Virus record (IMG/VR): IMGVR_UViG_3300037502_002220
Location: 41,445-105,444 of that record
From: a virus
DNA: 64,000 nt
Strand: one strand, 5' to 3'
Under the pieces are notes generated by a model. That model searched no databases. It was not told the DNA's origin and saw only the letters and a list, made by a program, of their open reading frames with translations. Shown piece after piece: positions 1-64,000 of this stretch; positions within the stretch are counted from its first letter, which is position 1; each line of letters starts with the position of its first letter. The translations under genes and the position numbers were made by a program.

Positions 1-2
1 TT

Positions 3-3000
3 ACTGTAGAAACAACTATAAATGCTAACTCACCTATTGTAGAAGAACTAACATTACGCTTAGATCAACTTAGGATTAAAACTAAAGAAGAAACGCTAGA
101 GCCTGAAGAACTTAATGATGAAGAAGCAGTTACTAATGACCATCCGTTTCTAAAAGCTAGCTGGGAAACAAATCCAGAAGATAACATTACACTAGCTATG
201 AAGATCTTTGCTACTTCAATAGAGAGTTCACAGCTTAGTGATTACTACGCACTACCTAAACCAGAGCCTTCTGGTAAAGTAGTTATGACGTTGTTTAAAG
301 TACTTAAGAATGCTACACATAACTGGGATGTAGTAAAGAACTTACTTGAAAATAACGTAGATACCAATCCTTGGATACAAACTATTCTAGATCGTCTGCA
401 AAATAACTTGAAGTTACGCACACAGTTTGTGCGATCGTTTGTAAAAGCACACTACGATATGTACAGTGGTATCTGGGTTAAAGAAGAACTACAGGTACAA
501 CCACTAGAAGATGAAACTAGGTTTATATCTTTAATACGTGAAGTTAAAGATTACATTAACATACTTGAAGATAGAGAAGGTATAGTTAGTCCTAGTTTAT
601 CAGATCGTAATCTCTCTACTAAAGAGAAGTTTCGTATCCTAACAGGTATAGAACTATCTGATGAAATATTAAAAGGTACAATAAATACTAGCAAAGGTCT
701 TACAACAGGTGAAGAGATTGCCGATAATATAATTGCTGTTACTCGTACAAACATAAATGAAGGAGTTCAGTACAAGGATCTATTTAATAACAAAGTATAT
801 AGACCTACTGATAAATCAGAAAAACCTGAAGATTATTCTGTACTAGGTAACTTACGTCGTCTTCTTAATGAATACAATAAATATAGACCTAGTGAACAAG
901 GTGTAGTACTTAATCATAATCGTGATAGAGTGTGGCCTTGGACTATGCACACATATCAAAAGCAAGTAGAGTCTGCACTTAACCTAGTTGCTAACTTAAC
1001 ACCTAGTGAGCTAGCAACTATTGACTCTGGTATAACTGAAGGTGGATTACTCCCTGAAGAAGTTAATATGCAAAAGCGTATTGCTAAACTTAGAGAGTTG
1101 CTACCTTGGTTTGTAGATTACAAGTTTAACTTTTACGTAGATGAAAATGGATTAACTAGAACTAATTCATTAATACTTAAGCGTATACTAGAACAAGGAG
1201 ATACTTACTCCATATCTATATTTAGTGGTATGCGTTTAGATGATGGTACTGATGCTAAGGATCTACTTACACCAGATATGATACCTATGTACATTAGGTC
1301 TATGAGTGGACTAGAACCTAAGTACATTAGCGTTAAGCATGGTGATCGTGGTGCTATATTTGCTGGTGGTTTTGAAAGTAAAGTAAAATATACAGATAAT
1401 ATAACTGCACAAGACTACTTAGCTTCACTGCTACTAGATGAGATTAACTTAATCCGAGAAAGCAGTAAGTACAGTGTATTTAAAAAGATGGGTGACGGTA
1501 ACCTTAAGCTATTTGAGTTTTTAAACATTGACGCAAATGAACTACAAAAGTTAGTTAACGATACTACATTGACTTCAAACAAGTTACACAAGAAGTATAA
1601 AGAAAGTTTTGATAAGCATGTAGAAGGGATTGAAGCAGACTTTAAAAACTTATTGAAAGAAGTCTACGCTAACTTTGACGGTAAAAGGTTTGATGATGTA
1701 TTTACTAAACCTGGAGAAACAAAAGTACCTTTTTATACTACAGCAGAGGTGTTTAGTATGTACAATAACGATGAAGAAATTCTTATCAAAGAAGTAGTTA
1801 AGAATTATTTGATACACTTCTACGAAGATATGCGTGTATTTGTAGGATACGCAGGTGAGTATCCTAACATGGTAAACTTGTTTAAGCGTATTCAGAGCTT
1901 ATCTTCTTCTGGTACTCCACTAGTTAATGACGGTGAACTTAATAGCTACATTGATAATAAAAATCAACAGGATGCGTACGCAATTATTACAGGTAATGAA
2001 GTTGAAATGCGCACGTATGGTGATCGTAACTTAAAGCAAAAAGGTAAGATTAAAGAGAAAGTACTTATCGGACCTAGGGTTAGTTATACAGAAGCTGAAA
2101 AAGAAAATCTAGCTGCTATCCATAAAGCTAATTTAATCAAAGAAGGATTTCCAGAAGATATTGCAGAAAAGCGTGCTGAAGAATGGGTATCTGTATTTGA
2201 TAAATACGAAGAAGCAGATGGTGTAACATTTACAAATATGTTCTTCTATCGTGAATATAAGATTAGATTAGGTGAGTGGAATCAGAACATGGAAAATGCT
2301 TTTCAGATTGAGCTAGCTATCCTTAATCAGAATACATTAAACCCAGAAGTATTTCTTGCAGAAGGTGATCGTGTATTTGCTAATAGACCTACAGATTTAC
2401 CAGTAATACGCATTAAAGCATTTGATTTAAGTAATGAAAATGCAGCTAGGGTATTTAACAAGTTAGAACCTTTTACTATGCTTAAGCCAGTGTACACTGG
2501 TCCTGTAGAACATCAAGGTGCTACAGTAAATGGTATACGTAAAACAGCATTTCATGTTATATTACCTAGTATGGTATTTGGTACTGATAAGATGCAGAGT
2601 ATACATGATTACATGCTACGTAATAACGTAGATATGATATCGTTAGATAGTGCTACTAAGAAAGCAGTACCTAGTAATGTAGAAGATATTAATGTAGAAA
2701 TATATTCTACTAACGAAGACACGTTTACAATCTTAGATACTATGTATCTTAAAGAACAAGTAAAGATGTCTAACGATGAAAAGGGTAGGATTAAAAACGC
2801 TACACAGTCTACTACAATAGTATTTACTAATATTTTTGAAGAAGATCCTAGAGGGTTTTCTAAACCAAAAGATTACACAGGTGAAAGACCTTGGAATGAA
2901 CTTACTGATGAAGAGAAGTTAGCTCAGAGTAAAGTATTTACTAAACACACAAAGTACAAAGAAGCACTTGATGCTGTTGTAACAATGCACATGGATCGTG

Positions 3001-6000
3001 TTAAAGAAGATCTAGGTGTAGTTGGTGATAACATTACAGACATTGAACTTGTTACAGAAATACTTAGAACTAACATTAACGTACCTTCAGTTAGAGATGC
3101 TTTAAATTATGTAACAGAAGCTAAGAGTTTAGACTTATTACCTAGCTTTAATAGGATTGAACCAGCGTTACTTAGTATTGTAAGTAATGAAGCTGTTAGG
3201 ATTAAACGTCCTGGTGAGATGCTAGCTCAATACTCTGTCTATGGTATGGATGAAGTTACAATATCTGGTGTTAAATCTAAGCGTCTTCAGAACTATAGAA
3301 TTGAAGGTAATGTAATTAGACCAGCAGAGATTATTGTACCGCTACCTAAGAGTATGGCTGCTCAGTTAATGAAGAGGTTTAAAACTAATAACTTAGTAGA
3401 AGCTATACAAAGATATAACAGTAGAGATAAAAAAATTATTGTAAAAGGTTTGCGTATTCCTAATCAGCAGTTATCGTTTAACGGTATCTACGAAATTAAA
3501 GAGTTTGCACTACCTACAATGCAAAACTATATTGTATTACCTAGTGAGATTGTACCAGTAAGTTCTTCTGACTTTGACATTGATAAGCAACAAGTGTACT
3601 GGCCTATACTTGATGATAGAGGTAACATGGTTCAAACAGATGAAGCTGGTGTATATAATAGGTTACTTCAAGCTGAAATAGATCTGTTGTTAGATCCATC
3701 TAATTTTCACACGTTGATGGCACCAGTAAATGAAGCTTGGTTTAGTAAAGATCTATTTAAAGACATATTAATAAAACGCGGTGAGTATACTGCAGAACAA
3801 TTAAATAGTGACGAGAAGTTAGAAAATGCTGTAATCAAGTTTACGTTTAAGGAAATTGGTAACATCGCTAGTCAAATACGTACTGCTATTAACATGACGC
3901 AATCTAAGCTTAACGTAGGTCTTATGGCTACTAACGCTAAGATGTATCCTGTAGGTCAAGCAGATTCTTGGAAAGCTAGTAGCGTAGTAGCTAATGAAGA
4001 TGATATCCTTATAGCTAACTTGATACCTTTTGAAGGTGATAAGCAACACTTCTTTGCACTGTATGATTCTGATTACAGACATATTACAGAAATTATTAGT
4101 ACGTTAATGACATCGCAGTTAGATGGCGTTAAGAACCCATATGCTGTAGCATTAAACATTGTTAAGAATAGTATTGGACCAATGATGTTTATGGTTAGAC
4201 GTGGTATGCCTATTAACTTAATAGCTAGGATTATTGCGTCACCTGTAGTAACGAGGTATAACACAGTTACTAACTTGTATAAATCTAACTCAGCTAAAGC
4301 TAGACGTATATACCCTAAGACTAAGGGGAAGAGTAACGTACTTAATTTTATGTACGATTTTAGCGGTAAAAACGCAATAGAAAATTATTTAAACGAGTTT
4401 AAAAATAGAGATAGGATAGTAAGCTCTGCTACTGTTCTTAAAGCATTATCAGATAAAACATTAAAGACTGAAGATAGTCTTCAAGTACTTGCTGGTTATA
4501 TGTACGTTGAAGAACTAGCTAAAGCTATGTTGGAGATATCTACTGCGATGACACCTGATACTAAGCCATTAGGTAACATGTCTATGGTAGATGTAATGTC
4601 TGAAAAATATAAAGACTTTGACAACAACTTTCGTCGTAGAGCAGCTATGATAGATAAAGATTTTAAAACTGGATTTTTAAAACCTTTCTACAATGCTCAA
4701 AAGTTGTATCAACTGTTTGGTAACTTATACTTTACTAGAAAAGATAAATTAGCTAATTACTTAACGGTAGAGTTAGGTACACAAGTTAGTGCTGGTGCTA
4801 TATCTGTAGATGATAGAGCTAGAGTTAAGAACACGTTTGTTAATGACTTTAAAGCGTATATGTTCTTTAAAAAACTTAACGAAAGTAAAGAATATAAAGG
4901 TAAGTACACATTTGATGCTATCATGACTAATAGTAATCTTGTAGATGAAATTGCAAGCATACGACAAGATGAAACGCACCCTATGAGTACTAACTACCTA
5001 ATACAGAATTTAATTCCTATTACAGGTATAGCTACAGATCCAGATGGTACTACACCTTTGTATTTACTTAAGCTAAGAAGTAGGGGTGATAACGCGTTAC
5101 ATCTTTACGATCTGTATCAAAACTTTGAAGATCTTGTAGATTCTGTTGTAGGTACAGAGTATGAAGCAAGTATGCACGAACTTGTACGTAAACTTATTGC
5201 ATATAACGTATACACTACTGGATTTGGATTCTCACCATTTACATTAGATGATGCAGTATCACCTAGGTTAGTTAATAAACTTTACAAAGAAATAGATTTC
5301 TATAACACTAAAATTACAGAAGAAGATGTTACACAGTTTGCTAACTTGTTTGTAGCTATGAACCCTAATGTGTTTAGGTTCACGATTAAACCTAAGAAAA
5401 ATGAAACAAACTTTTTTAGAAATGTGAAGTATAAGTGGGACGGTACTTTTACAGCTAATGAAACAGACGTAACTATCTTAGGTAACTCGTACGCTAAACG
5501 TTATGATAGTAAAGTACCTAAGTACTTAACTATTCCTGTTCCACGTGGAACTCAAGCTCAAGTACAACCTACGCCTGTAACTGAACAACAGATTCCTGAT
5601 GAACTTAAATGTTCTACACCTGGGTCAAAAGCAGAAGAAGGTATGTCTTTTGGATTTACACCAGGTAGTAACTGGGAGATAATCAAAGATTTTAAAGGAC
5701 CTTCGCATGAATACGGTGGTATAGATATTATGGTTGAAGGTGGTACTATACGTATGTCTGATAAAGAAGGTGATGTTAAAGCACCAGATGGGGTAGTTAT
5801 ATCTAAAATTATGTCTAAGCTTAATCCTAAAAACTGGGGTGTTACTGATTATACAGATAAAGGTAGTTTTGATGACGCATTTTTATCTGCGCGGAATGCT
5901 GAAGAAAAAGAATTTATGTATAAAAATAAAAGGTACACTACTGCGCAAAAAGGAGAAGATAGACCAGAGAGTTCTTTTAACTTAAGTAAGCCGCAAAGAG

Positions 6001-6725
6001 AAAGAATATACAATTCTGTGAGACCTGTAGGTTATCCTGCTGATGAAATGATACCTGCTGCTAAAAGATACATAACGGGAAGTAAGTTTTCAGATGCAGA
6101 AAGCGCTGAAGTAAGAACGGTTGAAGATGAAGATGCATGGGCATTTTTTATGGGATTACCTCAGCAAAAAAATTCAGTAACTGAGTCAAAGTATAGACCT
6201 TCTAGCGCTAAAGATAAAAACACAAGATATTACACACTGAGAAATGCGTATCCAAATTTTGATGAAACTGTTATTAATAACGCAGAAGCTGCTTTTACAG
6301 TTAACAAAAAATTAAACGCGGGTACTGTAAGAGGTGTTGAATCTTCATTTTTACCTTTAGAAAATGTAACTTTTTCTAAAGGTAAAGATGAGAGAGGAGA
6401 TTATTATTCTATGTACGATGTGTATGATTTTAGCATTCCTTTTGAAGGAAAAATAGGAAAACCTTATGAAGTATATGACAGGGTTTATTATAAAGATTAC
6501 GGAGATGGTGTTCGTAAACCTATGTATTATACCGACAATGAGCTTTTATCTTTAGACGTAAATAAAAAGAATTTTGATACACTAGCGTTGCAAAAAGAAT
6601 TATCTAACAGAGGTGTTACCTTTAAAAAGTCTGTAAAAAAAGATGGTTCTTTTGATGGTATATTTGGAGAAGAAACTAAAGCTGCGTTGTTAGATTATCA
6701 GAATAAAAACAAACCTAAGAAATGA
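3..6725 (+). CDS. Giant virion-associated DNA-dependent RNA polymerase, crAss-like, 5'-truncated, with C-terminal extension ending in a peptidoglycan-binding-like motif
   Basis: Frame is open from nt 3, upstream of the listed ATG at 198. Catalytic motif SSDFDIDK (crAss-type DxDxD) preceded by GLRIPNQ; more than 2200 aa; C-terminal ALQKEL...DGIFGEETKAAL. Confidence 0.9.
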   Translation, partial: TVETTINANSPIVEELTLRLDQLRIKTKEETLEPEELNDEEAVTNDHPFLKASWETNPEDNITLAMKIFATSIESSQLSDYYALPKPEPSGKVVMTLFKVLKNATHNWDVVKNLLENNVDTNPWIQTILDRLQNNLKLRTQFVRSFVKAHYDMYSGIWVKEELQVQPLEDETRFISLIREVKDYINILEDREGIVSPSLSDRNLSTKEKFRILTGIELSDEILKGTINTSKGLTTGEEIADNIIAVTRTNINEGVQYKDLFNNKVYRPTDKSEKPEDYSVLGNLRRLLNEYNKYRPSEQGVVLNHNRDRVWPWTMHTYQKQVESALNLVANLTPSELATIDSGITEGGLLPEEVNMQKRIAKLRELLPWFVDYKFNFYVDENGLTRTNSLILKRILEQGDTYSISIFSGMRLDDGTDAKDLLTPDMIPMYIRSMSGLEPKYISVKHGDRGAIFAGGFESKVKYTDNITAQDYLASLLLDEINLIRESSKYSVFKKMGDGNLKLFEFLNIDANELQKLVNDTTLTSNKLHKKYKESFDKHVEGIEADFKNLLKEVYANFDGKRFDDVFTKPGETKVPFYTTAEVFSMYNNDEEILIKEVVKNYLIHFYEDMRVFVGYAGEYPNMVNLFKRIQSLSSSGTPLVNDGELNSYIDNKNQQDAYAIITGNEVEMRTYGDRNLKQKGKIKEKVLIGPRVSYTEAEKENLAAIHKANLIKEGFPEDIAEKRAEEWVSVFDKYEEADGVTFTNMFFYREYKIRLGEWNQNMENAFQIELAILNQNTLNPEVFLAEGDRVFANRPTDLPVIRIKAFDLSNENAARVFNKLEPFTMLKPVYTGPVEHQGATVNGIRKTAFHVILPSMVFGTDKMQSIHDYMLRNNVDMISLDSATKKAVPSNVEDINVEIYSTNEDTFTILDTMYLKEQVKMSNDEKGRIKNATQSTTIVFTNIFEEDPRGFSKPKDYTGERPWNELTDEEKLAQSKVFTKHTKYKEALDAVVTMHMDRVKEDLGVVGDNITDIELVTEILRTNINVPSVRDALNYVTEAKSLDLLPSFNRIEPALLSIVSNEAVRIKRPGEMLAQYSVYGMDEVTISGVKSKRLQNYRIEGNVIRPAEIIVPLPKSMAAQLMKRFKTNNLVEAIQRYNSRDKKIIVKGLRIPNQQLSFNGIYEIKEFALPTMQNYIVLPSEIVPVSSSDFDIDKQQVYWPILDDRGNMVQTDEAGVYNRLLQAEIDLLLDPSNFHTLMAPVNEAWFSKDLFKDILIKRGEYTAEQLNSDEKLENAVIKFTFKEIGNIASQIRTAINMTQSKLNVGLMATNAKMYPVGQADSWKASSVVANEDDILIANLIPFEGDKQHFFALYDSDYRHITEIISTLMTSQLDGVKNPYAVALNIVKNSIGPMMFMVRRGMPINLIARIIASPVVTRYNTVTNLYKSNSAKARRIYPKTKGKSNVLNFMYDFSGKNAIENYLNEFKNRDRIVSSATVLKALSDKTLKTEDSLQVLAGYMYVEELAKAMLEISTAMTPDTKPLGNMSMVDVMSEKYKDFDNNFRRRAAMIDKDFKTGFLKPFYNAQKLYQLFGNLYFTRKDKLANYLTVELGTQVSAGAISVDDRARVKNTFVNDFKAYMFFKKLNESKEYKGKYTFDAIMTNSNLVDEIASIRQDETHPMSTNYLIQNLIPITGIATDPDGTTPLYLLKLRSRGDNALHLYDLYQNFEDLVDSVVGTEYEASMHELVRKLIAYNVYTTGFGFSPFTLDDAVSPRLVNKLYKEIDFYNTKITEEDVTQFANLFVAMNPNVFRFTIKPKKNETNFFRNVKYKWDGTFTANETDVTILGNSYAKRYDSKVPKYLTIPVPRGTQAQVQPTPVTEQQIPDELKCSTPGSKAEEGMSFGFTPGSNWEIIKDFKGPSHEYGGIDIMVEGGTIRMSDKEGDVKAPDGVVISKIMSKLNPKNWGVTDYTDKGSFDDAFLSARNAEEKEFMYKNKRYTTAQKGEDRPESSFNLSKPQRERIYNSVRPVGYPADEMIPAAKRYITGSKFSDAESAEVRTVEDEDAWAFFMGLPQQKNSVTESKYRPSSAKDKNTRYYTLRNAYPNFDETVINNAEAAFTVNKKLNAGTVRGVESSFLPLENVTFSKGKDERGDYYSMYDVYDFSIPFEGKIGKPYEVYDRVYYKDYGDGVRKPMYYTDNELLSLDVNKKNFDTLALQKELSNRGVTFKKSVKKDGSFDGIFGEETKAALLDYQNKNKPKK

Positions 6726-6907
6726 AACCTAAGCACATTGAAGTAGAAGGTGGTGAAATAGCTATACGTAATAAGAACGGTGATATAGCTATTATACCTA
6801 AGTATAAGAAACGTTGGTTGCAAAGTCAAATGCGAAAAGGGTGCCACTCTTGTATAGATGAATTTGTAAAAACACTACCTTCGTATAAAGATCTTAAAGA
6901 TAAATAA
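6722..6907 (+). CDS. Small protein with EVEGGE motif and CxxC
   Basis: ATGA overlap with the RNAP gene. IEVEGGEIAIRNKNGD resembles IMVEGGTIRMSDKEGD in the RNAP tail. Confidence 0.7.
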   Translation: MKPKHIEVEGGEIAIRNKNGDIAIIPKYKKRWLQSQMRKGCHSCIDEFVKTLPSYKDLKDK

Positions 6908-6908
6908 C

Positions 6909-9302
6909 ATGGCTTGTCAAATTAAAAGAAAAGATAACGGTACTATAGATACTGTACTAGCACCTAATGGTAAACCTAGTGTGTTATACAACTCACTTGT
7001 AAATGCTATTGCTAGCTCAGAAGTAACTAGGAACGTTATACAATCTGATCCTTATGTAAGTTCTGTAATGGATAGTGTATATGTAATGGATAACACTGCT
7101 GAAGAACTTGCACTAGCTGCTTGGAGTAAGGCGTACACTGTAGACTTTATAGATAGCTTTGGTAACTGGAAAGAAGATAAGCTACCTAATACAGATAGTA
7201 ACGGTGAGCCTACTATAAACATGTTATTTCCAGAGATTGCAGATACTGGTGTTAAACCTGGTGTATCTGAGCTGTTTGAATCTAATCCTGAGTTAGCTAA
7301 TGTAGGCACACAAGAACAATACTCTGCATACCTAGACCAAGTGTTTCCAGATAGCAAGGTTAAAGACATCATGTATCATGGTAGTGATAAAACGTTTAAT
7401 AAATTTTCAAAAGAATTTGCAAGAGCTGATAGACCTTATTTTTATTTTTCATTTGCTGAAGAAGCTAACATGTATAAAGAAGCAAGAGGAGGTTCTTATA
7501 TTTACCCTGTTATTTTAAATGTTAAAAATTATGCTACAGGTTATACTCCTGATGAATTAGAAATAGATACTGTTAATAATTTAATAAAACAAGGATATGA
7601 TGCTGTTGCTGGTAGAGGTTGGACAACAAGAGAAGAAGTAGCAGTATTTGAACCAGAACAAATACACATATTAGGTACCCCACAAGACATAGAAGGGTTT
7701 AAAAGATTTGTATCTAAACCTACACAATCTGTTAGACTTTTTTCAAGTGAAGAGTATTCTAAAAACACTCGTGCGTATGTAGAAGAAGTTGAAAGAGTTA
7801 CCCGACTTATTGAAAATAAATTAAAGATTAAAGAAAAATCTTTTGTAGGTAAAACAACTGACAAGTTTGTTGAAAAACAAGATTATTTAAACGATGTTTT
7901 AAAACAGCTATTAAATAACATAGGTTTACCTAATACTATAACTAGCTTAGAAGAATTAAAAGCTGGGTTACAGGATGGTACAATCTTAAAATATATTCAG
8001 AAGGAATATGATTTTTACAAGCAAAAAACTATTAAGACAAAAGGAAATCTAAACACATTGAACTCTAACGTCAGAGTATTAAATAGATTTTTAAAATCTT
8101 TAGATATAAACGCATATTCTATAGAACAACAAGAGTTAATAAGAAAATCTTTTCCTGCACTGTTTGAAGATTTAGGTAGGTATAAATCTAAAGCGCAAGC
8201 ACTGTCTTATTACAAGCAAGTTGTAAATACACCTAAGTTTTTAAATAAAGCTTTAAACTTACAGTACGTTAAGACACAGTACTTTACTGCACAATCTAAG
8301 CTAAACAAATTTGAAAATTTATTGAACTATAACACATTGTCTCCAGAAGATTTTCAATATAGAATATACAAAGTTGTTGAAAATGAGCTGGATAGGAGAA
8401 GTGAGTTTTTTGATTCTAATAAAATGCAAGCTGTTGTGTTAGCTGAAAAAGAAAAAATAGCTAAGCAGACTTACGAAAAAAGTGTAAAAGGGTTATTAGA
8501 AAGATTTAGTAAAAATGAGAACACTGTTTCAGGTAAGATAGCTAAGGTATTTTTAGAACATCCTAATACATTAAACGCAATTAAAGCAGAAAACATAAAC
8601 AAAACTATTTTTGGATTTGCAGGAGGAGAGTGGAAAGGAGACGGTACTTTAAATGTTAACTTTAAAGACGAACAATCTCTAAAGCACATATTGTTACATG
8701 AGTTAACACATCATTTTACAGTACCTTATGTTTTTACTTATTTAAAAAATCATTCTAACATAGATAAGTATGTAGGTTTTTCTGAAAGATTTCCTTCAGA
8801 AGAAGACTTAAAAGAAAGTATAGAATATTCTGTAAAAGAATTAACTCGACAGGAAGTAGATTCTATTTCTAAATTAGAAGATATTTACATTCATGTTTTA
8901 AATTTACATAAGCAAGGTAAGATACAATTTACTAACAGAGAGTTTTCTGCAAATCCTGAATATGGATTAGAAAATCTTTATGAGTTTATATCAGAGGTAA
9001 TATCTAACCCGTATTTTGCTGCAGAGATAGCTAAGCAGCCTGGTTTGTTTAATAAAAAATCTAATCTTCTTAAAGATATTATTTATGCTATCTTTAAAAT
9101 GTTTGGGATAAATAATAACAATTCTTTATTAGAAGATGTATATAACTTGTTTGAAGATTCTTTTTTATATAAAGATGAAAAGTATAACTTTAAATCTTTA
9201 GTAGAATCGAAGTCAAGTTTTAAGTACAACTTACCTCAAGTTCAACAATCTATAAGTGATGAGTGGACTAACGTAAAAAATAACTGTCCTAAACTAATTT
9301 AA
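6909..9302 (+). CDS. Polyvalent virion cargo protein: ADP-ribosyltransferase-like (ART-PolyVal) plus zincin metallopeptidase
   Basis: APNGKPS..FGNW..DSNGEP N-terminal motif; YHGS..YFS..GYDA..EVAVFEPEQI ART pattern; HELTH (HExxH) with downstream EFISE. Confidence 0.7.
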   Translation: MACQIKRKDNGTIDTVLAPNGKPSVLYNSLVNAIASSEVTRNVIQSDPYVSSVMDSVYVMDNTAEELALAAWSKAYTVDFIDSFGNWKEDKLPNTDSNGEPTINMLFPEIADTGVKPGVSELFESNPELANVGTQEQYSAYLDQVFPDSKVKDIMYHGSDKTFNKFSKEFARADRPYFYFSFAEEANMYKEARGGSYIYPVILNVKNYATGYTPDELEIDTVNNLIKQGYDAVAGRGWTTREEVAVFEPEQIHILGTPQDIEGFKRFVSKPTQSVRLFSSEEYSKNTRAYVEEVERVTRLIENKLKIKEKSFVGKTTDKFVEKQDYLNDVLKQLLNNIGLPNTITSLEELKAGLQDGTILKYIQKEYDFYKQKTIKTKGNLNTLNSNVRVLNRFLKSLDINAYSIEQQELIRKSFPALFEDLGRYKSKAQALSYYKQVVNTPKFLNKALNLQYVKTQYFTAQSKLNKFENLLNYNTLSPEDFQYRIYKVVENELDRRSEFFDSNKMQAVVLAEKEKIAKQTYEKSVKGLLERFSKNENTVSGKIAKVFLEHPNTLNAIKAENINKTIFGFAGGEWKGDGTLNVNFKDEQSLKHILLHELTHHFTVPYVFTYLKNHSNIDKYVGFSERFPSEEDLKESIEYSVKELTRQEVDSISKLEDIYIHVLNLHKQGKIQFTNREFSANPEYGLENLYEFISEVISNPYFAAEIAKQPGLFNKKSNLLKDIIYAIFKMFGINNNNSLLEDVYNLFEDSFLYKDEKYNFKSLVESKSSFKYNLPQVQQSISDEWTNVKNNCPKLI

Positions 9303-9314
9303 AATTATACAACT

Positions 9315-9806
9315 ATGATGTTAGATAAAGAACTATTAGAACTGTTTAACTACAGGATCAACCAGGAAGAAGCTAGTGCTAGGTTATATCTTAAAATGTC
9401 TATACACTTAAATGACGTAGGATATTTTAACGCCGCTAAGTTGTGGAAGAAGTTCTCAGAAGAAGAACGTGAGCACGCAGATATCGCACGTAAGTATTTA
9501 CTTGCACTAGACATTGAACCAGAGACTAGAGATATTATTGTACCTAACAAAGAGTTTAACGGTCTAGATGGTGTTATTAACGCTACACTAGAACATGAGT
9601 ATGAAGTTACACAGCAGTGTGAAGACTTAGCTAAAGCTTGTCTTAAACAACTGTGTTTTAAATCATTCTCTATTGCACAAGAATATATTAAAATACAAAT
9701 ACACGAGCTTGAGGAATACCACGACATGAAGAATAGATTAGATCTATTTGGTACAGATCCTATTAGCTTACGTTTGTATGATAACGAACTCAAAGATATG
9801 TTATGA
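9315..9806 (+). CDS. Ferritin-like protein
   Basis: 163 aa; ferroxidase-like pattern QEEASARLY..EEEREHA..LEHE..Q..E. Confidence 0.85.
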   Translation: MMLDKELLELFNYRINQEEASARLYLKMSIHLNDVGYFNAAKLWKKFSEEEREHADIARKYLLALDIEPETRDIIVPNKEFNGLDGVINATLEHEYEVTQQCEDLAKACLKQLCFKSFSIAQEYIKIQIHELEEYHDMKNRLDLFGTDPISLRLYDNELKDML

Positions 9807-10198
9807 GCTGCGCACCCTTTAGTGATCCACTGATGAACGCATTATCATATCTATATACAAATAAAGCTATAGATAAGGATATGCGCATCAGAACTAAACG
9901 CATAGACTTCTACTTGAACATCCTTGATAAACAAGCTGGTGTCAAGCTATTTGATATCATGGAAGATACACTAGTACCTATCCAAGAGAACTTTAATACT
10001 ATGCGTGGTCTAGAGCAAGCTGATGAAGTAGCACCAATACCGTCTTATACAGATCGTATTGCAGAAGGTAGATCAGAAGCTAAGGAAGTGTGGAATAACT
10101 CTGATAAAAAACTACCTTCTGGTTTTGACGAAGATCAGCGCATGTACTTAGAAGAATTATTTAATGAAGGTATATTAGAACTTAACTGTACGTTATGA
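9803..10198 (+). CDS. Hypothetical protein in cargo block
   Basis: ATGA-coupled on both sides; begins MSC and ends LNCTL. Confidence 0.7.
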   Translation: MSCAPFSDPLMNALSYLYTNKAIDKDMRIRTKRIDFYLNILDKQAGVKLFDIMEDTLVPIQENFNTMRGLEQADEVAPIPSYTDRIAEGRSEAKEVWNNSDKKLPSGFDEDQRMYLEELFNEGILELNCTL

Positions 10199-13100
10199 GC
10201 TGTAAAACACCAACGTTTGAAGAACTAATGCAAGCTGTTAAGAACAGGATGTTCTTAAAGATAGCTAAAGAAAAAACTCAAGACGGTATTGTAGAAGCAC
10301 TTAAGTTTACCAGTGATGTTCTTCAATTACGCCAGCAGAATGTAAATCCTAAGAACGTAGGTGATGATACTTCTCGCTATACGTTAATAGATCCTAGTGC
10401 TGGAGATACTTCTGTGTTCTTATCTAATCGTGTAACAGATAGAGTAGCTAGGTACTATCGTAAGATATTTGAGAAACCTAGTAACCCTAATACTGCACAA
10501 ATGGAGTACGGTACTGCTGTACATAAAGTTATGCAGAATCTGTTAGAAGGTAACTATAACAACACGCTAGATATTAATGCTGTGTATGCAGCTCAGGTAA
10601 ACACACCGTACAGCTTAACGTTGGAACAAGTTCAACAGTTAAATAGCTATGCTAAAAAGCTTTTAAAAGATATCGACGCACAACAACAAGCTATTGACCC
10701 TAAAGGTACTTTTAGAATAGCTGTTGAAAACGTAGTCGTAGATCCTGTTAAAGATCTAGCTGGTACAGTAGACTTAGTAGTAGTATTCTCAGATGGTACA
10801 GTAGGAGTCTATGACTTTAAAACAATGTCACCAAAGTCTAATGTCATAGAAAGAAATATGTTTGGTCAAATTACCAACGTAACTGGTAGAGACTTTGTAG
10901 CTGCTACTACTAGAACAGGTTGGAGTATGCAGATGAACTCCTATCGTGATACATTACTAGAATACTACGGTGCTAAAGACGTTAGGTTTACTAGGATTAT
11001 TCCTATGTTTATGAACTATACGTTAGATGATAATAAGCAAATTACTGGTCTTAGAGAAATTATAACTGAAGCTAACTTTGAACAGCTATCACCTAGATCT
11101 GTAGGTGTAGAAAAGTTTACTAACGCAGCTATTAACGAGTTTCTAAAGACTAGGTACGAGTATATAGAGCAGTTAAATAAACAAATACAATCTGCTTCTA
11201 GATTAGAGCGTCCTAAGTTGTATCAACAGCTAAACCAAGTGTATGACTCTATAGATATGTTTGTTAACAACATGGATATTACCATGCTGATTAACGATGC
11301 ACTTGCTGTATCTAAAGGTACTTACGAAACACTAGCTGAACTTAAGGAAGCATATACATTTGTTAAAGCTATAGTAGATCTACAGCGTAACTTATCTGAT
11401 ACTACAGAAGCATTTGATATTACCTTTGATGCTGACGTAATAGATACACTAGCTAAGAATGCAGCAGTACTACATGAAAAGTATATCAAGTTGATTCTTG
11501 ATGGTGTTGAAGGTAGATACGGTAAGCTTAATGTAGAAGGTGGTGAGATACTACTTAGTGAAGATGATCTACTTACACAGATCTTTAGCACTACCACAGA
11601 ATCTCAGAACCCTATTGTAAGATATGCACAAGATTTATTTCAAGGTAGTTACAATTATCAACGTAGAGAATTTAGAGATTTTGATGAAGCATTAGCTAGT
11701 GTAGAGAAACCATTAATAGAATGGGCTAAGTCTAGAGGTGAAACGTTAGCAGATGTATATAAGTATTTACTTGATCTTGAAAACGGTAAGTTCTATGGTA
11801 GAGTAGATCTAGCATTTATTGAACGTGCTAATCAAGAACGTGATGCTGAGAACGTAGAGTTCTTTACTAAGAATTACGAGATAAAAGATAAGAATGCTAA
11901 AGGGGAAACGTATAAAGAATGGTACAATCGCAACATAAAAGAACTAACGCAAGTACTTGAAGCTAGGTTTAAAAACTTAGATGAAAATCAACGTGTAACT
12001 GCTGTACAGCGTGCGCTTGATAATTGGCAGAGTAACAACGATTTAAAGATAGAAAACGGTATACCTAGATACCCTAAAGCTTGGTTGAATAAACACAACA
12101 GTTGGCTTAAGATTAAACCAGGAGTACTTGCTGCTAATCAATCTGAGCAGTATACGTTCATGAAAGCTAATAAACCACTGCTAGATTATTACGAGTTCTT
12201 GCGCGATAGTGTAGCTAAGTGGAGAGGAGAAACTAGCTACAAACTTATAGATAGTTATTTGTTCTATCCTATGGTTAGAGCTAGTGCTATTGAAAAACTA
12301 GGTAGGACTAATGCTTATGATACATTACTTACAGACATTAAAGAAGTACTAGAGATCAAACAAGATGATCAACTCTTTGGTGTATCTGAAATTAATGACG
12401 ATGGTACTATGGTAGAAGCTAAGCAGATACCGCTGTACTTTACACAACCGTTTAGGAACGCTGCTGGTGGTATAGATACATCGCAGATGAGTACAGATAT
12501 CAGTGCTAGCTTTAGGTTAATGGCTAAGTCTGTGTACAATTACAAGTACATGAATCAGATTGAAGCTGATATACTAGCACTGCAAGATCTTCTTAAGATG
12601 GTCAACTACGAAGAAGGTGGTTGGGGTAAGAAGGTAGTTGACTTTATGAACAGTGTAGCTAAGAAAGATAAAACAGAATCTGGTTCTATGACCGATACTG
12701 TATTTAAAGCACTTAGAGACTATCACCTATATGGTATTAGATTACAGCCAGGGTTTAATCCTAAGTTTGTAAAAGCTGTAGATAGTGCGATGCAGTGGTT
12801 TACACTTAGGTCATTAGGTCTAGGTATCATACCAGCTACTACTTCTTATGTTGCTGGTCAAGTAAGTGCTAGGTTAGAAGCTGTTAAAGGTCAAATATGG
12901 GATACTGAAAAGTGGAACTTAGCTACCAAGCTAATGGCTAAAGAATCTAAGAAGTATCACGGTATAGGTTTTTTCTTTGGTGTACACAACGAAGATATGC
13001 TACAAGATATCTTACGCCAACGTGTAGGTGGTGTATCTTCAGTACTAGGTAATACGCTGTACAATAACAATCTTAATAAGTACGTAGATCAGCGTTTGTT

Positions 13101-14193
13101 AATGGCACCGTGGTCTTATGGTCAAGAACGTTTAGATAATCACATTGCTGTAGCAATGGCACACAGCTATGGTTTTGATAGCAACGGTAATGTAAGATTA
13201 TTGACTAATCTACCACAAGAGAATCAAAAGAGTGTATACGAACGCATGATCTTTGATGAAGCTAAAGGTAGCTTTACTATCGAAGGTCTTAATGAAGAAC
13301 AAACTTCTAGGGCTATTATACAGTTTCAACAAGCTGTTAGAGCTGGTCAAAAGCGTGTTACTGGTACACTATCACAAGAAGATATCGCATACTGGCAAAC
13401 TACGTTAACAGGTAAATTAGTAATGATGTTTAAATCTTGGATGCCTTCTATCCTTAAAGAAAGATTTGGTGCTACTAGGTTTAATGACGTACTAGATGTA
13501 GTAGAGCAAGGTAGATATCGTGCTGTATGGGAGAATAACGAAATAGAAGATAACACAAACACACTGGTATATTTCTTACATACTACTAAGAATACAGCAG
13601 CGTTTGTAGTTAAGAATCTATTAATGACAAATAGTATTGCACGTAGGTTTGGTGCTAAGGTTAAGCTAGATGATACTAAACTTAGAAAACAGTACGCTGC
13701 ATTTCTAAAGAAGTATGAGAAGTACCCTGGTATGCTAGAGAAGGTACCTACGTTTGAATCTTTTGTGCAAATGAAAGAAGGTCAAATACGTGCTGCTATT
13801 GGAGAGTTAGAAGTTTTAATACTACTTTCAGCAGCTATATTCTTGTTAGGTTCTGATTTTGATGATGACGGTGAACCACTGTGGTCTGAAACTTGGGTAG
13901 CACACCAGATCTTTAAAGTACTTAACCGTACTAAAACAGAACTTAGCTTTACATATAATGCAACAGAATACGCTAAGCTAGTAGCTAATCCTATACCTCT
14001 TACTGGGTTATTGACACATGTAATTAAGCTACTTGGAAACACAATAGATGAGACTGGTGATACATTACTTGGTGAAAATAATCAACGAGACAAAGCAGAA
14101 AAGTTACATTATACTACAGGACTTATTCAAGGTATGTATCAGCTTAGGAAATTTTTTGATGTCCTTAGCGTTGATGAAGCAGCTACTCGTTAA
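10195..14193 (+). CDS. Large virion cargo protein with N-terminal PD-(D/E)XK nuclease domain
   Basis: GTAVH..AGTVDLVV..YDFKT..QMNSY motif; 1332 aa; adjacent to the RNAP as in crAss-like phages. Confidence 0.75.
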   Translation: MSCKTPTFEELMQAVKNRMFLKIAKEKTQDGIVEALKFTSDVLQLRQQNVNPKNVGDDTSRYTLIDPSAGDTSVFLSNRVTDRVARYYRKIFEKPSNPNTAQMEYGTAVHKVMQNLLEGNYNNTLDINAVYAAQVNTPYSLTLEQVQQLNSYAKKLLKDIDAQQQAIDPKGTFRIAVENVVVDPVKDLAGTVDLVVVFSDGTVGVYDFKTMSPKSNVIERNMFGQITNVTGRDFVAATTRTGWSMQMNSYRDTLLEYYGAKDVRFTRIIPMFMNYTLDDNKQITGLREIITEANFEQLSPRSVGVEKFTNAAINEFLKTRYEYIEQLNKQIQSASRLERPKLYQQLNQVYDSIDMFVNNMDITMLINDALAVSKGTYETLAELKEAYTFVKAIVDLQRNLSDTTEAFDITFDADVIDTLAKNAAVLHEKYIKLILDGVEGRYGKLNVEGGEILLSEDDLLTQIFSTTTESQNPIVRYAQDLFQGSYNYQRREFRDFDEALASVEKPLIEWAKSRGETLADVYKYLLDLENGKFYGRVDLAFIERANQERDAENVEFFTKNYEIKDKNAKGETYKEWYNRNIKELTQVLEARFKNLDENQRVTAVQRALDNWQSNNDLKIENGIPRYPKAWLNKHNSWLKIKPGVLAANQSEQYTFMKANKPLLDYYEFLRDSVAKWRGETSYKLIDSYLFYPMVRASAIEKLGRTNAYDTLLTDIKEVLEIKQDDQLFGVSEINDDGTMVEAKQIPLYFTQPFRNAAGGIDTSQMSTDISASFRLMAKSVYNYKYMNQIEADILALQDLLKMVNYEEGGWGKKVVDFMNSVAKKDKTESGSMTDTVFKALRDYHLYGIRLQPGFNPKFVKAVDSAMQWFTLRSLGLGIIPATTSYVAGQVSARLEAVKGQIWDTEKWNLATKLMAKESKKYHGIGFFFGVHNEDMLQDILRQRVGGVSSVLGNTLYNNNLNKYVDQRLLMAPWSYGQERLDNHIAVAMAHSYGFDSNGNVRLLTNLPQENQKSVYERMIFDEAKGSFTIEGLNEEQTSRAIIQFQQAVRAGQKRVTGTLSQEDIAYWQTTLTGKLVMMFKSWMPSILKERFGATRFNDVLDVVEQGRYRAVWENNEIEDNTNTLVYFLHTTKNTAAFVVKNLLMTNSIARRFGAKVKLDDTKLRKQYAAFLKKYEKYPGMLEKVPTFESFVQMKEGQIRAAIGELEVLILLSAAIFLLGSDFDDDGEPLWSETWVAHQIFKVLNRTKTELSFTYNATEYAKLVANPIPLTGLLTHVIKLLGNTIDETGDTLLGENNQRDKAEKLHYTTGLIQGMYQLRKFFDVLSVDEAATR

Positions 14194-14212
14194 AGTACGT
14201 GAGCGGTGCGGT

Positions 14213-14246
14213 AAAAAAAAGGACTACACCGCATTTGGTGTAGCCC
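14213..14246 (-). terminator. Intrinsic terminator at the convergent strand switch
   Basis: Stem ggactacacc/ggtgtagccc next to an A8 tract (U-tract on the - strand). Confidence 0.7.
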
Positions 14247-14268
14247 CTAAAATTACCCTATGAAAGCA

Positions 14269-14541
14269 TTACAAATTTACACAATAAACTGGATCTTTTA
14301 CAATAATCCTCCTGTTAGTTTTTTCAACATCAACAGGAATAGCTTTGTTACCGTAGACTACAACAACAGGTTCTATGATATGTTTACTGAGTTCTATAGT
14401 CTTAGCTACAATAGCTTTATTAAGACTTTCTAATTCTGCTTTATAAGCCTCGAATCTATTCTGTAGCGTAACTACATCATTAACCATTGCTGCAATCTGC
14501 TCTTCAGAAAGATTACTTTCTGGGTGAAATACTTCTTTCAT
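14269..14541 (-). CDS. Hypothetical coiled-coil protein
   Basis: ORF tiles with neighbours. Confidence 0.65.
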   Translation of the reverse strand: MKEVFHPESNLSEEQIAAMVNDVVTLQNRFEAYKAELESLNKAIVAKTIELSKHIIEPVVVVYGNKAIPVDVEKTNRRIIVKDPVYCVNL

Positions 14542-14543
14542 GT

Positions 14544-14903
14544 TTAAAGTTCTGTGTGATCTAATAATACATTTAACTTCGCGTAAAATTCACTGTGCGT
14601 AATAATCTGATAGTCTCTGTATAGATCTTTAATGATACTAGGTACCTTACAATCCATAGTCTCTACGATAACCCTAGCTAATGTTAAAGCATCTCTACCG
14701 TCTATGTATAGTTCTGGTAGTGCTTCCATGCGTACAATCTCACTATTAAACTCGCGTTCAGACATATGATGCGCACGCATGTACACTCTCTTAGCATCGA
14801 CACCGACATTAACTAACATATACTGTGGATGTGGATCCTCATGTCTGTAAAATATGTAGCGTACTTTCCATATTAAACTAGCGTGTAATGGACTATCCTC
14901 CAT
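14544..14903 (-). CDS. Hypothetical protein
   Basis: ORF tiles with neighbours. Confidence 0.65.
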   Translation of the reverse strand: MEDSPLHASLIWKVRYIFYRHEDPHPQYMLVNVGVDAKRVYMRAHHMSEREFNSEIVRMEALPELYIDGRDALTLARVIVETMDCKVPSIIKDLYRDYQIITHSEFYAKLNVLLDHTEL

Positions 14904-15225
14904 AGCTTTCGTAGTTATTCTCGATTAGATACTCAAGGTGTTCTTGCATAGACCTTTCATCAGATTCTTTAAGCCTACGCATATCATCAGATGCAGCTTC
15001 ATTAGCTTCATCTCTAGCACGTAAACATACTTCAACAGCTTTAGCTAACACTCTTTTACGTTTATCATTTGCAGATAACCATTCGTTGATCTTAATTAAA
15101 CGTTCTGTCTTACTAAGTGCTGGAAATAAATGTTTATTACAGTAGTTTATGGTATCTTGAAAATCAGGTATACGTGGTATTATTTCGTCGTCTTCTATCT
15201 CCCCGATGGAAAGAGTTTCTTCCAA
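14893..15225 (-). CDS. Hypothetical protein
   Basis: ORF tiles with neighbours. Confidence 0.65.
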   Translation of the reverse strand: MEETLSIGEIEDDEIIPRIPDFQDTINYCNKHLFPALSKTERLIKINEWLSANDKRKRVLAKAVEVCLRARDEANEAASDDMRRLKESDERSMQEHLEYLIENNYESYGG

Positions 15226-15944
15226 CGGGGGTTCTTCTTTTTTTTATCATCTTCCTCCTCAAGATCATCGTCATTTACGTTAGCAGGCTTAGGCTCTGGT
15301 TTAGGTTCTGGCTTAGGTTTATTCTCTACTCTAGGTGCAGGTCTATCTAATACGTTAGATACACCATCATTGACCTGAGCAAATAATCCTAGATAGAACG
15401 GTAAGCTAACGTGCGCTATGAGAATAAATATAGACATAAACGTAGTACCATCTTGAATAGTAAGCAACGCTTTACCTATACTACCTGAAAAGAGAAAGTT
15501 CAAAAACGTGTAAGCTTCTACTTGAGTACCTCTACCTAGTACAATAAACCAAGTGTTAGCAAATGCTGGTAACACCGTCCATAAACCAGACATGAGTACA
15601 TCAAGTAATTCTTTACCAACAACCCAAACATTTTGCTTTAACTTAATAGAAGCATATAACTCTTGGAATTGTCTATACAGTGTACTACCAAAGACTACTG
15701 ATATTGCAGCAATAGCCATATGTGACGCTAACCTTACCCAATAGTTCATATTGTGTAAGAACGCTACGTCAGCAGCTATGAGACCTTCGAGTACAGCTAA
15801 GAATACCAAGAGTGCTTCTTGCAATACTACTTTACGATCACGTATAGCATCGATAATATCAGTACCTTTAGACTTAGATTTAAAGATTGCGTACAACATT
15901 GCTACACCAAGTGCAGCTACAATCATAGGTACATACTGTGTCAT
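15195..15944 (-). CDS. Multi-pass membrane protein with PKPE-repeat charged tail
   Basis: Several hydrophobic segments; KPKPEPKPEPKP followed by an acidic/basic tail. Confidence 0.7.
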   Translation of the reverse strand: MTQYVPMIVAALGVAMLYAIFKSKSKGTDIIDAIRDRKVVLQEALLVFLAVLEGLIAADVAFLHNMNYWVRLASHMAIAAISVVFGSTLYRQFQELYASIKLKQNVWVVGKELLDVLMSGLWTVLPAFANTWFIVLGRGTQVEAYTFLNFLFSGSIGKALLTIQDGTTFMSIFILIAHVSLPFYLGLFAQVNDGVSNVLDRPAPRVENKPKPEPKPEPKPANVNDDDLEEEDDKKKKNPRWKKLFPSGR

Positions 15945-16020
15945 TTCTTAGGAAACATTTTTAAATACAATTTGTAAATGAATACTAACCAGATAAGCCA
16001 AGCTATTACGTGTATGATCA

Positions 16021-16389
16021 TCATATTCCGTACATTAACTTGCGAATAAAAAGATTCATGTTTGAACTTGCTGAACGAAGATCTAGTATCTTATTCTGTA
16101 CTAAGCTATCTAGTTCTTGTTCTTTTCTATCCATGATCATATTAACTTCTTTTTCAACAGCTTTACGTACGAAATCTTCACGTGTACATAGCGTATCTAC
16201 AATGTGCATACGTTCGTTCTTTAGTACTTTAAAAGTACCTGCGTAAACTTCAGTAGTATCTACAGTACTAATTGAATCTACCGTAGTAGTTTCTTCCCTA
16301 GAACATGCGTACTTGTTAAACATCACTATTACAGCGATCATTACAATACCTTGTACGATGTTACTTATCCAACTTGATTTTTGCGACAT
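16021..16389 (-). CDS. Membrane-anchored hypothetical protein
   Basis: N-terminal hydrophobic helix followed by Cys; C-terminal coiled coil. Confidence 0.6.
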   Translation of the reverse strand: MSQKSSWISNIVQGIVMIAVIVMFNKYACSREETTTVDSISTVDTTEVYAGTFKVLKNERMHIVDTLCTREDFVRKAVEKEVNMIMDRKEQELDSLVQNKILDLRSASSNMNLFIRKLMYGI

Positions 16390-16786
16390 GATAATTAGGT
16401 CCTTTTTGAATCTTTCCAGATCGGTTTAACAATAAAAATAAATCATCCACTTGCTGTACTGTGTAACCTTCAAGCATATTATCTTCAATATACTTTTCTA
16501 CTTGCTCTTTAGATGCAGAAGCCTTGCTCATGTTACTGTTATATACAGCAGTCATTGCTTTTCTTACATCATCATAACTGTAACCTAACGCTAATATCTT
16601 AGCCATGGTAACCCACAGTAAGTCTATAGCTTCTTTGAGTTCAGCTTCAGATCTACCGTGTTTAAACTCAGCTTCAAGCTCTTTGAGTTCTTCTTGTATC
16701 AGCTTAGAGTAAAGGCTACAGGTTTTACGATCTCTGTGCATAGGTACTCCAAACTTAGACATCCAAATTTCAACTAGTGTAAACAT
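16361..16786 (-). CDS. MazG-like nucleotide pyrophosphohydrolase
   Basis: LIQEELKEL..EAIDLLWV..SNMSK..GKIQKGPNY. Confidence 0.8.
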   Translation of the reverse strand: MFTLVEIWMSKFGVPMHRDRKTCSLYSKLIQEELKELEAEFKHGRSEAELKEAIDLLWVTMAKILALGYSYDDVRKAMTAVYNSNMSKASASKEQVEKYIEDNMLEGYTVQQVDDLFLLLNRSGKIQKGPNYHVAKIKLDK

Positions 16787-17651
16787 GTAAAAGGTTTTTA
16801 TATTGTTTAATAGACTCGTGAATTAAATCCTCATCTTTGACTGCAGCGTTAACAGGTATTTTCATATCTACAGGATAGCGTATGATGTTTTTACCATGCC
16901 ACCAACTAGCTGTAGTTACTAACTGGGCACCACAAAGAGCTGCTTCATGATACGCACTCATAGACTTACACCTATTTACTTGCGTATCCATGATAGGGTG
17001 AAATATAAAATGTGGGCTTATATCACAAAGCTTCATAAAGTAAGCCATAGGTTCTGTCCATGTGATTACATCTTGAAACTGTGAATTAAATCCTGTTGGT
17101 GTAATACCCATGAAGTACCACTTAGGTTGCAAGCGATCATCGATTTCTATAAAAACATCTTTGTAGTGTTCGTAATCTTCAAACCTAGCAATAGAACCAC
17201 GTACTACAATAGTAGGTCTTACTTTCTTAGGTTTATAGCTTAGGTTTAAGTTCAAGAAGTTTTTAATAGTAACGATATGATGATCTTTACCTAGCTTTTC
17301 TTTCCAATATTTTGTAAGTTCGTCTGTAGCACAGATTATAGTATCTGCTAACTCTAAACAATCTTGATGATCTCGGTAATGATCTGGGTACTGATCATAG
17401 ATCATAAGATCATCAACATCACATATCACAGGTATACCCATACACTTAGCTACCATAATAGCAAAAAGATGGTCTCTGGTATGTGGCATACTCATAAAGA
17501 GTATAGAAGCACCAGATAATATCCTAGCATGGTTCTCAGCAGGAATGTACATATCTTTAACTGTAAAGTTCCTAGCTGCATGGTGAAGCATGTTATCGAT
17601 CCTGTAATAGTTAGTACCTCTACTTGCTGAACGTACTGTTACAATGGTCAT
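16770..17651 (-). CDS. Glycosyltransferase-like protein (GT-B fold)
   Basis: GTNYYRI..DVDD..ADTIICAT..NRCKS...EAA pattern. Confidence 0.65.
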   Translation of the reverse strand: MTIVTVRSASRGTNYYRIDNMLHHAARNFTVKDMYIPAENHARILSGASILFMSMPHTRDHLFAIMVAKCMGIPVICDVDDLMIYDQYPDHYRDHQDCLELADTIICATDELTKYWKEKLGKDHHIVTIKNFLNLNLSYKPKKVRPTIVVRGSIARFEDYEHYKDVFIEIDDRLQPKWYFMGITPTGFNSQFQDVITWTEPMAYFMKLCDISPHFIFHPIMDTQVNRCKSMSAYHEAALCGAQLVTTASWWHGKNIIRYPVDMKIPVNAAVKDEDLIHESIKQYKNLLHVYTS

Positions 17652-17666
17652 AGTTGTAAAATTAAA

Positions 17667-17692
17667 AGATGTGGGATGTTACTCCCACATCT
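17667..17692 (-). terminator. Hairpin/terminator
   Basis: 10-bp stem agatgtggga/tcccacatct with GTAACA loop on the - strand. Confidence 0.6.
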
Positions 17693-17696
17693 AAAG

Positions 17697-17891
17697 TTAT
17701 TTTCTTTTTCTTTCGTTATCCTCTATGATAGCAGAATCTATTTCAAGTGATAAACTAGTAGTCTTACCGTAAACAGTAATATCCATACTTTCAAGTTCAT
17801 CACGTAACTTCTCGTATATACCTTCTGTGTGTGCATGGTCACCATTAAGTACTACATCTAGTGTAACAATTAGTTTCTTTCTAAGATTCAT
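17697..17891 (-). CDS. Hypothetical protein
   Basis: ORF tiles with neighbours. Confidence 0.55.
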   Translation of the reverse strand: MNLRKKLIVTLDVVLNGDHAHTEGIYEKLRDELESMDITVYGKTTSLSLEIDSAIIEDNERKRK

Positions 17892-17897
17892 GGTACA

Positions 17898-18257
17898 CTA
17901 GTTTAAATGTACTTTATCAGATTCTATCTTAGTAGCTAACTTCTGTTCAGCTAACTTTTCAAGAAATGCTACAGGTACTGCAATACAATCATCAATCCTG
18001 TTTACACACTTACAGAAAGCATCAAGTTCTGGTGTAACATCATGCTTAGTACACAGCGTTAAAAAAGCACTGAGCATAGGTTCAAGTTGGCTTTCATCTT
18101 TCATACAAGTAGCTATCTTCCACTCGTAGGTAGTATCTTGATACTCGAAAGAAATAGTACTAGAATTAAAACATATCGTTTGCATAGGAATAAATTTAAA
18201 ATGGCTAAGCGCCACCTGTATAATCAGGTGGCAACTTAGGACCATGGTGATCAACAT
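17898..18257 (-). CDS. Hypothetical protein (true start probably the internal MQTIC)
   Basis: ORF track; overlap with the upstream gene suggests a later start. Confidence 0.55.
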   Translation of the reverse strand: MLITMVLSCHLIIQVALSHFKFIPMQTICFNSSTISFEYQDTTYEWKIATCMKDESQLEPMLSAFLTLCTKHDVTPELDAFCKCVNRIDDCIAVPVAFLEKLAEQKLATKIESDKVHLN

Positions 18258-18840
18258 TAAAAGCTTCGTATGTTGGCGGTACGTAAAATGAATCTAACTC
18301 AGAACCTTCTAGTTCTTCTTCAGATACATTGACTTCGTAATGCTCTTGCAACTTACTTTTAAAGATAGTAACAAACTGTTGCTTTTTAGTAAGTACTGCA
18401 TACAATGGATTAACGACTTTGTTTTCATATTCTGTAATACCCATTTTCTTGAGCTGATCTACTGTGAACATTTCAGAAAACTTACCTTCGATAAAGCTAT
18501 TGTAGCTACGATGTAATTCTTTAGGTATTCTAAATACAATAAACACGTGTGCGTTATCTTTTAGTTTCATTGGATAATCATCCTCATAAAACTCATGTGT
18601 GCGCAAGTACGTTAACGCTTGTCGTTGTAACTTAGTCTTGTTTTCTACAAGTGCAAATAAGCGATACCCTACTTGACCATAGTTCTTAGCTTGAAGATAT
18701 CTCAGATCATAAGTACCCCACATAATAGGTCTCGTCATCTGTAATTTACTAAGGCTTTCTTTATCAAAGTAAGATAGCATTGCACGAGCTAGGTAAATCC
18801 TAGTGCGGTTTACATAAATCTTATTTAACTGTATCTTCAT
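18205..18840 (-). CDS. Hypothetical protein
   Basis: 211-aa ORF, ATGA-coupled. Confidence 0.7.
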   Translation of the reverse strand: MKIQLNKIYVNRTRIYLARAMLSYFDKESLSKLQMTRPIMWGTYDLRYLQAKNYGQVGYRLFALVENKTKLQRQALTYLRTHEFYEDDYPMKLKDNAHVFIVFRIPKELHRSYNSFIEGKFSEMFTVDQLKKMGITEYENKVVNPLYAVLTKKQQFVTIFKSKLQEHYEVNVSEEELEGSELDSFYVPPTYEAFNVDHHGPKLPPDYTGGA

Positions 18841-19646
18841 ACAGTAAAGAATTTGTACGCATCAAGTACTTTATCTGGTCTAGCAATAGACACTTCACGA
18901 TCTTTACCTATCGTATAGGTCATTGCTTGATACAGATCATACCTGGTGTATACACCATCTGGCTTGTGATACTTACCGTTAGGCTTAAATGATAAATCCA
19001 TCATCTGTGAGAAGTGTGTCTTCATCGCAATAGCTTTGTGAGCTTTGAGTGCCACCTGGCCAATAACGCGTTCAAGTTGTTCACCTTGTAATTGCTCACC
19101 AGTAAGTAATGCGTGCGCTTGTACGAGTTCTTCTCTACGTGTTTCAATACGTTGCAGATAGTTATCGATTACATCATAGATAGCACCGAAGTCTGTAGAT
19201 GCAAAGTCACGTTGTACAATGTCTACAGCATTGAACACAGATAGGTTCAAACACGCTTGGTTTTCAAATCCTAAGTACACCTTCATGATAGGTTTGCTTA
19301 CGTCATGCGCATACAGAAAACCAATAACTGTTTTGTACCTATCGCTACCAAAGACTTGATCTTCAGTGTTGAGTACAGCTTCTACAAGCACGCGATCTGC
19401 GAACATGTACTTCTCAGCAATTTCACCGCTATCAGTAGTATCTACTGCTTTACGGTTAGGCTCTTGTACGTAGCAGTTGTAACTACTAACGTGTGACGAT
19501 AGCTTTGTAAATGCAGGTGTAAGTACTGCTTCCGGTGAAGGTAGTGTTAGAAACTGATTACCTTCTTGTTGTGACGCTTTGTAGCGCAACAAGTTACTTA
19601 ATTCAACTTGCTTCATGGTAAAGTATTTATTGATTATTAATTCCAA
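18837..19646 (-). CDS. Hypothetical protein, possibly DUF932-like
   Basis: ACLNLSVF motif and position in the replication block; family call tentative. Confidence 0.5.
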   Translation of the reverse strand: MELIINKYFTMKQVELSNLLRYKASQQEGNQFLTLPSPEAVLTPAFTKLSSHVSSYNCYVQEPNRKAVDTTDSGEIAEKYMFADRVLVEAVLNTEDQVFGSDRYKTVIGFLYAHDVSKPIMKVYLGFENQACLNLSVFNAVDIVQRDFASTDFGAIYDVIDNYLQRIETRREELVQAHALLTGEQLQGEQLERVIGQVALKAHKAIAMKTHFSQMMDLSFKPNGKYHKPDGVYTRYDLYQAMTYTIGKDREVSIARPDKVLDAYKFFTV

Positions 19647-20581
19647 ATAGATGGGATATCTAAACTATCTTGCTCTCTAGGACTAAAGTATTCACTCCAA
19701 CCTTTGATACGCATACGATGCTTTATGATATTGTTATTGATATAAATATCTCCAAGATCTTTAATAGCACCGTGCTTAGCAATCTCTAAATCTAAGTCAG
19801 AGATATTTATAGTAGCACAGGTGTTATCTGGCTTAGAGTACACAGCAATGTGACACGTTACTGGTTTATCGTAGATAAGCTGTAGTGCTTCACGATAAAA
19901 AGAAAGTTGTATATCTGTTCTACGTCTACGTATTTCATTGTTGTAGTCTTCAATAGGTAACTCAGTATACTTGATGTCGTAGAGTTCAATACTATCTTCG
20001 TTAAATACAACTAGATCTATAAGACCTTTACATTCTTTACCATCGTACTTAAAGTACACAGGCTTCTGAGCCTCATGTTCAGATCCTAGTTGATCTTTAA
20101 GATGGTACCTAAGTAGTTCACTAGGTGCATATAGGTTAATACGTAAATCAGCAGGTACTAACTTTCTATCACCTTGCATGTGTAGATGTTCTAGATACTT
20201 CTGACCATTCTTAGTTACAACTACTGTGTTAATTCTAGTAGGTGTTTTATAACGCATGTTGTACTCTAGCTCATCCATAATTTGAACTAGACCTTCTGTG
20301 TTACGATGTAATTCTTTTTCTTCAGGAAATCTTTTGTAATAGGTATCTACAATCTGTTTTACTTTACCTGTAGGCATCGCTGAAGATTGAGTCCATTCAC
20401 AAAATAACTTTGTGTACAGCGATGGTGTAAGCACTAAGCAGTCAAAGATAGAACCTTTGAGTAGTGCTGGATTATCATCATTCTTTTCTCTTCTTGCTAT
20501 TCCCAGCTCTACTTTTATTTGACTTTGGCTTATCGCTGGGTGATTGTAATACTCCTTGATTTGTTGCACCTTCGTATCCAT
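19637..20581 (-). CDS. PD-(D/E)XK exonuclease (RecE/Cas4-like)
   Basis: SQSQIK..GSIFD..CKGLIDLV..DIK..QLSFY. Confidence 0.75.
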   Translation of the reverse strand: MDTKVQQIKEYYNHPAISQSQIKVELGIARREKNDDNPALLKGSIFDCLVLTPSLYTKLFCEWTQSSAMPTGKVKQIVDTYYKRFPEEKELHRNTEGLVQIMDELEYNMRYKTPTRINTVVVTKNGQKYLEHLHMQGDRKLVPADLRINLYAPSELLRYHLKDQLGSEHEAQKPVYFKYDGKECKGLIDLVVFNEDSIELYDIKYTELPIEDYNNEIRRRRTDIQLSFYREALQLIYDKPVTCHIAVYSKPDNTCATINISDLDLEIAKHGAIKDLGDIYINNNIIKHRMRIKGWSEYFSPREQDSLDIPSIWN

Positions 20582-20924
20582 GTTCTTTAAGGTATGAAGT
20601 TATTAATTTGATGAATGTTTCTTCAGTCATCGTTACATAAGTACCGTGTCTTGGTTTTCTATGAAACAAAACATTAAGTAAGTTCTTAGGCATATTACCT
20701 AATACTTCTATGTAGTTAGGTCTATTGATATAGTATTTACACTGCACACCAAAGTCACCAGTATTTACCAGATCAATACCTTTATCATCTGCGTGCTTAG
20801 ACATTAAACGAGAAGTAGCTACATTATCAAACCCTAATAGTTTAAATAGTGCAGCTACTTTACGTTCGTACGCATGACCACTAGTTCTGTTTCTTTTACC
20901 AATACTAGCTTTATCTTTTTTCAT
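20478..20924 (-). CDS. Holliday junction resolvase-like PD-(D/E)XK nuclease
   Basis: GHAYER..GIDL..VQCK. Confidence 0.75.
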   Translation of the reverse strand: MKKDKASIGKRNRTSGHAYERKVAALFKLLGFDNVATSRLMSKHADDKGIDLVNTGDFGVQCKYYINRPNYIEVLGNMPKNLLNVLFHRKPRHGTYVTMTEETFIKLITSYLKEHGYEGATNQGVLQSPSDKPKSNKSRAGNSKKRKE

Positions 20925-20926
20925 AA

Positions 20927-21613
20927 TTAAAACGGTAGCGTAAACTCAAAATCTTTTTTGTATATGGCTTTGTACAAGCTAGCAAACTGTTCAAACTTAT
21001 CTCTGAAGTCTCTATCTTCGTACGCAGCTCTAGCTGGATGTTCAGAAGCTATCACATAATTGCGTAGTGGAAATACTAATGCCGATAGTTTAACAGCTTC
21101 TTGGCCCATAAAGTAAAAGATAATGTCTTGCTTGTTATCATTAAGCCATCCAATAAGTACTTTATTAAATGCACCCCATAGTTCTAAATGTGCAGTAGGA
21201 TTGCTCGTAGTTGCTGTTAACGCAGTGTTCAATAATAGCACACCTTGTTGTCTCCAAAGACTAAGGTCTGATTGTAGATACTCACTAATAGGATCTTGCT
21301 TTGTAATCCTTTTAATAGAGTCTGCAATCTTTTGTAAACTCTTAGGCCACTCATGATAACTACGACCTGTTTCTTCAACAGCAAACGCATATCCACATGC
21401 GTGATCTGTACCATCCATAAACGTACCTGGATATGGACTCAAGCCTACGATAACAGCTTTAACATCATCTACAGGCATTTCAAAGGCTCTAAATATATTA
21501 GGCCCTGGTTGTGGTTTATATGCTCCTGGTGTGAGCTGTGCCATAATATTAGGCACAAGCTCAAACGCAGGACACTTTACCCAACTTTCATGTGCTAACT
21601 TCGGTTTTGTCAC
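20927..21613 (-). CDS. ung: Uracil-DNA glycosylase (family 1-like)
   Basis: NIFRAF..VIVGLSPYP..QGVLLLNTALT..SEHPA. Confidence 0.85.
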   Translation of the reverse strand: MTKPKLAHESWVKCPAFELVPNIMAQLTPGAYKPQPGPNIFRAFEMPVDDVKAVIVGLSPYPGTFMDGTDHACGYAFAVEETGRSYHEWPKSLQKIADSIKRITKQDPISEYLQSDLSLWRQQGVLLLNTALTATTSNPTAHLELWGAFNKVLIGWLNDNKQDIIFYFMGQEAVKLSALVFPLRNYVIASEHPARAAYEDRDFRDKFEQFASLYKAIYKKDFEFTLPF

Positions 21614-21846
21614 AGTCTTGGTTGTTTTAGATACTGAAGCTTAACACGTTTAGGATCTGCTACTCTAGATATGGTATCACCAAAGTGTTTAGCTTCTTCA
21701 AAATTATCAAACTCAAATTGCATTTCGTACATTGTGTTCAGCGTTAAAAAATCTTTTAAGCTCTCAGATTCTAATATAGTTTGTTTAAACTTAACTAAAT
21801 CTTGTGAGCTTTTAAATTTCATGAACACAGGGTAGCTAAACTTCAT
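21610..21846 (-). CDS. Hypothetical protein
   Basis: Coupled ORF. Confidence 0.6.
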   Translation of the reverse strand: MKFSYPVFMKFKSSQDLVKFKQTILESESLKDFLTLNTMYEMQFEFDNFEEAKHFGDTISRVADPKRVKLQYLKQPRL

Positions 21847-22103
21847 GGTTTAGGCATTAGTGTAGTGTACAAAGCTTTTTCTACGTCACTAGGAATATAC
21901 ACAGGTTCACCGTTATTCAACTTGATTGTAGTTACGTCAGATAACTGTGCACCAAAATCACTAGCATCTACTTCTGGAAACTTATCTAGAAGCATTCTAA
22001 TTTCGTGAGGTGTATATCCTTCTTTGTTAGCTCTGTAAAATTTAGAAGTCTCTGATTCTACTTTTTCAATTACTTCAAATACTTTTTCTTTTAATGAATC
22101 CAT
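21843..22103 (-). CDS. Hypothetical protein
   Basis: Coupled ORF. Confidence 0.6.
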   Translation of the reverse strand: MDSLKEKVFEVIEKVESETSKFYRANKEGYTPHEIRMLLDKFPEVDASDFGAQLSDVTTIKLNNGEPVYIPSDVEKALYTTLMPKP

Positions 22104-22196
22104 AGTTCAATGATTGTAGTTATTAAAATACCTATACTAATTGCCATCAGTATAGTGATAATAGCTATAATAATTAGCAGTAAATACAGTCAGCGT

Positions 22197-23831
22197 TTAT
22201 TCATAGCCCATTGCTTCCGATACTACAGGGAATCTTTTTTTAAATAGTTCACGAATTTCATTAGCTACTTGACGATGTTCTAACTGTGTATGTGGATCCA
22301 TGCGTACAGGAAGATAGTGCATCCAAGAACGCACAGAACCTTTCATATACATTGTAGTACTGGTAGCTAACGGTAATATACTTCTTGCAGTTTCTCTAGA
22401 TACACCAGCGTCTAACAACGCTTCATACACATCAAAAGTAAGATCTGTAACCATAGCTACAAGTTCATCAGCTTCGTACTGTTGATCGTGTAATGTTACA
22501 ATAGGATTAAATTCTTCTTCAGAAGATTGTCTATTGTTCTTAGCTTGCCTGCGTATAGAGATAGGCTCTATACCTTGTGCATTTGCATATCTTTGTGAAT
22601 TATGAGTTATAATATTGTTGGCTACATAATTGTGACTTTTATGGTTTACTTCTAAATCATAGGTCATCTCTTCTCCTACATATTCTATTGAAACTATGTG
22701 AGAATAACCTATTGTTTTTCTACTCTCTATTGATTCTTTTACACTTTTAAGCTTATGTTCTTCTTTTGTTAACAACTGTAAGTTGTTTATATCAAAAGCT
22801 AATTCTGGGTACAAATAAACAGGTAAAATATGGTCTACTTCATATAAGTGAAGATCTTTAAAATTAATATTTTGTCTTACAGCCAAAAGCGCTTTGTGTT
22901 TTATACACTCATTTGCAACTTGTTTTCTCCAAGATATAGTATTACCTGTATACAAATTAGAATCAGAACCTTTTCTAGAAGCTTTTCTCAAGTTTAATCT
23001 TAACTCAAGATTAAACTTTTTACCAAAATTAGGTTGCAATTCAGTAGGTAATCCTTTATTCCAGGCTTCTGTATACAAGCTTGTTTCACTTTTAGTAAAC
23101 TGCAAAGAGTGTATCTTTAACCACTTTCTAATTGTGTGATAAGAAACATTAGCTTTATCTGCAATATACTGCACTCCATTTCTACTTAGCGATTCTTCTT
23201 TAGCTTTAGCTAGCCAGTCTTTATCTTGATAACAAGCTATTCCGTTAACGGCTATGTAATTACCTACAGCTAAATCACTTAGTTTTTTAAATCCTTCTTT
23301 GGTTAAAAACTTGTGGTCTAATGTAGACTTAATATTTTTACCGTTTGCTAAAGTAACTTTGTAAACAGGTTTTACTCCTGTCTGAAATACTTCTTTTATT
23401 TCTACACTCTTAAATGTTTTTGAATCTTCGTCGTATACTTTCACTCTCGGTGCTCCGAATCTGTTCCAATAAGAACTCTTGTATCGTTTATACAAGCTTT
23501 CTATTGTTACTTTTTTACATTTACGAGCGTCAGGATAAAATAATGTTATCAGACTATCTCCTGATATACAAAATTCTTGAAAAAAGAACGAACGATGCCT
23601 AAGAATTTGTGCAGCTACATATCTACTGGTTGTAATCTCAACAGTGTAATCTACCATCTCAAAAGGAGACCAGTGTTTATGTTTTACAAGATACTGTAAC
23701 AGCTTAGGTGCAGTATCTAGATTAAGTTGATTCTCTGGATTACTGACCCTAGCTTCATACACAATTAGATCTTCTGCTTTATCAATACCTTTTACTAGAG
23801 GCATTGTAATAGATACTTCAGATACTTTCAT
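22197..23831 (-). CDS. thyX: Flavin-dependent thymidylate synthase ThyX, interrupted by an intein
   Basis: HWSPFE..RHRSFFFQEF|intein|SQRY..ETARSILP..HTQLEH; the exteins total 220 aa. Confidence 0.93.
   Translation of the reverse strand: MKVSEVSITMPLVKGIDKAEDLIVYEARVSNPENQLNLDTAPKLLQYLVKHKHWSPFEMVDYTVEITTSRYVAAQILRHRSFFFQEFCISGDSLITLFYPDARKCKKVTIESLYKRYKSSYWNRFGAPRVKVYDEDSKTFKSVEIKEVFQTGVKPVYKVTLANGKNIKSTLDHKFLTKEGFKKLSDLAVGNYIAVNGIACYQDKDWLAKAKEESLSRNGVQYIADKANVSYHTIRKWLKIHSLQFTKSETSLYTEAWNKGLPTELQPNFGKKFNLELRLNLRKASRKGSDSNLYTGNTISWRKQVANECIKHKALLAVRQNINFKDLHLYEVDHILPVYLYPELAFDINNLQLLTKEEHKLKSVKESIESRKTIGYSHIVSIEYVGEEMTYDLEVNHKSHNYVANNIITHNSQRYANAQGIEPISIRRQAKNNRQSSEEEFNPIVTLHDQQYEADELVAMVTDLTFDVYEALLDAGVSRETARSILPLATSTTMYMKGSVRSWMHYLPVRMDPHTQLEHRQVANEIRELFKKRFPVVSEAMGYE
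22599..23570 (-). mobile_element. Intein (324 aa) with HNH homing endonuclease
   Basis: Starts CISGDS, block B STLDHKFLT, ends YDLEV..NYVANNIITHN before Ser+1; internal VDHILP..NNLQLL..EH. Confidence 0.9.
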
Positions 23832-23836
23832 GATGT

Positions 23837-24109
23837 TTACATTAGTGATAAGATAAATTCATAAGCTTGTGCTAACTTCTCTACTTGCGTAGGTTTTTTA
23901 GAAGTCTCCACAATGCGTGTAAATATAAGATTGAGATTCTTAATGTGCAAAGAATCATCAACACTTAAATTAGGAATTTCGTGTTCGCTGTAATGTGTTA
24001 GGTACATCGACATTATTCTCATCCGATGTATCTTCGGTAACCTTTGAAAGTTTTCTGACAAATCTACGATGTTCATTTTTTGGATTTTTAGGACAATAAT
24101 ATAAATCAT
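23837..24109 (-). CDS. Hypothetical protein (likely start MNIVD)
   Basis: ORF track. Confidence 0.55.
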   Translation of the reverse strand: MIYIIVLKIQKMNIVDLSENFQRLPKIHRMRIMSMYLTHYSEHEIPNLSVDDSLHIKNLNLIFTRIVETSKKPTQVEKLAQAYEFILSLM

Positions 24110-24173
24110 CTACGGTTTTACAACCATCTTCCTGACCACATACGGGACATATACTAAAATTAGATTGATTCAT
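23970..24173 (-). CDS. Small Cys-rich (zinc-ribbon-like) protein
   Basis: CPVC..C..YYCP; overlaps both neighbours. Confidence 0.45.
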   Translation of the reverse strand: MNQSNFSICPVCGQEDGCKTVDDLYYCPKNPKNEHRRFVRKLSKVTEDTSDENNVDVPNTLQRTRNS

Positions 24174-24375
24174 TCTCTAAATTTTTTATGTGTCTATCTA
24201 AGTACCACTGTGCTTTTTTAAGGTCTTCTACAGTTTTGTTTTTATCCTTAAGTCCAGCACGTAATATGTACTTAAGTACATTACCTAGATGAAAACCTAA
24301 TTTTTTAGCTTCAATAATTTTAATAGGTTCATACGGATCTGTAGCACCTCCGTAGTGTTCAGGATGATCTATCAT
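24160..24375 (-). CDS. DUF3310-like protein
   Basis: DHPEHY..GNVLKY..RAG.K..EDLKKAQWYL. Confidence 0.85.
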   Translation of the reverse strand: MIDHPEHYGGATDPYEPIKIIEAKKLGFHLGNVLKYILRAGLKDKNKTVEDLKKAQWYLDRHIKNLENESI

Positions 24376-25346
24376 TGTAATGATGTTATTAACATGTTTT
24401 TGGCAATATTACCAAATCCTGCAACAACTAGATCATCTGTATCTTTTCCTAATTGCTCAGGATAAAATAATTTCTTACTGTTAGGAATTATAGAACTTAA
24501 CCTTTTAGCACCTTCTACACCAGCTTGATCGTTATCATATACAATAATCTTCTTGTTGTACTTATCTAAGAAACTAAGATCTGATGGTATAGTACCTTCA
24601 CTTTGAAAAGCATAAGTATCGTACCCTGTAAGCTTGTTAATAAGCAAGCCATCTTTGTAAGACTTAGTTACTACACAACTACTAGTACCAGTTTCCCATT
24701 TCCACACATCATTTTTGATAGCAGTAGATAATGGAAAGCGCTTATCTTTTTCATTATAAGGACAGTACATCTTAAACCTTAGTGTATCTTGAAACGTAAG
24801 TGCATAGCATGGATATGTTTTAGGGTAATATGCTTTACCATCTACCCAATATCTATACACAGAATAACACGGTTGCTTAGATTGTAGCAACTCAGGATAA
24901 GATACTTCTCTTTTAGACCAGTAATCTACATCAGATAATGTATATGTTACTTCACCGTTGTCCATATATGCTTCGTAATACACATCTTTTTTAGTATCTG
25001 TTTGCGTGACAACAAACTGTGTTACTTTAAACATAGGTCTGTTAACACTTATTGGTACTTGATAGTATACAAAGTTAGCTAAAAGTTGCTCAGCTTCGTT
25101 AAATTGTATACCTTTGAGATGTGCAAGTGCATGTATTACGGTATATTTATTATACTCTTGGAAAGCCCAATCTGTAAATAACATAAGACCGTTGTACATA
25201 CGCAGATAACAATTAGCTTTAGTATCTGCTCTAAATGGACTAGTGATTAATTGGTTAGGTTCTATATCTTGACCTAATACCATAGACCACAATACACGCT
25301 GATCTACATTGCGTAAGTTAAACTTGGTGTTCGTAATTCCATACAT
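24372..25346 (-). CDS. DNA primase (TOPRIM)
   Basis: SPFRAD..TKSYKD..QSEG..YDNDQAG..KDTDD. Confidence 0.8.
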   Translation of the reverse strand: MYGITNTKFNLRNVDQRVLWSMVLGQDIEPNQLITSPFRADTKANCYLRMYNGLMLFTDWAFQEYNKYTVIHALAHLKGIQFNEAEQLLANFVYYQVPISVNRPMFKVTQFVVTQTDTKKDVYYEAYMDNGEVTYTLSDVDYWSKREVSYPELLQSKQPCYSVYRYWVDGKAYYPKTYPCYALTFQDTLRFKMYCPYNEKDKRFPLSTAIKNDVWKWETGTSSCVVTKSYKDGLLINKLTGYDTYAFQSEGTIPSDLSFLDKYNKKIIVYDNDQAGVEGAKRLSSIIPNSKKLFYPEQLGKDTDDLVVAGFGNIAKNMLITSLQ

Positions 25347-25360
25347 GACGGTTTTGTTTA

Positions 25361-25393
25361 AAAAGAGAAGGAGGTACTCGTAAGGTACCTCCT
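25361..25393 (-). terminator. Hairpin/terminator
   Basis: aggaggtac/gtacctcct stem with flanking A-tract. Confidence 0.55.
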
Positions 25394-25411
25394 CTCAGAT
25401 ATAAAGGAAAC

Positions 25412-26065
25412 TCAGAAATCACTTTCTCCTTTAGTCACAGGTGCTGGTGCATTAGGATTATCCTTAGTCCAGCGTGCTGACTTCATGTACTTAGTATCTG
25501 GATCTCCAATCTTCTTAGGGTTGAGAACCGTACAGAAGAAATCTCCAACTACGTACATCTCATCAGGTACTTCCATGTACTGTGAGTTAGCTTTGTACCC
25601 TACTGCGATCGTAGCTTCTACAGTGTTGTACGATGCTGGTAACATGGACTTAGCCATGATTACAAACTGATCAAAGCTAGGCTCGTGTACACCAGGTACA
25701 AAGTTATTAGCTTGTACCCACTGGTTCATCTTCTCAATCCACACACTTTCGGTAACAAAGCCAGTGACGATGTGCTTGATGTAAGAACTAAGATCTTTCA
25801 TCTTAGCACCTACAATCTCGTCAATAGAACGCGTAGTACCATCTTTCTTCTTGAACCTTTCTGGATATTTATCCAGGTCAGAAGCAAGTTTTGCTTTATC
25901 GATAGGAAACTTGCGCACACCAAGCTCTTGACCTGTTTCAAGTCTAAAGCTAATATCTAGCGCAGGACCCTTGTACTTATCTGTTGTCACAATAGACAAC
26001 TCAAATTTCTCCAGCGTGCACTTCTGTACACCAGCTTTCATTGATGGAGCGGTTTCTCCGTACAT
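25412..26065 (-). CDS. Putative single-stranded DNA-binding protein
   Basis: Follows the Sak4-like ATPase; flexible tail ending ESDF. Confidence 0.5.
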   Translation of the reverse strand: MYGETAPSMKAGVQKCTLEKFELSIVTTDKYKGPALDISFRLETGQELGVRKFPIDKAKLASDLDKYPERFKKKDGTTRSIDEIVGAKMKDLSSYIKHIVTGFVTESVWIEKMNQWVQANNFVPGVHEPSFDQFVIMAKSMLPASYNTVEATIAVGYKANSQYMEVPDEMYVVGDFFCTVLNPKKIGDPDTKYMKSARWTKDNPNAPAPVTKGESDF

Positions 26066-26076
26066 AACGAAAATAT

Positions 26077-26844
26077 TTATTGGTTAATAAAATCAGTGCT
26101 TACACCAAAGTACTCACAGATAATCCTCAATGCTTCACCAGCATCGTTAGGTAGCGTACCTTCGCTAGGGAACATACCATAAGGTGCTCTTGCGGGAGTA
26201 TCACCTAGTGGCTTAGTTCTAAAAAGGTACTTAGGCTGCTGTGTAACAGGATCTGTTTGTACATCAGTTACTAAGATGATATCCCACAGTGATGCCAAAG
26301 GTACATTCTTTTTCAACATTTGACCAGCGCAAGAGATCTCATGTTTAGTACGTACCATGTAACCATCCATGATCTCGGTTGCTGTCAGGTGAAAGTTAAA
26401 AACAATAAATAAGTCATCACGGTTCAAAGCAGGGTTAGCAGTAATCTTATCTAAGGCATCAAACATTTTGTAAGTGTTAACACCTAAATCAGCCCAATCT
26501 TGGCGTTCAAGTTTAGACTTCTGCATTACTGTTTTACCCATCGTAAAGTTAGCATCGTCAACGATAATAACTTTAATATCAGGTCTTTTTTCTGCTACAT
26601 ACAAGAGTACGTCAGCAATCTTTTCTGGATCTATGGTAGCTAAATACCTACCACCTTCCATAATCTTTTTGTCAGCGTTGAATACCTTACGCCAATTAGG
26701 TACAGGAATAAGTTTACCTGGGCCAGCGCAAGTAATATACAACGTTTTATCCACAGGTAAACCTTTTATTCCTAATTCTTCATTAGGAAATAATGACGTG
26801 GTTTTACCTGAACCTGGATAACCAGCAATTACAAATGATACCAT
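26077..26844 (-). CDS. AAA-24/Sak4-like recombination ATPase
   Basis: Walker A GYPGSGKT, Walker B IIVDD, C-terminal ARAPYGMF..PND. Confidence 0.75.
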   Translation of the reverse strand: MVSFVIAGYPGSGKTTSLFPNEELGIKGLPVDKTLYITCAGPGKLIPVPNWRKVFNADKKIMEGGRYLATIDPEKIADVLLYVAEKRPDIKVIIVDDANFTMGKTVMQKSKLERQDWADLGVNTYKMFDALDKITANPALNRDDLFIVFNFHLTATEIMDGYMVRTKHEISCAGQMLKKNVPLASLWDIILVTDVQTDPVTQQPKYLFRTKPLGDTPARAPYGMFPSEGTLPNDAGEALRIICEYFGVSTDFINQ

Positions 26845-26856
26845 AATTAATCAGTT

Positions 26857-27918
26857 TTAAATTTCGTAAAAATGCGAACCACCAACAAATCCTAAACGCA
26901 TATCGGCGTTATCACCATAACGATTCTCTACAATGTGTGCAGATCTGTACTTAGATAAACCAGCTTGATTAAATGCTACAAAGTCATAGCCCATATGCTT
27001 AGTTAATCTGTAGCTAGGATCTGCTGGATCCATCATAGTAATCATTACGGAACAATCTTCGGAGATATTACCAGTGTCTTTAATTGAATCTGACGTTGGC
27101 TTTATTTTATCACCGTAGAATTTAAGACTATCGACATTCACCCATCTGTTAAGGTGAATAACGCCTATGTTTACATGACCAAATATTCTAGCAGATTCTA
27201 CTAAATACGCAGACATAGCATCTACATTATCTTTCATGTTATAACCACGTTCACGATGAAGTTGACGCATGTGATCCACGATATTAATTACAATCTTGTT
27301 AGGATTATTTGGCTTGTAACCTACAATACGTTCTACTATTCTACTCCCAGTATCATCTTGTATGTTAAACTGTTGCGTAATAAAAGTACCATTATCTTTA
27401 GCGTTTTGTTTAAAGTATTTATTTAAACCAGTAGGGTTATCTCTACCTAACCAGTTTATTTTACCTTTATGTAACAACACACCATCTTCTGAATATTCAC
27501 CAGATATAGGTACTACATAGTCTTTGTAAACACGTTCAATAATGCGGTAGTGATCTTCACTAAGTTTTATCCTAGAACCATCTGGATTTAACTTCCTACC
27601 TAGAATATAATCAGTACCTAGTACTATTCTATGGTCTAGATAAATCTTTCTTGAAATCATTTTAGCTTCGATATCTTGTCTAGGCATCTCTGTAGATACA
27701 AAGTTAAACTCGATATCTAAGTCTGGATTGAGTTCAATTAGCGAATTAACAAAAAACTCTGTAACAAATGTAGACTTACCTACTTTTTGTTCTGAAGCAA
27801 TGGCTATGTACATTCCTGGATGTATACCATTCATGTGCATATTCATGGTTTTAGATGCTGTTCTAGCACCATTAATCTCACCACGCATTGCTTTTTGAAT
27901 ATAAAATAGTAAGCTCAT
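26857..27918 (-). CDS. DnaB-like replicative helicase
   Basis: SEQKVGKST, STEM, IVDH, HLNR, IKDTGNISED, ENRYG. Confidence 0.85.
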   Translation of the reverse strand: MSLLFYIQKAMRGEINGARTASKTMNMHMNGIHPGMYIAIASEQKVGKSTFVTEFFVNSLIELNPDLDIEFNFVSTEMPRQDIEAKMISRKIYLDHRIVLGTDYILGRKLNPDGSRIKLSEDHYRIIERVYKDYVVPISGEYSEDGVLLHKGKINWLGRDNPTGLNKYFKQNAKDNGTFITQQFNIQDDTGSRIVERIVGYKPNNPNKIVINIVDHMRQLHRERGYNMKDNVDAMSAYLVESARIFGHVNIGVIHLNRWVNVDSLKFYGDKIKPTSDSIKDTGNISEDCSVMITMMDPADPSYRLTKHMGYDFVAFNQAGLSKYRSAHIVENRYGDNADMRLGFVGGSHFYEI

Positions 27919-28433
27919 TAGGCAATCTTGTATGCTATGCTAGCGTCATTCTTTAGAAATGATTTTAATGACTTAGCTTTAGCAGTTTGTTGATAATAAG
28001 TAGCTGTGGCTTTTACTAGTTTTTCTAGGTTAAAGTCATCCGTAGACATCTTAAACCTAGCGAACAACAATCTAGTTTCTTCATCGCTGGTAAGTACAGT
28101 GTAATCTTGCAGGTTGTAACTAAATCCTTGTAGTTGCATACCTGCGTCAATAAGACCTTGTAGGAAGTTATCAAAGTCTTTATCATTAGGTACATCAACG
28201 TACAGTGGATAACGTAATGTTACATTACCATCTTCGTCAGCAATACAGAAGTTAATTCTGAACAGATGTTCATTCTCAGTAGTCAGCAAATCTTTGTCGA
28301 TAAGCTCTTCAAGTAGTCCATGTGTAGGGTGTGCAATCGCAAAACAAAAGAATAAAGCACTAGCTTTATCTATTGTTACTTCGTCGATTACGTCAAGCAG
28401 TTTCTGATTAATCGGTAAAATCTCCATATTCAA
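27918..28433 (-). CDS. Hypothetical protein preceding the helicase
   Basis: Tiled ORF. Confidence 0.65.
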   Translation of the reverse strand: MNMEILPINQKLLDVIDEVTIDKASALFFCFAIAHPTHGLLEELIDKDLLTTENEHLFRINFCIADEDGNVTLRYPLYVDVPNDKDFDNFLQGLIDAGMQLQGFSYNLQDYTVLTSDEETRLLFARFKMSTDDFNLEKLVKATATYYQQTAKAKSLKSFLKNDASIAYKIA

Positions 28434-29628
28434 AGTTGTTTAATTCTGCGATGTGCATAATCCTAGTCTTTTCTTCATAACCTTCAATAAACTTTTGAAA
28501 GTTTACGTGGTCTTTAGTTACAGGTACGTATAGAACATAGACCACTGGGTTAACACCTCTAGTAGATCTACCTCTTCTCTGAATGTTCTGAATATCTACA
28601 CCACTCAACGATAGTATTACTACAGCATCGATATCTGCTAGGTTAATACCTTCGTTTAGCATACGTACAGTATTCAGTACTTTAATCTGTTTCGTATTGA
28701 ACTTGAAAATAGCTTTTTCAACTTCTTCTTTAGGCATCTTAGAGTGAATACAAGTACCTTCAAGACCTTGTATTTGTTCAATAGTCTCAGCAAATACTAC
28801 GTATCGCTTACCTTTAAGATGTTGCTGTATGTATTGCATGTACTTAGCTTTGTGATCAGCTAGTATTCTCTTACGAAGTGCACCAAGTGGTAACCACCGA
28901 GTATCTTTTACCCACTGTTGTTTACAGTGATAGTAATAGTTCTTCCAGTAGTCCATCTCTGATGATACTACGTTTAGATACTCTTCAAAAGTACAACCTT
29001 GTACAAAGAAATCCGTGTTTATAAAACGCTTGCGACGCTCGTAGTCTCTGTATGGAATCTCATCGCTACCACGATTCATTCTCTTAACAGGTACGCTGTA
29101 AAGTGCTGTATCTAAGTCTACGGGTACTTCTAAACCTACTATTTTCATAGGTGGGATAATACCATTCTTCATACCTTCTGTAAGCGTAATGCGCCATGAT
29201 TTTACATAGCCTGTAACTTCTTTAAGTAAAGCTCTACGCTCTGGTGTAATAGAAGCAGATAGACAAATACAGTACTCAAACTTAATCTTACGTAAGTCTT
29301 TAGCTGCATCTGGTGTTAGCCTGTGACATTCGTCTAAGATTACACCTTTGAAACTAATACCTGCGTACTTGGATAATGAACGGTAGTTAACAAACACAAA
29401 AGAAGGTTTTAAGTTAAACTTTTTACACTCTTCTTTAATGTTTTTTTCTTGAACGTTTTGAGACATTACCCATAGCCAACTACCTCCAATCTTTTTAGCA
29501 GCTTTGATAGCAGGTAGTGTTTTACCAACGCCTGTTTCCCAGTTTAAGAATATTCGCTTAAAGGTTTCAATAGCCTCTACAGCTTTATCCTGTATTTGGT
29601 TGAGATAGTCAAGGTTTTTTGTAAACAT
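28408..29628 (-). CDS. Superfamily 2 helicase
   Basis: TGVGKT, DECH, SAS, EGINL, QRRGR. Confidence 0.88.
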   Translation of the reverse strand: MFTKNLDYLNQIQDKAVEAIETFKRIFLNWETGVGKTLPAIKAAKKIGGSWLWVMSQNVQEKNIKEECKKFNLKPSFVFVNYRSLSKYAGISFKGVILDECHRLTPDAAKDLRKIKFEYCICLSASITPERRALLKEVTGYVKSWRITLTEGMKNGIIPPMKIVGLEVPVDLDTALYSVPVKRMNRGSDEIPYRDYERRKRFINTDFFVQGCTFEEYLNVVSSEMDYWKNYYYHCKQQWVKDTRWLPLGALRKRILADHKAKYMQYIQQHLKGKRYVVFAETIEQIQGLEGTCIHSKMPKEEVEKAIFKFNTKQIKVLNTVRMLNEGINLADIDAVVILSLSGVDIQNIQRRGRSTRGVNPVVYVLYVPVTKDHVNFQKFIEGYEEKTRIMHIAELNNFEYGDFTD

Positions 29629-29945
29629 TAGTTGTCATGATTTTCTTTATAAAATACGTACATCTGTTCTCCATCTTCATCGTACACAAAACAATGCAAT
29701 AGATCTGAATATCTAAGATCTTCTACTCTTTGTATAGGATCGTTAGTATAAAAACCTTCTTGACCAGGAATATAAAAAGCAATAATACCATTTTCGATAA
29801 ATTGCTCTATACTATCTTCGTCATCAGGATCTTCTACTACGTCTAATACTATTTCAAAGTCATCTTGATCAAGTACCCATACTAGCAACACACTATCTGG
29901 GTACTTATCAGCTAATGCTTTAAGTTCCATGTACATGAAGTTCAT
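29628..29945 (-). CDS. Acidic hypothetical protein
   Basis: Coupled ORF, D/E-rich. Confidence 0.6.
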   Translation of the reverse strand: MNFMYMELKALADKYPDSVLLVWVLDQDDFEIVLDVVEDPDDEDSIEQFIENGIIAFYIPGQEGFYTNDPIQRVEDLRYSDLLHCFVYDEDGEQMYVFYKENHDN

Positions 29946-31816
29946 ATAAATAACGTTAACTGTGATTGTATCAAGCCTAGATCTGTTAAGATCTCTTCCG
30001 CCTTACGTTTGTAAAAATTGTAATCTATATTATAAGGTCCTTTAACATACTTATTAAATATCGTAACCTTAGTAGATTTGATATTACCTAGCGCATGTTT
30101 TTTACCTTGACGTTCTTTAAACAAAAAGTTTCCATCTTTGGAAACATAGTACACATTCAGTCGCTGTGGTAGTTGTTCATCACCTAAGTACATCGTATAA
30201 GATTTATCTATCTTTTGCGCACCACAAAAGTCGTAGATATCACACTTATCAAAAGTATCTTGTAATGGTATACCATATACGAGATAGTTCTGCACTGCTT
30301 TAGGTACTGCTAAGAAATCTACTTTATTACCTAAGTCTGGATCAGTAACAAACCAACCTTTTTCTTTAATGGAACCATCTGTAAACACACCTAGATAGCT
30401 ATTTACATTAAGCATGTAGAGTGTCTCATAGCTGAAGTGTTCTAGCTCAAAGCCAGTGTACGCTTCCCAAGCTTTACACTTAGCCATAAATTCATCAAAC
30501 CTATGCTCTGGTACATAAAGCTCAAAGCCATCTGTATTAGCCATAATAGGTTCACAGCCTAAGCTAATAGCTTCTTCCAGTAACATCAACAAAAACAACT
30601 GACCATTAATTGTAATCCTAAAAAAACTATATGGATCATATACTGGTGAGTTCTCTTGATTAAAGTTACCAATAGTACCATTAGCTGCTAGTTTAAGCAA
30701 GTTAGCTTCTGGTGATTTACCTTGACCAGAGTGTTTAAGTTTAAGTCTTTCTTTGCGAATATAACCTAGCTGCTCATGTAACTTACATTTTAATGTCTCA
30801 GCTAAAGCAGGATAATAACCAGCTACATCTAATGAATGGAATATATACCCTGGTTTTTGACGATACGTAGATGGTTTATTTTTACTGTGTAAACCACCTT
30901 GTTTAAGTTCAAACTGTACGTCAGCTAAAGTTACATTAAAGTGTAATGGTTTTTTACGATGATGCCTGTTGACTTTAGTTAGCAGTACTTTAAGTTCGTG
31001 TGATTTGAATTTGATGCGATCATCTACAACTTCATAAAAGAAGTTAAAGTCTCTAGGTTCTGAGATAGGTGTTTCTATCAGCTTAAGTGCTACGTTAAGA
31101 CCTAGTTTAACAGCATCAGCACTAAGTACAGATTTAGTAAACCCGTACTTTTGTATAGCTGCTTTACGTAGATCTATCATCTCTGGAAAAGTAGTTGATT
31201 TACCTTGCCAGTTAAATTTCTTGGTGAGTAGATACTTAAGAATACCTAAGTCATGAACTGAGTTATACTCTAATAGCTTCATGCGCATGTTATCCTGTAC
31301 TGGTTCATCTGGTCTAATAGGTAACTCTTGTATAACAGGATAACGTAATTGTACAGCTAAACCTTTAAGGCTTATCTTCTTAACGATACGTAGCATTCTA
31401 GACCAGTACGTAAATAAATCTATATCGTGCCACTTGTGATGCCATTTATATTTCTTGTAGTCTTCGTTCATAAACCACGTATCATCTGTAATTACCATAT
31501 CTGAAAACATCTTAATGTCTTCGTTCGTAGCTTCTGGATTAAGACGTACGTAGTTAAGTACAGGACAATCGTAGTGTATACCATTAAAGGTAACTACTTC
31601 AGTTCGTTTGTGATCTAGTAAGTTCAAGTAATGTATAAGTAATTGCCTATCGTCTTGGTACTTATCGTAAATAAAAACGTGGGTGCTACCATTAAAATCA
31701 GTAACACCCACGCAGAAGAAATTTACAAAGCACTCAACGTCTAACCCAACTCTAGTAGCATTACAGAGTTGCGTATAGGCGTACGGCATGTTTTGAATCA
31801 TAGAAGGTGTGGTCAT
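29942..31816 (-). CDS. Family B DNA polymerase
   Basis: Exonuclease motifs DVEC, FNGIHYD, YNSVHD; polymerase motifs LDVAGYYP, KLAANGTIG, NTDG. Confidence 0.88.
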   Translation of the reverse strand: MTTPSMIQNMPYAYTQLCNATRVGLDVECFVNFFCVGVTDFNGSTHVFIYDKYQDDRQLLIHYLNLLDHKRTEVVTFNGIHYDCPVLNYVRLNPEATNEDIKMFSDMVITDDTWFMNEDYKKYKWHHKWHDIDLFTYWSRMLRIVKKISLKGLAVQLRYPVIQELPIRPDEPVQDNMRMKLLEYNSVHDLGILKYLLTKKFNWQGKSTTFPEMIDLRKAAIQKYGFTKSVLSADAVKLGLNVALKLIETPISEPRDFNFFYEVVDDRIKFKSHELKVLLTKVNRHHRKKPLHFNVTLADVQFELKQGGLHSKNKPSTYRQKPGYIFHSLDVAGYYPALAETLKCKLHEQLGYIRKERLKLKHSGQGKSPEANLLKLAANGTIGNFNQENSPVYDPYSFFRITINGQLFLLMLLEEAISLGCEPIMANTDGFELYVPEHRFDEFMAKCKAWEAYTGFELEHFSYETLYMLNVNSYLGVFTDGSIKEKGWFVTDPDLGNKVDFLAVPKAVQNYLVYGIPLQDTFDKCDIYDFCGAQKIDKSYTMYLGDEQLPQRLNVYYVSKDGNFLFKERQGKKHALGNIKSTKVTIFNKYVKGPYNIDYNFYKRKAEEILTDLGLIQSQLTLFI

Positions 31817-32261
31817 GATACCTAATTACTTTTTCATTTTTAATAGTTCTTAACCATTTCTTGTCGGTTGCAATCTTTTCATTTGCAAAATACAATACTG
31901 TTTCTGGTAGAACTTTCTCTTCCATGACCAGTACTCTAAACGCAGCATCATAAGATTCTTGATTAGGTCTTTCATAAAAGTGCTTAGTTCTCACACCGTC
32001 GAATTGTCCTTTAGACAATATTACGGAACGAATACTAGTTTTCATACCTAATCTTAAAAAATATTTTTGCCTGTTTATTACAACTTGTGCTACAGCTAGT
32101 TTACCAACCATAGGTTGATTACCAGCTTCGCAGTAAATAAGTCTTGCAAGTAGTTGTAAATCATCACAAGACTTTGCTGATACTGTAATTGTATCACCGT
32201 GTGCTACATAAGTAGGTTCTGGTGGTACGAACATTAACATAAACCATAAACATAATTTCAT
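31761..32261 (-). CDS. SleB-like cell wall hydrolase (Hydrolase_2)
   Basis: LARLIYCEAGNQ..GKLAVAQVVINR..GQF..LYF..HTFY; hydrophobic N-terminus. Confidence 0.88.
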   Translation of the reverse strand: MKLCLWFMLMFVPPEPTYVAHGDTITVSAKSCDDLQLLARLIYCEAGNQPMVGKLAVAQVVINRQKYFLRLGMKTSIRSVILSKGQFDGVRTKHFYERPNQESYDAAFRVLVMEEKVLPETVLYFANEKIATDKKWLRTIKNEKVIRYHDHTFYDSKHAVRLYATL

Positions 32262-32311
32262 TATTATGTGTTTGGTGAACGAATAACAAGGTACTTACAC
32301 CTTGCCTTAGA

Positions 32312-32354
32312 CAAAAAAACTGTTTGAGTTAGGTGTTACCCTAACCCAAACAGT
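32312..32354 (-). terminator. Intrinsic terminator after the AAA ATPase
   Basis: actgtttgagttagg/cctaacccaaacagt stem followed by a T-tract on the - strand. Confidence 0.7.
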
Positions 32355-32426
32355 ATTGATACCTAGTCTATTGTAGGTAGATATCTACTAACTTATATGT
32401 AAAGTTAGAGAATTACCTTCAATAAA

Positions 32427-33860
32427 TCAACCCTTGTAGTCTTCAGAAGAAAACTCAGAGATAATACCAGGTGCAGCTTTCTGAAGAACAGTGTGCATAA
32501 CCTTACCAGCGTAGTACTCAAGACCAGCAGGTTTCTCTTGATCTTTGTGAATAAACGCATTGTGCTGTGTGATCTGAGAGATGTTAGCTTCGATGAAATC
32601 TTCGCTAAGTTCAATCTTGAGTTCTTCAGCAGCTAAGATCAGACGCTTGCACAACTGCGTAACCTCTGAGCCAGCAATGTTTTCTGGTAAACGATTTGCA
32701 AGCTTTTCTGTGTCGATGTTCTCAAAGCCAGCAATGTGACCCAAGTTAAGGTCCATGATGGTTTTAGACATCTCCTTAGTACAGTACGGAAACTCCACGA
32801 TGAAGTCAATCCTACCACTGCGACGGAAGCTCTGGTGAATACGATCGATGTTGTTTGTAGTAAATACAAAGATAACATCAGTATTCTTCAGGCTTTGACC
32901 ATCAATAGTGTTAAGGATATCGTTCATATCCGAGTTACGCTCGCCACCGAGAACATCGTCAATGTCTTCTGCAAACACTGTAGAGTAACCGTAGTTCTCC
33001 AAGTACGGAAGCAGTGTTTCGAGCTGGTTAGAGTTGTGCAGATAGAAGAATGTTCTACCAGCATCAATGGATTCTTTACCAAGACGGATAGCAGTTTCTG
33101 TTTTACCCGTACCATAAGGGCCATAGAACAACATCTTCTGAGACTTCTTGTTGTGAAGTTTTACATACGGAAGAATCAGGTTCGTAATCGTGACGTTGGT
33201 ATCACGACTAAGTACGATGTTCTTAGCTACCTTGAGGTTGATAGGGTGCATAAGCAAACCAGAACGCAGTTGTTCGATAGTAACAGCTTTCCCTTGCATT
33301 ACTTTGTTAGTAGCAACTTCTTTGCCGATGTTGCTCAAGAAGGCTTCTGCGGTTGCTTTGTACTTGTTCTTACACCGAATACCAATCGCACTTGGTGTCA
33401 ACGTAAGGATAGCATCATCCCATACTTTGATAACCATAGAGCCGATAAATGCAGATTCTTCGATTTTGTTACCTTGGTCATCAAAGCCAATAGGAATTTG
33501 CATGTACGTAGATTGCGTACGCTCACCAGTGTAATCACGTGGCGACTCGATGAACTTACCAATAGTCTTGGTAAGCACGCGGTTTACGGTAAGCAAGAAA
33601 TCGTTCAGGAAGAAATTAGGGTAGTTTTGAGATACTGTGGTGATGTTCTCCCTGTGTTCAAACAGCACTGTAAGTATTTCAGCACCGTGTAGTAAATCCA
33701 TGTTCCTAGGTAACAAAATGTACGGTTGATCATGATACAGAGGTTCTTCTGGAATCTTGTCAACTTTTGACTTGTAGCCGTTAGGCTTCACTGCTCTGAA
33801 GAGATCTTTGATAAACTCAAGACCTGCTGCAGATTGAACTTCTTTGACGTTTTTAGCCAT
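32427..33860 (-). CDS. Classic-clade AAA+ ATPase (likely start MAKNV at 33860)
   Basis: Walker A GPYGTGKT, Walker B FAEDID, SRH TTN..RRSGRID. ATG at 33860 has an A-rich leader; the TTG start at 33908 overlaps the last micro-ORF. Confidence 0.88.
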   Translation of the reverse strand: MAKNVKEVQSAAGLEFIKDLFRAVKPNGYKSKVDKIPEEPLYHDQPYILLPRNMDLLHGAEILTVLFEHRENITTVSQNYPNFFLNDFLLTVNRVLTKTIGKFIESPRDYTGERTQSTYMQIPIGFDDQGNKIEESAFIGSMVIKVWDDAILTLTPSAIGIRCKNKYKATAEAFLSNIGKEVATNKVMQGKAVTIEQLRSGLLMHPINLKVAKNIVLSRDTNVTITNLILPYVKLHNKKSQKMLFYGPYGTGKTETAIRLGKESIDAGRTFFYLHNSNQLETLLPYLENYGYSTVFAEDIDDVLGGERNSDMNDILNTIDGQSLKNTDVIFVFTTNNIDRIHQSFRRSGRIDFIVEFPYCTKEMSKTIMDLNLGHIAGFENIDTEKLANRLPENIAGSEVTQLCKRLILAAEELKIELSEDFIEANISQITQHNAFIHKDQEKPAGLEYYAGKVMHTVLQKAAPGIISEFSSEDYKG

Positions 33861-33894
33861 GATAAAGTGTTTATGAATAAATAAATAAATAGCC

Positions 33895-33996
33895 TTATTT
33901 GTGTGCAACTAATACCAATAACCCACCAGGTTGCTGATAAAAATCACAGTGTACATCTTTAGGGGCAATTAGCCAGTGTAAGTAGTATGCTTGCAT
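33895..33996 (-). CDS. Last array micro-ORF, MQAYYLHWLIAPKDVHCDFYQQPGGLLVLVAHK
   Basis: Manual translation, 33 aa. Confidence 0.6.
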   Translation of the reverse strand: MQAYYLHWLIAPKDVHCDFYQQPGGLLVLVAHK

Positions 33997-35779
33997 ACTT
34001 TAGTATTAAAAAGTAAGAAGTATTACTTAAGTTATTTTCTACTGGAATACGAATATACATGTGGTAATAGAACTTTATTGTGTTCATACTTTAAAGTTTA
34101 ATGTGTAGAAAATAGAAGTCTTTGCTAACAAGAATACAGTTCGTCGTTTCATAGACCACCAGTATTTTTTATTCACGTCAATGCTGTATATATTCATTTA
34201 CTGTATATATAGTTTTTGAACTAAATAACAATAGTTAAGTTCGTATACTAAACTGCAGTGAAAAGTAGGATGTACCCACTCCATGTTTTTAAATATCAAC
34301 ATATTAACTTATTTACTAATATGAATATTTTTGAAGCAGCGTGTATTCTAATTATAGTAGTGCGATAATTGTACGCAAACATTGTTGAAATACCTCTTAC
34401 TAACATAACATGTATTTTAACAAGGCTTTTACATCAACTCTATTTTCATTAGCATTGCTGAAGTAAAAGTCTTGTGCTCTTGTTAATCTTAGATTACTTA
34501 CCTCCATAGTACATACTTTAAGACTGGTACAAGATCAGCTTCTGGTTGATTTGCAAAATGTATTAGTTTTTTAGAACCGTAGTTACTTACATCGTAAAGT
34601 GTAGTACATCTCATACAATAAACTTTAAGCAGCAGTCGTGAAAAACAAGTTGTCTAGTAGAAGCTTTATGTAGTTCTTTACAACCAGCAGAGTAGTTTGT
34701 GAACCTAAGCATTACAAATGTCATAGTACAGGTATTTAATCATCAATAAATACTTAGTGTTATACATCTCTCCAGATATAAAACTACGTAGATTTTGTAT
34801 ATGGTATCTATTTAATCTTTCTGTAGGCATTATTGAAATTTTATAATTAATTGATAACTATTTCTAACCGTAGGTGAGTAAAACATCATATCAACTACAT
34901 GGTACCTTACTTTTATTACGTGCATTTTACAATTATTTTTACGTAGTGATCGTAATAAGGTTTCCACATGAACTTTCTACTTATACGAGCTCGTATGTAT
35001 TGTACTTCTTCACTCCACATATTTTATAGGTATTAGCGCATATGATTTTGTAAATGTATTTGGTCTGTACAATATCTCAGCGTGAGCTCTATCAAATAGA
35101 TAAACAGATTTAGCTGTGTTCATCGTTTTTTACATATGATTAAGTAAATAGTATTTACATTATCAAAATATAAATCACCGCACGATTCTTTCTTAGAACG
35201 GTAATAATACTGATAGTAAAAATCATCTGGTTCAAATTCCATAGTTTACAGTTTATATGTTTGTGATACAATAAAATGTAATTTAGTTCCACCAAACTTA
35301 ATAGTACTAATTACAACTTCTTGCATTAGAAAAAATATGTTCATAGCTGTTTGATTATAACACGGTGCCAGATATCTTCAGAGTAATGTTCTTTATCTAC
35401 AGACTTGTAAATTGTAAATAACTTTACAAATTGTGTAAGCATGCTAGTGGTATTTAAGCATTGTAATAAATGTATGTAGATGATACTCTATTGTTATAGC
35501 TGGGTAGCATTTAGGTACGTAGAACGTATAGCTTAGTTCCATAGTGTATATCTTACTTGTTTGCATGGTACGTGTTTTGTAATTATACCGAATGATTGCA
35601 TTGTGTACGTAAACATTAATTTATGCGGTATAAACGTTTTACTGCGATTAGGTACACAAATAATTAAAATTACTTCCATGATACACGTTTTACTACAATT
35701 CTAAACCCAGTATCTAGTATATTTCTATTAGGAAACCTGAGTTCGTGATTAGCTTGTACAACACCGTTTAGATATATCA

Positions 35780-35902
35780 TCATCGTATAAACTTTAGTGT
35801 TAGTATAAACCTATCTCTTTCTGTCATATTGTTGTGTATATATTGAATAACACTCTTACCCATACCTCTAAAATCTGGATATATACAAATTAAGATCATC
35901 AT
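35780..35902 (-). CDS. Array micro-ORF, MMILICIYPDFRGMGKSVIQYIHNNMTERDRFILTLKFIR
   Basis: Manual translation, 40 aa; ATGA overlaps on both sides. Confidence 0.7.
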   Translation of the reverse strand: MMILICIYPDFRGMGKSVIQYIHNNMTERDRFILTLKFIR

Positions 35903-36018
35903 AGTATTTGCTTTAGTGTTATTTTAAATACGTCGTATATAGTTAAGGTGTCTTGCAAAGATTGAGGACAATCTTTATTTGCATTAAATTTTGGGTAACA
36001 AACTATTATGTAAATCAT
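35899..36018 (-). CDS. Array micro-ORF, MIYIIVCYPKFNANKDCPQSLQDTLTIYDVFKITLKQIL
   Basis: Manual translation, 39 aa; ATGA overlaps. Confidence 0.7.
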   Translation of the reverse strand: MIYIIVCYPKFNANKDCPQSLQDTLTIYDVFKITLKQIL

Positions 36019-36360
36019 GATACATGTTTTAAGATAAGTTGAAATCTATCGTCGTACACAATATCAGCTACAAGGTTTGCTTCTACCCTACTCTTGTAAG
36101 CTGCAGGATTGCGTACAAATATTACTGCTAACATGGTATCTGTTTTAAGGTAACATGAAGTCTAAGCGCATTGATTGAAGGATGACCTAAACGTATGTGT
36201 GAAAATTGTTCAGATTTAATTTGTAGTTCTATGTATTTCATGGTATTTGTTTTAATATTACAGTAATTGTGCTTGTTTTAAGATAACACGATATCTTTCC
36301 ATACTAATTCCCATACCGTGAATATACGCTTGATAAATCGTATTAGGACTAGTTATTATG

Positions 36361-36474
36361 TCAATGTGAAACATGTACTTGTTTTAAGATAATAGAAAAG
36401 CTCTCACGACCACTGTATCCTAACATTATTACAGTTAAAAAAGCGGCTGTGTATCCATATGCGTCAGTTCTCAT
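36361..36474 (-). CDS. Array micro-ORF, MRTDAYGYTAAFLTVIMLGYSGRESFSIILKQVHVSH
   Basis: Manual translation, 37 aa; paralog of its upstream neighbour. Confidence 0.7.
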   Translation of the reverse strand: MRTDAYGYTAAFLTVIMLGYSGRESFSIILKQVHVSH

Positions 36475-36575
36475 GGTATTAATTTTAAAGTAATCGAAAA
36501 GCAATCATATCCGCTATGTCCTAGTTCGTGTACATAAATATAACTATACGCGTGTCCATATGCCCATGTGTTCAT
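36471..36575 (-). CDS. Array micro-ORF, MNTWAYGHAYSYIYVHELGHSGYDCFSITLKLIP
   Basis: Manual translation, 34 aa; ATGA overlaps. Confidence 0.7.
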   Translation of the reverse strand: MNTWAYGHAYSYIYVHELGHSGYDCFSITLKLIP

Positions 36576-37344
36576 AACATTAGTTTTAATATTATTGACA
36601 AATCATCTTGAACAACTTCGTTTAGTTCTACTTCATTAAAAGGTATTACGCCTTTTCCAATAAGTAAGTATATCGTATTCATAATACAAACTTTATCATA
36701 ACTAAAAAATCATCATCAAAAATTGGTATTAAACCACGGTCTTTGTTTACTAGCTTACAAGAATAAAAAGAGTAACCTACGTAACTTGTTAAGTCCATAA
36801 TATTTTGATTGTGATTAAAACACTGTCGTCTGCGTAAAATATGTGATCTACAAGTGTTATGTATTTTGTGTCCATAATATTAGTTTTAACGTAATTACAA
36901 AATCTTCGCACATAGCATTTGAACGTTTGATTTCACGTGCTGTAAGTAATGATTCAGATACTAGTATTCTGTAATATTCCACTTTAAGGTTATTAAAACA
37001 TTATCGTATAAGTTTACACCCCTGTACGAATTAAAATATGTACTAGACATTATTTCTCGTCCAAGAAGTTTAACTGCTTCTAAACGTCGTATTTCCATGT
37101 CAGTATAATTAAGAAATCTTTATCCTCAAGTTTTGTTCTTTTTAATCTATCCAGTAAATGTTCATTACCATGTGTACCAATAGGCATACATAGATCTAAC
37201 ATTGTAAAGTATTTTACTTCCATCACATGTATTTAACCGTAAAAATAAAATCATTCTTGACGTAGCTACAATTACTAAATGCTAGGTAATCTAAATACAG
37301 TTTACAATCTATACTATGTACCCACATTGTTAAGTCTGTAAATT

Positions 37345-37467
37345 TCATACCATGTGTTTATTTGCTAATTGTAAAATAACCTTAAGATGTGCACAGTTAA
37401 CATAAGGTGGAATAAACACATCATTATCTAATAAAATGTATTCCCAATCCCTATATTCTACTTGCAT
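37345..37467 (-). CDS. Array micro-ORF, MQVEYRDWEYILLDNDVFIPPYVNCAHLKVILQLANKHMV
   Basis: Manual translation, 40 aa. Confidence 0.7.
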   Translation of the reverse strand: MQVEYRDWEYILLDNDVFIPPYVNCAHLKVILQLANKHMV

Positions 37468-37577
37468 ACCATGTACTTTTTTATAAGCCTAAAGTTAGGT
37501 TTAAAGAAAGCGTATTTAATAACATAGGGCTCAAGAAACACGTCTGTAGTATAGTTCCAACCAGTTTCTACTTTCAC
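37458..37577 (-). CDS. Array micro-ORF, MKVETGWNYTTDVFLEPYVIKYAFFKPNFRLIKKYMVCK (GTG start)
   Basis: Manual translation, 39 aa; GTGA overlap. Confidence 0.65.
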   Translation of the reverse strand: MKVETGWNYTTDVFLEPYVIKYAFFKPNFRLIKKYMVCK

Positions 37578-38373
37578 GATATTTGTTTTACAGTAATTAA
37601 AGGTAGTACAGTAGGCTTACTTATTCTGCGATCAGCATCATACATTGGATTTGATATAGGAAGGTTTACGTAAAAGGTCATAAATGCTATCATAATCTGT
37701 ATTTTAGTACAAATATTACAATGTCTATCTTAGGTGCATGTTTTAGCTTGTCGTGAAATCTATAGCCATCAAAGGTATAGTCTAATGAAGCTTTCATACA
37801 AATATTTTACTGATGACTAAAAGAGATCTACCTGCGTAAGTTGTTTTTAATTTTCCACTAGAACTGTCGACCCATAAAATGTATAGCAACCTCATTCTGC
37901 ATGTTTTATAGTAATGAATAAACATATTCCACATTTACCAGATCTTCTGTCATTCTTAAGGTTAGTACCTACGACACTGTGTGTTATAATCATTGTATGT
38001 GTTTTAAACTAATTCTAAATCTAAGTACAGTAATGACATAGGCTTTAAGATCCATTTTTAGCACTAAGTCACTGTTCTTTAATGTCTCAACAAATCCTAC
38101 AAATTTCATGGTATGTATTTTACAATAGCTCCAAAATTACTTGCGTTATGGTTCAAGTTTAAATAATCTACAGCTTCGTGTAAACGTATAGTCATGTAGT
38201 TATTTATGTACGGTGTAGTAACTGCTCTGTACATCATTAAGTCTATAAATTTCATGATACAAGTTTTAATGTAAACAAATGTCCACGACTTTGCCGAGAT
38301 GCGTTCATTACATAGGTTTTTGCACGTGTCCGATCACTTGTAAATGGGAGGTATGCAATTATGTGCCTTATTT

Positions 38374-38481
38374 TCACGGTATTATTTTTAATGTAATTAA
38401 TAATCTTTTTGGTATCGTACTTCTTATCAATCTTATGTTGAGGAAGTCAGTGTCATTTTTAAATATTTGTACAAATTTCAT
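38374..38481 (-). CDS. Array micro-ORF, MKFVQIFKNDTDFLNIRLIRSTIPKRLLITLKIIP
   Basis: Manual translation, 35 aa. Confidence 0.7.
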   Translation of the reverse strand: MKFVQIFKNDTDFLNIRLIRSTIPKRLLITLKIIP

Positions 38482-38609
38482 AAAACTAGCTTTAGCATAA
38501 CGTAAAATGAATAAGGAGGTACGTTATCTAATTGTAATACCTCAAGTACGTGTTCTGTTAACGTGCATACAGACTCGTCTTTAACAAGTATCATTTCAAT
38601 AAATCTCAT
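38478..38609 (-). CDS. Array micro-ORF, MRFIEMILVKDESVCTLTEHVLEVLQLDNVPPYSFYVMLKLVL
   Basis: Manual translation, 43 aa. Confidence 0.7.
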   Translation of the reverse strand: MRFIEMILVKDESVCTLTEHVLEVLQLDNVPPYSFYVMLKLVL

Positions 38610-38630
38610 GATTTAAGTTTTAACAGGGTT

Positions 38631-38846
38631 TTACGTAAGTGGTCCAAAATATCTTCTGTTAATTTCAGTTAACAGCGCACTTCTTAAAACAATTAATCCT
38701 ATGTGAAAACTTTTTGCAAGATTGTATTTAAAAATTAATTGCCTGACAATTGAATTTTCATTAAAAGCTAATGATTCAGACTCTTTAGAAATGCCCATTA
38801 ATTCTTCTGTAGATAATTCTTTTAGGTATTCAGCTAATGTTTCCAT
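38631..38846 (-). CDS. 71-aa hypothetical protein embedded in the micro-ORF array
   Basis: ORF track; longer, more charged and lacking the array's terminal pattern. Confidence 0.7.
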   Translation of the reverse strand: METLAEYLKELSTEELMGISKESESLAFNENSIVRQLIFKYNLAKSFHIGLIVLRSALLTEINRRYFGPLT

Positions 38847-39531
38847 GATTTATGTTTTAAAATAATTTGAAAATGTGTACGTTTTACAGAGTAGCTCAAA
38901 TCGAGCACTAAAATCTTATAGTCACTTAAGTAATAAACTAAAGTGTTCACAGTTTATGTTTTTGCACAAAAAAGAAGTAATTACAATCTTTAAAATCGTA
39001 ATCTATAACTGTACATATTTCTGCAAAGTTGATTGTTAAAAGTGTATAGCTATTTTTGAATATTAATACTATATAAACATTGCTCATAGCTTATATTTTA
39101 ATAAGATATTGTAATGAAGCATGTAATTACCTCTACCTGTGAGATATACATCTATACCATTGTGGCGTATATCTAACAATAATCTGAGTGTGTTCATTTT
39201 CTGTATTTTATTACAGCCCAGAAATGCATCAATAAACCTGTACCTATATGTCGATGTAATATTATATTACCATCTGTAGATTTAAAGTTTGATATCTCAA
39301 GTACTCCTAAGTAGTTCATAATGCCAGTTTTAGTAGTGATAAATAACAAAAATCAAGCCTTAAAAAGTGGTTTGTTTCATCGTGGTGTGAGTATGTTATA
39401 CATATGTACATAGAATAAATTTCAGATAGATACATAACTAGGTATGTATTTTAATATTAAATGAGGTGTTATCTTAGCCATAGACATTGTCATAGAATAT
39501 ACGTTGATGTCTGCAAATAAAAGTACCGTCT

Positions 39532-39636
39532 TCATGATAGAATTTTCATTGTTACAGGTATGCTTATTTCATCAGCTTGTAGTGTATATAAATAAAGTCT
39601 ATCGTACTGTGTTATGTATAAAACTTTCATTTTCAT
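39532..39636 (-). CDS. First array micro-ORF, MKMKVLYITQYDRLYLYTLQADEISIPVTMKILS
   Basis: Manual translation, 34 aa. Confidence 0.65.
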   Translation of the reverse strand: MKMKVLYITQYDRLYLYTLQADEISIPVTMKILS

Positions 39637-39657
39637 AGGTAGGTATATTAAACACAA

Positions 39658-39680
39658 ATGCCCTTGGTTTACAAGGGCAT
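39658..39680 (-). promoter_or_regulatory. Hairpin just upstream of the micro-ORF array
   Basis: Perfect 9-bp stem atgcccttg/caagggcat with a weak U-tract. Confidence 0.5.
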
Positions 39681-39851
39681 CGTGGATTACGCAATTTCTG
39701 CAAGTTCTGGTTCTAAACCTGGGTAGATTTCTCGTATCTTAATTTCAGCTTCATCTTTATTAGAAGCTTCAATATGTACGACACCTGCACCAATAAAAAA
39801 AGTAAACGTTTGCTTTTCTTCTTCCATAACAGTTTATTTATTAAGTTAGAT

Positions 39852-39881
39852 AAAAAACCAGGGCTATATTTCAAGCCCTGG
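39852..39881 (-). terminator. Intrinsic terminator
   Basis: ccagggct/agccctgg stem plus T6 on the - strand. Confidence 0.7.
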
Positions 39882-39907
39882 TACATAGTGAATCACAATA
39901 CGAGGGA

Positions 39908-40072
39908 TTACTTATTCTTCCAGATACGTTCTCTAGTCTTCTTTCCGGTAACAGTACACACTGTTTCTAGGTAATATGCACCATGTTTAGGTAGACTTTC
40001 TTTAATAGCTTCGATGCTATCAGCCTCTATGATACGCTTACCTTTTTCGGTCACAATGTAATACTTTTTCAT
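39908..40072 (-). CDS. Small basic hypothetical protein (likely start MKKYY)
   Basis: 3' part of ORF 39908..40186; the upstream part overlaps the FGE-like gene. Confidence 0.55.
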   Translation of the reverse strand: MKKYYIVTEKGKRIIEADSIEAIKESLPKHGAYYLETVCTVTGKKTRERIWKNK

Positions 40073-40079
40073 GTTTGTG

Positions 40080-40904
40080 TCAATAGAAAAAGATATTAGA
40101 CATGTACTCTTCTTTTGGAAACTTATCTTTCCAGATATCCTCGTCCATATAGGGTAAGTTATCGGGAACAGCCATTTTCCACACATTACCTACAGTATCG
40201 TAGATACCGTACTTGTTTGGTTTCTTCTTCTTTACAGGTTGTGTTTTACCACCCATCTCTGCAGTAGTCCATGCAATCTCTTGAATATCTGTACGAGTAT
40301 CTAAGTTCTCAGCATGATCTGCAGCGATTGTAGTCCACTCTGCTTTTGTAGGAAACAGGAATACAGCGTGACCTTTGATAGCTGGGTTATACCAGAACCA
40401 CCACTGACCGTTGTACTCTTTCATGATATACGGCATTGGTTTACCGTGCATATCATTTAACCAGTTGATGTACGAGATTGCGTTCAAGATCTCAAGGTTA
40501 ATCGCTGGGCGATCATCGCGACCATAGTTTTGATCATTAGCGAGATCTCTTCCTGTCATATAACAGAAAGCATCAAACTGGTTGAACGTAACTACGGTAT
40601 CTGCTGATGCAACAAGTGGAAAACACTCTGCAGGTAACGGTACAAAAGTACCTAAATCAATGTCTTTGTCGCTGATAGTCTTTTGCTCAAAAGCACGTTG
40701 TGATGTAGCTACAGCAACTACAAACGGTTCTACAGGTTTTCTGTTGACCACATTAATAATTGCAATAGCATTACGGTGTACTTCTTCAAGCTCTGGTGTG
40801 TTGAAATACTTACGCATTTTAGGTAATGCTTGTGCATACCATTTACCAAAATCTTTAGAAGAAGCTTTTTGTTGAACTTGATCTTTAAATTCTTGTACAG
40901 TCAT
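40080..40904 (-). CDS. FGE-sulfatase (SUMF1/C-type lectin fold) domain protein, divergent
   Basis: VTFNQF..RPAINL..PTKAEW..PVKKKKPNKYGIYDTVGNVW. Confidence 0.75.
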   Translation of the reverse strand: MTVQEFKDQVQQKASSKDFGKWYAQALPKMRKYFNTPELEEVHRNAIAIINVVNRKPVEPFVVAVATSQRAFEQKTISDKDIDLGTFVPLPAECFPLVASADTVVTFNQFDAFCYMTGRDLANDQNYGRDDRPAINLEILNAISYINWLNDMHGKPMPYIMKEYNGQWWFWYNPAIKGHAVFLFPTKAEWTTIAADHAENLDTRTDIQEIAWTTAEMGGKTQPVKKKKPNKYGIYDTVGNVWKMAVPDNLPYMDEDIWKDKFPKEEYMSNIFFY

Positions 40905-40920
40905 GATTGTAATTTTAGTT

Positions 40921-40951
40921 AAAAAGAGAAGGGAGTGTTACCTCCCCTCTC
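40921..40951 (-). terminator. Intrinsic terminator
   Basis: gagaagggag/ctcccctctc stem with GTAACA loop and T-tract. Confidence 0.6.
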
Positions 40952-40974
40952 CAAATGCTTACTGAAAAAGTGTC

Positions 40975-41322
40975 TTAGTCCCAAGCATCGCTGATTGCAT
41001 CTTCTCCTTCACCAAGTGGATTGTACTCTACTTGGATAGAAGAAATGTGAAAACCAGCTTCCAGTTCTACAGTTGGGTGTACTGGATGCTTGAGAAATGC
41101 TTTCTTACCTTCAGGTACTACAAAAGCAACGATGTTACCCCTATCCGCAGGAATAGGTGTAGGCATTGTGAACCCTGTAGGTGCCTTGAAATCAGGTTTG
41201 AAGTCGTTGCGTACTACGGTAAAATCACCTTCGAGTACATGCTTTTCAGCACTCCCTGGTGTTACCGTAACTGGATCAATTACGTTTACATGCATGATAA
41301 CAGAATTAAGATTGTTCAACAA
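40975..41322 (-). CDS. Conserved phage beta-rich hypothetical protein
   Basis: H..H..L..G....QVEYNP pattern seen in phage hypotheticals; function unknown. Confidence 0.6.
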   Translation of the reverse strand: MLNNLNSVIMHVNVIDPVTVTPGSAEKHVLEGDFTVVRNDFKPDFKAPTGFTMPTPIPADRGNIVAFVVPEGKKAFLKHPVHPTVELEAGFHISSIQVEYNPLGEGEDAISDAWD

Positions 41323-42013
41323 TAAGTTTAAAGAAGTCTTCTTTGCTGATGTGGTACGGAGAATCTAGCCATGGTTTGCTAAGGTATTCAGGTTTAATCG
41401 TAGTGATAATAACCTCACCTTGACGACGTATACACTTGATATGTTCAAGTGGTATCCTAGTTCTAAAAGCCCACGCTACTGCAGCAGCAGCATCATAGCT
41501 ACCTTTTTTGCAGAACTTCTCACTATGTGGTACCATCAAGAAATATGGTGTACCAAAGTGTACGTCAAATACTTGTACAGCATACACGTGCGTAACCTTT
41601 TTACCGTTGATGGCAGGCTCACGCATCTCAGGAAATACCTCTTTAATAGGTCTCCTTCTGAGAATGTAGTGGTTCGTAATCGTAGAATCTTTCTGTTTGG
41701 TTTCTACAGTGCGCTCATCTACAATTTCTGCGTCAGCAAAGATAGTAGAAAACGGTAAAAACCTAAACAGTGCTTGACGTTTAGTAGAAGCTTGTTCTGC
41801 CCGTAGATTAGGGAACAATGACTTAAAATCAGAGAGTTCAGAAAATGTAATTGGTGTTACATCTTTCCAGATCTCTCTGATAAAATCATTGTCAAGTACA
41901 GGAAGATCTATGAACATATCTTCAAGATCTTCTCTGTACTTAGCCTTTAGTACCCTTAGTGCAAAGTCGAAAGGAAACAAAAAGTTCCCAATCTGAAGTA
42001 CTCTCATTTTCAT
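41306..42013 (-). CDS. Hypothetical protein (DUF6745-like, tentative)
   Basis: YFLMVP..AAAAVAWAF..RQGE. Confidence 0.5.
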   Translation of the reverse strand: MKMRVLQIGNFLFPFDFALRVLKAKYREDLEDMFIDLPVLDNDFIREIWKDVTPITFSELSDFKSLFPNLRAEQASTKRQALFRFLPFSTIFADAEIVDERTVETKQKDSTITNHYILRRRPIKEVFPEMREPAINGKKVTHVYAVQVFDVHFGTPYFLMVPHSEKFCKKGSYDAAAAVAWAFRTRIPLEHIKCIRRQGEVIITTIKPEYLSKPWLDSPYHISKEDFFKLIVEQS

Positions 42014-42321
42014 AGTTTCATCTTCTTTTTGGTGGCAGCGTAATTCAATTTTACCAGCTTGCGTTTAGCAGCTAGTAACATGTGTGTGCGAGCTCTTTCT
42101 TCTTTAGAATCTTTCCAGAGCCTCACATAGTGCTCGTACAGCTCTTCTGTACACGTAGTAAGGTAGAACACCGCTTCTGCATTTGTGAAGCTCCTAGAGA
42201 CCGTGTGAGCCTCCAGGATACCTTCTGGTGAAACATACTCTGTAGTCTCATTTACATGAGGTAGAATATGCTTCCAGTACTTTACGATGTTCGTAATAAT
42301 AGACTCACTTCTTTCTGTCAT
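42010..42321 (-). CDS. Hypothetical protein
   Basis: Coupled ORF. Confidence 0.6.
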   Translation of the reverse strand: MTERSESIITNIVKYWKHILPHVNETTEYVSPEGILEAHTVSRSFTNAEAVFYLTTCTEELYEHYVRLWKDSKEERARTHMLLAAKRKLVKLNYAATKKKMKL

Positions 42322-42346
42322 GATCTGTAGTTTTTTAGATTAGTAA

Positions 42347-42514
42347 TCATCGTTTGTTTTTCCAAATCATCTTTCCGTCACCTTCACGGATTGTAGTGGT
42401 TTTACCATCTGCAGTTTTTACTTCAGAATCAAAACCTTTCCCTTTACCAGTAGTAACCGCAGTTACTCTTTGACCAGTTTCAGGGTGCTTAACGTTTACA
42501 CGAATCTTTGCCAT
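42347..42514 (-). CDS. 55-aa basic protein MAKIRVNVKHPETG...IWKNKR (below the ORF-track cutoff)
   Basis: Manual translation; fills the gap between two genes. Confidence 0.65.
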   Translation of the reverse strand: MAKIRVNVKHPETGQRVTAVTTGKGKGFDSEVKTADGKTTTIREGDGKMIWKNKR

Positions 42515-42524
42515 TGTATTAGAT

Positions 42525-42752
42525 TTAATTGTTAGAAAATATTAGTTCCTTAGCGAATACTTCTTCAGTGTTACCTTTGTAATCACGGATACGCATGATT
42601 GTATCCGGTTCTAGTTTAGCGATACCTTCCTGTACAGGTTCTGCGATCCACACTTTCAGCTTGTAATAGTGTGCGCGATACTTACCTGATCCATTAGGTT
42701 TAGCATCTTTGTAAGATACTTCACCGTTGTAGAGCTTCCTTGGTTCCTTCAT
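42525..42752 (-). CDS. Hypothetical protein
   Basis: Tiled ORF. Confidence 0.6.
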   Translation of the reverse strand: MKEPRKLYNGEVSYKDAKPNGSGKYRAHYYKLKVWIAEPVQEGIAKLEPDTIMRIRDYKGNTEEVFAKELIFSNN

Positions 42753-42753
42753 A

Positions 42754-43587
42754 TTACGTCATGTTTATTTTTATGGAAATGTTATCACGATCAGTACCTT
42801 TTATTTCTAAGTACCAACCTCCTATATTTTTAGGTACTCCTAGTTTTTCAACAGCCCAGCTAGTAGCAACTGCATATTCTTCTTTATAAGTTCCAGATTT
42901 AATAAAATATTGAGGTCTTAGTAAAAGATTTCCAGTTTTAGTTATATCATACCTCATAATTTCAGCTAAACTTCGGTCATGTGTATGTCCGCTAACAACA
43001 AAATCTGCGTCAGTAACTACACCATACCTACTATATGCTTGAAATCCACGTGATACTACACCTCCCCAGAGACCATGATGATAGTACATGAGATATGTTT
43101 TTACATTAGCACCATTGCGGTGTAGTACAAACTTAATAAATCCATGATAACCTCCAGCATATACTTTCTCTTCTGGACCTTTATATAGATTTGTACCGTC
43201 TACAAATCTTTTAATGACATCAGTTTCTAACCTGTTTAATAGCCCTAATTCGTGGTTCCCTTTGGAAATCAATGAGATAGGATAATCTTTGAACTTTTCT
43301 ATTGTATCTTCTATTACAGCGTCTATATAATTACTGGTATTGTGTTCTGGTCTAATATCTTTTTTACTAGACCTAGGATCATATTTCCCTTGCATCATGC
43401 AGAAGAAGTCTCCAAACACAAATATCTTACCGTTGCGTTCTGCTACATAGTCTAAGTGCTTATGTAGTTTATCACGTTGACATTTAGGGTTGTCATAGTG
43501 AAAATCGCTACCTAAAAAGAATAGCACATCTTCGCCGTAAGGAATACGTACTTCCAAGAGCACGTCACTAATCTGTTTAATTTCCAT
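42754..43587 (-). CDS. Calcineurin-like metallophosphoesterase
   Basis: SDFH, GDFF, GNHE, HHG, GHTH. Confidence 0.88.
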   Translation of the reverse strand: MEIKQISDVLLEVRIPYGEDVLFFLGSDFHYDNPKCQRDKLHKHLDYVAERNGKIFVFGDFFCMMQGKYDPRSSKKDIRPEHNTSNYIDAVIEDTIEKFKDYPISLISKGNHELGLLNRLETDVIKRFVDGTNLYKGPEEKVYAGGYHGFIKFVLHRNGANVKTYLMYYHHGLWGGVVSRGFQAYSRYGVVTDADFVVSGHTHDRSLAEIMRYDITKTGNLLLRPQYFIKSGTYKEEYAVATSWAVEKLGVPKNIGGWYLEIKGTDRDNISIKINMT

Positions 43588-43603
43588 GGTTTTAATTTTT
43601 TTT

Positions 43604-43611
43604 CAAAATTA
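43604..43611 (-). promoter_or_regulatory. Bacteroidota-type -7 promoter element (TAATTTTG)
   Basis: Matches TAnnTTTG just upstream of the ATG at 43587; the same octamer lies at 56335-56342 (-) and 63614-63621 (+). Confidence 0.5.
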
Positions 43612-43680
43612 AACAGATTTCTGATAAAAGTGAGAGGATCTTTTACGACCCTCTCACAAAACTACAGTCAAAACTAATTC

Positions 43681-44706
43681 TTACAGATATTCGTACTCAG
43701 GATTGTAGATTTTGATGATGCGTTCTACATCCTCTAGAGTTACGTTGTGGTCTAAAAACCACTGTACTCTTTCGATAGAATCGTATGCAAACATCTCATC
43801 ACACCAAGTTTTGTTATTAGTGTGCTGATAGTACGACACCAGCGATGGCATTGTAATTGGTATCCTACAAAACATTTTTTCAAGCTCAAGTGAGTCTATA
43901 GCTGAGCTGTAGAATACAGCTTGCTCAATATCTGTGAGCTTGAGTTCGTTTACGCGGTTGATAAAGTGCTTTACGTTATCGCACTCTTCTACTATATCTA
44001 GCATAGATTTGTACGATACACCATAGATTTGTGCAACGGAGTTAGCATTGCTATACAATAATCTATGCGTAGGATCGTTTTGTACAATCATGCGATCCGT
44101 AAAATCATCGTCAATACCTAGTATATCATACTCTTCGTCTTGTTTTACTTTACCGTCAAATGACACAGGCGCAAGTTTAGGTGAAGAATCATTTGCTATC
44201 ATCTTCAACATCTTTAACATTTCAGCAGCATTGTCTTTAGCAAGTTCAAGACCTTTCATTTTCATCGCATGTCTGAAAAGCATAAGTACGTAAATCTCAC
44301 TTTTGCTGTAGTTTTCTTCAATAAACTTTACAGCATATGAACGTCTATTAATAAGCGCGTACGATAATACAATCCAACTATGCCAAGATGCAAACTTGTT
44401 AATGCGAACATCGTCAGATAACATTTGTACATCACTAACAAGTTGCTCTATGTCAAAGTTGTTTCTTTTGCGGTTGAGATTAAATGGTCTTAGTTTCACA
44501 TGTGGTCTTGCAAAAACCATAATCGCAGTGTGGTCATCAGTATACATAGGAGCAAGTTCGGAGCTGAGCATTATAGCAAGCTCGCGTTCGTTGAAGACTG
44601 AAAAGTATTCAAGTACTTCATTTTCTTTAACTCTTTCCTTAAAACTTTGTTCATCTATACCACACGCTTCGTAAATGTTGTTAGCTTCATGATTATATGG
44701 TTCCAT
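43681..44706 (-). CDS. Hypothetical protein
   Basis: 341-aa ORF. Confidence 0.75.
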   Translation of the reverse strand: MEPYNHEANNIYEACGIDEQSFKERVKENEVLEYFSVFNERELAIMLSSELAPMYTDDHTAIMVFARPHVKLRPFNLNRKRNNFDIEQLVSDVQMLSDDVRINKFASWHSWIVLSYALINRRSYAVKFIEENYSKSEIYVLMLFRHAMKMKGLELAKDNAAEMLKMLKMIANDSSPKLAPVSFDGKVKQDEEYDILGIDDDFTDRMIVQNDPTHRLLYSNANSVAQIYGVSYKSMLDIVEECDNVKHFINRVNELKLTDIEQAVFYSSAIDSLELEKMFCRIPITMPSLVSYYQHTNNKTWCDEMFAYDSIERVQWFLDHNVTLEDVERIIKIYNPEYEYL

Positions 44707-44727
44707 AACTATTTTTCTAAGGTTAAG

Positions 44728-44757
44728 AAAAAGGGTAGCTATATTTCAAGCTACCCT
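44728..44757 (-). terminator. Intrinsic terminator
   Basis: agggtagct/agctaccct stem plus T-tract; same gctatatttcaagc core as the hairpin at 39858-39881. Confidence 0.7.
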
Positions 44758-44776
44758 CTATACGCACTCTCACAAA

Positions 44777-45577
44777 CTATTTGACACCAGTCAGCAGCGT
44801 AATCTCTGCTTCTTCAAGCTTTGCCGCATTCACAGAGTTGGTTAATACACTTGGCACAGTGTACGGATCCTCCATGAGTGAGGTAAGTACCTCAAGTGAA
44901 GCATCATTGCTAGCCATCTGCACGATCTGAGAAGGTAAGAGAATGTGAGGTTTTTCATTATTCTTTACCTTTTCTACATACTGCTGGATGCTTTGGTTCT
45001 CGAGGCCATGAAGCTCAGATACAAGCCTGATTTCTGTGTGCCTGTAATAAGGTGCACTATGGCCTTCAGGCGTAAGTACCTTTACAGGTTGTTTAGAAAC
45101 CGGATTCAGAACAGGAGCCATGTTCACGCGATAAGGATTTGGAGTAAACGACTCGATGACTACAATCGTAGTAGCGTCGTTTTCTACACCAAAGAACTCA
45201 TCTGCAGACATAGCCTTGTTTTCAATGGTGTAGTCACCTTCGATATTACTATCGACGGCGGCACCATTAAGCCCTTGTGATACGAAAAACAAATTCTTAC
45301 CATCCCAGTTAGGGAATCTTTCACGAATTACCTTCTCGCTTAAGGTAATAATCGCGGTGTTGGTAACCCAGGCATTGATACCTAGAGCTACACGCAACAG
45401 CGAATTTTGAGATGGTGCAGATGCTTTTGCGGGTGATTGCTGTACTATCGTAGCACGATAGCCAGCTTTACCTCCGCGACTACGGTTGTCTTGGTAAAAG
45501 ATAGCCCTGATGTAGGGCTTAGTAGCTTTCCCAGTTTCAAGTAATTGATCGAGCTGAGTTTTTGCGGTTTGTGACAT
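44777..45577 (-). CDS. Hypothetical protein, possibly ssDNA-binding
   Basis: P..NP..G..PYYRHT pattern recalled from Bacteroidota phage proteins; tentative. Confidence 0.4.
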   Translation of the reverse strand: MSQTAKTQLDQLLETGKATKPYIRAIFYQDNRSRGGKAGYRATIVQQSPAKASAPSQNSLLRVALGINAWVTNTAIITLSEKVIRERFPNWDGKNLFFVSQGLNGAAVDSNIEGDYTIENKAMSADEFFGVENDATTIVVIESFTPNPYRVNMAPVLNPVSKQPVKVLTPEGHSAPYYRHTEIRLVSELHGLENQSIQQYVEKVKNNEKPHILLPSQIVQMASNDASLEVLTSLMEDPYTVPSVLTNSVNAAKLEEAEITLLTGVK

Positions 45578-45609
45578 GATACAAGTGTTAAAAATGATTA
45601 AATAAAAAC

Positions 45610-45906
45610 TTACTTCAGTTTGATCTTAATTGTGATTGTCTTTTCTTCTTCGTTGTAGGAATACGTCATCACCTCAACAGGTTCAAACTTGAGCTGTTGC
45701 TGCATATCAGCTAGTGATGCTACAGCTTCTTGCATTTTTTTACGCATATCCCAAAGCTTAGAGTTGATGCTTAGATAAGATCTATCTAAAACTCTGGTAA
45801 GATTTGCGATTTCTTGCGTTTCTTGTTCTTGGTTGAGATTGCGGTGTAGTAGTTCTTCGAGAATCTTTTTCTCCGATGGAGACCACTTCTTTACTTGTCT
45901 TGGCAT
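45610..45906 (-). CDS. Myb/HTH-like DNA-binding protein
   Basis: WSPSEKKIL..IA..LDRSYLSINSKLW. Confidence 0.55.
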   Translation of the reverse strand: MPRQVKKWSPSEKKILEELLHRNLNQEQETQEIANLTRVLDRSYLSINSKLWDMRKKMQEAVASLADMQQQLKFEPVEVMTYSYNEEEKTITIKIKLK

Positions 45907-46053
45907 TGTACATGAATTTATGTGTGAGTAATAAAAATGACACAGGCATCACTTCTTTAATCGTATCACGTTGTGCGTGTACAGTTAGAGAGATAAGCAT
46001 CAGTGCGAATAGAATAATGTTTTTCATGATTACGCTTTTATATTAAATAATAG

Positions 46054-46120
46054 TGGTCAAAACAGGAATCGAACCTGTATCTAGATGTTATCTAGGTTTT
46101 AGCCATTAAACTATTTGACC
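46054..46120 (-). tRNA. tRNA-like element with shortened anticodon/variable region (possible anticodon AAC, Val)
   Basis: GGTCAAA/TTTGACC acceptor stem, GTTT-AATGGCTA-AAAC D-arm, ACAGG-TTCGATT-CCTGT T-arm; only 17 nt between the D- and T-stems. Confidence 0.7.
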
Positions 46121-46184
46121 ATAAAGGGACACCTGCTTAGGAAACAATACCCTCCATAAAATATTGTAAGCGGTGTCCCTAATC

Positions 46185-46403
46185 TTAAAACCAACCCTCA
46201 CGTAGTTTACTTCTAGGTGTAAGCATTGGTTGTGTATATACACCTTCATTACCTTGTTTACGTAAGTATTTGACGTAAATGCGTTCTGTGTTGAACTCAT
46301 CTACAACAATCTTAGTAACGATTCCTTTTTCCCACAGTTCTTTACTACATCCTTCGTAAGGAATGTAGTGAACTGCGTCGTCTACTTGGTAGTTTACTTT
46401 CAT
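46185..46403 (-). CDS. Small SH3/KOW-like hypothetical protein
   Basis: YQVDDAVHY..GIVTKI..YVKY. Confidence 0.55.
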   Translation of the reverse strand: MKVNYQVDDAVHYIPYEGCSKELWEKGIVTKIVVDEFNTERIYVKYLRKQGNEGVYTQPMLTPRSKLREGWF

Positions 46404-46642
46404 AGCTTATTTTTTAAGTTGTTATACGCCTGCATACATTGATCTAAGCTATCAAACAACTCAGGTTTACCGTCTGAGTTTTGACTAAGTATGTTCCAGT
46501 ACTTAATTTGTACACCTAGTTGTTTATTACTGTCTTTATCGTAGACAGCACTCACAACCTGGTGTATACCTTTTTGTACAGTTTTACCGTACAAAGGTTT
46601 TGTATATGTTCCCATGATTATTTTTTTGTAATAAAAAAGCAA
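46400..46642 (-). CDS. Hypothetical protein (likely start MGTYT)
   Basis: ORF track. Confidence 0.55.
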   Translation of the reverse strand: MLFYYKKIIMGTYTKPLYGKTVQKGIHQVVSAVYDKDSNKQLGVQIKYWNILSQNSDGKPELFDSLDQCMQAYNNLKNKL

Positions 46643-46696
46643 CTCCCAACATTTCTGTTAAGGAGTTGCCTATAATAATCTCAAAAACCCTATTCT

Positions 46697-46882
46697 TTAT
46701 AGTAGTCCTGTTTTTTCACTAATAATAAATAATAGTGCTAAACAAACTACTGTTTTCGTAATCGTTACTACCTCAAATATTATCACACGTGTGTAAGATA
46801 ACTCTTGTGGATAACATTGTATACATGAAAATGTTACCCACAAGAATATCCAAATAGCTGTTGCAATTATCTTCCTTTTCAT
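46697..46882 (-). CDS. Small two-helix membrane protein
   Basis: Two hydrophobic segments. Confidence 0.55.
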   Translation of the reverse strand: MKRKIIATAIWIFLWVTFSCIQCYPQELSYTRVIIFEVVTITKTVVCLALLFIISEKTGLL

Positions 46883-46994
46883 TACTTGTACATGAGATAA
46901 TTGCTAACTGCAACTACAAAAAAGATGATGGATACCACTAACGTAGTAGCTAGTACCCAAAACAAAATCTTGTTACCGTCGTTGTTCTGTTTCA

Positions 46995-47312
46995 TTAGCT
47001 TACGATTTTACCGTAAACAATACTGTCATCTTCTTCGCGAATAGCAAGGGTTTTGATTTCCCACTGCATTGTTGATGTGTACTCGTTGGATAATTCCCCT
47101 GTACTAGGATTGTAGTACTTGTAAGCGTTGTCAAGTACGCGTACAACCTGCATTGCAGTATTATACTTAGTGCTGGTAATCGTGTTACCTACCGCAACCT
47201 CGTCACTGGTGTTGAATGCGTACTTTTTCAAGTTGCGACATTCTTCACTCGTGAGAAAATTGTTTGTAAATACTACGATAATCGTCTTAGGCTTGCGCAA
47301 ATCAATACTCAT
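46995..47312 (-). CDS. Hypothetical protein, paralog of 47636..47965
   Basis: Shared pattern KT..V....V..GN.IT...V..VL...YKY.N..TGEL.N....IKT. Confidence 0.7.
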   Translation of the reverse strand: MSIDLRKPKTIIVVFTNNFLTSEECRNLKKYAFNTSDEVAVGNTITSTKYNTAMQVVRVLDNAYKYYNPSTGELSNEYTSTMQWEIKTLAIREEDDSIVYGKIVS

Positions 47313-47329
47313 AGTTCAAAGTTTTATAA

Positions 47330-47632
47330 TTATATAAACATTACATGTTTGTTGCAAAACTGAACAAGTTTTTCTCTTGCGGTTTCTTTGTTGATAGCAA
47401 CAGCAAAACCTTTTATTACGATAGTTACTCCTTCATGGCGCTCACGGTGAAACAAGTAGATATCTTGCATAGATTTCTCTATGCGAGTTGCGTACTCTCT
47501 TTTTTCTGATTTCTGTAGTTGCGTGCTATCTAACACTTTCTGTTTTACGCGATCCCAACTCTGAAGTTCAGGATACACGTTCCAGGCAATCTCATTCTTT
47601 TTTATAATTGCCATAAACTCGTAAATTTCCAT
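47330..47632 (-). CDS. Hypothetical protein
   Basis: Tiled ORF. Confidence 0.6.
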   Translation of the reverse strand: MEIYEFMAIIKKNEIAWNVYPELQSWDRVKQKVLDSTQLQKSEKREYATRIEKSMQDIYLFHRERHEGVTIVIKGFAVAINKETAREKLVQFCNKHVMFI

Positions 47633-47635
47633 AAT

Positions 47636-47965
47636 TTAAAGTTTTTTAAATTCTGAAATGCTTTTCGCTAATATCTTTATGGTGCAAGTTTTGATTATTA
47701 CTTGTCGTACAGTATTGGAGTTATTATGTAACTCTCCTGTCATTCTGTTCCAGTATTTATAGTGCTTATTAAGCACTTTATTTATTACATATGGGCTTTG
47801 TTTGTGATCCTCGTACGTAATAGTTATTACATTTCCTTCTTCGACTTGTGTGTCATCTTCAACGTTGATACACGAGTCGCCGTTTAGGTAGTCTCCTCCT
47901 TCTTCTACATAACTTACAACTAACGTTTTCATAATCTTATAATTTTTAGTGAAAAAATAAACCAT
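47636..47965 (-). CDS. Hypothetical protein, paralog of 46995..47312
   Basis: KVLNKHYKYWNRMTGELHN versus RVLDNAYKYYNPSTGELSN. Confidence 0.7.
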   Translation of the reverse strand: MVYFFTKNYKIMKTLVVSYVEEGGDYLNGDSCINVEDDTQVEEGNVITITYEDHKQSPYVINKVLNKHYKYWNRMTGELHNNSNTVRQVIIKTCTIKILAKSISEFKKL

Positions 47966-48269
47966 TAGGTTACCAGAGCAGGTTCTGGGTCAATGGTTAC
48001 ACTTATTAAACCATGTTCGGTTCAAGTGTGGATGCTCTCTCTTTAATAGTACAACAACGTTTTATACATCCATCGCTGTGTGATTTTGTTTGAGGCTACC
48101 TTATCTAGCTTGATAAGATATTCACTACTTACTTGCTATTACAAGGCGTACCATGTACTCAAGTTTATTTCGTTAACCTCAAATTGTAAGTACCTCTTAG
48201 TTTTTAATTTAGTCATCGCAGAAATAAGAGGAATAGAATAACCTACGTTACCCTAAAAACTGCGCTTTT

Positions 48270-48587
48270 TTAACGTTGTATTTGTTCTAAATAAGCAAGT
48301 TGTTTACGTAGTTCAGATAATTTACGATTCCATTCCTGATGGATCTTGTGAATACCTGGAACATTTTCAAAAGCGTTTGCAGAAATACGATTAGCCTTTT
48401 TCAAGGCTTCGATTTCTGCAATTTCTTTTTTGATTTCTGTAATCCTACCGTTTATGTCAACAGGTAGGTTTCTGTCAGCTTCTAAACATTGCTGACAAAC
48501 GATTTTGAGTTCTTCGTCGCACGTGCACGTGTAACCAGGATTAATCTGGTTTAACATGTGCATGTCTTGTGCTTCTTCGTAAGTCAT
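48270..48587 (-). CDS. Hypothetical protein with CxC..CxxC and coiled coil
   Basis: CTC..VCQQC. Confidence 0.6.
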   Translation of the reverse strand: MTYEEAQDMHMLNQINPGYTCTCDEELKIVCQQCLEADRNLPVDINGRITEIKKEIAEIEALKKANRISANAFENVPGIHKIHQEWNRKLSELRKQLAYLEQIQR

Positions 48588-48693
48588 GTATAAGGTTTTT
48601 AAGTTTATAAAAAAGTAACTCCCAACAGCCTGCTAAATACCTCCAACACTGAAGTTGTGTTGCCCTATCCCTTTCGAGGAAGAGGTTTTGGAG

Positions 48694-49395
48694 TTACTTT
48701 GTAAGTGCTAAACGAAATCCACTGCCACCTGAAGAAAGGGCAACAAAGCGAGACGCAATGCGGCAGTTTATGATATTGGCAGTATAAGCACCACCACGTT
48801 CTGCCCGAAGAGGAGTTCCATCATATTCGTAATAACCTACTATGTCTTCGCACCATTCCCTTATATTCCCGCTCATATCGTACAGCCCCAACTCATTAGG
48901 CTTCTTCTGCCCCACTGGATGCACTGTATTTCCAGAATTACCTTCATACCACGCAACTTCATGTAAGTTATTACTGCCTGCGTACCTGTATCCTTTGGTT
49001 TTTAAACCGCCACGGGCTGCAAACTCCCACTCTGCTTCCGTTGGCAAGCGATATTTCAGACCTGTTTTTCTGTTTATTTTAGCCAGAAACTTTTCAATCT
49101 TATAATAGTTTGCATATTGTACTGGACAATTATCGCAGGTTCTCAAATACTTTGCTTTGATTTTCATCACCTCGCGCCACTGTTTCTGCGTAACCGGATA
49201 CTTACTAATATAAAAATCCGATACCGTTACTTGGTGTACAGGCTTTGTGTCCCTATCCCAACACATAAAATTTCTGTAATCACGTTCTCCTGGAAAAATG
49301 TTGATTCTTTGTTCTGGGGTGCAACCCATCATTAATGTGCCTCCTTTCACAAGAATCATGTTATTAAACATTTCTTCTAAGATTTCTTCTAGCAT
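48694..49395 (-). CDS. FGE-sulfatase (SUMF1/C-type lectin fold) domain protein
   Basis: GGTLMMG..PVHQV..YPVTQ..RLPTEAEWEFAARGG..PNELGLYDMSGN..EW..RGG..GFRL. Confidence 0.92.
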   Translation of the reverse strand: MLEEILEEMFNNMILVKGGTLMMGCTPEQRINIFPGERDYRNFMCWDRDTKPVHQVTVSDFYISKYPVTQKQWREVMKIKAKYLRTCDNCPVQYANYYKIEKFLAKINRKTGLKYRLPTEAEWEFAARGGLKTKGYRYAGSNNLHEVAWYEGNSGNTVHPVGQKKPNELGLYDMSGNIREWCEDIVGYYEYDGTPLRAERGGAYTANIINCRIASRFVALSSGGSGFRLALTK

Positions 49396-49429
49396 AATAT
49401 CGTTTTTTGTTTTTTAAGGTTACAAAATA

Positions 49430-49560
49430 ATTGCACTTAGCCTAACACTATAAGAATTTGGAACTTCGTCGATATTACTATCTCCATCCACTGTTCTTAT
49501 ATATTACTTGTGTTCGAGCGGTAATGAACACAACTTTCCTGTGTTAGAACTAAGTGCAAT
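49430..49560 (-). ncRNA. Candidate multi-stem structured RNA
   Basis: 11-bp closing stem attgcacttag/ctaagtgcaat with nested stems. Confidence 0.5.
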
Positions 49561-49562
49561 GT

Positions 49563-49958
49563 TTATTTTATTGTTGTACGTAATTTTTTTGAATCATTTG
49601 ACAACATTTGATGTCGCCATTTTTCATAAATCATGAAAGGTTCTTCGCGGTCTATGTAGATTCCAAAATAGTTTTGGATACAATCTCTTACCACGCTGGC
49701 AGGGATAGAGATGTACTCATTTCCTTCTTGCGGCATTACACGATACCCTTCGCTTTGATTTGCAGGGCATGATGTGTAAATGGTGTATCTTACATATTCT
49801 GGATATTTACAATCCAGATAATACGCTAAACCGTGAAAACCTGCTTTTCTTGCACGTCTTGACATCGCACTCCATTTAGAAGGTACGTCAAAAATAAGTT
49901 TGAAATACATGTGGTCTTTTATTACATGCTTAATACATGATACAGGTAGTATTTTCAT
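49563..49958 (-). CDS. Hypothetical protein
   Basis: ORF track. Confidence 0.6.
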   Translation of the reverse strand: MKILPVSCIKHVIKDHMYFKLIFDVPSKWSAMSRRARKAGFHGLAYYLDCKYPEYVRYTIYTSCPANQSEGYRVMPQEGNEYISIPASVVRDCIQNYFGIYIDREEPFMIYEKWRHQMLSNDSKKLRTTIK

Positions 49959-50021
49959 TTTTTTTCTTTTTGAAATAATAAAATATGCAGTGTTTTGCTG
50001 GATGCTGCACCCCAGATTTCG

Positions 50022-50600
50022 TTAATATTTCAGTCTTTTTGTTGGAACCCACATCCAACCTTCAGTGGCCGAATACCAGTGTGAAACACCGGTTATCCCT
50101 TCCACAAAGTAAGCTTTGCCTACTTTGTATACGTTGTGGCCCAGGTATTTGACAAGCTTGTTGTCTTCATCGAAGACCCCATGTGTCCAAGAGTCTCCGT
50201 ACTCGTCAGAATCTCTTCTGTTAGCTAAGTACATCATGTACTCAGCTTTGAAGAAAAATCCTCTTGCAAATTTCTCTTCCTTGTAATAAGCACGCGCAAA
50301 CCTGCGCATACCATTAAAAGAAGCGCCTCTTCTTATGGCTGCAAGACAAATACTGTCTAACGTGGTGTACAAGCCGTGATTAGCCCACAATTGCGTCAGG
50401 TTTTGTGTTCCTGACAACGAAATAGGGTTTTTAAACCCTGTGGACCCTTTTTCTTCCGTAGTTCCTGCTAATATCTCGGCAAATAGTTGCCGTAGGATAA
50501 TAGCGTCCTTTTCAAGTATTTCAGCGTCTTTCAACGACTGAAAAAAGTTAACGAATTGATAATCCTTGTGAAAGGATTTTGCTAAAATTGAAGCTTCCAT
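50022..50600 (-). CDS. Hypothetical protein
   Basis: ORF track. Confidence 0.7.
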   Translation of the reverse strand: MEASILAKSFHKDYQFVNFFQSLKDAEILEKDAIILRQLFAEILAGTTEEKGSTGFKNPISLSGTQNLTQLWANHGLYTTLDSICLAAIRRGASFNGMRRFARAYYKEEKFARGFFFKAEYMMYLANRRDSDEYGDSWTHGVFDEDNKLVKYLGHNVYKVGKAYFVEGITGVSHWYSATEGWMWVPTKRLKY

Positions 50601-50854
50601 AATTTACGCGAGTTTTACTACTTCACGTTGGTAGGGTTTTTATTGAGATTAAACAATACACAAGTTTTATATAAGCACTAATACTGTATCAAGTACAGAT
50701 ATAAGCCACGCAAAAACTTGCAAAAACTTTCAAGGATTCTCACCTTGACTGCATACTTTATCTGGGAACTACGAGATGCTAAGTATATAGCGATCAGTAG
50801 GAGTGTGCATGAAACATATCTACCAGTTTTCTCTAGATATGTTATGATTATAGT

Positions 50855-51124
50855 TTATAATTTGTGAAAAATAGGAATTTCCGTTATCACATCTAAAACT
50901 ACATAGGATCCGCAGATCCCTTTCACAATAGCATGAAAGTTTTTGTCTTCGTCCGAAAACATGACCACTTTATTTACAAGCGGTCCCAACTTTTCGTCGA
51001 GAATTTCACACTTTTTTTCGTGTTCTAGCTCTTCTTCAGAAGGGCTAAATCCTGGTGCCCAGTATGGTGAGTCCCAGAAACCATTTAGTCTTATTTCTTC
51101 GTAAGTGAAAATTGGAACTGACAT
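50855..51124 (-). CDS. Hypothetical protein
   Basis: ORF track. Confidence 0.6.
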   Translation of the reverse strand: MSVPIFTYEEIRLNGFWDSPYWAPGFSPSEEELEHEKKCEILDEKLGPLVNKVVMFSDEDKNFHAIVKGICGSYVVLDVITEIPIFHKL

Positions 51125-51234
51125 AACATTACCTCAACGATTTTAGAGGATTTATTTAAACCAGTACGTTACGCTGGTTTTAAGGTTTTTGAAAGTTGAG
51201 ATAAGCAGTTTATAGAGGTGCTCAGCTCTCAATA

Positions 51235-51561
51235 TTAGTTCATGTAAGCAGGTTTTTCACCTGCTTTACAGTTATATGTATATTCAAATGCGCCTAACAT
51301 CATAAGCGCCTTTTCCCTATTTTCTGCTATTACGTAGCCAGAAATTTGTGTGTTATCACCCCAATAATTTCTTGAGTACAAAAACACTCCAGTTTTTTTC
51401 ACTACAGTTTCACCGTTGTGAATATTTCCTTCGTGAATTTTCTTTTTTGCTTCTTCCCAAGTATGTTCGCTCCACAAGTTACAACTCATAGGTGAACTGT
51501 AGTTCTCTTCGTTCCAGTACATGGAACTTCCTCTAAATTTGAAAACTTTTAAGTCTTGCAT
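51235..51561 (-). CDS. Hypothetical protein
   Basis: ORF track. Confidence 0.6.
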   Translation of the reverse strand: MQDLKVFKFRGSSMYWNEENYSSPMSCNLWSEHTWEEAKKKIHEGNIHNGETVVKKTGVFLYSRNYWGDNTQISGYVIAENREKALMMLGAFEYTYNCKAGEKPAYMN

Positions 51562-51641
51562 TATGCTTAAGGTTTTTAAAGATTAATAAAAGGTGACGCA
51601 GCTACATTACATAGACTGCGCCATCCGAATCTAAAAATTTA

Positions 51642-51854
51642 TTATGATCCTTCTTTTTTTTTCCTAGTAATATCTGTAAGAACTATTACGGGTGGTATCC
51701 ACCCGAATATTACAAGAATCATAATCATCCCGTTGCTCGTTGCGATTTCTCGCAACGATAACCCAGGATTAAATATTAATCCTAGCGTAGACAAAAGCAA
51801 CCACGTTATTAAAAACGTGATTACTATTACAATCATGATTTTTGTGTTTTTCAT
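51642..51854 (-). CDS. Small two-helix membrane protein
   Basis: Two hydrophobic segments and a basic tail. Confidence 0.6.
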   Translation of the reverse strand: MKNTKIMIVIVITFLITWLLLSTLGLIFNPGLSLREIATSNGMIMILVIFGWIPPVIVLTDITRKKKEGS

Positions 51855-51888
51855 GATTTTGTATATTTTACAAGGTTAAGAGATTTGC

Positions 51889-52049
51889 TTTGCGCTAAGT
51901 TGTAATGACAGACCCAATAACTTAGGGTTTCTTGGACTCACTTATTTCAGAGAGTATCCTACTGTCTACGTCAGATTTAAGCTATCATTAATCTGATATT
52001 ACTAAGGATTTCCCTTAGCTCAATTACAACTGTTCACCCTTAGCGCAAA
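51889..52049 (-). ncRNA. Candidate multi-branched structured RNA
   Basis: tttgcgctaag/cttagcgcaaa and gttgtaat/attacaac closing stems with several inner hairpins. Confidence 0.55.
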
Positions 52050-52406
52050 AGAATTTTATTTGGGCTGTCTTACACCTTTTAATGCTAGTTTAACAACCTC
52101 TCTTTTCGAGTACTAGCAGGTGGAATAGTGTTTAAGTAAGTATCAACACTATTCTGCATACTTCGGTAGTTTTAGGGTATAGGATATTAACTACATTAAT
52201 CCCACCCTAGTTTTGTGCTTGCAACACAAGCACTTAGAAGTAATAAACATGATGTTTGTCTTAAAACACTGGATTTGAGCCGCGAAAACTCAAATCACTT
52301 TGTAGTTGAAAGAGTTGTGATAAATGGTGTTGAGTGGTTAATACCCTCTACACACACTACACAACTCTTTCATTATCAGTTGTTTTGTAAAAAACCAACT
52401 AAGGAC

Positions 52407-52697
52407 CTACAAGAGGTCCTTAGCGGTTATCTTTACGCGGGCTTGAGCTTCATCAGCTCGTAACCACTCAGATGTGTTAGATGCTTTCCTCCAATTGGCG
52501 GAGAAGAACATCTTGTCACCAGACTTAGTAGCAGAGATTCCTTCACCCATCTCTTCAAGATGACGGATGGATACAAGATACAGGTTTTTGTCGTCTTTAA
52601 GAACGACTGCACCCTGTTCGGGTGCAACCTTGACAACCTCTAGCTTATTTGGGACGCTAGTGCCCATTGCTTCGTTTACGAAGTCTATAGCTCTCAT
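52407..52697 (-). CDS. Hypothetical protein, first gene of the early block (likely start MRAID)
   Basis: ORF 52407..52745 with an A-rich leader before the ATG at 52697. Confidence 0.65.
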   Translation of the reverse strand: MRAIDFVNEAMGTSVPNKLEVVKVAPEQGAVVLKDDKNLYLVSIRHLEEMGEGISATKSGDKMFFSANWRKASNTSEWLRADEAQARVKITAKDLL

Positions 52698-52764
52698 GAC
52701 TGTAGTATTTTGAGAGTACAGGGGCAATATTACCCACAAGTACAAGGGGGGGTTGGAATTGGGA

Positions 52765-52995
52765 AGCTCAAACTCTCTCTATTATATATAACTAGTCTTG
52801 TATATTAGCCTAAACTCTCTCTATTATATATAAGCTATATTATATAACAACTTATATTTAGCTCATACTCCTACCATTATATATTATTCCGTTAATTTCT
52901 TAGTTTAAACCTATACCATTATATATTACTACTTTAATTTTTTAGCCTAGACTCTCACTATATTATATATGCTTATTAAAACTTAGCTTATACTC
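52765..52995. repeat. Five to six degenerate direct repeats in an AT-rich non-coding region
   Basis: aaactctctctattatatataa is identical at 52770 and 52812; variants near 52865, 52907 and 52949. Confidence 0.8.
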
Positions 52996-53406
52996 TAACT
53001 ACAAGGTTATACGCAATCAGATATAATTCAACCTATATCTTATGAATTATATGTGATAGGGTATAATTTTAGGATACAAACTACATAGGGGAGATCTTTA
53101 CTAAGATCTAAGGGTAGGGGGTATTAAATAAAGTAGAAGTAATACGGGTATATAGGATCTATATATAGCGTTCGCGTATAGATAGTACTCACCCAAAGGA
53201 GGATAAATAAGAGGAAGAATTAGTAGGAGAACATTAGTACGTGTACTAGTTTATAATCTATCACGTAAAACCGTAATTATCTTTTCTTCGTCTTATGCTA
53301 ATACGAACAATTTTTTTTTGACATAAGTTCGCAGAAGTTCCTATTTTTTAAAAAAAATATCAAAATATCTAAACTACGTAACATTTTTTGTTAACGACAC
53401 ATAAAT

Positions 53407-53435
53407 AAAAAAACCTAGGGCTTTTACACCCTAGG
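53407..53435 (-). terminator. Terminator of the glycosylation cassette
   Basis: cctaggg/ccctagg stem plus T7. Confidence 0.7.
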
Positions 53436-53470
53436 CTCCAAAACACTCGACCATGACAACAAAAATAGAA

Positions 53471-54082
53471 TTATATCTTTTTAATCCAAATGAACCATTC
53501 TTTGTGTAGGCTTGGAATAAATATTTTAGTTACAAAATAAGGATCTTTATCTAACACCCAGGTGTCAGTATACTTGTTAGTAAGAATTAGTTGGTTATCG
53601 ATAGTATTTAAGTTCCACTGATGAAAGCCTTCGTAGTTTTCATAACTACCTTCGTTAGCAAAACTTTGTACGATAAGATAACCATTTACATTTACACAAG
53701 CACACAAGTTGTTATATGCTTTTTGTACATCTTGACAGTGATCTAATGCATTTGAAATATGTACGATATTAAACTTAGTATTTAAGTCTAATGATTCTGC
53801 AGACTTAGCTATAGGTGGATTAATTCTATAGCCATTATAGTTAAAAAACTTAGCGTATTCATCTGCAAGTGGATCGCAGGCTACAAGTTTATCTGAATCT
53901 ATTGTACCGTGTAATAATGATACTACACCACTACCTACATCTAAAACTGAAGAAGAACGGTGATTTAGTAAAAACCCATAGACAATATCGTTTAGTTCTG
54001 GTGTTTTACTACTACTTAACCAACCGTCTAGGAATCTGTTAGTAGTTACAAAATGTTTCCAGAAGTCTATTTCATGTTGCAT
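53471..54082 (-). CDS. Class I SAM-dependent methyltransferase
   Basis: VLDVGSG..CDPL..SNALDH..GYLIV. Confidence 0.85.
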   Translation of the reverse strand: MQHEIDFWKHFVTTNRFLDGWLSSSKTPELNDIVYGFLLNHRSSSVLDVGSGVVSLLHGTIDSDKLVACDPLADEYAKFFNYNGYRINPPIAKSAESLDLNTKFNIVHISNALDHCQDVQKAYNNLCACVNVNGYLIVQSFANEGSYENYEGFHQWNLNTIDNQLILTNKYTDTWVLDKDPYFVTKIFIPSLHKEWFIWIKKI

Positions 54083-54531
54083 TATATCTTCAGTTTGTAT
54101 TCTAGTATTAGTTCTTCTACAATACCGTCGCCACCTTTAGTTTCTAAACGATGTACTTCTAAGTGGTCGTATTCATCAAATAGTATACTACCGTCTAAAG
54201 GTGTACACGGGTATTCACTCTGTAATAAAGCTTCTTTATCTAAGAAGTAATCATCTGCACACATTAAGGTACTATTCCAATCTACATCTATTTTATGTTT
54301 TGTTTTAGTGTAGATATATTCAACACCTACTTTCTCGGCCCAAGCTCTAGTACCTAACCATTCATCTGCTGTACAAATAACTATTCTGTAGTAATCAGAT
54401 AATCTACGTAGTGCACTAATATCTCTACAGTTAAATGTTTTAAACTGTTTAGAACCATTTACATCTATATTCTGATGTGCTGGAGTTAGTACACCGTCAC
54501 AGTCAAGTACTATGGTAGTAATGTTATTCAT
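54082..54531 (-). CDS. HAD-family phosphatase (KdsC-like)
   Basis: LDCDGVLT..KTFNCRD..ADD..GGDGIV. Confidence 0.8.
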   Translation of the reverse strand: MNNITTIVLDCDGVLTPAHQNIDVNGSKQFKTFNCRDISALRRLSDYYRIVICTADEWLGTRAWAEKVGVEYIYTKTKHKIDVDWNSTLMCADDYFLDKEALLQSEYPCTPLDGSILFDEYDHLEVHRLETKGGDGIVEELILEYKLKI

Positions 54532-54781
54532 TGTCTTTTACTTTTTCGTTGTCTTCTTCGGTGAGTAAAATAACGCGTAGTGGAATTTGAATGAGACCGT
54601 CAAAGTCTCCAAGTTTTACAAGTTCACCAAAGTCTAAGGTTACAGTAATGCTACGATCTACGCGAGTAGCTACTTTGGTAATTACAGCACCAGTTACATC
54701 AATCATGGTAAGTAAATTTAGTAAGTTATTAATAATAGTAAAGATACGTAATTCTATACATATTGTAAAACGGTTCTCCAA
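54524..54781 (-). CDS. Hypothetical protein (likely start MIDVT)
   Basis: ORF track. Confidence 0.55.
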   Translation of the reverse strand: MENRFTICIELRIFTIINNLLNLLTMIDVTGAVITKVATRVDRSITVTLDFGELVKLGDFDGLIQIPLRVILLTEEDNEKVKDNE

Positions 54782-55365
54782 CCTTTACCGTATTTATTTA
54801 TGAGGGCTAGTATAGTTTCTTCGTCGTAGTATTCACGCAGTAGTGCCCTAGCTTGTGTTACAGGATGAGATTGTAACATGTGTCTATTGTAGACGTGAGT
54901 AACTTCTGAAGTATGATCTACGTACATGTTATAACCTTTAGCGTTAGCTCTATAGCTCCAATCTAAATCAAAACCCCAGTAAGGCATATTTTCATCAGCT
55001 TCACCTACATCGAGTAGTAAGTTAGCATTAAACATAGGTGCGGTAAATTCTATAAATGGTATTTTACCAGAACCAAATCTAATGTGAGGGTGATCAGAGT
55101 TAAACTTAGGATGTACTGCACAAGCTAGTTTATCTTGTTCGAGTACATGTACTAATTTGTCTTTAGTACCACGTTCAAACTCTACGTTAGTAATCCACCA
55201 TACGTAATCACAAGATGGTAGTTTACGTAGAGCTTCGTTAAAAGCTACTGCCATAGAACCTACTCCTTGGCGATCTACGTAGATAATGTCTTTTTTGTCA
55301 AAGTCTTTAGTTACGCTAGAACAAGTACCTTCGTCGTACTCTAATACTAATGCGATTGTTCTCAT
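54754..55365 (-). CDS. Glycosyltransferase family 2-like
   Basis: AVAFNEAL..DYVWW..VGEADE..WGFDLDWSYRA..GY..VTH. Confidence 0.75.
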   Translation of the reverse strand: MRTIALVLEYDEGTCSSVTKDFDKKDIIYVDRQGVGSMAVAFNEALRKLPSCDYVWWITNVEFERGTKDKLVHVLEQDKLACAVHPKFNSDHPHIRFGSGKIPFIEFTAPMFNANLLLDVGEADENMPYWGFDLDWSYRANAKGYNMYVDHTSEVTHVYNRHMLQSHPVTQARALLREYYDEETILALINKYGKGWRTVLQYV

Positions 55366-56315
55366 AATGAAATTATTTTCTCTAAGATACGTATATCCCA
55401 GCGAAAAGGTTTACACCCAGATCTTAATTCTTCTAAAAATTCATGATCTGAATACATTTTATCAGCCCAAAATAGTAATTCATCTATGTTATAATTGCAA
55501 CGTACAGCATTCTTTAAATGTCCTAAATCATCATCACCGTTTATGATAGCTCTACATACTGGCGTAGAACAACTAATACTTTCTAACCCTACATAAGATC
55601 TACAGTCGTATTTAGTAGCTTGTATGGTAAAGAGACTTTTGTTATAAAGTTCTACAAGATCTGTAGTATCAGCACCCTGTACATATAGATCTGGAATATC
55701 GGTATACCATTGCATAGGATCTGCACCATAAGCTGCGATCTTTACGTTATACTTCTTTTTAAGGAACTGTGCTACACGAGGACCTAGTGCATCTACATCT
55801 TTAGCTGCATTCTGTGCGTTCCAGTTAGCAACAAGAATATATGATCTATCTAGATTTTTATTTATAAACTGTTCGTCTACACCCAGATCGATATAGTGTA
55901 TTACGCTATTTACACCCATAGAACGCAACCTGTATATTAACCAATGACTAATAGTAATTATAGGCATACCGCTATAATATGCTTGCATACATTCTGTGTA
56001 CCATGTAGTATCACCTGGTTTAAATAGTTCTTCTGCCATTTGCAAGAATAAGAACTTCTTAACAGGATAGTCTTTAATAGCATTTGCTATAACTGGACTG
56101 CCGCATATAACAACATCATATCCCAGTAAGTATAAGTTTGTACCAACAGTAGTGAACACCTTAAGGTTAGCCCATTTCATATCATCTTCGCTACCAGCTT
56201 CAAGACTGTGAAATACAACATGATGGCCCCTATCTTGTAATTTAGATGACATATCTATTAAAGACCTTGTTCCTCCATGTGGTCTTAAGCAAGGTGCAAT
56301 TATTAAAATGTTCAT
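55362..56315 (-). CDS. Glycosyltransferase GT-B (GT4-like)
   Basis: MNILII..HGG..LQDRGHHV..ITISHW..LVELYN..GLESISCSTPV. Confidence 0.8.
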   Translation of the reverse strand: MNILIIAPCLRPHGGTRSLIDMSSKLQDRGHHVVFHSLEAGSEDDMKWANLKVFTTVGTNLYLLGYDVVICGSPVIANAIKDYPVKKFLFLQMAEELFKPGDTTWYTECMQAYYSGMPIITISHWLIYRLRSMGVNSVIHYIDLGVDEQFINKNLDRSYILVANWNAQNAAKDVDALGPRVAQFLKKKYNVKIAAYGADPMQWYTDIPDLYVQGADTTDLVELYNKSLFTIQATKYDCRSYVGLESISCSTPVCRAIINGDDDLGHLKNAVRCNYNIDELLFWADKMYSDHEFLEELRSGCKPFRWDIRILEKIISL

Positions 56316-56334
56316 GATATATTTGATTTTATCA

Positions 56335-56342
56335 CAAAATTA
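56335..56342 (-). promoter_or_regulatory. Bacteroidota-type -7 element at the divergent strand switch
   Basis: TAATTTTG about 20 nt upstream of the ATG at 56315. Confidence 0.5.
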
Positions 56343-56372
56343 AACAAACTTTGTAAAAAATTTGTAAATGTC

Positions 56373-56729
56373 ATGAATATTAGCTTAAACTTTACAGATA
56401 AGGAAGCATTCTATAGACAAGTACTGAGATGCTTGAATGCTTTCGTAGAAGAAGATTGTCTCTTAACACCTACTGAAGAGACGTTATTAGTACACGTGTT
56501 GTGTACTCCTGGTCCTATAGAAGGTAGAGTACGTAGAGTAATACTTCAGAAATCTAAGATGTCTACACAATCTTTATCTGCACATATCAAACGTATAAAA
56601 AACAAAGGTTGGTTAGATAAATATGGTATCCCAGATAAAGCAATTAAGCGCTTTCAAGATGAGCAAGAAGCTAAGTTCTCTATAACACTCTCTTATGGAA
56701 ATAACGAAAATACTAGCGCAGGAGTTTAA
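56373..56729 (+). CDS. Winged-HTH DNA-binding protein
   Basis: LTPTE..MSTQSLSAHIKRIKNKGWL. Confidence 0.6.
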   Translation: MNISLNFTDKEAFYRQVLRCLNAFVEEDCLLTPTEETLLVHVLCTPGPIEGRVRRVILQKSKMSTQSLSAHIKRIKNKGWLDKYGIPDKAIKRFQDEQEAKFSITLSYGNNENTSAGV

Positions 56730-57054
56730 CTTATCAGAAGAGATAATTAAACTAGTAATTAAAGATTATTGGAGAGAAGTAAAAAGATACTGTTATAGGC
56801 CACATGAAATTAAAGCTGGCTTAGTACTTGGTAGAATACTTAAACTTAATGTTAGGTACAAACAAGTAAAACGTTACTCTTTTGAATATGAAAGATCAGA
56901 GTATCCTAAATATAGGATGCTAGCTGAATACTATAAAGAGATATGTCGTGTTCAAGAAAAGTATGTAATGAACACACCTAAGAGACAAGCGGAAGTACAA
57001 AGATTAAATGAATATTATTTAAAACTTTTTTCAGATGGAAATAATGAAAGGTAA
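56695..57054 (+). CDS. HU/IHF-like protein (tentative)
   Basis: ITKILAQEFNLSEEIIKLVI..LGRILKLNVR; position upstream of the terminase. Confidence 0.45.
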   Translation: MEITKILAQEFNLSEEIIKLVIKDYWREVKRYCYRPHEIKAGLVLGRILKLNVRYKQVKRYSFEYERSEYPKYRMLAEYYKEICRVQEKYVMNTPKRQAEVQRLNEYYLKLFSDGNNER

Positions 57055-57655
57055 TCAGAAGCTAAAAGAAAGTACGCTTCAAGATTTTATTGAAAGTAAA
57101 AAGGATAAACCTAAACAGTTTGCCTTTGTAACTGCTAAAGAAGAAGCAACTTACAACTGGAATGAACGTGAGAACATTCTTAAAAACCTTAACGATGAAG
57201 TTAAGGAAAAACAATTGTATAATGAGAGTATACGAGAACTTGATCCAATGTATGCTAATCTTAAGCCTACGGATAGTTACGTACTTAGACTTTATGTTAA
57301 AGAAGCACTTCAAACAGAATCTGGACTTATTATTAAGTCAGAAGAAAAAGTGCAATCTGTGCGTCCAGGTTCACATACACCTGGTGAACTTATTGCAAAT
57401 CCTTATGATTTTGACTCGCTAGCAGTAATTGTAGCATGTCCACCTTATGAACAAAATCTTAAGCCAGGAACGCTAGTACAGGTAATTAGACCTAAAGCAG
57501 AAGTACTTGGTCAAGAGGTTGTAGGTTATGAGTTTGGATATGCACATCCTAGCTATAGACTTGGTCAATTACCTAAGTCTTGTAAAGATCGTCACTTTGG
57601 ATATTGTTTAATGCCTTATAATAGGATAAAAGTTATTGTAGATGAACAAGTTTAA
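57035..57655 (+). CDS. GroES-like protein
   Basis: LKPTDSYVLR..QTESGLII..VIVA..KPGTLV. Confidence 0.5.
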   Translation: MEIMKGNQKLKESTLQDFIESKKDKPKQFAFVTAKEEATYNWNERENILKNLNDEVKEKQLYNESIRELDPMYANLKPTDSYVLRLYVKEALQTESGLIIKSEEKVQSVRPGSHTPGELIANPYDFDSLAVIVACPPYEQNLKPGTLVQVIRPKAEVLGQEVVGYEFGYAHPSYRLGQLPKSCKDRHFGYCLMPYNRIKVIVDEQV

Positions 57656-57872
57656 ACTTGTACTCAAAGAACCACTTAGGATCTTTTATTTTATACAAGG
57701 TCATATTTTGTGGTTTATACACAAACACGCAATACTCAAGTTTTTAGAAAGATCTGTAGAGTGTAATAAATGTTACAGATCAGGATTTTGTGTACACTGC
57801 GGTTGTGAAATAGGTCCTATGTTTATGTCATCTATTAAATGTAAAAAAGATGTGGTCGAACAAGATAGCTAA
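57642..57872 (+). CDS. Small Cys-rich protein
   Basis: CNKC..CVHCGC..C. Confidence 0.6.
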   Translation: MNKFKLVLKEPLRIFYFIQGHILWFIHKHAILKFLERSVECNKCYRSGFCVHCGCEIGPMFMSSIKCKKDVVEQDS

Positions 57873-58143
57873 CTTAGGTGAGGTAAAACCTAGAAGTGTT
57901 CATCACGTAAGGTTTCAATACCTAGGTCCATCTAATATTAAGGAATTAAAATCTTCTTGTGGTTGCTCTGTAGCTAAGTTTCAACAGAGGCTTATTACAG
58001 TTAAGTTTACAACACCAGATTTTCCATCACATCTTAGGTTATCTAAGATTAAAGAAACTACGGTGTCTAGAAACATTAGGGTAACTACGGAAGATAACGA
58101 ACAACATTTACTTACTATTAATGCCATCGTTAAAGATGTCTGA
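57850..58143 (+). CDS. DUF1573-like Ig-fold protein
   Basis: NLGEV..FQY..KSSCGCS..LTINAIV. Confidence 0.65.
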   Translation: MWSNKIANLGEVKPRSVHHVRFQYLGPSNIKELKSSCGCSVAKFQQRLITVKFTTPDFPSHLRLSKIKETTVSRNIRVTTEDNEQHLLTINAIVKDV

Positions 58144-58717
58144 TTTTGTAAGACCAGGGAATATTGATACAGATAACTTCTGGGAACTAAACCCACAGTT
58201 AAAATACATACAACCTTTTAATAAGGTTAAAGAATCTAAATTGATGTGGTCTATTTGGATGTGGTGCGATCCACATCAAGACAATAAGATCTATCGCTTA
58301 GACCTTAACAACAAGCTTAATTCTATTAGGAACTACTATAAAAGTTTTGACCCTGAAGATAGTTTTACTGCTAGTTGTATAGAAGCGTATAATGTACATT
58401 GTTTATCGCCAGCAGCTAGAGCACTTAAAGAAGAAGAAAATGCTTTAAACATGCGTGCTGAAATGATACGTCTTGTACGTGTAGAACTTCTTGATCGCAC
58501 TAGAAAAAACCCTATGTCTATGGTAGATAAAGATGTACAAGCATTGTGGGCTAAAGTAGAAGCACTCCATGCGAATACCGCAAAAGCTTATCAACAGTAT
58601 GAAACTGCTAGAAAGATATTTGAAACAGAAACTGTAGCACCTAAAGTATATGGTGGTAGAAAAGAAACAATACGCGAAAAAGGAGAACTGGTAATCCCTA
58701 AAGAAGATTATGAATAA
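58121..58717 (+). CDS. Hypothetical protein upstream of TerL (possible small terminase)
   Basis: Position and helical character only. Confidence 0.45.
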   Translation: MPSLKMSDFVRPGNIDTDNFWELNPQLKYIQPFNKVKESKLMWSIWMWCDPHQDNKIYRLDLNNKLNSIRNYYKSFDPEDSFTASCIEAYNVHCLSPAARALKEEENALNMRAEMIRLVRVELLDRTRKNPMSMVDKDVQALWAKVEALHANTAKAYQQYETARKIFETETVAPKVYGGRKETIREKGELVIPKEDYE

Positions 58718-61088
58718 CTACTTTATTGGAGATAGAGCTATATCTACGGACTACGTTAAGCTTGAGAACAGAGATCAGTTCTTAACTAAAGTACCTGTAT
58801 TACATCCGCTATCTCCAGAGTATACACAGTTTTGGTCGTTACAGTTTAAACGGTGTATTGAAGGTTTATGGGGTAAGATGTTTGATAAGTGGAGATACTG
58901 TCCTGGGTTCTTATATTTTTACGGTAACTTCTTTGTACTTGAGATTACAGATAAGAAGTCTAAGGTAACAAACTATCAAGTACCTAGAATTGATGATATC
59001 GAATGGGAGTTAGCATACTATCTTTTAGAAGCATTTGGTTTCTCAGGCTTTGAGCAAGATGATGAATATTCGTGTTTATCTTATCTTAACAACTCTACAT
59101 TTTCTGAAGAGTATATACGAAGTAATTATCCTAACGTAGTAAGTTCTTCTGGCTCATTAAAGAAGTATGTACCTGTAGATATATATTTAAAAAAATTACA
59201 TGATAGACCACTTGGTTCACCGCTATATGAAAATGAAACAAAGAATGCGATTGTCTTTGGTACTCGTGGTGGTGGTAAGTCTTATTTCACTGCTGGGATT
59301 ATTGAACATCGTTTGGTTTTTGATGGTGCTGTACGTTATAATGAAAGTTTTATTAATGGTGAACTAACGACTAAGATGGTACTTGGTTCTTCTGTTACAG
59401 ATAAATCTTCTGACCTAGCGAATAAAGTACATAAGTCTATACTTGCAAAAGCAGATCCTATCTTAGGTAAAAAGTTTGGTGTATGGGGTACGCACAAAGA
59501 TGATGATTTTACACCATGTCCGCTCTTCAAAGATATGACAGGTAGCTTAGAAGCACCTAACAAGAAAAATCCATATCGACATTCATATAAAGTAAGTTCT
59601 GGTAATCGTTGGGTACAAAAGGGCACTGACTCTACTCTTTTTCATGTAAACTATTCATTAAATAAAGGCGATGGTTCGCAAGCAGCAGTCGGTGGTAGGT
59701 ATTCGTTATCTGTTGTTGAAGAAGTAGGTCTAGTACCTAATGTTATTGATATTCATGTAGCTAACGAAGCTACACTATCTAGAGATGGTAGATTTGGTAC
59801 TGAACTGTATCTAGGTACTTCTGGTAACTTGTCCAGGGTACTTGGTGCTAAGAGAATGTTTCTAAGCCCTCAAGATTATAATATTGTATATCGTGATAAC
59901 AAACATGGTACAGAAGGTACAGATGGTAAAATAGGATTCTTCTTACCTAACTACATGATACAACGTGATTGTAAAGATCACGACGGTAACACAGATTATA
60001 ACATGGTCATAGCTAAGATTAATGCTAGACGTACAGACTTTGCTAAATCTGCTGACCCTAACATTCTACGTAACGAGAAGATAAATAGACCTTGTTTTGT
60101 AGATGAGATGTGGATGGGTGTTGAAGAACAGTTAATGCCTATAGAAGAACTACAATCTCGTGAGAAACAACTTATGATGTTTAACGAGTATCGTCAGTTG
60201 TACACTGGTGTTAAGTTATCATGGGATTCTACAATGCCTAATGGAGTAAGTTATACTGTAGATCACGACGCAGAACCATATTTAGATTGGCCTTTGAACT
60301 TAGCTAAGAGAAAAGATCCTAGAGGGCCTATTATTATCTATGATTTTCCTAGGACTATTAACAATAGCATACCTAATGATATGTACAGGTTCATAGGCCA
60401 TGACCCTTATGTAGAAGAAGATTTTAACAGAGGTGGTTCTGTAGGTGCTACGTATGTGCTTATGAACCCAGCGTATATAGCACAAGGAATGCCTGGAAAT
60501 ATTATCGTAGCTTCTTATATTGATAAACCACTAGGTGGTCTAGATGAGTACTATGAGAATCAAGAAAAGCTATTAGCATTTTACGGTAACCCTAGCCAAG
60601 GTCTTTGGTTTGAGAAAAACAGAGGAGCTGATTGTAGAGCACATTATGTACGTAAGCATAAAGCACATCTACTGTCATTGACACCACAGTATCATGAAGG
60701 TAGTAATATTAGACAAAAAGCAATATCGTCGTTTGGATATCTTGTAGGTAATCGTATTACTAAAGCTAGGCTTGCAAAAATGGTAAGAGACTGGCTTTTA
60801 GAAGAAACAGAAATTAGTTGTGAAGACCCTAAATACAACGGTGTTAAGAAAAACTTTGAACGGATTCCATGCTTGTTCTTGATACGTCAAATGTTAGCAT
60901 ATAACTTAGACGATAATTTCGATGCATTTGATGGTTTCAGAGGTGCAATACTTGGACTTAGAGAGTATGAAGTTAAATTAGAATCTACAACAAACAAAGA
61001 AAGAAAAGCACTTGAGACTAAAGTCTTAAGTCATTATGTAAACAACGAAAGAATATTTAAAAATTATGAACGACGCTATAAAACTTAG
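58710..61088 (+). CDS. terL: Terminase large subunit
   Basis: Walker A GTRGGGKSY, Walker B VVEEVG, GTSG, nuclease GHDPY..FEKN..NFDAFD. Confidence 0.9.
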   Translation: MNNYFIGDRAISTDYVKLENRDQFLTKVPVLHPLSPEYTQFWSLQFKRCIEGLWGKMFDKWRYCPGFLYFYGNFFVLEITDKKSKVTNYQVPRIDDIEWELAYYLLEAFGFSGFEQDDEYSCLSYLNNSTFSEEYIRSNYPNVVSSSGSLKKYVPVDIYLKKLHDRPLGSPLYENETKNAIVFGTRGGGKSYFTAGIIEHRLVFDGAVRYNESFINGELTTKMVLGSSVTDKSSDLANKVHKSILAKADPILGKKFGVWGTHKDDDFTPCPLFKDMTGSLEAPNKKNPYRHSYKVSSGNRWVQKGTDSTLFHVNYSLNKGDGSQAAVGGRYSLSVVEEVGLVPNVIDIHVANEATLSRDGRFGTELYLGTSGNLSRVLGAKRMFLSPQDYNIVYRDNKHGTEGTDGKIGFFLPNYMIQRDCKDHDGNTDYNMVIAKINARRTDFAKSADPNILRNEKINRPCFVDEMWMGVEEQLMPIEELQSREKQLMMFNEYRQLYTGVKLSWDSTMPNGVSYTVDHDAEPYLDWPLNLAKRKDPRGPIIIYDFPRTINNSIPNDMYRFIGHDPYVEEDFNRGGSVGATYVLMNPAYIAQGMPGNIIVASYIDKPLGGLDEYYENQEKLLAFYGNPSQGLWFEKNRGADCRAHYVRKHKAHLLSLTPQYHEGSNIRQKAISSFGYLVGNRITKARLAKMVRDWLLEETEISCEDPKYNGVKKNFERIPCLFLIRQMLAYNLDDNFDAFDGFRGAILGLREYEVKLESTTNKERKALETKVLSHYVNNERIFKNYERRYKT

Positions 61089-63585
61089 GGAAAAGGTTAA
61101 AGATAAAGATTGGTATAAGTATCAACTTGAACGCTATGTACCATATACTGCATCTCCTATAGTACATGATTACTACGAGATGAAGAAACTTTACGAGTTT
61201 GTAAATAACGATCTATCAAACTTTAAAGATGACATTGCTTATTACTGTGGTTCATTAGAAGAATACGGTGCTACTGAAGAAGTACTTGTACCGTATAATC
61301 CTATACCTAATAAGCTTGAAGTACTTAAAGGTGATCTACTCTCTCGTAGCTTTAACCATAGGATACTATTGCTAACTGCTAAAGCGGTTAGGGATAAGAA
61401 CGAAGAACTTATTAATGTTTTTAGACAAAGCATTGATGAAGAGCTTAGGCTTACGATAGAGAAACAAAAAGCTATGATGGAAGGTATGCCACCTGAAGAA
61501 GTTGATAAATACATTCAACAGCTTAGGGTTGGTTTAGAACCTAAAGATCTAGCACTAAAGACATTTAACGGTGAAGCAGAGATACTGTACTCTAAGTTGC
61601 TACAACATGCTAACTTAGATCAAGATATTGCTTACAAGAAATTAGAAACACTAGAAGATCTTGTAACTGTAAGTAGGGTATTCTTGTATACAGGTTGGAA
61701 AAATGGTAAGCCTTATATTAAAGTACTTAATCCACTACACGTTGGTTTTCAAAAAAGTCCTGATGTAGCTTTTATTGAAAAAGGAGATTATGTATTTCAC
61801 TGGGATGAAATTACAGTAGGTGATGCGCTGTTAGAATATCAGAACAGGTTAAACGATGAAGAAATACAAAAGATATTAGATTATAGTTATACATTAAACC
61901 CGCTTACAGAAGCACATATGACTAAACCAGTATTTGATCACGTCAAATACTATTCGCTGTTAACATCACTTGGTGAGTTTCGTAGAAAAGGTATTGGTAC
62001 ACATCAAGGTAACCAACTTACAAACTACAACCTAAATCAAACTCTCCAACGTTTGCATCTTGAGTTTAGAGCTTTTGAAGAAGTTATATTTTTAACTGTT
62101 AAAGATGAATATAATACACACGTTACCTTAAAAGCAAACGCAGATATTATTCCATCTACAGCAGCTAAGGTTAAGTTTACAAATCGTTGGATGGAAGAAT
62201 CTACGAAGTATGTGTGGGATGATGAGTACACAGGTGTTACTATGGAAGCTGAAGTACTCATGATTCCTAGACGTTATGAAGTAACTAGGCTTGGTAGTGA
62301 TATTATTGTAGATTACAGAGAAGTACCTTTTCAACCAGATTACGGTAGTAACCCATTTTCTAAGTTTGAACTATCGTATAAAGGTACTATACTTTATAAT
62401 AGGAACTCTAAATGGCTTTCGTTAGTACAACGTGCAATGCCTACTGCGTTTCAGTATATGGCTGCTAAACGATTACAAGATCGTGAAATAGCTAAATATG
62501 TAGGTCAAGAACGTGCTATTGATGTAGATCAAGTACCTGATGAACTAGGTATGGATCATGAAGGTAATCCAGAGATGTCTACAGATCCTACACTTAAAGC
62601 AGAAGTTATTGCTAGAAAAACTGGTACAAGATTCTATTCTTCAGGTAGAAATGCAAATGGATTACCACCAGCACCTACAAGATCTATTGGTGTAAACTAC
62701 AATGTAGTAGATACATCACCACAGCTACTTAACCTACAGCAGTTCTGTTCTGCACTAGATATGGAAGTAGGTATGCGCATGGGTATTCCACCACAACGTG
62801 AAGCAATGTCTGTACCTAATACGAATGTTACAGATAACAGGCAAGCACTTATGCAATCTTCGTTAGCTACACAGACACTGTTCTACACTTTAGATATGGT
62901 ATGGGCTCACGCACTCAACGAGCATGTAATGAACATGCGTACGTATATTAAAAATTACTTGAGCCAAAACCCTAATCTAAAGACATTTGACTTAGAATAT
63001 GTACTCCCTGATGGTACTAAAGAATATCTACAGGTAGAACCAGATCACGTTGATAAGTTAGAAGATCTTGGTCTTTATCTTTATGATAACGGTAGGGAAC
63101 AAGTGTACTTTAATTACATGCTACAGTCTGTATTTAGCTTTGCACAAAATGCTGGTCAAGGTGTAGAACAAGTATCTTCTGTACTTAAAGCACTTACATC
63201 TACTACCTCTGTTGAAGAAATGCACAAGATTATATCTACTGAAGCTAGGGTACTTCAAGATAGGGTACAAAAACAACAAGAGCAGCAACAACAGATTATT
63301 GAAGAACAGAAAAAAGCAATGCGTGAACTTGAAGAATATCGTGCTAGTCTTAAACTAGAAGCTGATATTGCTAAGATACAAGAACAACGTATTAGTTCTA
63401 GAGAGATTGCTGAGATCCAATCACAAGCGTTAGCTAATCAGTATGACATTGATAAGAACAAAGAAAATGATCTTATCCAACGTGATCGTGAAAGAATGGC
63501 ACACGAAGCTAACGAAAAACAAAAAGATAGAAATTTACAAATAGAACTTGCTCGTATTAAAGGAAGTTCTGCAAAGAAAGATTAA
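61066..63585 (+). CDS. Portal protein
   Basis: 839 aa directly after TerL; YNPIPNKLEVLKGD, GIPPQRE, C-terminal Q-rich coiled coil typical of crAss-like portals. Confidence 0.85.
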   Translation: MNDAIKLREKVKDKDWYKYQLERYVPYTASPIVHDYYEMKKLYEFVNNDLSNFKDDIAYYCGSLEEYGATEEVLVPYNPIPNKLEVLKGDLLSRSFNHRILLLTAKAVRDKNEELINVFRQSIDEELRLTIEKQKAMMEGMPPEEVDKYIQQLRVGLEPKDLALKTFNGEAEILYSKLLQHANLDQDIAYKKLETLEDLVTVSRVFLYTGWKNGKPYIKVLNPLHVGFQKSPDVAFIEKGDYVFHWDEITVGDALLEYQNRLNDEEIQKILDYSYTLNPLTEAHMTKPVFDHVKYYSLLTSLGEFRRKGIGTHQGNQLTNYNLNQTLQRLHLEFRAFEEVIFLTVKDEYNTHVTLKANADIIPSTAAKVKFTNRWMEESTKYVWDDEYTGVTMEAEVLMIPRRYEVTRLGSDIIVDYREVPFQPDYGSNPFSKFELSYKGTILYNRNSKWLSLVQRAMPTAFQYMAAKRLQDREIAKYVGQERAIDVDQVPDELGMDHEGNPEMSTDPTLKAEVIARKTGTRFYSSGRNANGLPPAPTRSIGVNYNVVDTSPQLLNLQQFCSALDMEVGMRMGIPPQREAMSVPNTNVTDNRQALMQSSLATQTLFYTLDMVWAHALNEHVMNMRTYIKNYLSQNPNLKTFDLEYVLPDGTKEYLQVEPDHVDKLEDLGLYLYDNGREQVYFNYMLQSVFSFAQNAGQGVEQVSSVLKALTSTTSVEEMHKIISTEARVLQDRVQKQQEQQQQIIEEQKKAMRELEEYRASLKLEADIAKIQEQRISSREIAEIQSQALANQYDIDKNKENDLIQRDRERMAHEANEKQKDRNLQIELARIKGSSAKKD

Positions 63586-63626
63586 GCATATAGACAAGTA
63601 TATATTTTAACGTTAATTTTGAGACG

Positions 63627-64000
63627 ATGGAAAAAAAATCACTGTTTGAAGACTTAGTGTCTTTCGACGAACCTGTGAACTTGGAAGAACCTACAGAAGG
63701 TAAAGATCCACAAAACCAGGAACCTAATGAGGATCCTGTTGAGCAAACAGAAGATGAAGTTAACAACGTAGAAGAAGATGATCGCGTTAGAGTACTCTAT
63801 GATATTATGGTAGATTCTAATATCATAGAAGCTGACGAAGAGTTTAAACCTACTGTTGAAAACTTTGAAGAATTAGTATCTGTACTACCAGAGCACTTTC
63901 TAGCACAAGCTGTGAGTAAGCTACCTGACTTTGTACAAGATATTATTCAACTTGGTTTTGAAAACCCTTCGCTTTCTGTAGATGATATTTCCAAGTTCTT
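63627..64000 (+). CDS. Acidic head-module protein (scaffold-like), 3'-truncated
   Basis: MEKKSLFEDLVSFDEPVNLEEP..., open to the window end; follows the portal; TAATTTTG just upstream. Confidence 0.7.
   Translation, partial: MEKKSLFEDLVSFDEPVNLEEPTEGKDPQNQEPNEDPVEQTEDEVNNVEEDDRVRVLYDIMVDSNIIEADEEFKPTVENFEELVSVLPEHFLAQAVSKLPDFVQDIIQLGFENPSLSVDDISKF

What the first reader, a model, noticed from the sequence alone, without database searches (positions are those of the whole stretch)
33895..39636. Hidden array of about 50 translationally coupled, hypervariable microprotein genes
Seen: the ORF track leaves this 5.7 kb nearly empty. Hand translation of the - strand gives about 50 consecutive ORFs of about 28-50 aa (about 110 nt per unit) that tile the region almost without gaps. 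Most are linked by ATGA/GTGA or short overlaps, with a frame change at nearly every junction. Consecutive examples: ...SFYVMLKLVL* / MKFVQIF...LLITLKIIP* / MKIRHII...LFTLKLVS* / MKFIDLM...FGAIVKYIP* / MKFVGFV...FRISLKHIQ*. N-termini are M-polar then hydrophobic, middles are mostly unrelated, and C-termini fit [FLY]-x-[ILV]-x-[LIV]-K-x-[hydrophobic]-x-stop. A run of 50 stop-free, start/stop-interlocked units in AT-rich DNA is very unlikely by chance. Inference: a phage-encoded diversified peptide library (anti-defence decoys or inhibitors, host-takeover peptides, beta-strand-complementing ligands), or a device where serial re-initiation itself matters (ribosome relay or sponge). I know of no described system with this architecture, but could not search.
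Basis: partly seen in the sequence, partly recalled or inferred. Interest (0 to 1): 0.95.

Follow-up and report, generated by a model that had tools for sequence, protein, structure and literature searches.

The report
Fifty interlocked micro-genes in crAss-like phage
An uncultured crAss-like phage spends 5.7 kb on about 50 real, back-to-back genes for ~39-residue proteins that share only a start and a short tail; the tail's DNA also carries the start signal of the next gene, and what the proteins do is still unknown.

Summary
On the minus strand of 33895-39657, 49-53 ORFs (median 39 aa, period about 115 nt) cover 99.3% of the DNA. Shuffles give 31-38% (maximum 58%).

The ORFs behave as genes:
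- A strain with a 93%-identical flanking ATPase keeps the array, with in-frame dN/dS of 0.32 (0.73-0.84 off-frame), uniform along the peptide.
- A lineage whose ATPase is only 50% identical keeps the same architecture, tail and junction, but with entirely different peptide bodies.

About 80% of junctions use a -1 interlock, usually ATGA. The junction TTAAAA-N8-ATG is dual-coded: it carries the A-rich, unstructured Bacteroidota-type initiation signal for the next gene, and it encodes the tail D-D-phi-x-phi-T-L-K-x-phi. Units are gained, lost and swapped as cassettes at these junctions.

These readings are excluded: stop-codon recoding, an RNA-structure repeat, a promoter per unit, a serial-frameshift polyprotein, and DGR-type mutagenesis.

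No family, profile or structure search gave a function. The array is co-transcribed with a Bcs1/YjoB-like AAA ATPase.

This scan has already followed up similar micro-gene arrays on other phage DNA. I found no published description for crAss-like phages.

Verdict: a real, selected, fast-turnover micro-gene family. It is a new variant of phage hyperplastic small-gene regions, and its function is only inferred.

The parts
33895..39657 (-). Tandem array of 49-53 micro-genes (median 39 aa, period about 115 nt). The first unit starts at ATG 39636 (or TTG 39657) and the last ends at 33895.
   Evidence: 99.3% tiling versus 31-38% in shuffles; in-frame dN/dS 0.32 versus 0.73-0.84 off-frame.
36015..36134 (-). 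Representative canonical unit (39 aa) with an N-terminal hydrophobic strand, a variable middle and the tail ...Y-D-D-R-F-Q-L-I-L-K-H-V-S.
   Evidence: AlphaFold2 model: pLDDT 64.7, strands at 2-6 and 31-35, helix at 10-18 (low to moderate confidence).
36015..36032 (-). Example of the dual-coded junction TTAAAA-N8-ATGA. It encodes L-K-x-x-x-stop of the upstream unit. It also supplies the A-tract (-12 to -9), A-3 and the start codon of the downstream unit.
   Evidence: Logos. Ordinary genes of this phage have an A-tract at -14 to -11 and A at -3, as described for Bacteroidota (PMC6847099). The junctions are unstructured.
38631..38846 (-). A 71-aa non-family gene inserted as a cassette between two junction-motif copies (38844-38860 and 38607-38623, 16 of 17 identical). 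It is absent from the sister strain.
   Evidence: No Pfam or PHROG match.
39657..39681 (-). Terminator-like hairpin just upstream of the first unit.
32427..33860 (-). AAA ATPase (477 aa from the conserved ATG), 34 nt downstream of the last unit. Its fold is Bcs1/YjoB-like.
   Evidence: Pfam AAA. AlphaFold2 pLDDT 78. Foldseek top hits Bcs1 and YjoB at E 1e-16 to 1e-14 over about 420 columns.
32319..32354 (-). Strong terminator-like hairpin after the ATPase. Together with 39657-39681 it brackets array plus ATPase as one likely transcription unit.
   Evidence: no terminator-like site inside the array.
40080..40904 (-). FGE-sulfatase-domain protein, the conserved upstream boundary of the syntenic slot that holds the array.
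   Evidence: Pfam PF03781. Same order in L002 and L070.

Best explanation
The region is a lineage-specific, fast-turnover family of about 50 genuine micro-genes.

Shown:
- The genes lie on one strand.
- They lie between two terminator-like hairpins, together with a downstream Bcs1/YjoB-like AAA ATPase.
- There is no promoter or terminator per unit.

Inferred from anatomy:
- The array is transcribed as one polycistronic mRNA.
- Each unit is translated from its own start codon.
- That start codon sits 8 nt after a TTAAAA element and usually overlaps the previous stop (ATGA), so ribosomes terminate and re-initiate, or initiate afresh, at every junction.

The junction does three things:
1. In RNA it is an A-rich, unstructured Bacteroidota-type initiation region.
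2. In protein it is the end of a conserved tail, D-D-phi-x-phi-T-L-K-x-phi.
3. In DNA it is 17-20 nt of homology at which units are duplicated, deleted, replaced and even joined by foreign genes.

The products are about 39-residue proteins with a hydrophobic strand at each end and an unconstrained-looking but selected middle.

The most likely role, by inference only, is a renewable set of accessory proteins that act on host or defence targets early or mid infection, like the small ORFan genes of hyperplastic regions in other large phages.
For: Tiling is far beyond chance.

The architecture is kept in a sister strain and in a lineage whose ATPase is only 50% identical. It is absent from 37% relatives, including their full records.

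Selection:
- In-frame dN/dS is 0.32 versus 0.73-0.81 off-frame.
- dS is 0.32, close to the ATPase's 0.40.
- Omega is 0.32, 0.36 and 0.30 for the N-terminus, middle and tail, with a bootstrap interval of 0.24-0.55 for the middle.

Initiation signal: the junction A-tract and A-3 match this phage's ordinary gene starts and published Bacteroidota determinants (PMC6847099). The junctions have no structure (z 0.06).

Tail: conservation upstream of the initiation region sits at codon positions 1-2, with T at position 2 of the alternating hydrophobic codons. That indicates a protein-level constraint.

Cassette turnover:
- 37 of 49 units have collinear orthologues in the sister strain, and none are shared with the 50% lineage.
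- 14 of 18 homology-block ends lie within 17 nt of a unit start (P = 5e-5).
- A 71-aa foreign gene sits between two junction copies.
- The array is 81.5% identical between strains versus 90-92% for the flanks.

Transcription unit: hairpins bracket array plus ATPase with none inside. There are only 3 host-type -7 promoter motifs in 5.7 kb.
Against:
- Peptide composition and GC by codon position lie between random AT-rich translation and this phage's ordinary proteins, so some units may be young or marginal.
- dN/dS of 0.3 is relaxed compared with 0.09 for the ATPase.
- The selection estimate rests on one strain pair and 22 same-length units.
- The fold model is of low to moderate confidence.
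- Nothing links any unit to a target, so the host-interaction role is analogy, not evidence.
Confidence: 0.6

Rival explanations
1. The shared tail is an address tag. The peptides would be clients, adaptors or decoys of the co-transcribed Bcs1/YjoB-like AAA ATPase, or carry a tag for another common partner such as the capsid. The array and ATPase would then form one functional module.
For: The array sits directly upstream of the ATPase in both lineages that have it, within one hairpin-bracketed unit. The ATPase's closest folds, Bcs1 and YjoB, handle protein substrates through the N-terminal domain. A tail conserved across about 130 otherwise unrelated peptides, with protein-level signal, is what a common docking motif would look like.
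Against: ATPase orthologues at 37% identity exist without any array. The link may therefore only reflect a permissive insertion slot. Much of the tail is explained by the overlapping initiation signal.
Confidence: 0.15
2. Only the act of translation matters. Continuous ribosome coverage or serial re-initiation would protect a long transcript, prevent premature termination, or meter expression of the downstream ATPase and replication genes. The peptide sequences would be irrelevant.
For: Near-perfect tiling with start/stop overlaps. Composition is close to random AT-rich translation. The junction motif is kept even where no upstream ORF reads through it.
Against: Frame-specific purifying selection acts on the variable middles (omega 0.36 versus 0.82-0.84 off-frame). 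The D-D-phi-x-phi tail segment outside the initiation region is conserved at codon positions 1-2. A single long ORF would serve the same purpose.
Confidence: 0.1
3. A single giant repeat protein made by programmed -1 frameshifting at every TTAAAA junction, or a giant repeat-protein gene hidden by stop-codon reassignment.
For: 80% of junctions place the next frame at -1. crAss-like phages are known for stop-codon recoding (general knowledge).
Against: About 20% of junctions use other frames or gaps. Judging from the codon counts, roughly a fifth or fewer of the junctions have the T before TTA-AAA that a slippery heptamer X-XXY-YYZ would need. No downstream RNA structure exists. A start codon at a fixed distance with an initiation context is conserved. 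No single stop reassignment opens more than 147 codons.
Confidence: 0.02
4. A non-coding tandem repeat (RNA array, iterons, promoter cassettes) or a decayed gene whose ORFs are incidental.
For: The conserved 17-nt DNA motif recurs at a regular spacing.
Against: Tiling is far above shuffles. Selection is frame-specific. There is no Rfam hit in the array, no fold signal (unit z -0.08), no tandem DNA homology between unit bodies, and no per-unit promoters or terminators. ORF structure is kept across lineages with complete sequence turnover.
Confidence: 0.02

Closest known systems
PeSL-flanked ORFan cassettes in hyperplastic regions of T4-type phages (Arbiol et al. 2010, PMC2839356; Comeau et al. 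2014, PMC4122927)
   Same: Both are clusters of small genes of unknown function between conserved modules. Both have a short conserved motif at every gene boundary. In both, insertions, deletions and replacements between close strains are bounded by that motif.
   Different: PeSLs are a sigma-70-like early promoter plus a stem-loop terminator, giving one transcription unit per cassette. Here the motif is a translation-initiation region that is also coding. It has no promoter or hairpin per unit, the units are about 39 aa, they form one family with a shared tail, and they are frame-interlocked.
Translationally coupled overlapping genes (ATGA stop/start overlaps) in phage and bacterial operons (general knowledge)
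   Same: The same 4-nt overlap geometry and the same presumed termination-reinitiation.
   Different: Such overlaps usually link a few unrelated genes. Here there are about 50 consecutive links in one paralogous family, with the initiation signal fixed inside the preceding gene's last five codons.
Bacteroidota SD-less, A-rich 'Kozak-like' initiation regions (Baez et al. 2019, PMC6847099)
   Same: A-tract around -12/-11, A at -3, and low secondary structure. The same pattern is seen at this phage's ordinary genes.
   Different: In the array the A-tract is shifted about 2 nt (-12 to -9) and is embedded in coding sequence, where it fixes Leu-Lys in the upstream protein.
Micro-gene arrays followed up earlier in this scan on other phage DNA (e1-5669079, e1-5694407, e1-6001993, e1-6024231)
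   Same: Tens of back-to-back genes for 40-65-residue orphan proteins that share only their ends. They are real and selected, whole units are gained and lost, and their function is unknown.
   Different: Those are unrelated phages (T4-like and others) with different end motifs. This one is in a crAss-like phage of a Bacteroidota-type host. It has the smallest units and a junction demonstrably matching the host-type initiation signal. Those notes are unpublished AI reports that I did not re-test.
T-even internal proteins with a capsid targeting sequence; RiPP precursor families such as prochlorosins (both from general knowledge)
   Same: Many small proteins sharing one short conserved segment next to a variable part.
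   Different: In both known cases the conserved part is N-terminal and is recognised by a protease or modifying enzyme encoded nearby. Here the conserved part is C-terminal, and no protease or RiPP enzyme is found next to the array. The upstream FGE-domain gene has no target motif in the peptides (1 of 131).

Membership tests
PeSL cassettes (T4-type hyperplastic regions) | A conserved motif at each boundary of small ORFan genes | tested here: met
   TTAAAA-N8-ATG occurs at most junctions in three arrays.
PeSL cassettes (T4-type hyperplastic regions) | The motif is a sigma-70-like early promoter plus a stem-loop terminator | tested here: not met
   Sigma-70-like sites are not above shuffles and there are no terminator-like hairpins inside the array. 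Only 3 Bacteroidota -7 motifs occur on the coding strand in 5.7 kb. Junction fold z is 0.06.
PeSL cassettes (T4-type hyperplastic regions) | Strain differences are bounded by the motifs (modular shuffling) | tested here: met
   14 of 18 homology-block ends lie within 17 nt of unit starts, P = 5e-5. A foreign gene sits between two motif copies.
Translationally coupled overlapping genes | The stop of the upstream gene overlaps or abuts the start of the downstream gene | tested here: met
   4-nt overlaps occur in 23 of 48, 26 of 52 and 10 of 28 junctions. Most of the rest overlap by 7-19 nt.
Translationally coupled overlapping genes | Downstream translation depends on upstream translation | not testable with these tools
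   This needs reporter fusions or Ribo-seq.
Bacteroidota Kozak-like initiation region (PMC6847099) | A enrichment at -14 to -11 and at -3, with an unstructured context | tested here: met
   In the array, A frequency is 0.75 at -12, 0.89 at -11 and 0.62 at -3. Ordinary genes show 0.57-0.69 at -14 to -11 and 0.67 at -3. There is no structure. The A-tract is shifted by about 2 nt.
Programmed -1 ribosomal frameshift sites | Slippery heptamer X-XXY-YYZ followed by a stimulatory RNA structure | tested here: not met
   Judging from the codon counts, the T needed before TTA-AAA is present in roughly a fifth or fewer of junctions. There is no structure signal. 20% of junctions are not -1.
Diversity-generating retroelement targets | A reverse transcriptase and a template repeat in the genome | tested here: not met
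   No RVT_1 match in the 95%-complete genome. No array-like repeat elsewhere.
Stop-codon-recoded crAss-like genes | A long frame opens when one stop codon is read as sense | tested here: not met
   The longest run is 141-147 codons under any single reassignment.
Any known protein family (Pfam, PHROGs) | A profile match | tested here: not met
   0 of 46 units match at E <= 0.01 in either library. The family profile finds nothing in 1.84 billion or 5.8 billion proteins.
Bcs1/YjoB-like AAA ATPases (the neighbouring gene only) | AAA module preceded by a Bcs1-type N-terminal domain | tested here: inconclusive
   Foldseek top hits are full-length Bcs1 and YjoB (E 1e-16 to 1e-14, about 420 columns), but TM-scores are 0.3-0.5 and identity is 15-17%. 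The oligomeric state is untested.

The most novel reading that the evidence does not exclude
The array is a phage-encoded repertoire of miniature scaffolded binders. The conserved N- and C-terminal strands would clasp together, or onto a common partner such as the adjacent Bcs1-like ATPase, and display a roughly 20-residue variable segment. Junction-mediated cassette exchange would continually renew the repertoire against changing host targets or defences. That would make it a germline-encoded, recombination-renewed peptide library in a virus.
Probability: 0.15. Interest if true: 0.85.

Novelty: new variant of a known kind. Interest (0 to 1): 0.62.

Why it matters
About 5.5% of a 105-kb phage genome is devoted to genes that are short enough to be easy to overlook. 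In this collection they are held only as unnamed or 'hypothetical' proteins, and they match no Pfam or PHROG family.

The array shows how a single 17-nt element can serve three roles at once: a start signal, a protein tail, and a recombination site. A gene family can therefore keep its architecture for a long time (to 50% divergence of a neighbouring enzyme) while replacing all of its content.

Together with comparable arrays this scan has met in unrelated phages, it suggests that tandem micro-gene families are a recurrent, undescribed feature of large phages. If the peptides act on host or defence proteins, each array is a catalogue of very small inhibitors. The array is also a natural test bed for SD-less re-initiation in Bacteroidota.

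Tried and rejected
- blastn of the array against 50,697 phage records found no match.
- Triple-junction DNA scans of IMG/VR gave 67 and 17 hits. All except the known relatives' contigs did not show the tiled micro-ORF architecture, and most had one long ORF with in-frame repeats, largely in giant-virus bins. They are irrelevant here.
- The family profile found 0 hits against 1.84 billion representatives and none among 5.8 billion proteins at E <= 0.01. The profile is too short and degenerate to be informative either way.
- ESM Atlas look-alikes scored at chance level (0.90 or less, with few shared features).
- Complex prediction of ATPase residues 48-236 with a unit gave no answer (score 0.06, mark 0.32, controls not run). 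It is neither support nor evidence against binding.
- The test of indel lengths within orthologous units was set aside as circular, because ORF lengths are multiples of three by definition and small paired gaps are alignment noise.
- The metagenome scan with the ATPase alignment found only array-less relatives.
- The FGE-substrate idea was rejected: the C/S-x-P/A-x-R motif occurs in 1 of 131 units.


Full report
**1. Observation.**
Listing ORFs of at least 20 aa across 33000-40500 shows an unbroken chain of small minus-strand ORFs from about 39657 to 33895.
- 53 ORFs of at least 28 aa cover 99.3% of the region. The plus strand reaches 35%. In 500 order-1 and 500 order-2 Markov shuffles the mean coverage was 31% and 38%, and never above 58%.
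- The best non-redundant chain has 49 units, median 39 aa, median period 114.5 nt. Of 48 junctions, 23 are 4-nt overlaps (ATGA/GTGA), 37 step the frame by -1, and 44 change frame.
- It is the only such region in the 105,444-bp viral record that contains the window.

**2. Context.**
- The record is a divergent crAss-like phage. Its large terminase and portal match crAss-type PHROGs, and the closest cultured relative is Cellulophaga phage phi14:2 at 29% TerL identity.
- The array lies in the long minus-strand block with the replication genes. The order is an FGE-sulfatase-domain gene, two small genes, the array, an AAA ATPase, a cell-wall hydrolase domain gene, DNA polymerase and a helicase.
- Terminator-like hairpins sit just before the first unit (39657-39681) and after the ATPase (32319-32354), with none between them.
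- Sigma-70-like sites are not enriched. Only three Bacteroidota -7 motifs (TAnnTTTG) fall on the coding strand inside the array.
- The anatomy therefore points to one polycistronic transcript covering the array plus the ATPase. This is an inference, because no RNA data could be obtained.

**3. Are the ORFs genes?**
Three independent lines say yes.
- *Conservation in a sister strain.* L002 (ATPase 93% identical) has a homologous array of about 53-57 units that tiles 95% of the 6 kb upstream of its ATPase.
- *Frame-specific selection.*
  - For 22 same-length orthologous units, dN/dS is 0.32 in frame and 0.73 and 0.81 in the two off-frames.
  - dS is 0.32, similar to the ATPase's 0.40. The ATPase's own omega is 0.09.
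  - The constraint is uniform: omega is 0.32 for residues 2-7, 0.36 for the middles (bootstrap 0.24-0.55) and 0.30 for the last 12 residues. The off-frame middles give 0.82-0.84.
- *Deep conservation of architecture.*
  - Loci L070, L071 and L072, whose ATPase is only 50% identical, carry an array in the same slot. It has about 29-33 units, median 47 aa and period 144 nt.
  - It has the same tail and the same junction nucleotides, but its peptide bodies show no detectable similarity to the window's.
  - Relatives with 37%-identical ATPases have ordinary genes upstream and no junction signature anywhere in their records, one of which is 84% complete.

**4. The junction.**
- Aligned on the downstream start codon, the junction reads TTAAAA, 8 nt (often CAnATAyC), then ATG, usually followed by A.
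- In the upstream frame this reads Leu-Lys-x-(Ile/Val)-x-stop.
- The 67 ordinary long genes of this phage have an A-tract at -14 to -11 (A frequency 0.57-0.69) and A at -3 (0.67). The array has A at -12 (0.75), -11 (0.89), -10 (0.68), -9 (0.58) and -3 (0.62).
- These are the determinants that Baez et al. measured for SD-less initiation in Flavobacterium johnsoniae: an A-tract at -14 to -11, with A at -3, -6, -12 and -13 as positive determinants, and low secondary structure (PMC6847099).
- The junctions here are unstructured: mean MFE is -5.4 kcal/mol with z = 0.06.
- So part of the 'conserved C-terminus' is the next gene's start signal.
- It is not only that. Upstream of TTAAAA the conservation continues as D-D-phi-x-phi-(I/T). 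The information is concentrated at codon positions 1 and 2, with T at position 2 in 61-80% of the hydrophobic codons, and the positions are encoded by many different codons. That is the signature of an amino-acid constraint.
- Conversely, downstream of the inserted 71-aa gene the motif is kept although nothing reads through it. That shows a nucleotide-level role.
- The junction is therefore dual-coded.

**5. How the family evolves.**
- With the last 10 residues removed, only one or two unit pairs per array are recognisably paralogous, and most of these are adjacent. This indicates occasional tandem duplication followed by fast divergence.
- Between the window and L002, 37 of 49 units have collinear orthologues and the rest are strain-specific.
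- DNA homology blocks between the two arrays end within 17 nt of a unit start in 14 of 18 cases, against 31% expected (P = 5e-5).
- A 71-aa helical non-family gene (38631-38846) sits exactly between two copies of the junction motif (16 of 17 identical) and is absent from L002.
- L002 in turn has a non-family hydrophobic micro-gene inside its array.
- The aligned array DNA is 81.5% identical, against 90.5% and 92.3% for the flanking genes.
- There is no reverse transcriptase in the genome and no template-like repeat.
- The diversity therefore comes from ordinary divergence plus cassette gain, loss and replacement at junction homology, not from targeted hypermutation.

**6. Rival readings excluded.**
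- *Recoding.* No single stop reassignment opens more than 147 codons.
- *Serial -1 frameshifting.* About 20% of junctions are not -1. Judging from the codon counts, roughly a fifth or fewer of the junctions have the T that a slippery heptamer would need. There is no downstream structure. A start codon in initiation context is conserved.
- *RNA or DNA repeat.* There is no Rfam hit in the array, unit fold z is -0.08, and unit bodies share no DNA homology.
- *Decayed repeat-protein gene.* This is incompatible with precise start/stop junctions being kept in two lineages whose content has turned over completely.

**7. What the peptides are like.**
- The N-termini read M, then a mostly polar or charged residue (K/N/E most often), then hydrophobic residues at positions 3, 4 and 6-8.
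- Mean net charge is +2 and GRAVY is 0.13. Only 1 of 131 units has a membrane-like segment.
- Composition and GC by codon position lie between random AT-rich translation and this phage's normal proteins, as expected for young, fast-evolving genes.
- An AlphaFold2 model of one unit, made with a 46-member family alignment, has pLDDT 65. It predicts a strand at each end and a helix between them. This is suggestive only.
- No unit matches Pfam or PHROGs. The family profile finds nothing in 1.84 billion or 5.8 billion proteins. Atlas look-alikes are at chance level.
- The exact peptides are in the large protein collection as unnamed or 'hypothetical' proteins, with a few strain variants on short ENA/Logan contigs.

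**8. The neighbouring ATPase.**
- It folds with pLDDT 78. Its best full-length structural matches are Bcs1 and Bacillus subtilis YjoB (E 1e-16 to 1e-14), followed by proteasomal and FtsH-type AAA modules.
- These enzymes handle protein substrates, which makes a tail-ATPase link an attractive hypothesis.
- However, orthologues exist without arrays, and the one complex prediction gave no answer (listed under things tried).

**9. Mechanism and comparison.**
Shown:
- The micro-genes are real and selected.
- The junction is dual-coded and matches the host-type initiation signal.
- Turnover is cassette-wise at junctions.
- The architecture is conserved over deep divergence.

Inferred:
- A polycistronic transcript, and termination-reinitiation at each junction.

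Analogy only:
- A role as accessory host- or defence-directed proteins.

The nearest published concept is the PeSL cassette of T4-type hyperplastic regions (PMC2839356, PMC4122927). It shares motif-bounded shuffling of small ORFan genes, but its defining promoter-plus-terminator structure was tested here and is not present.

This scan has already followed up comparable micro-gene arrays on other phage DNA. The phenomenon is therefore recurrent within the scan, although literature searches found no description for crAss-like phages.

I rate it a new variant of a known kind, with interest 0.62.

Noticed in passing
window 46054-46120 (-): Rfam's tRNA model scores 50.3 bits here, but ARAGORN reports no tRNA anywhere in the window. 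An earlier first-reader note calls it a tRNA mimic with an aberrant anticodon loop.
   Followed up: partly
window 38631-38846 (-): A 71-aa helical non-family gene is inserted in the array between two junction-motif copies (38844-38860 and 38607-38623). It is absent from the sister strain and has no Pfam or PHROG match.
   Followed up: yes
L002:8652-8780 (+): The sister strain's array contains a 42-aa micro-gene with a clear hydrophobic membrane-like segment and a basic C-terminus. It lacks the family tail and is absent from the window.
   Followed up: no
window 32427-33860 (-): The AAA ATPase downstream of the array has a confidently modelled N-terminal domain (about residues 50-235). Its closest solved structures are Bcs1 and B. 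subtilis YjoB, an unusual family for a phage replication-gene block.
   Followed up: partly
window 40080-40904 (-): An FGE-sulfatase-domain protein (PHROG label 'kinase') is conserved upstream of the array in both array-bearing lineages. The peptides lack FGE target motifs.
   Followed up: partly
window 35155-35295 (-) and L002:7973-8131 (+): A 46-52-aa ORF overlapping two array units in another frame is open in both strains. It could be chance or an overlapping gene.
   Followed up: no
L003-L069 and L153-L169 (viral-contig hits): Many giant-virus bins contain long ORFs with exact 114-nt (38-aa) in-frame repeats that happen to carry TAAAA-N8-ATGA. They are unrelated to the array but form a large repeat-protein family.
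   Followed up: no
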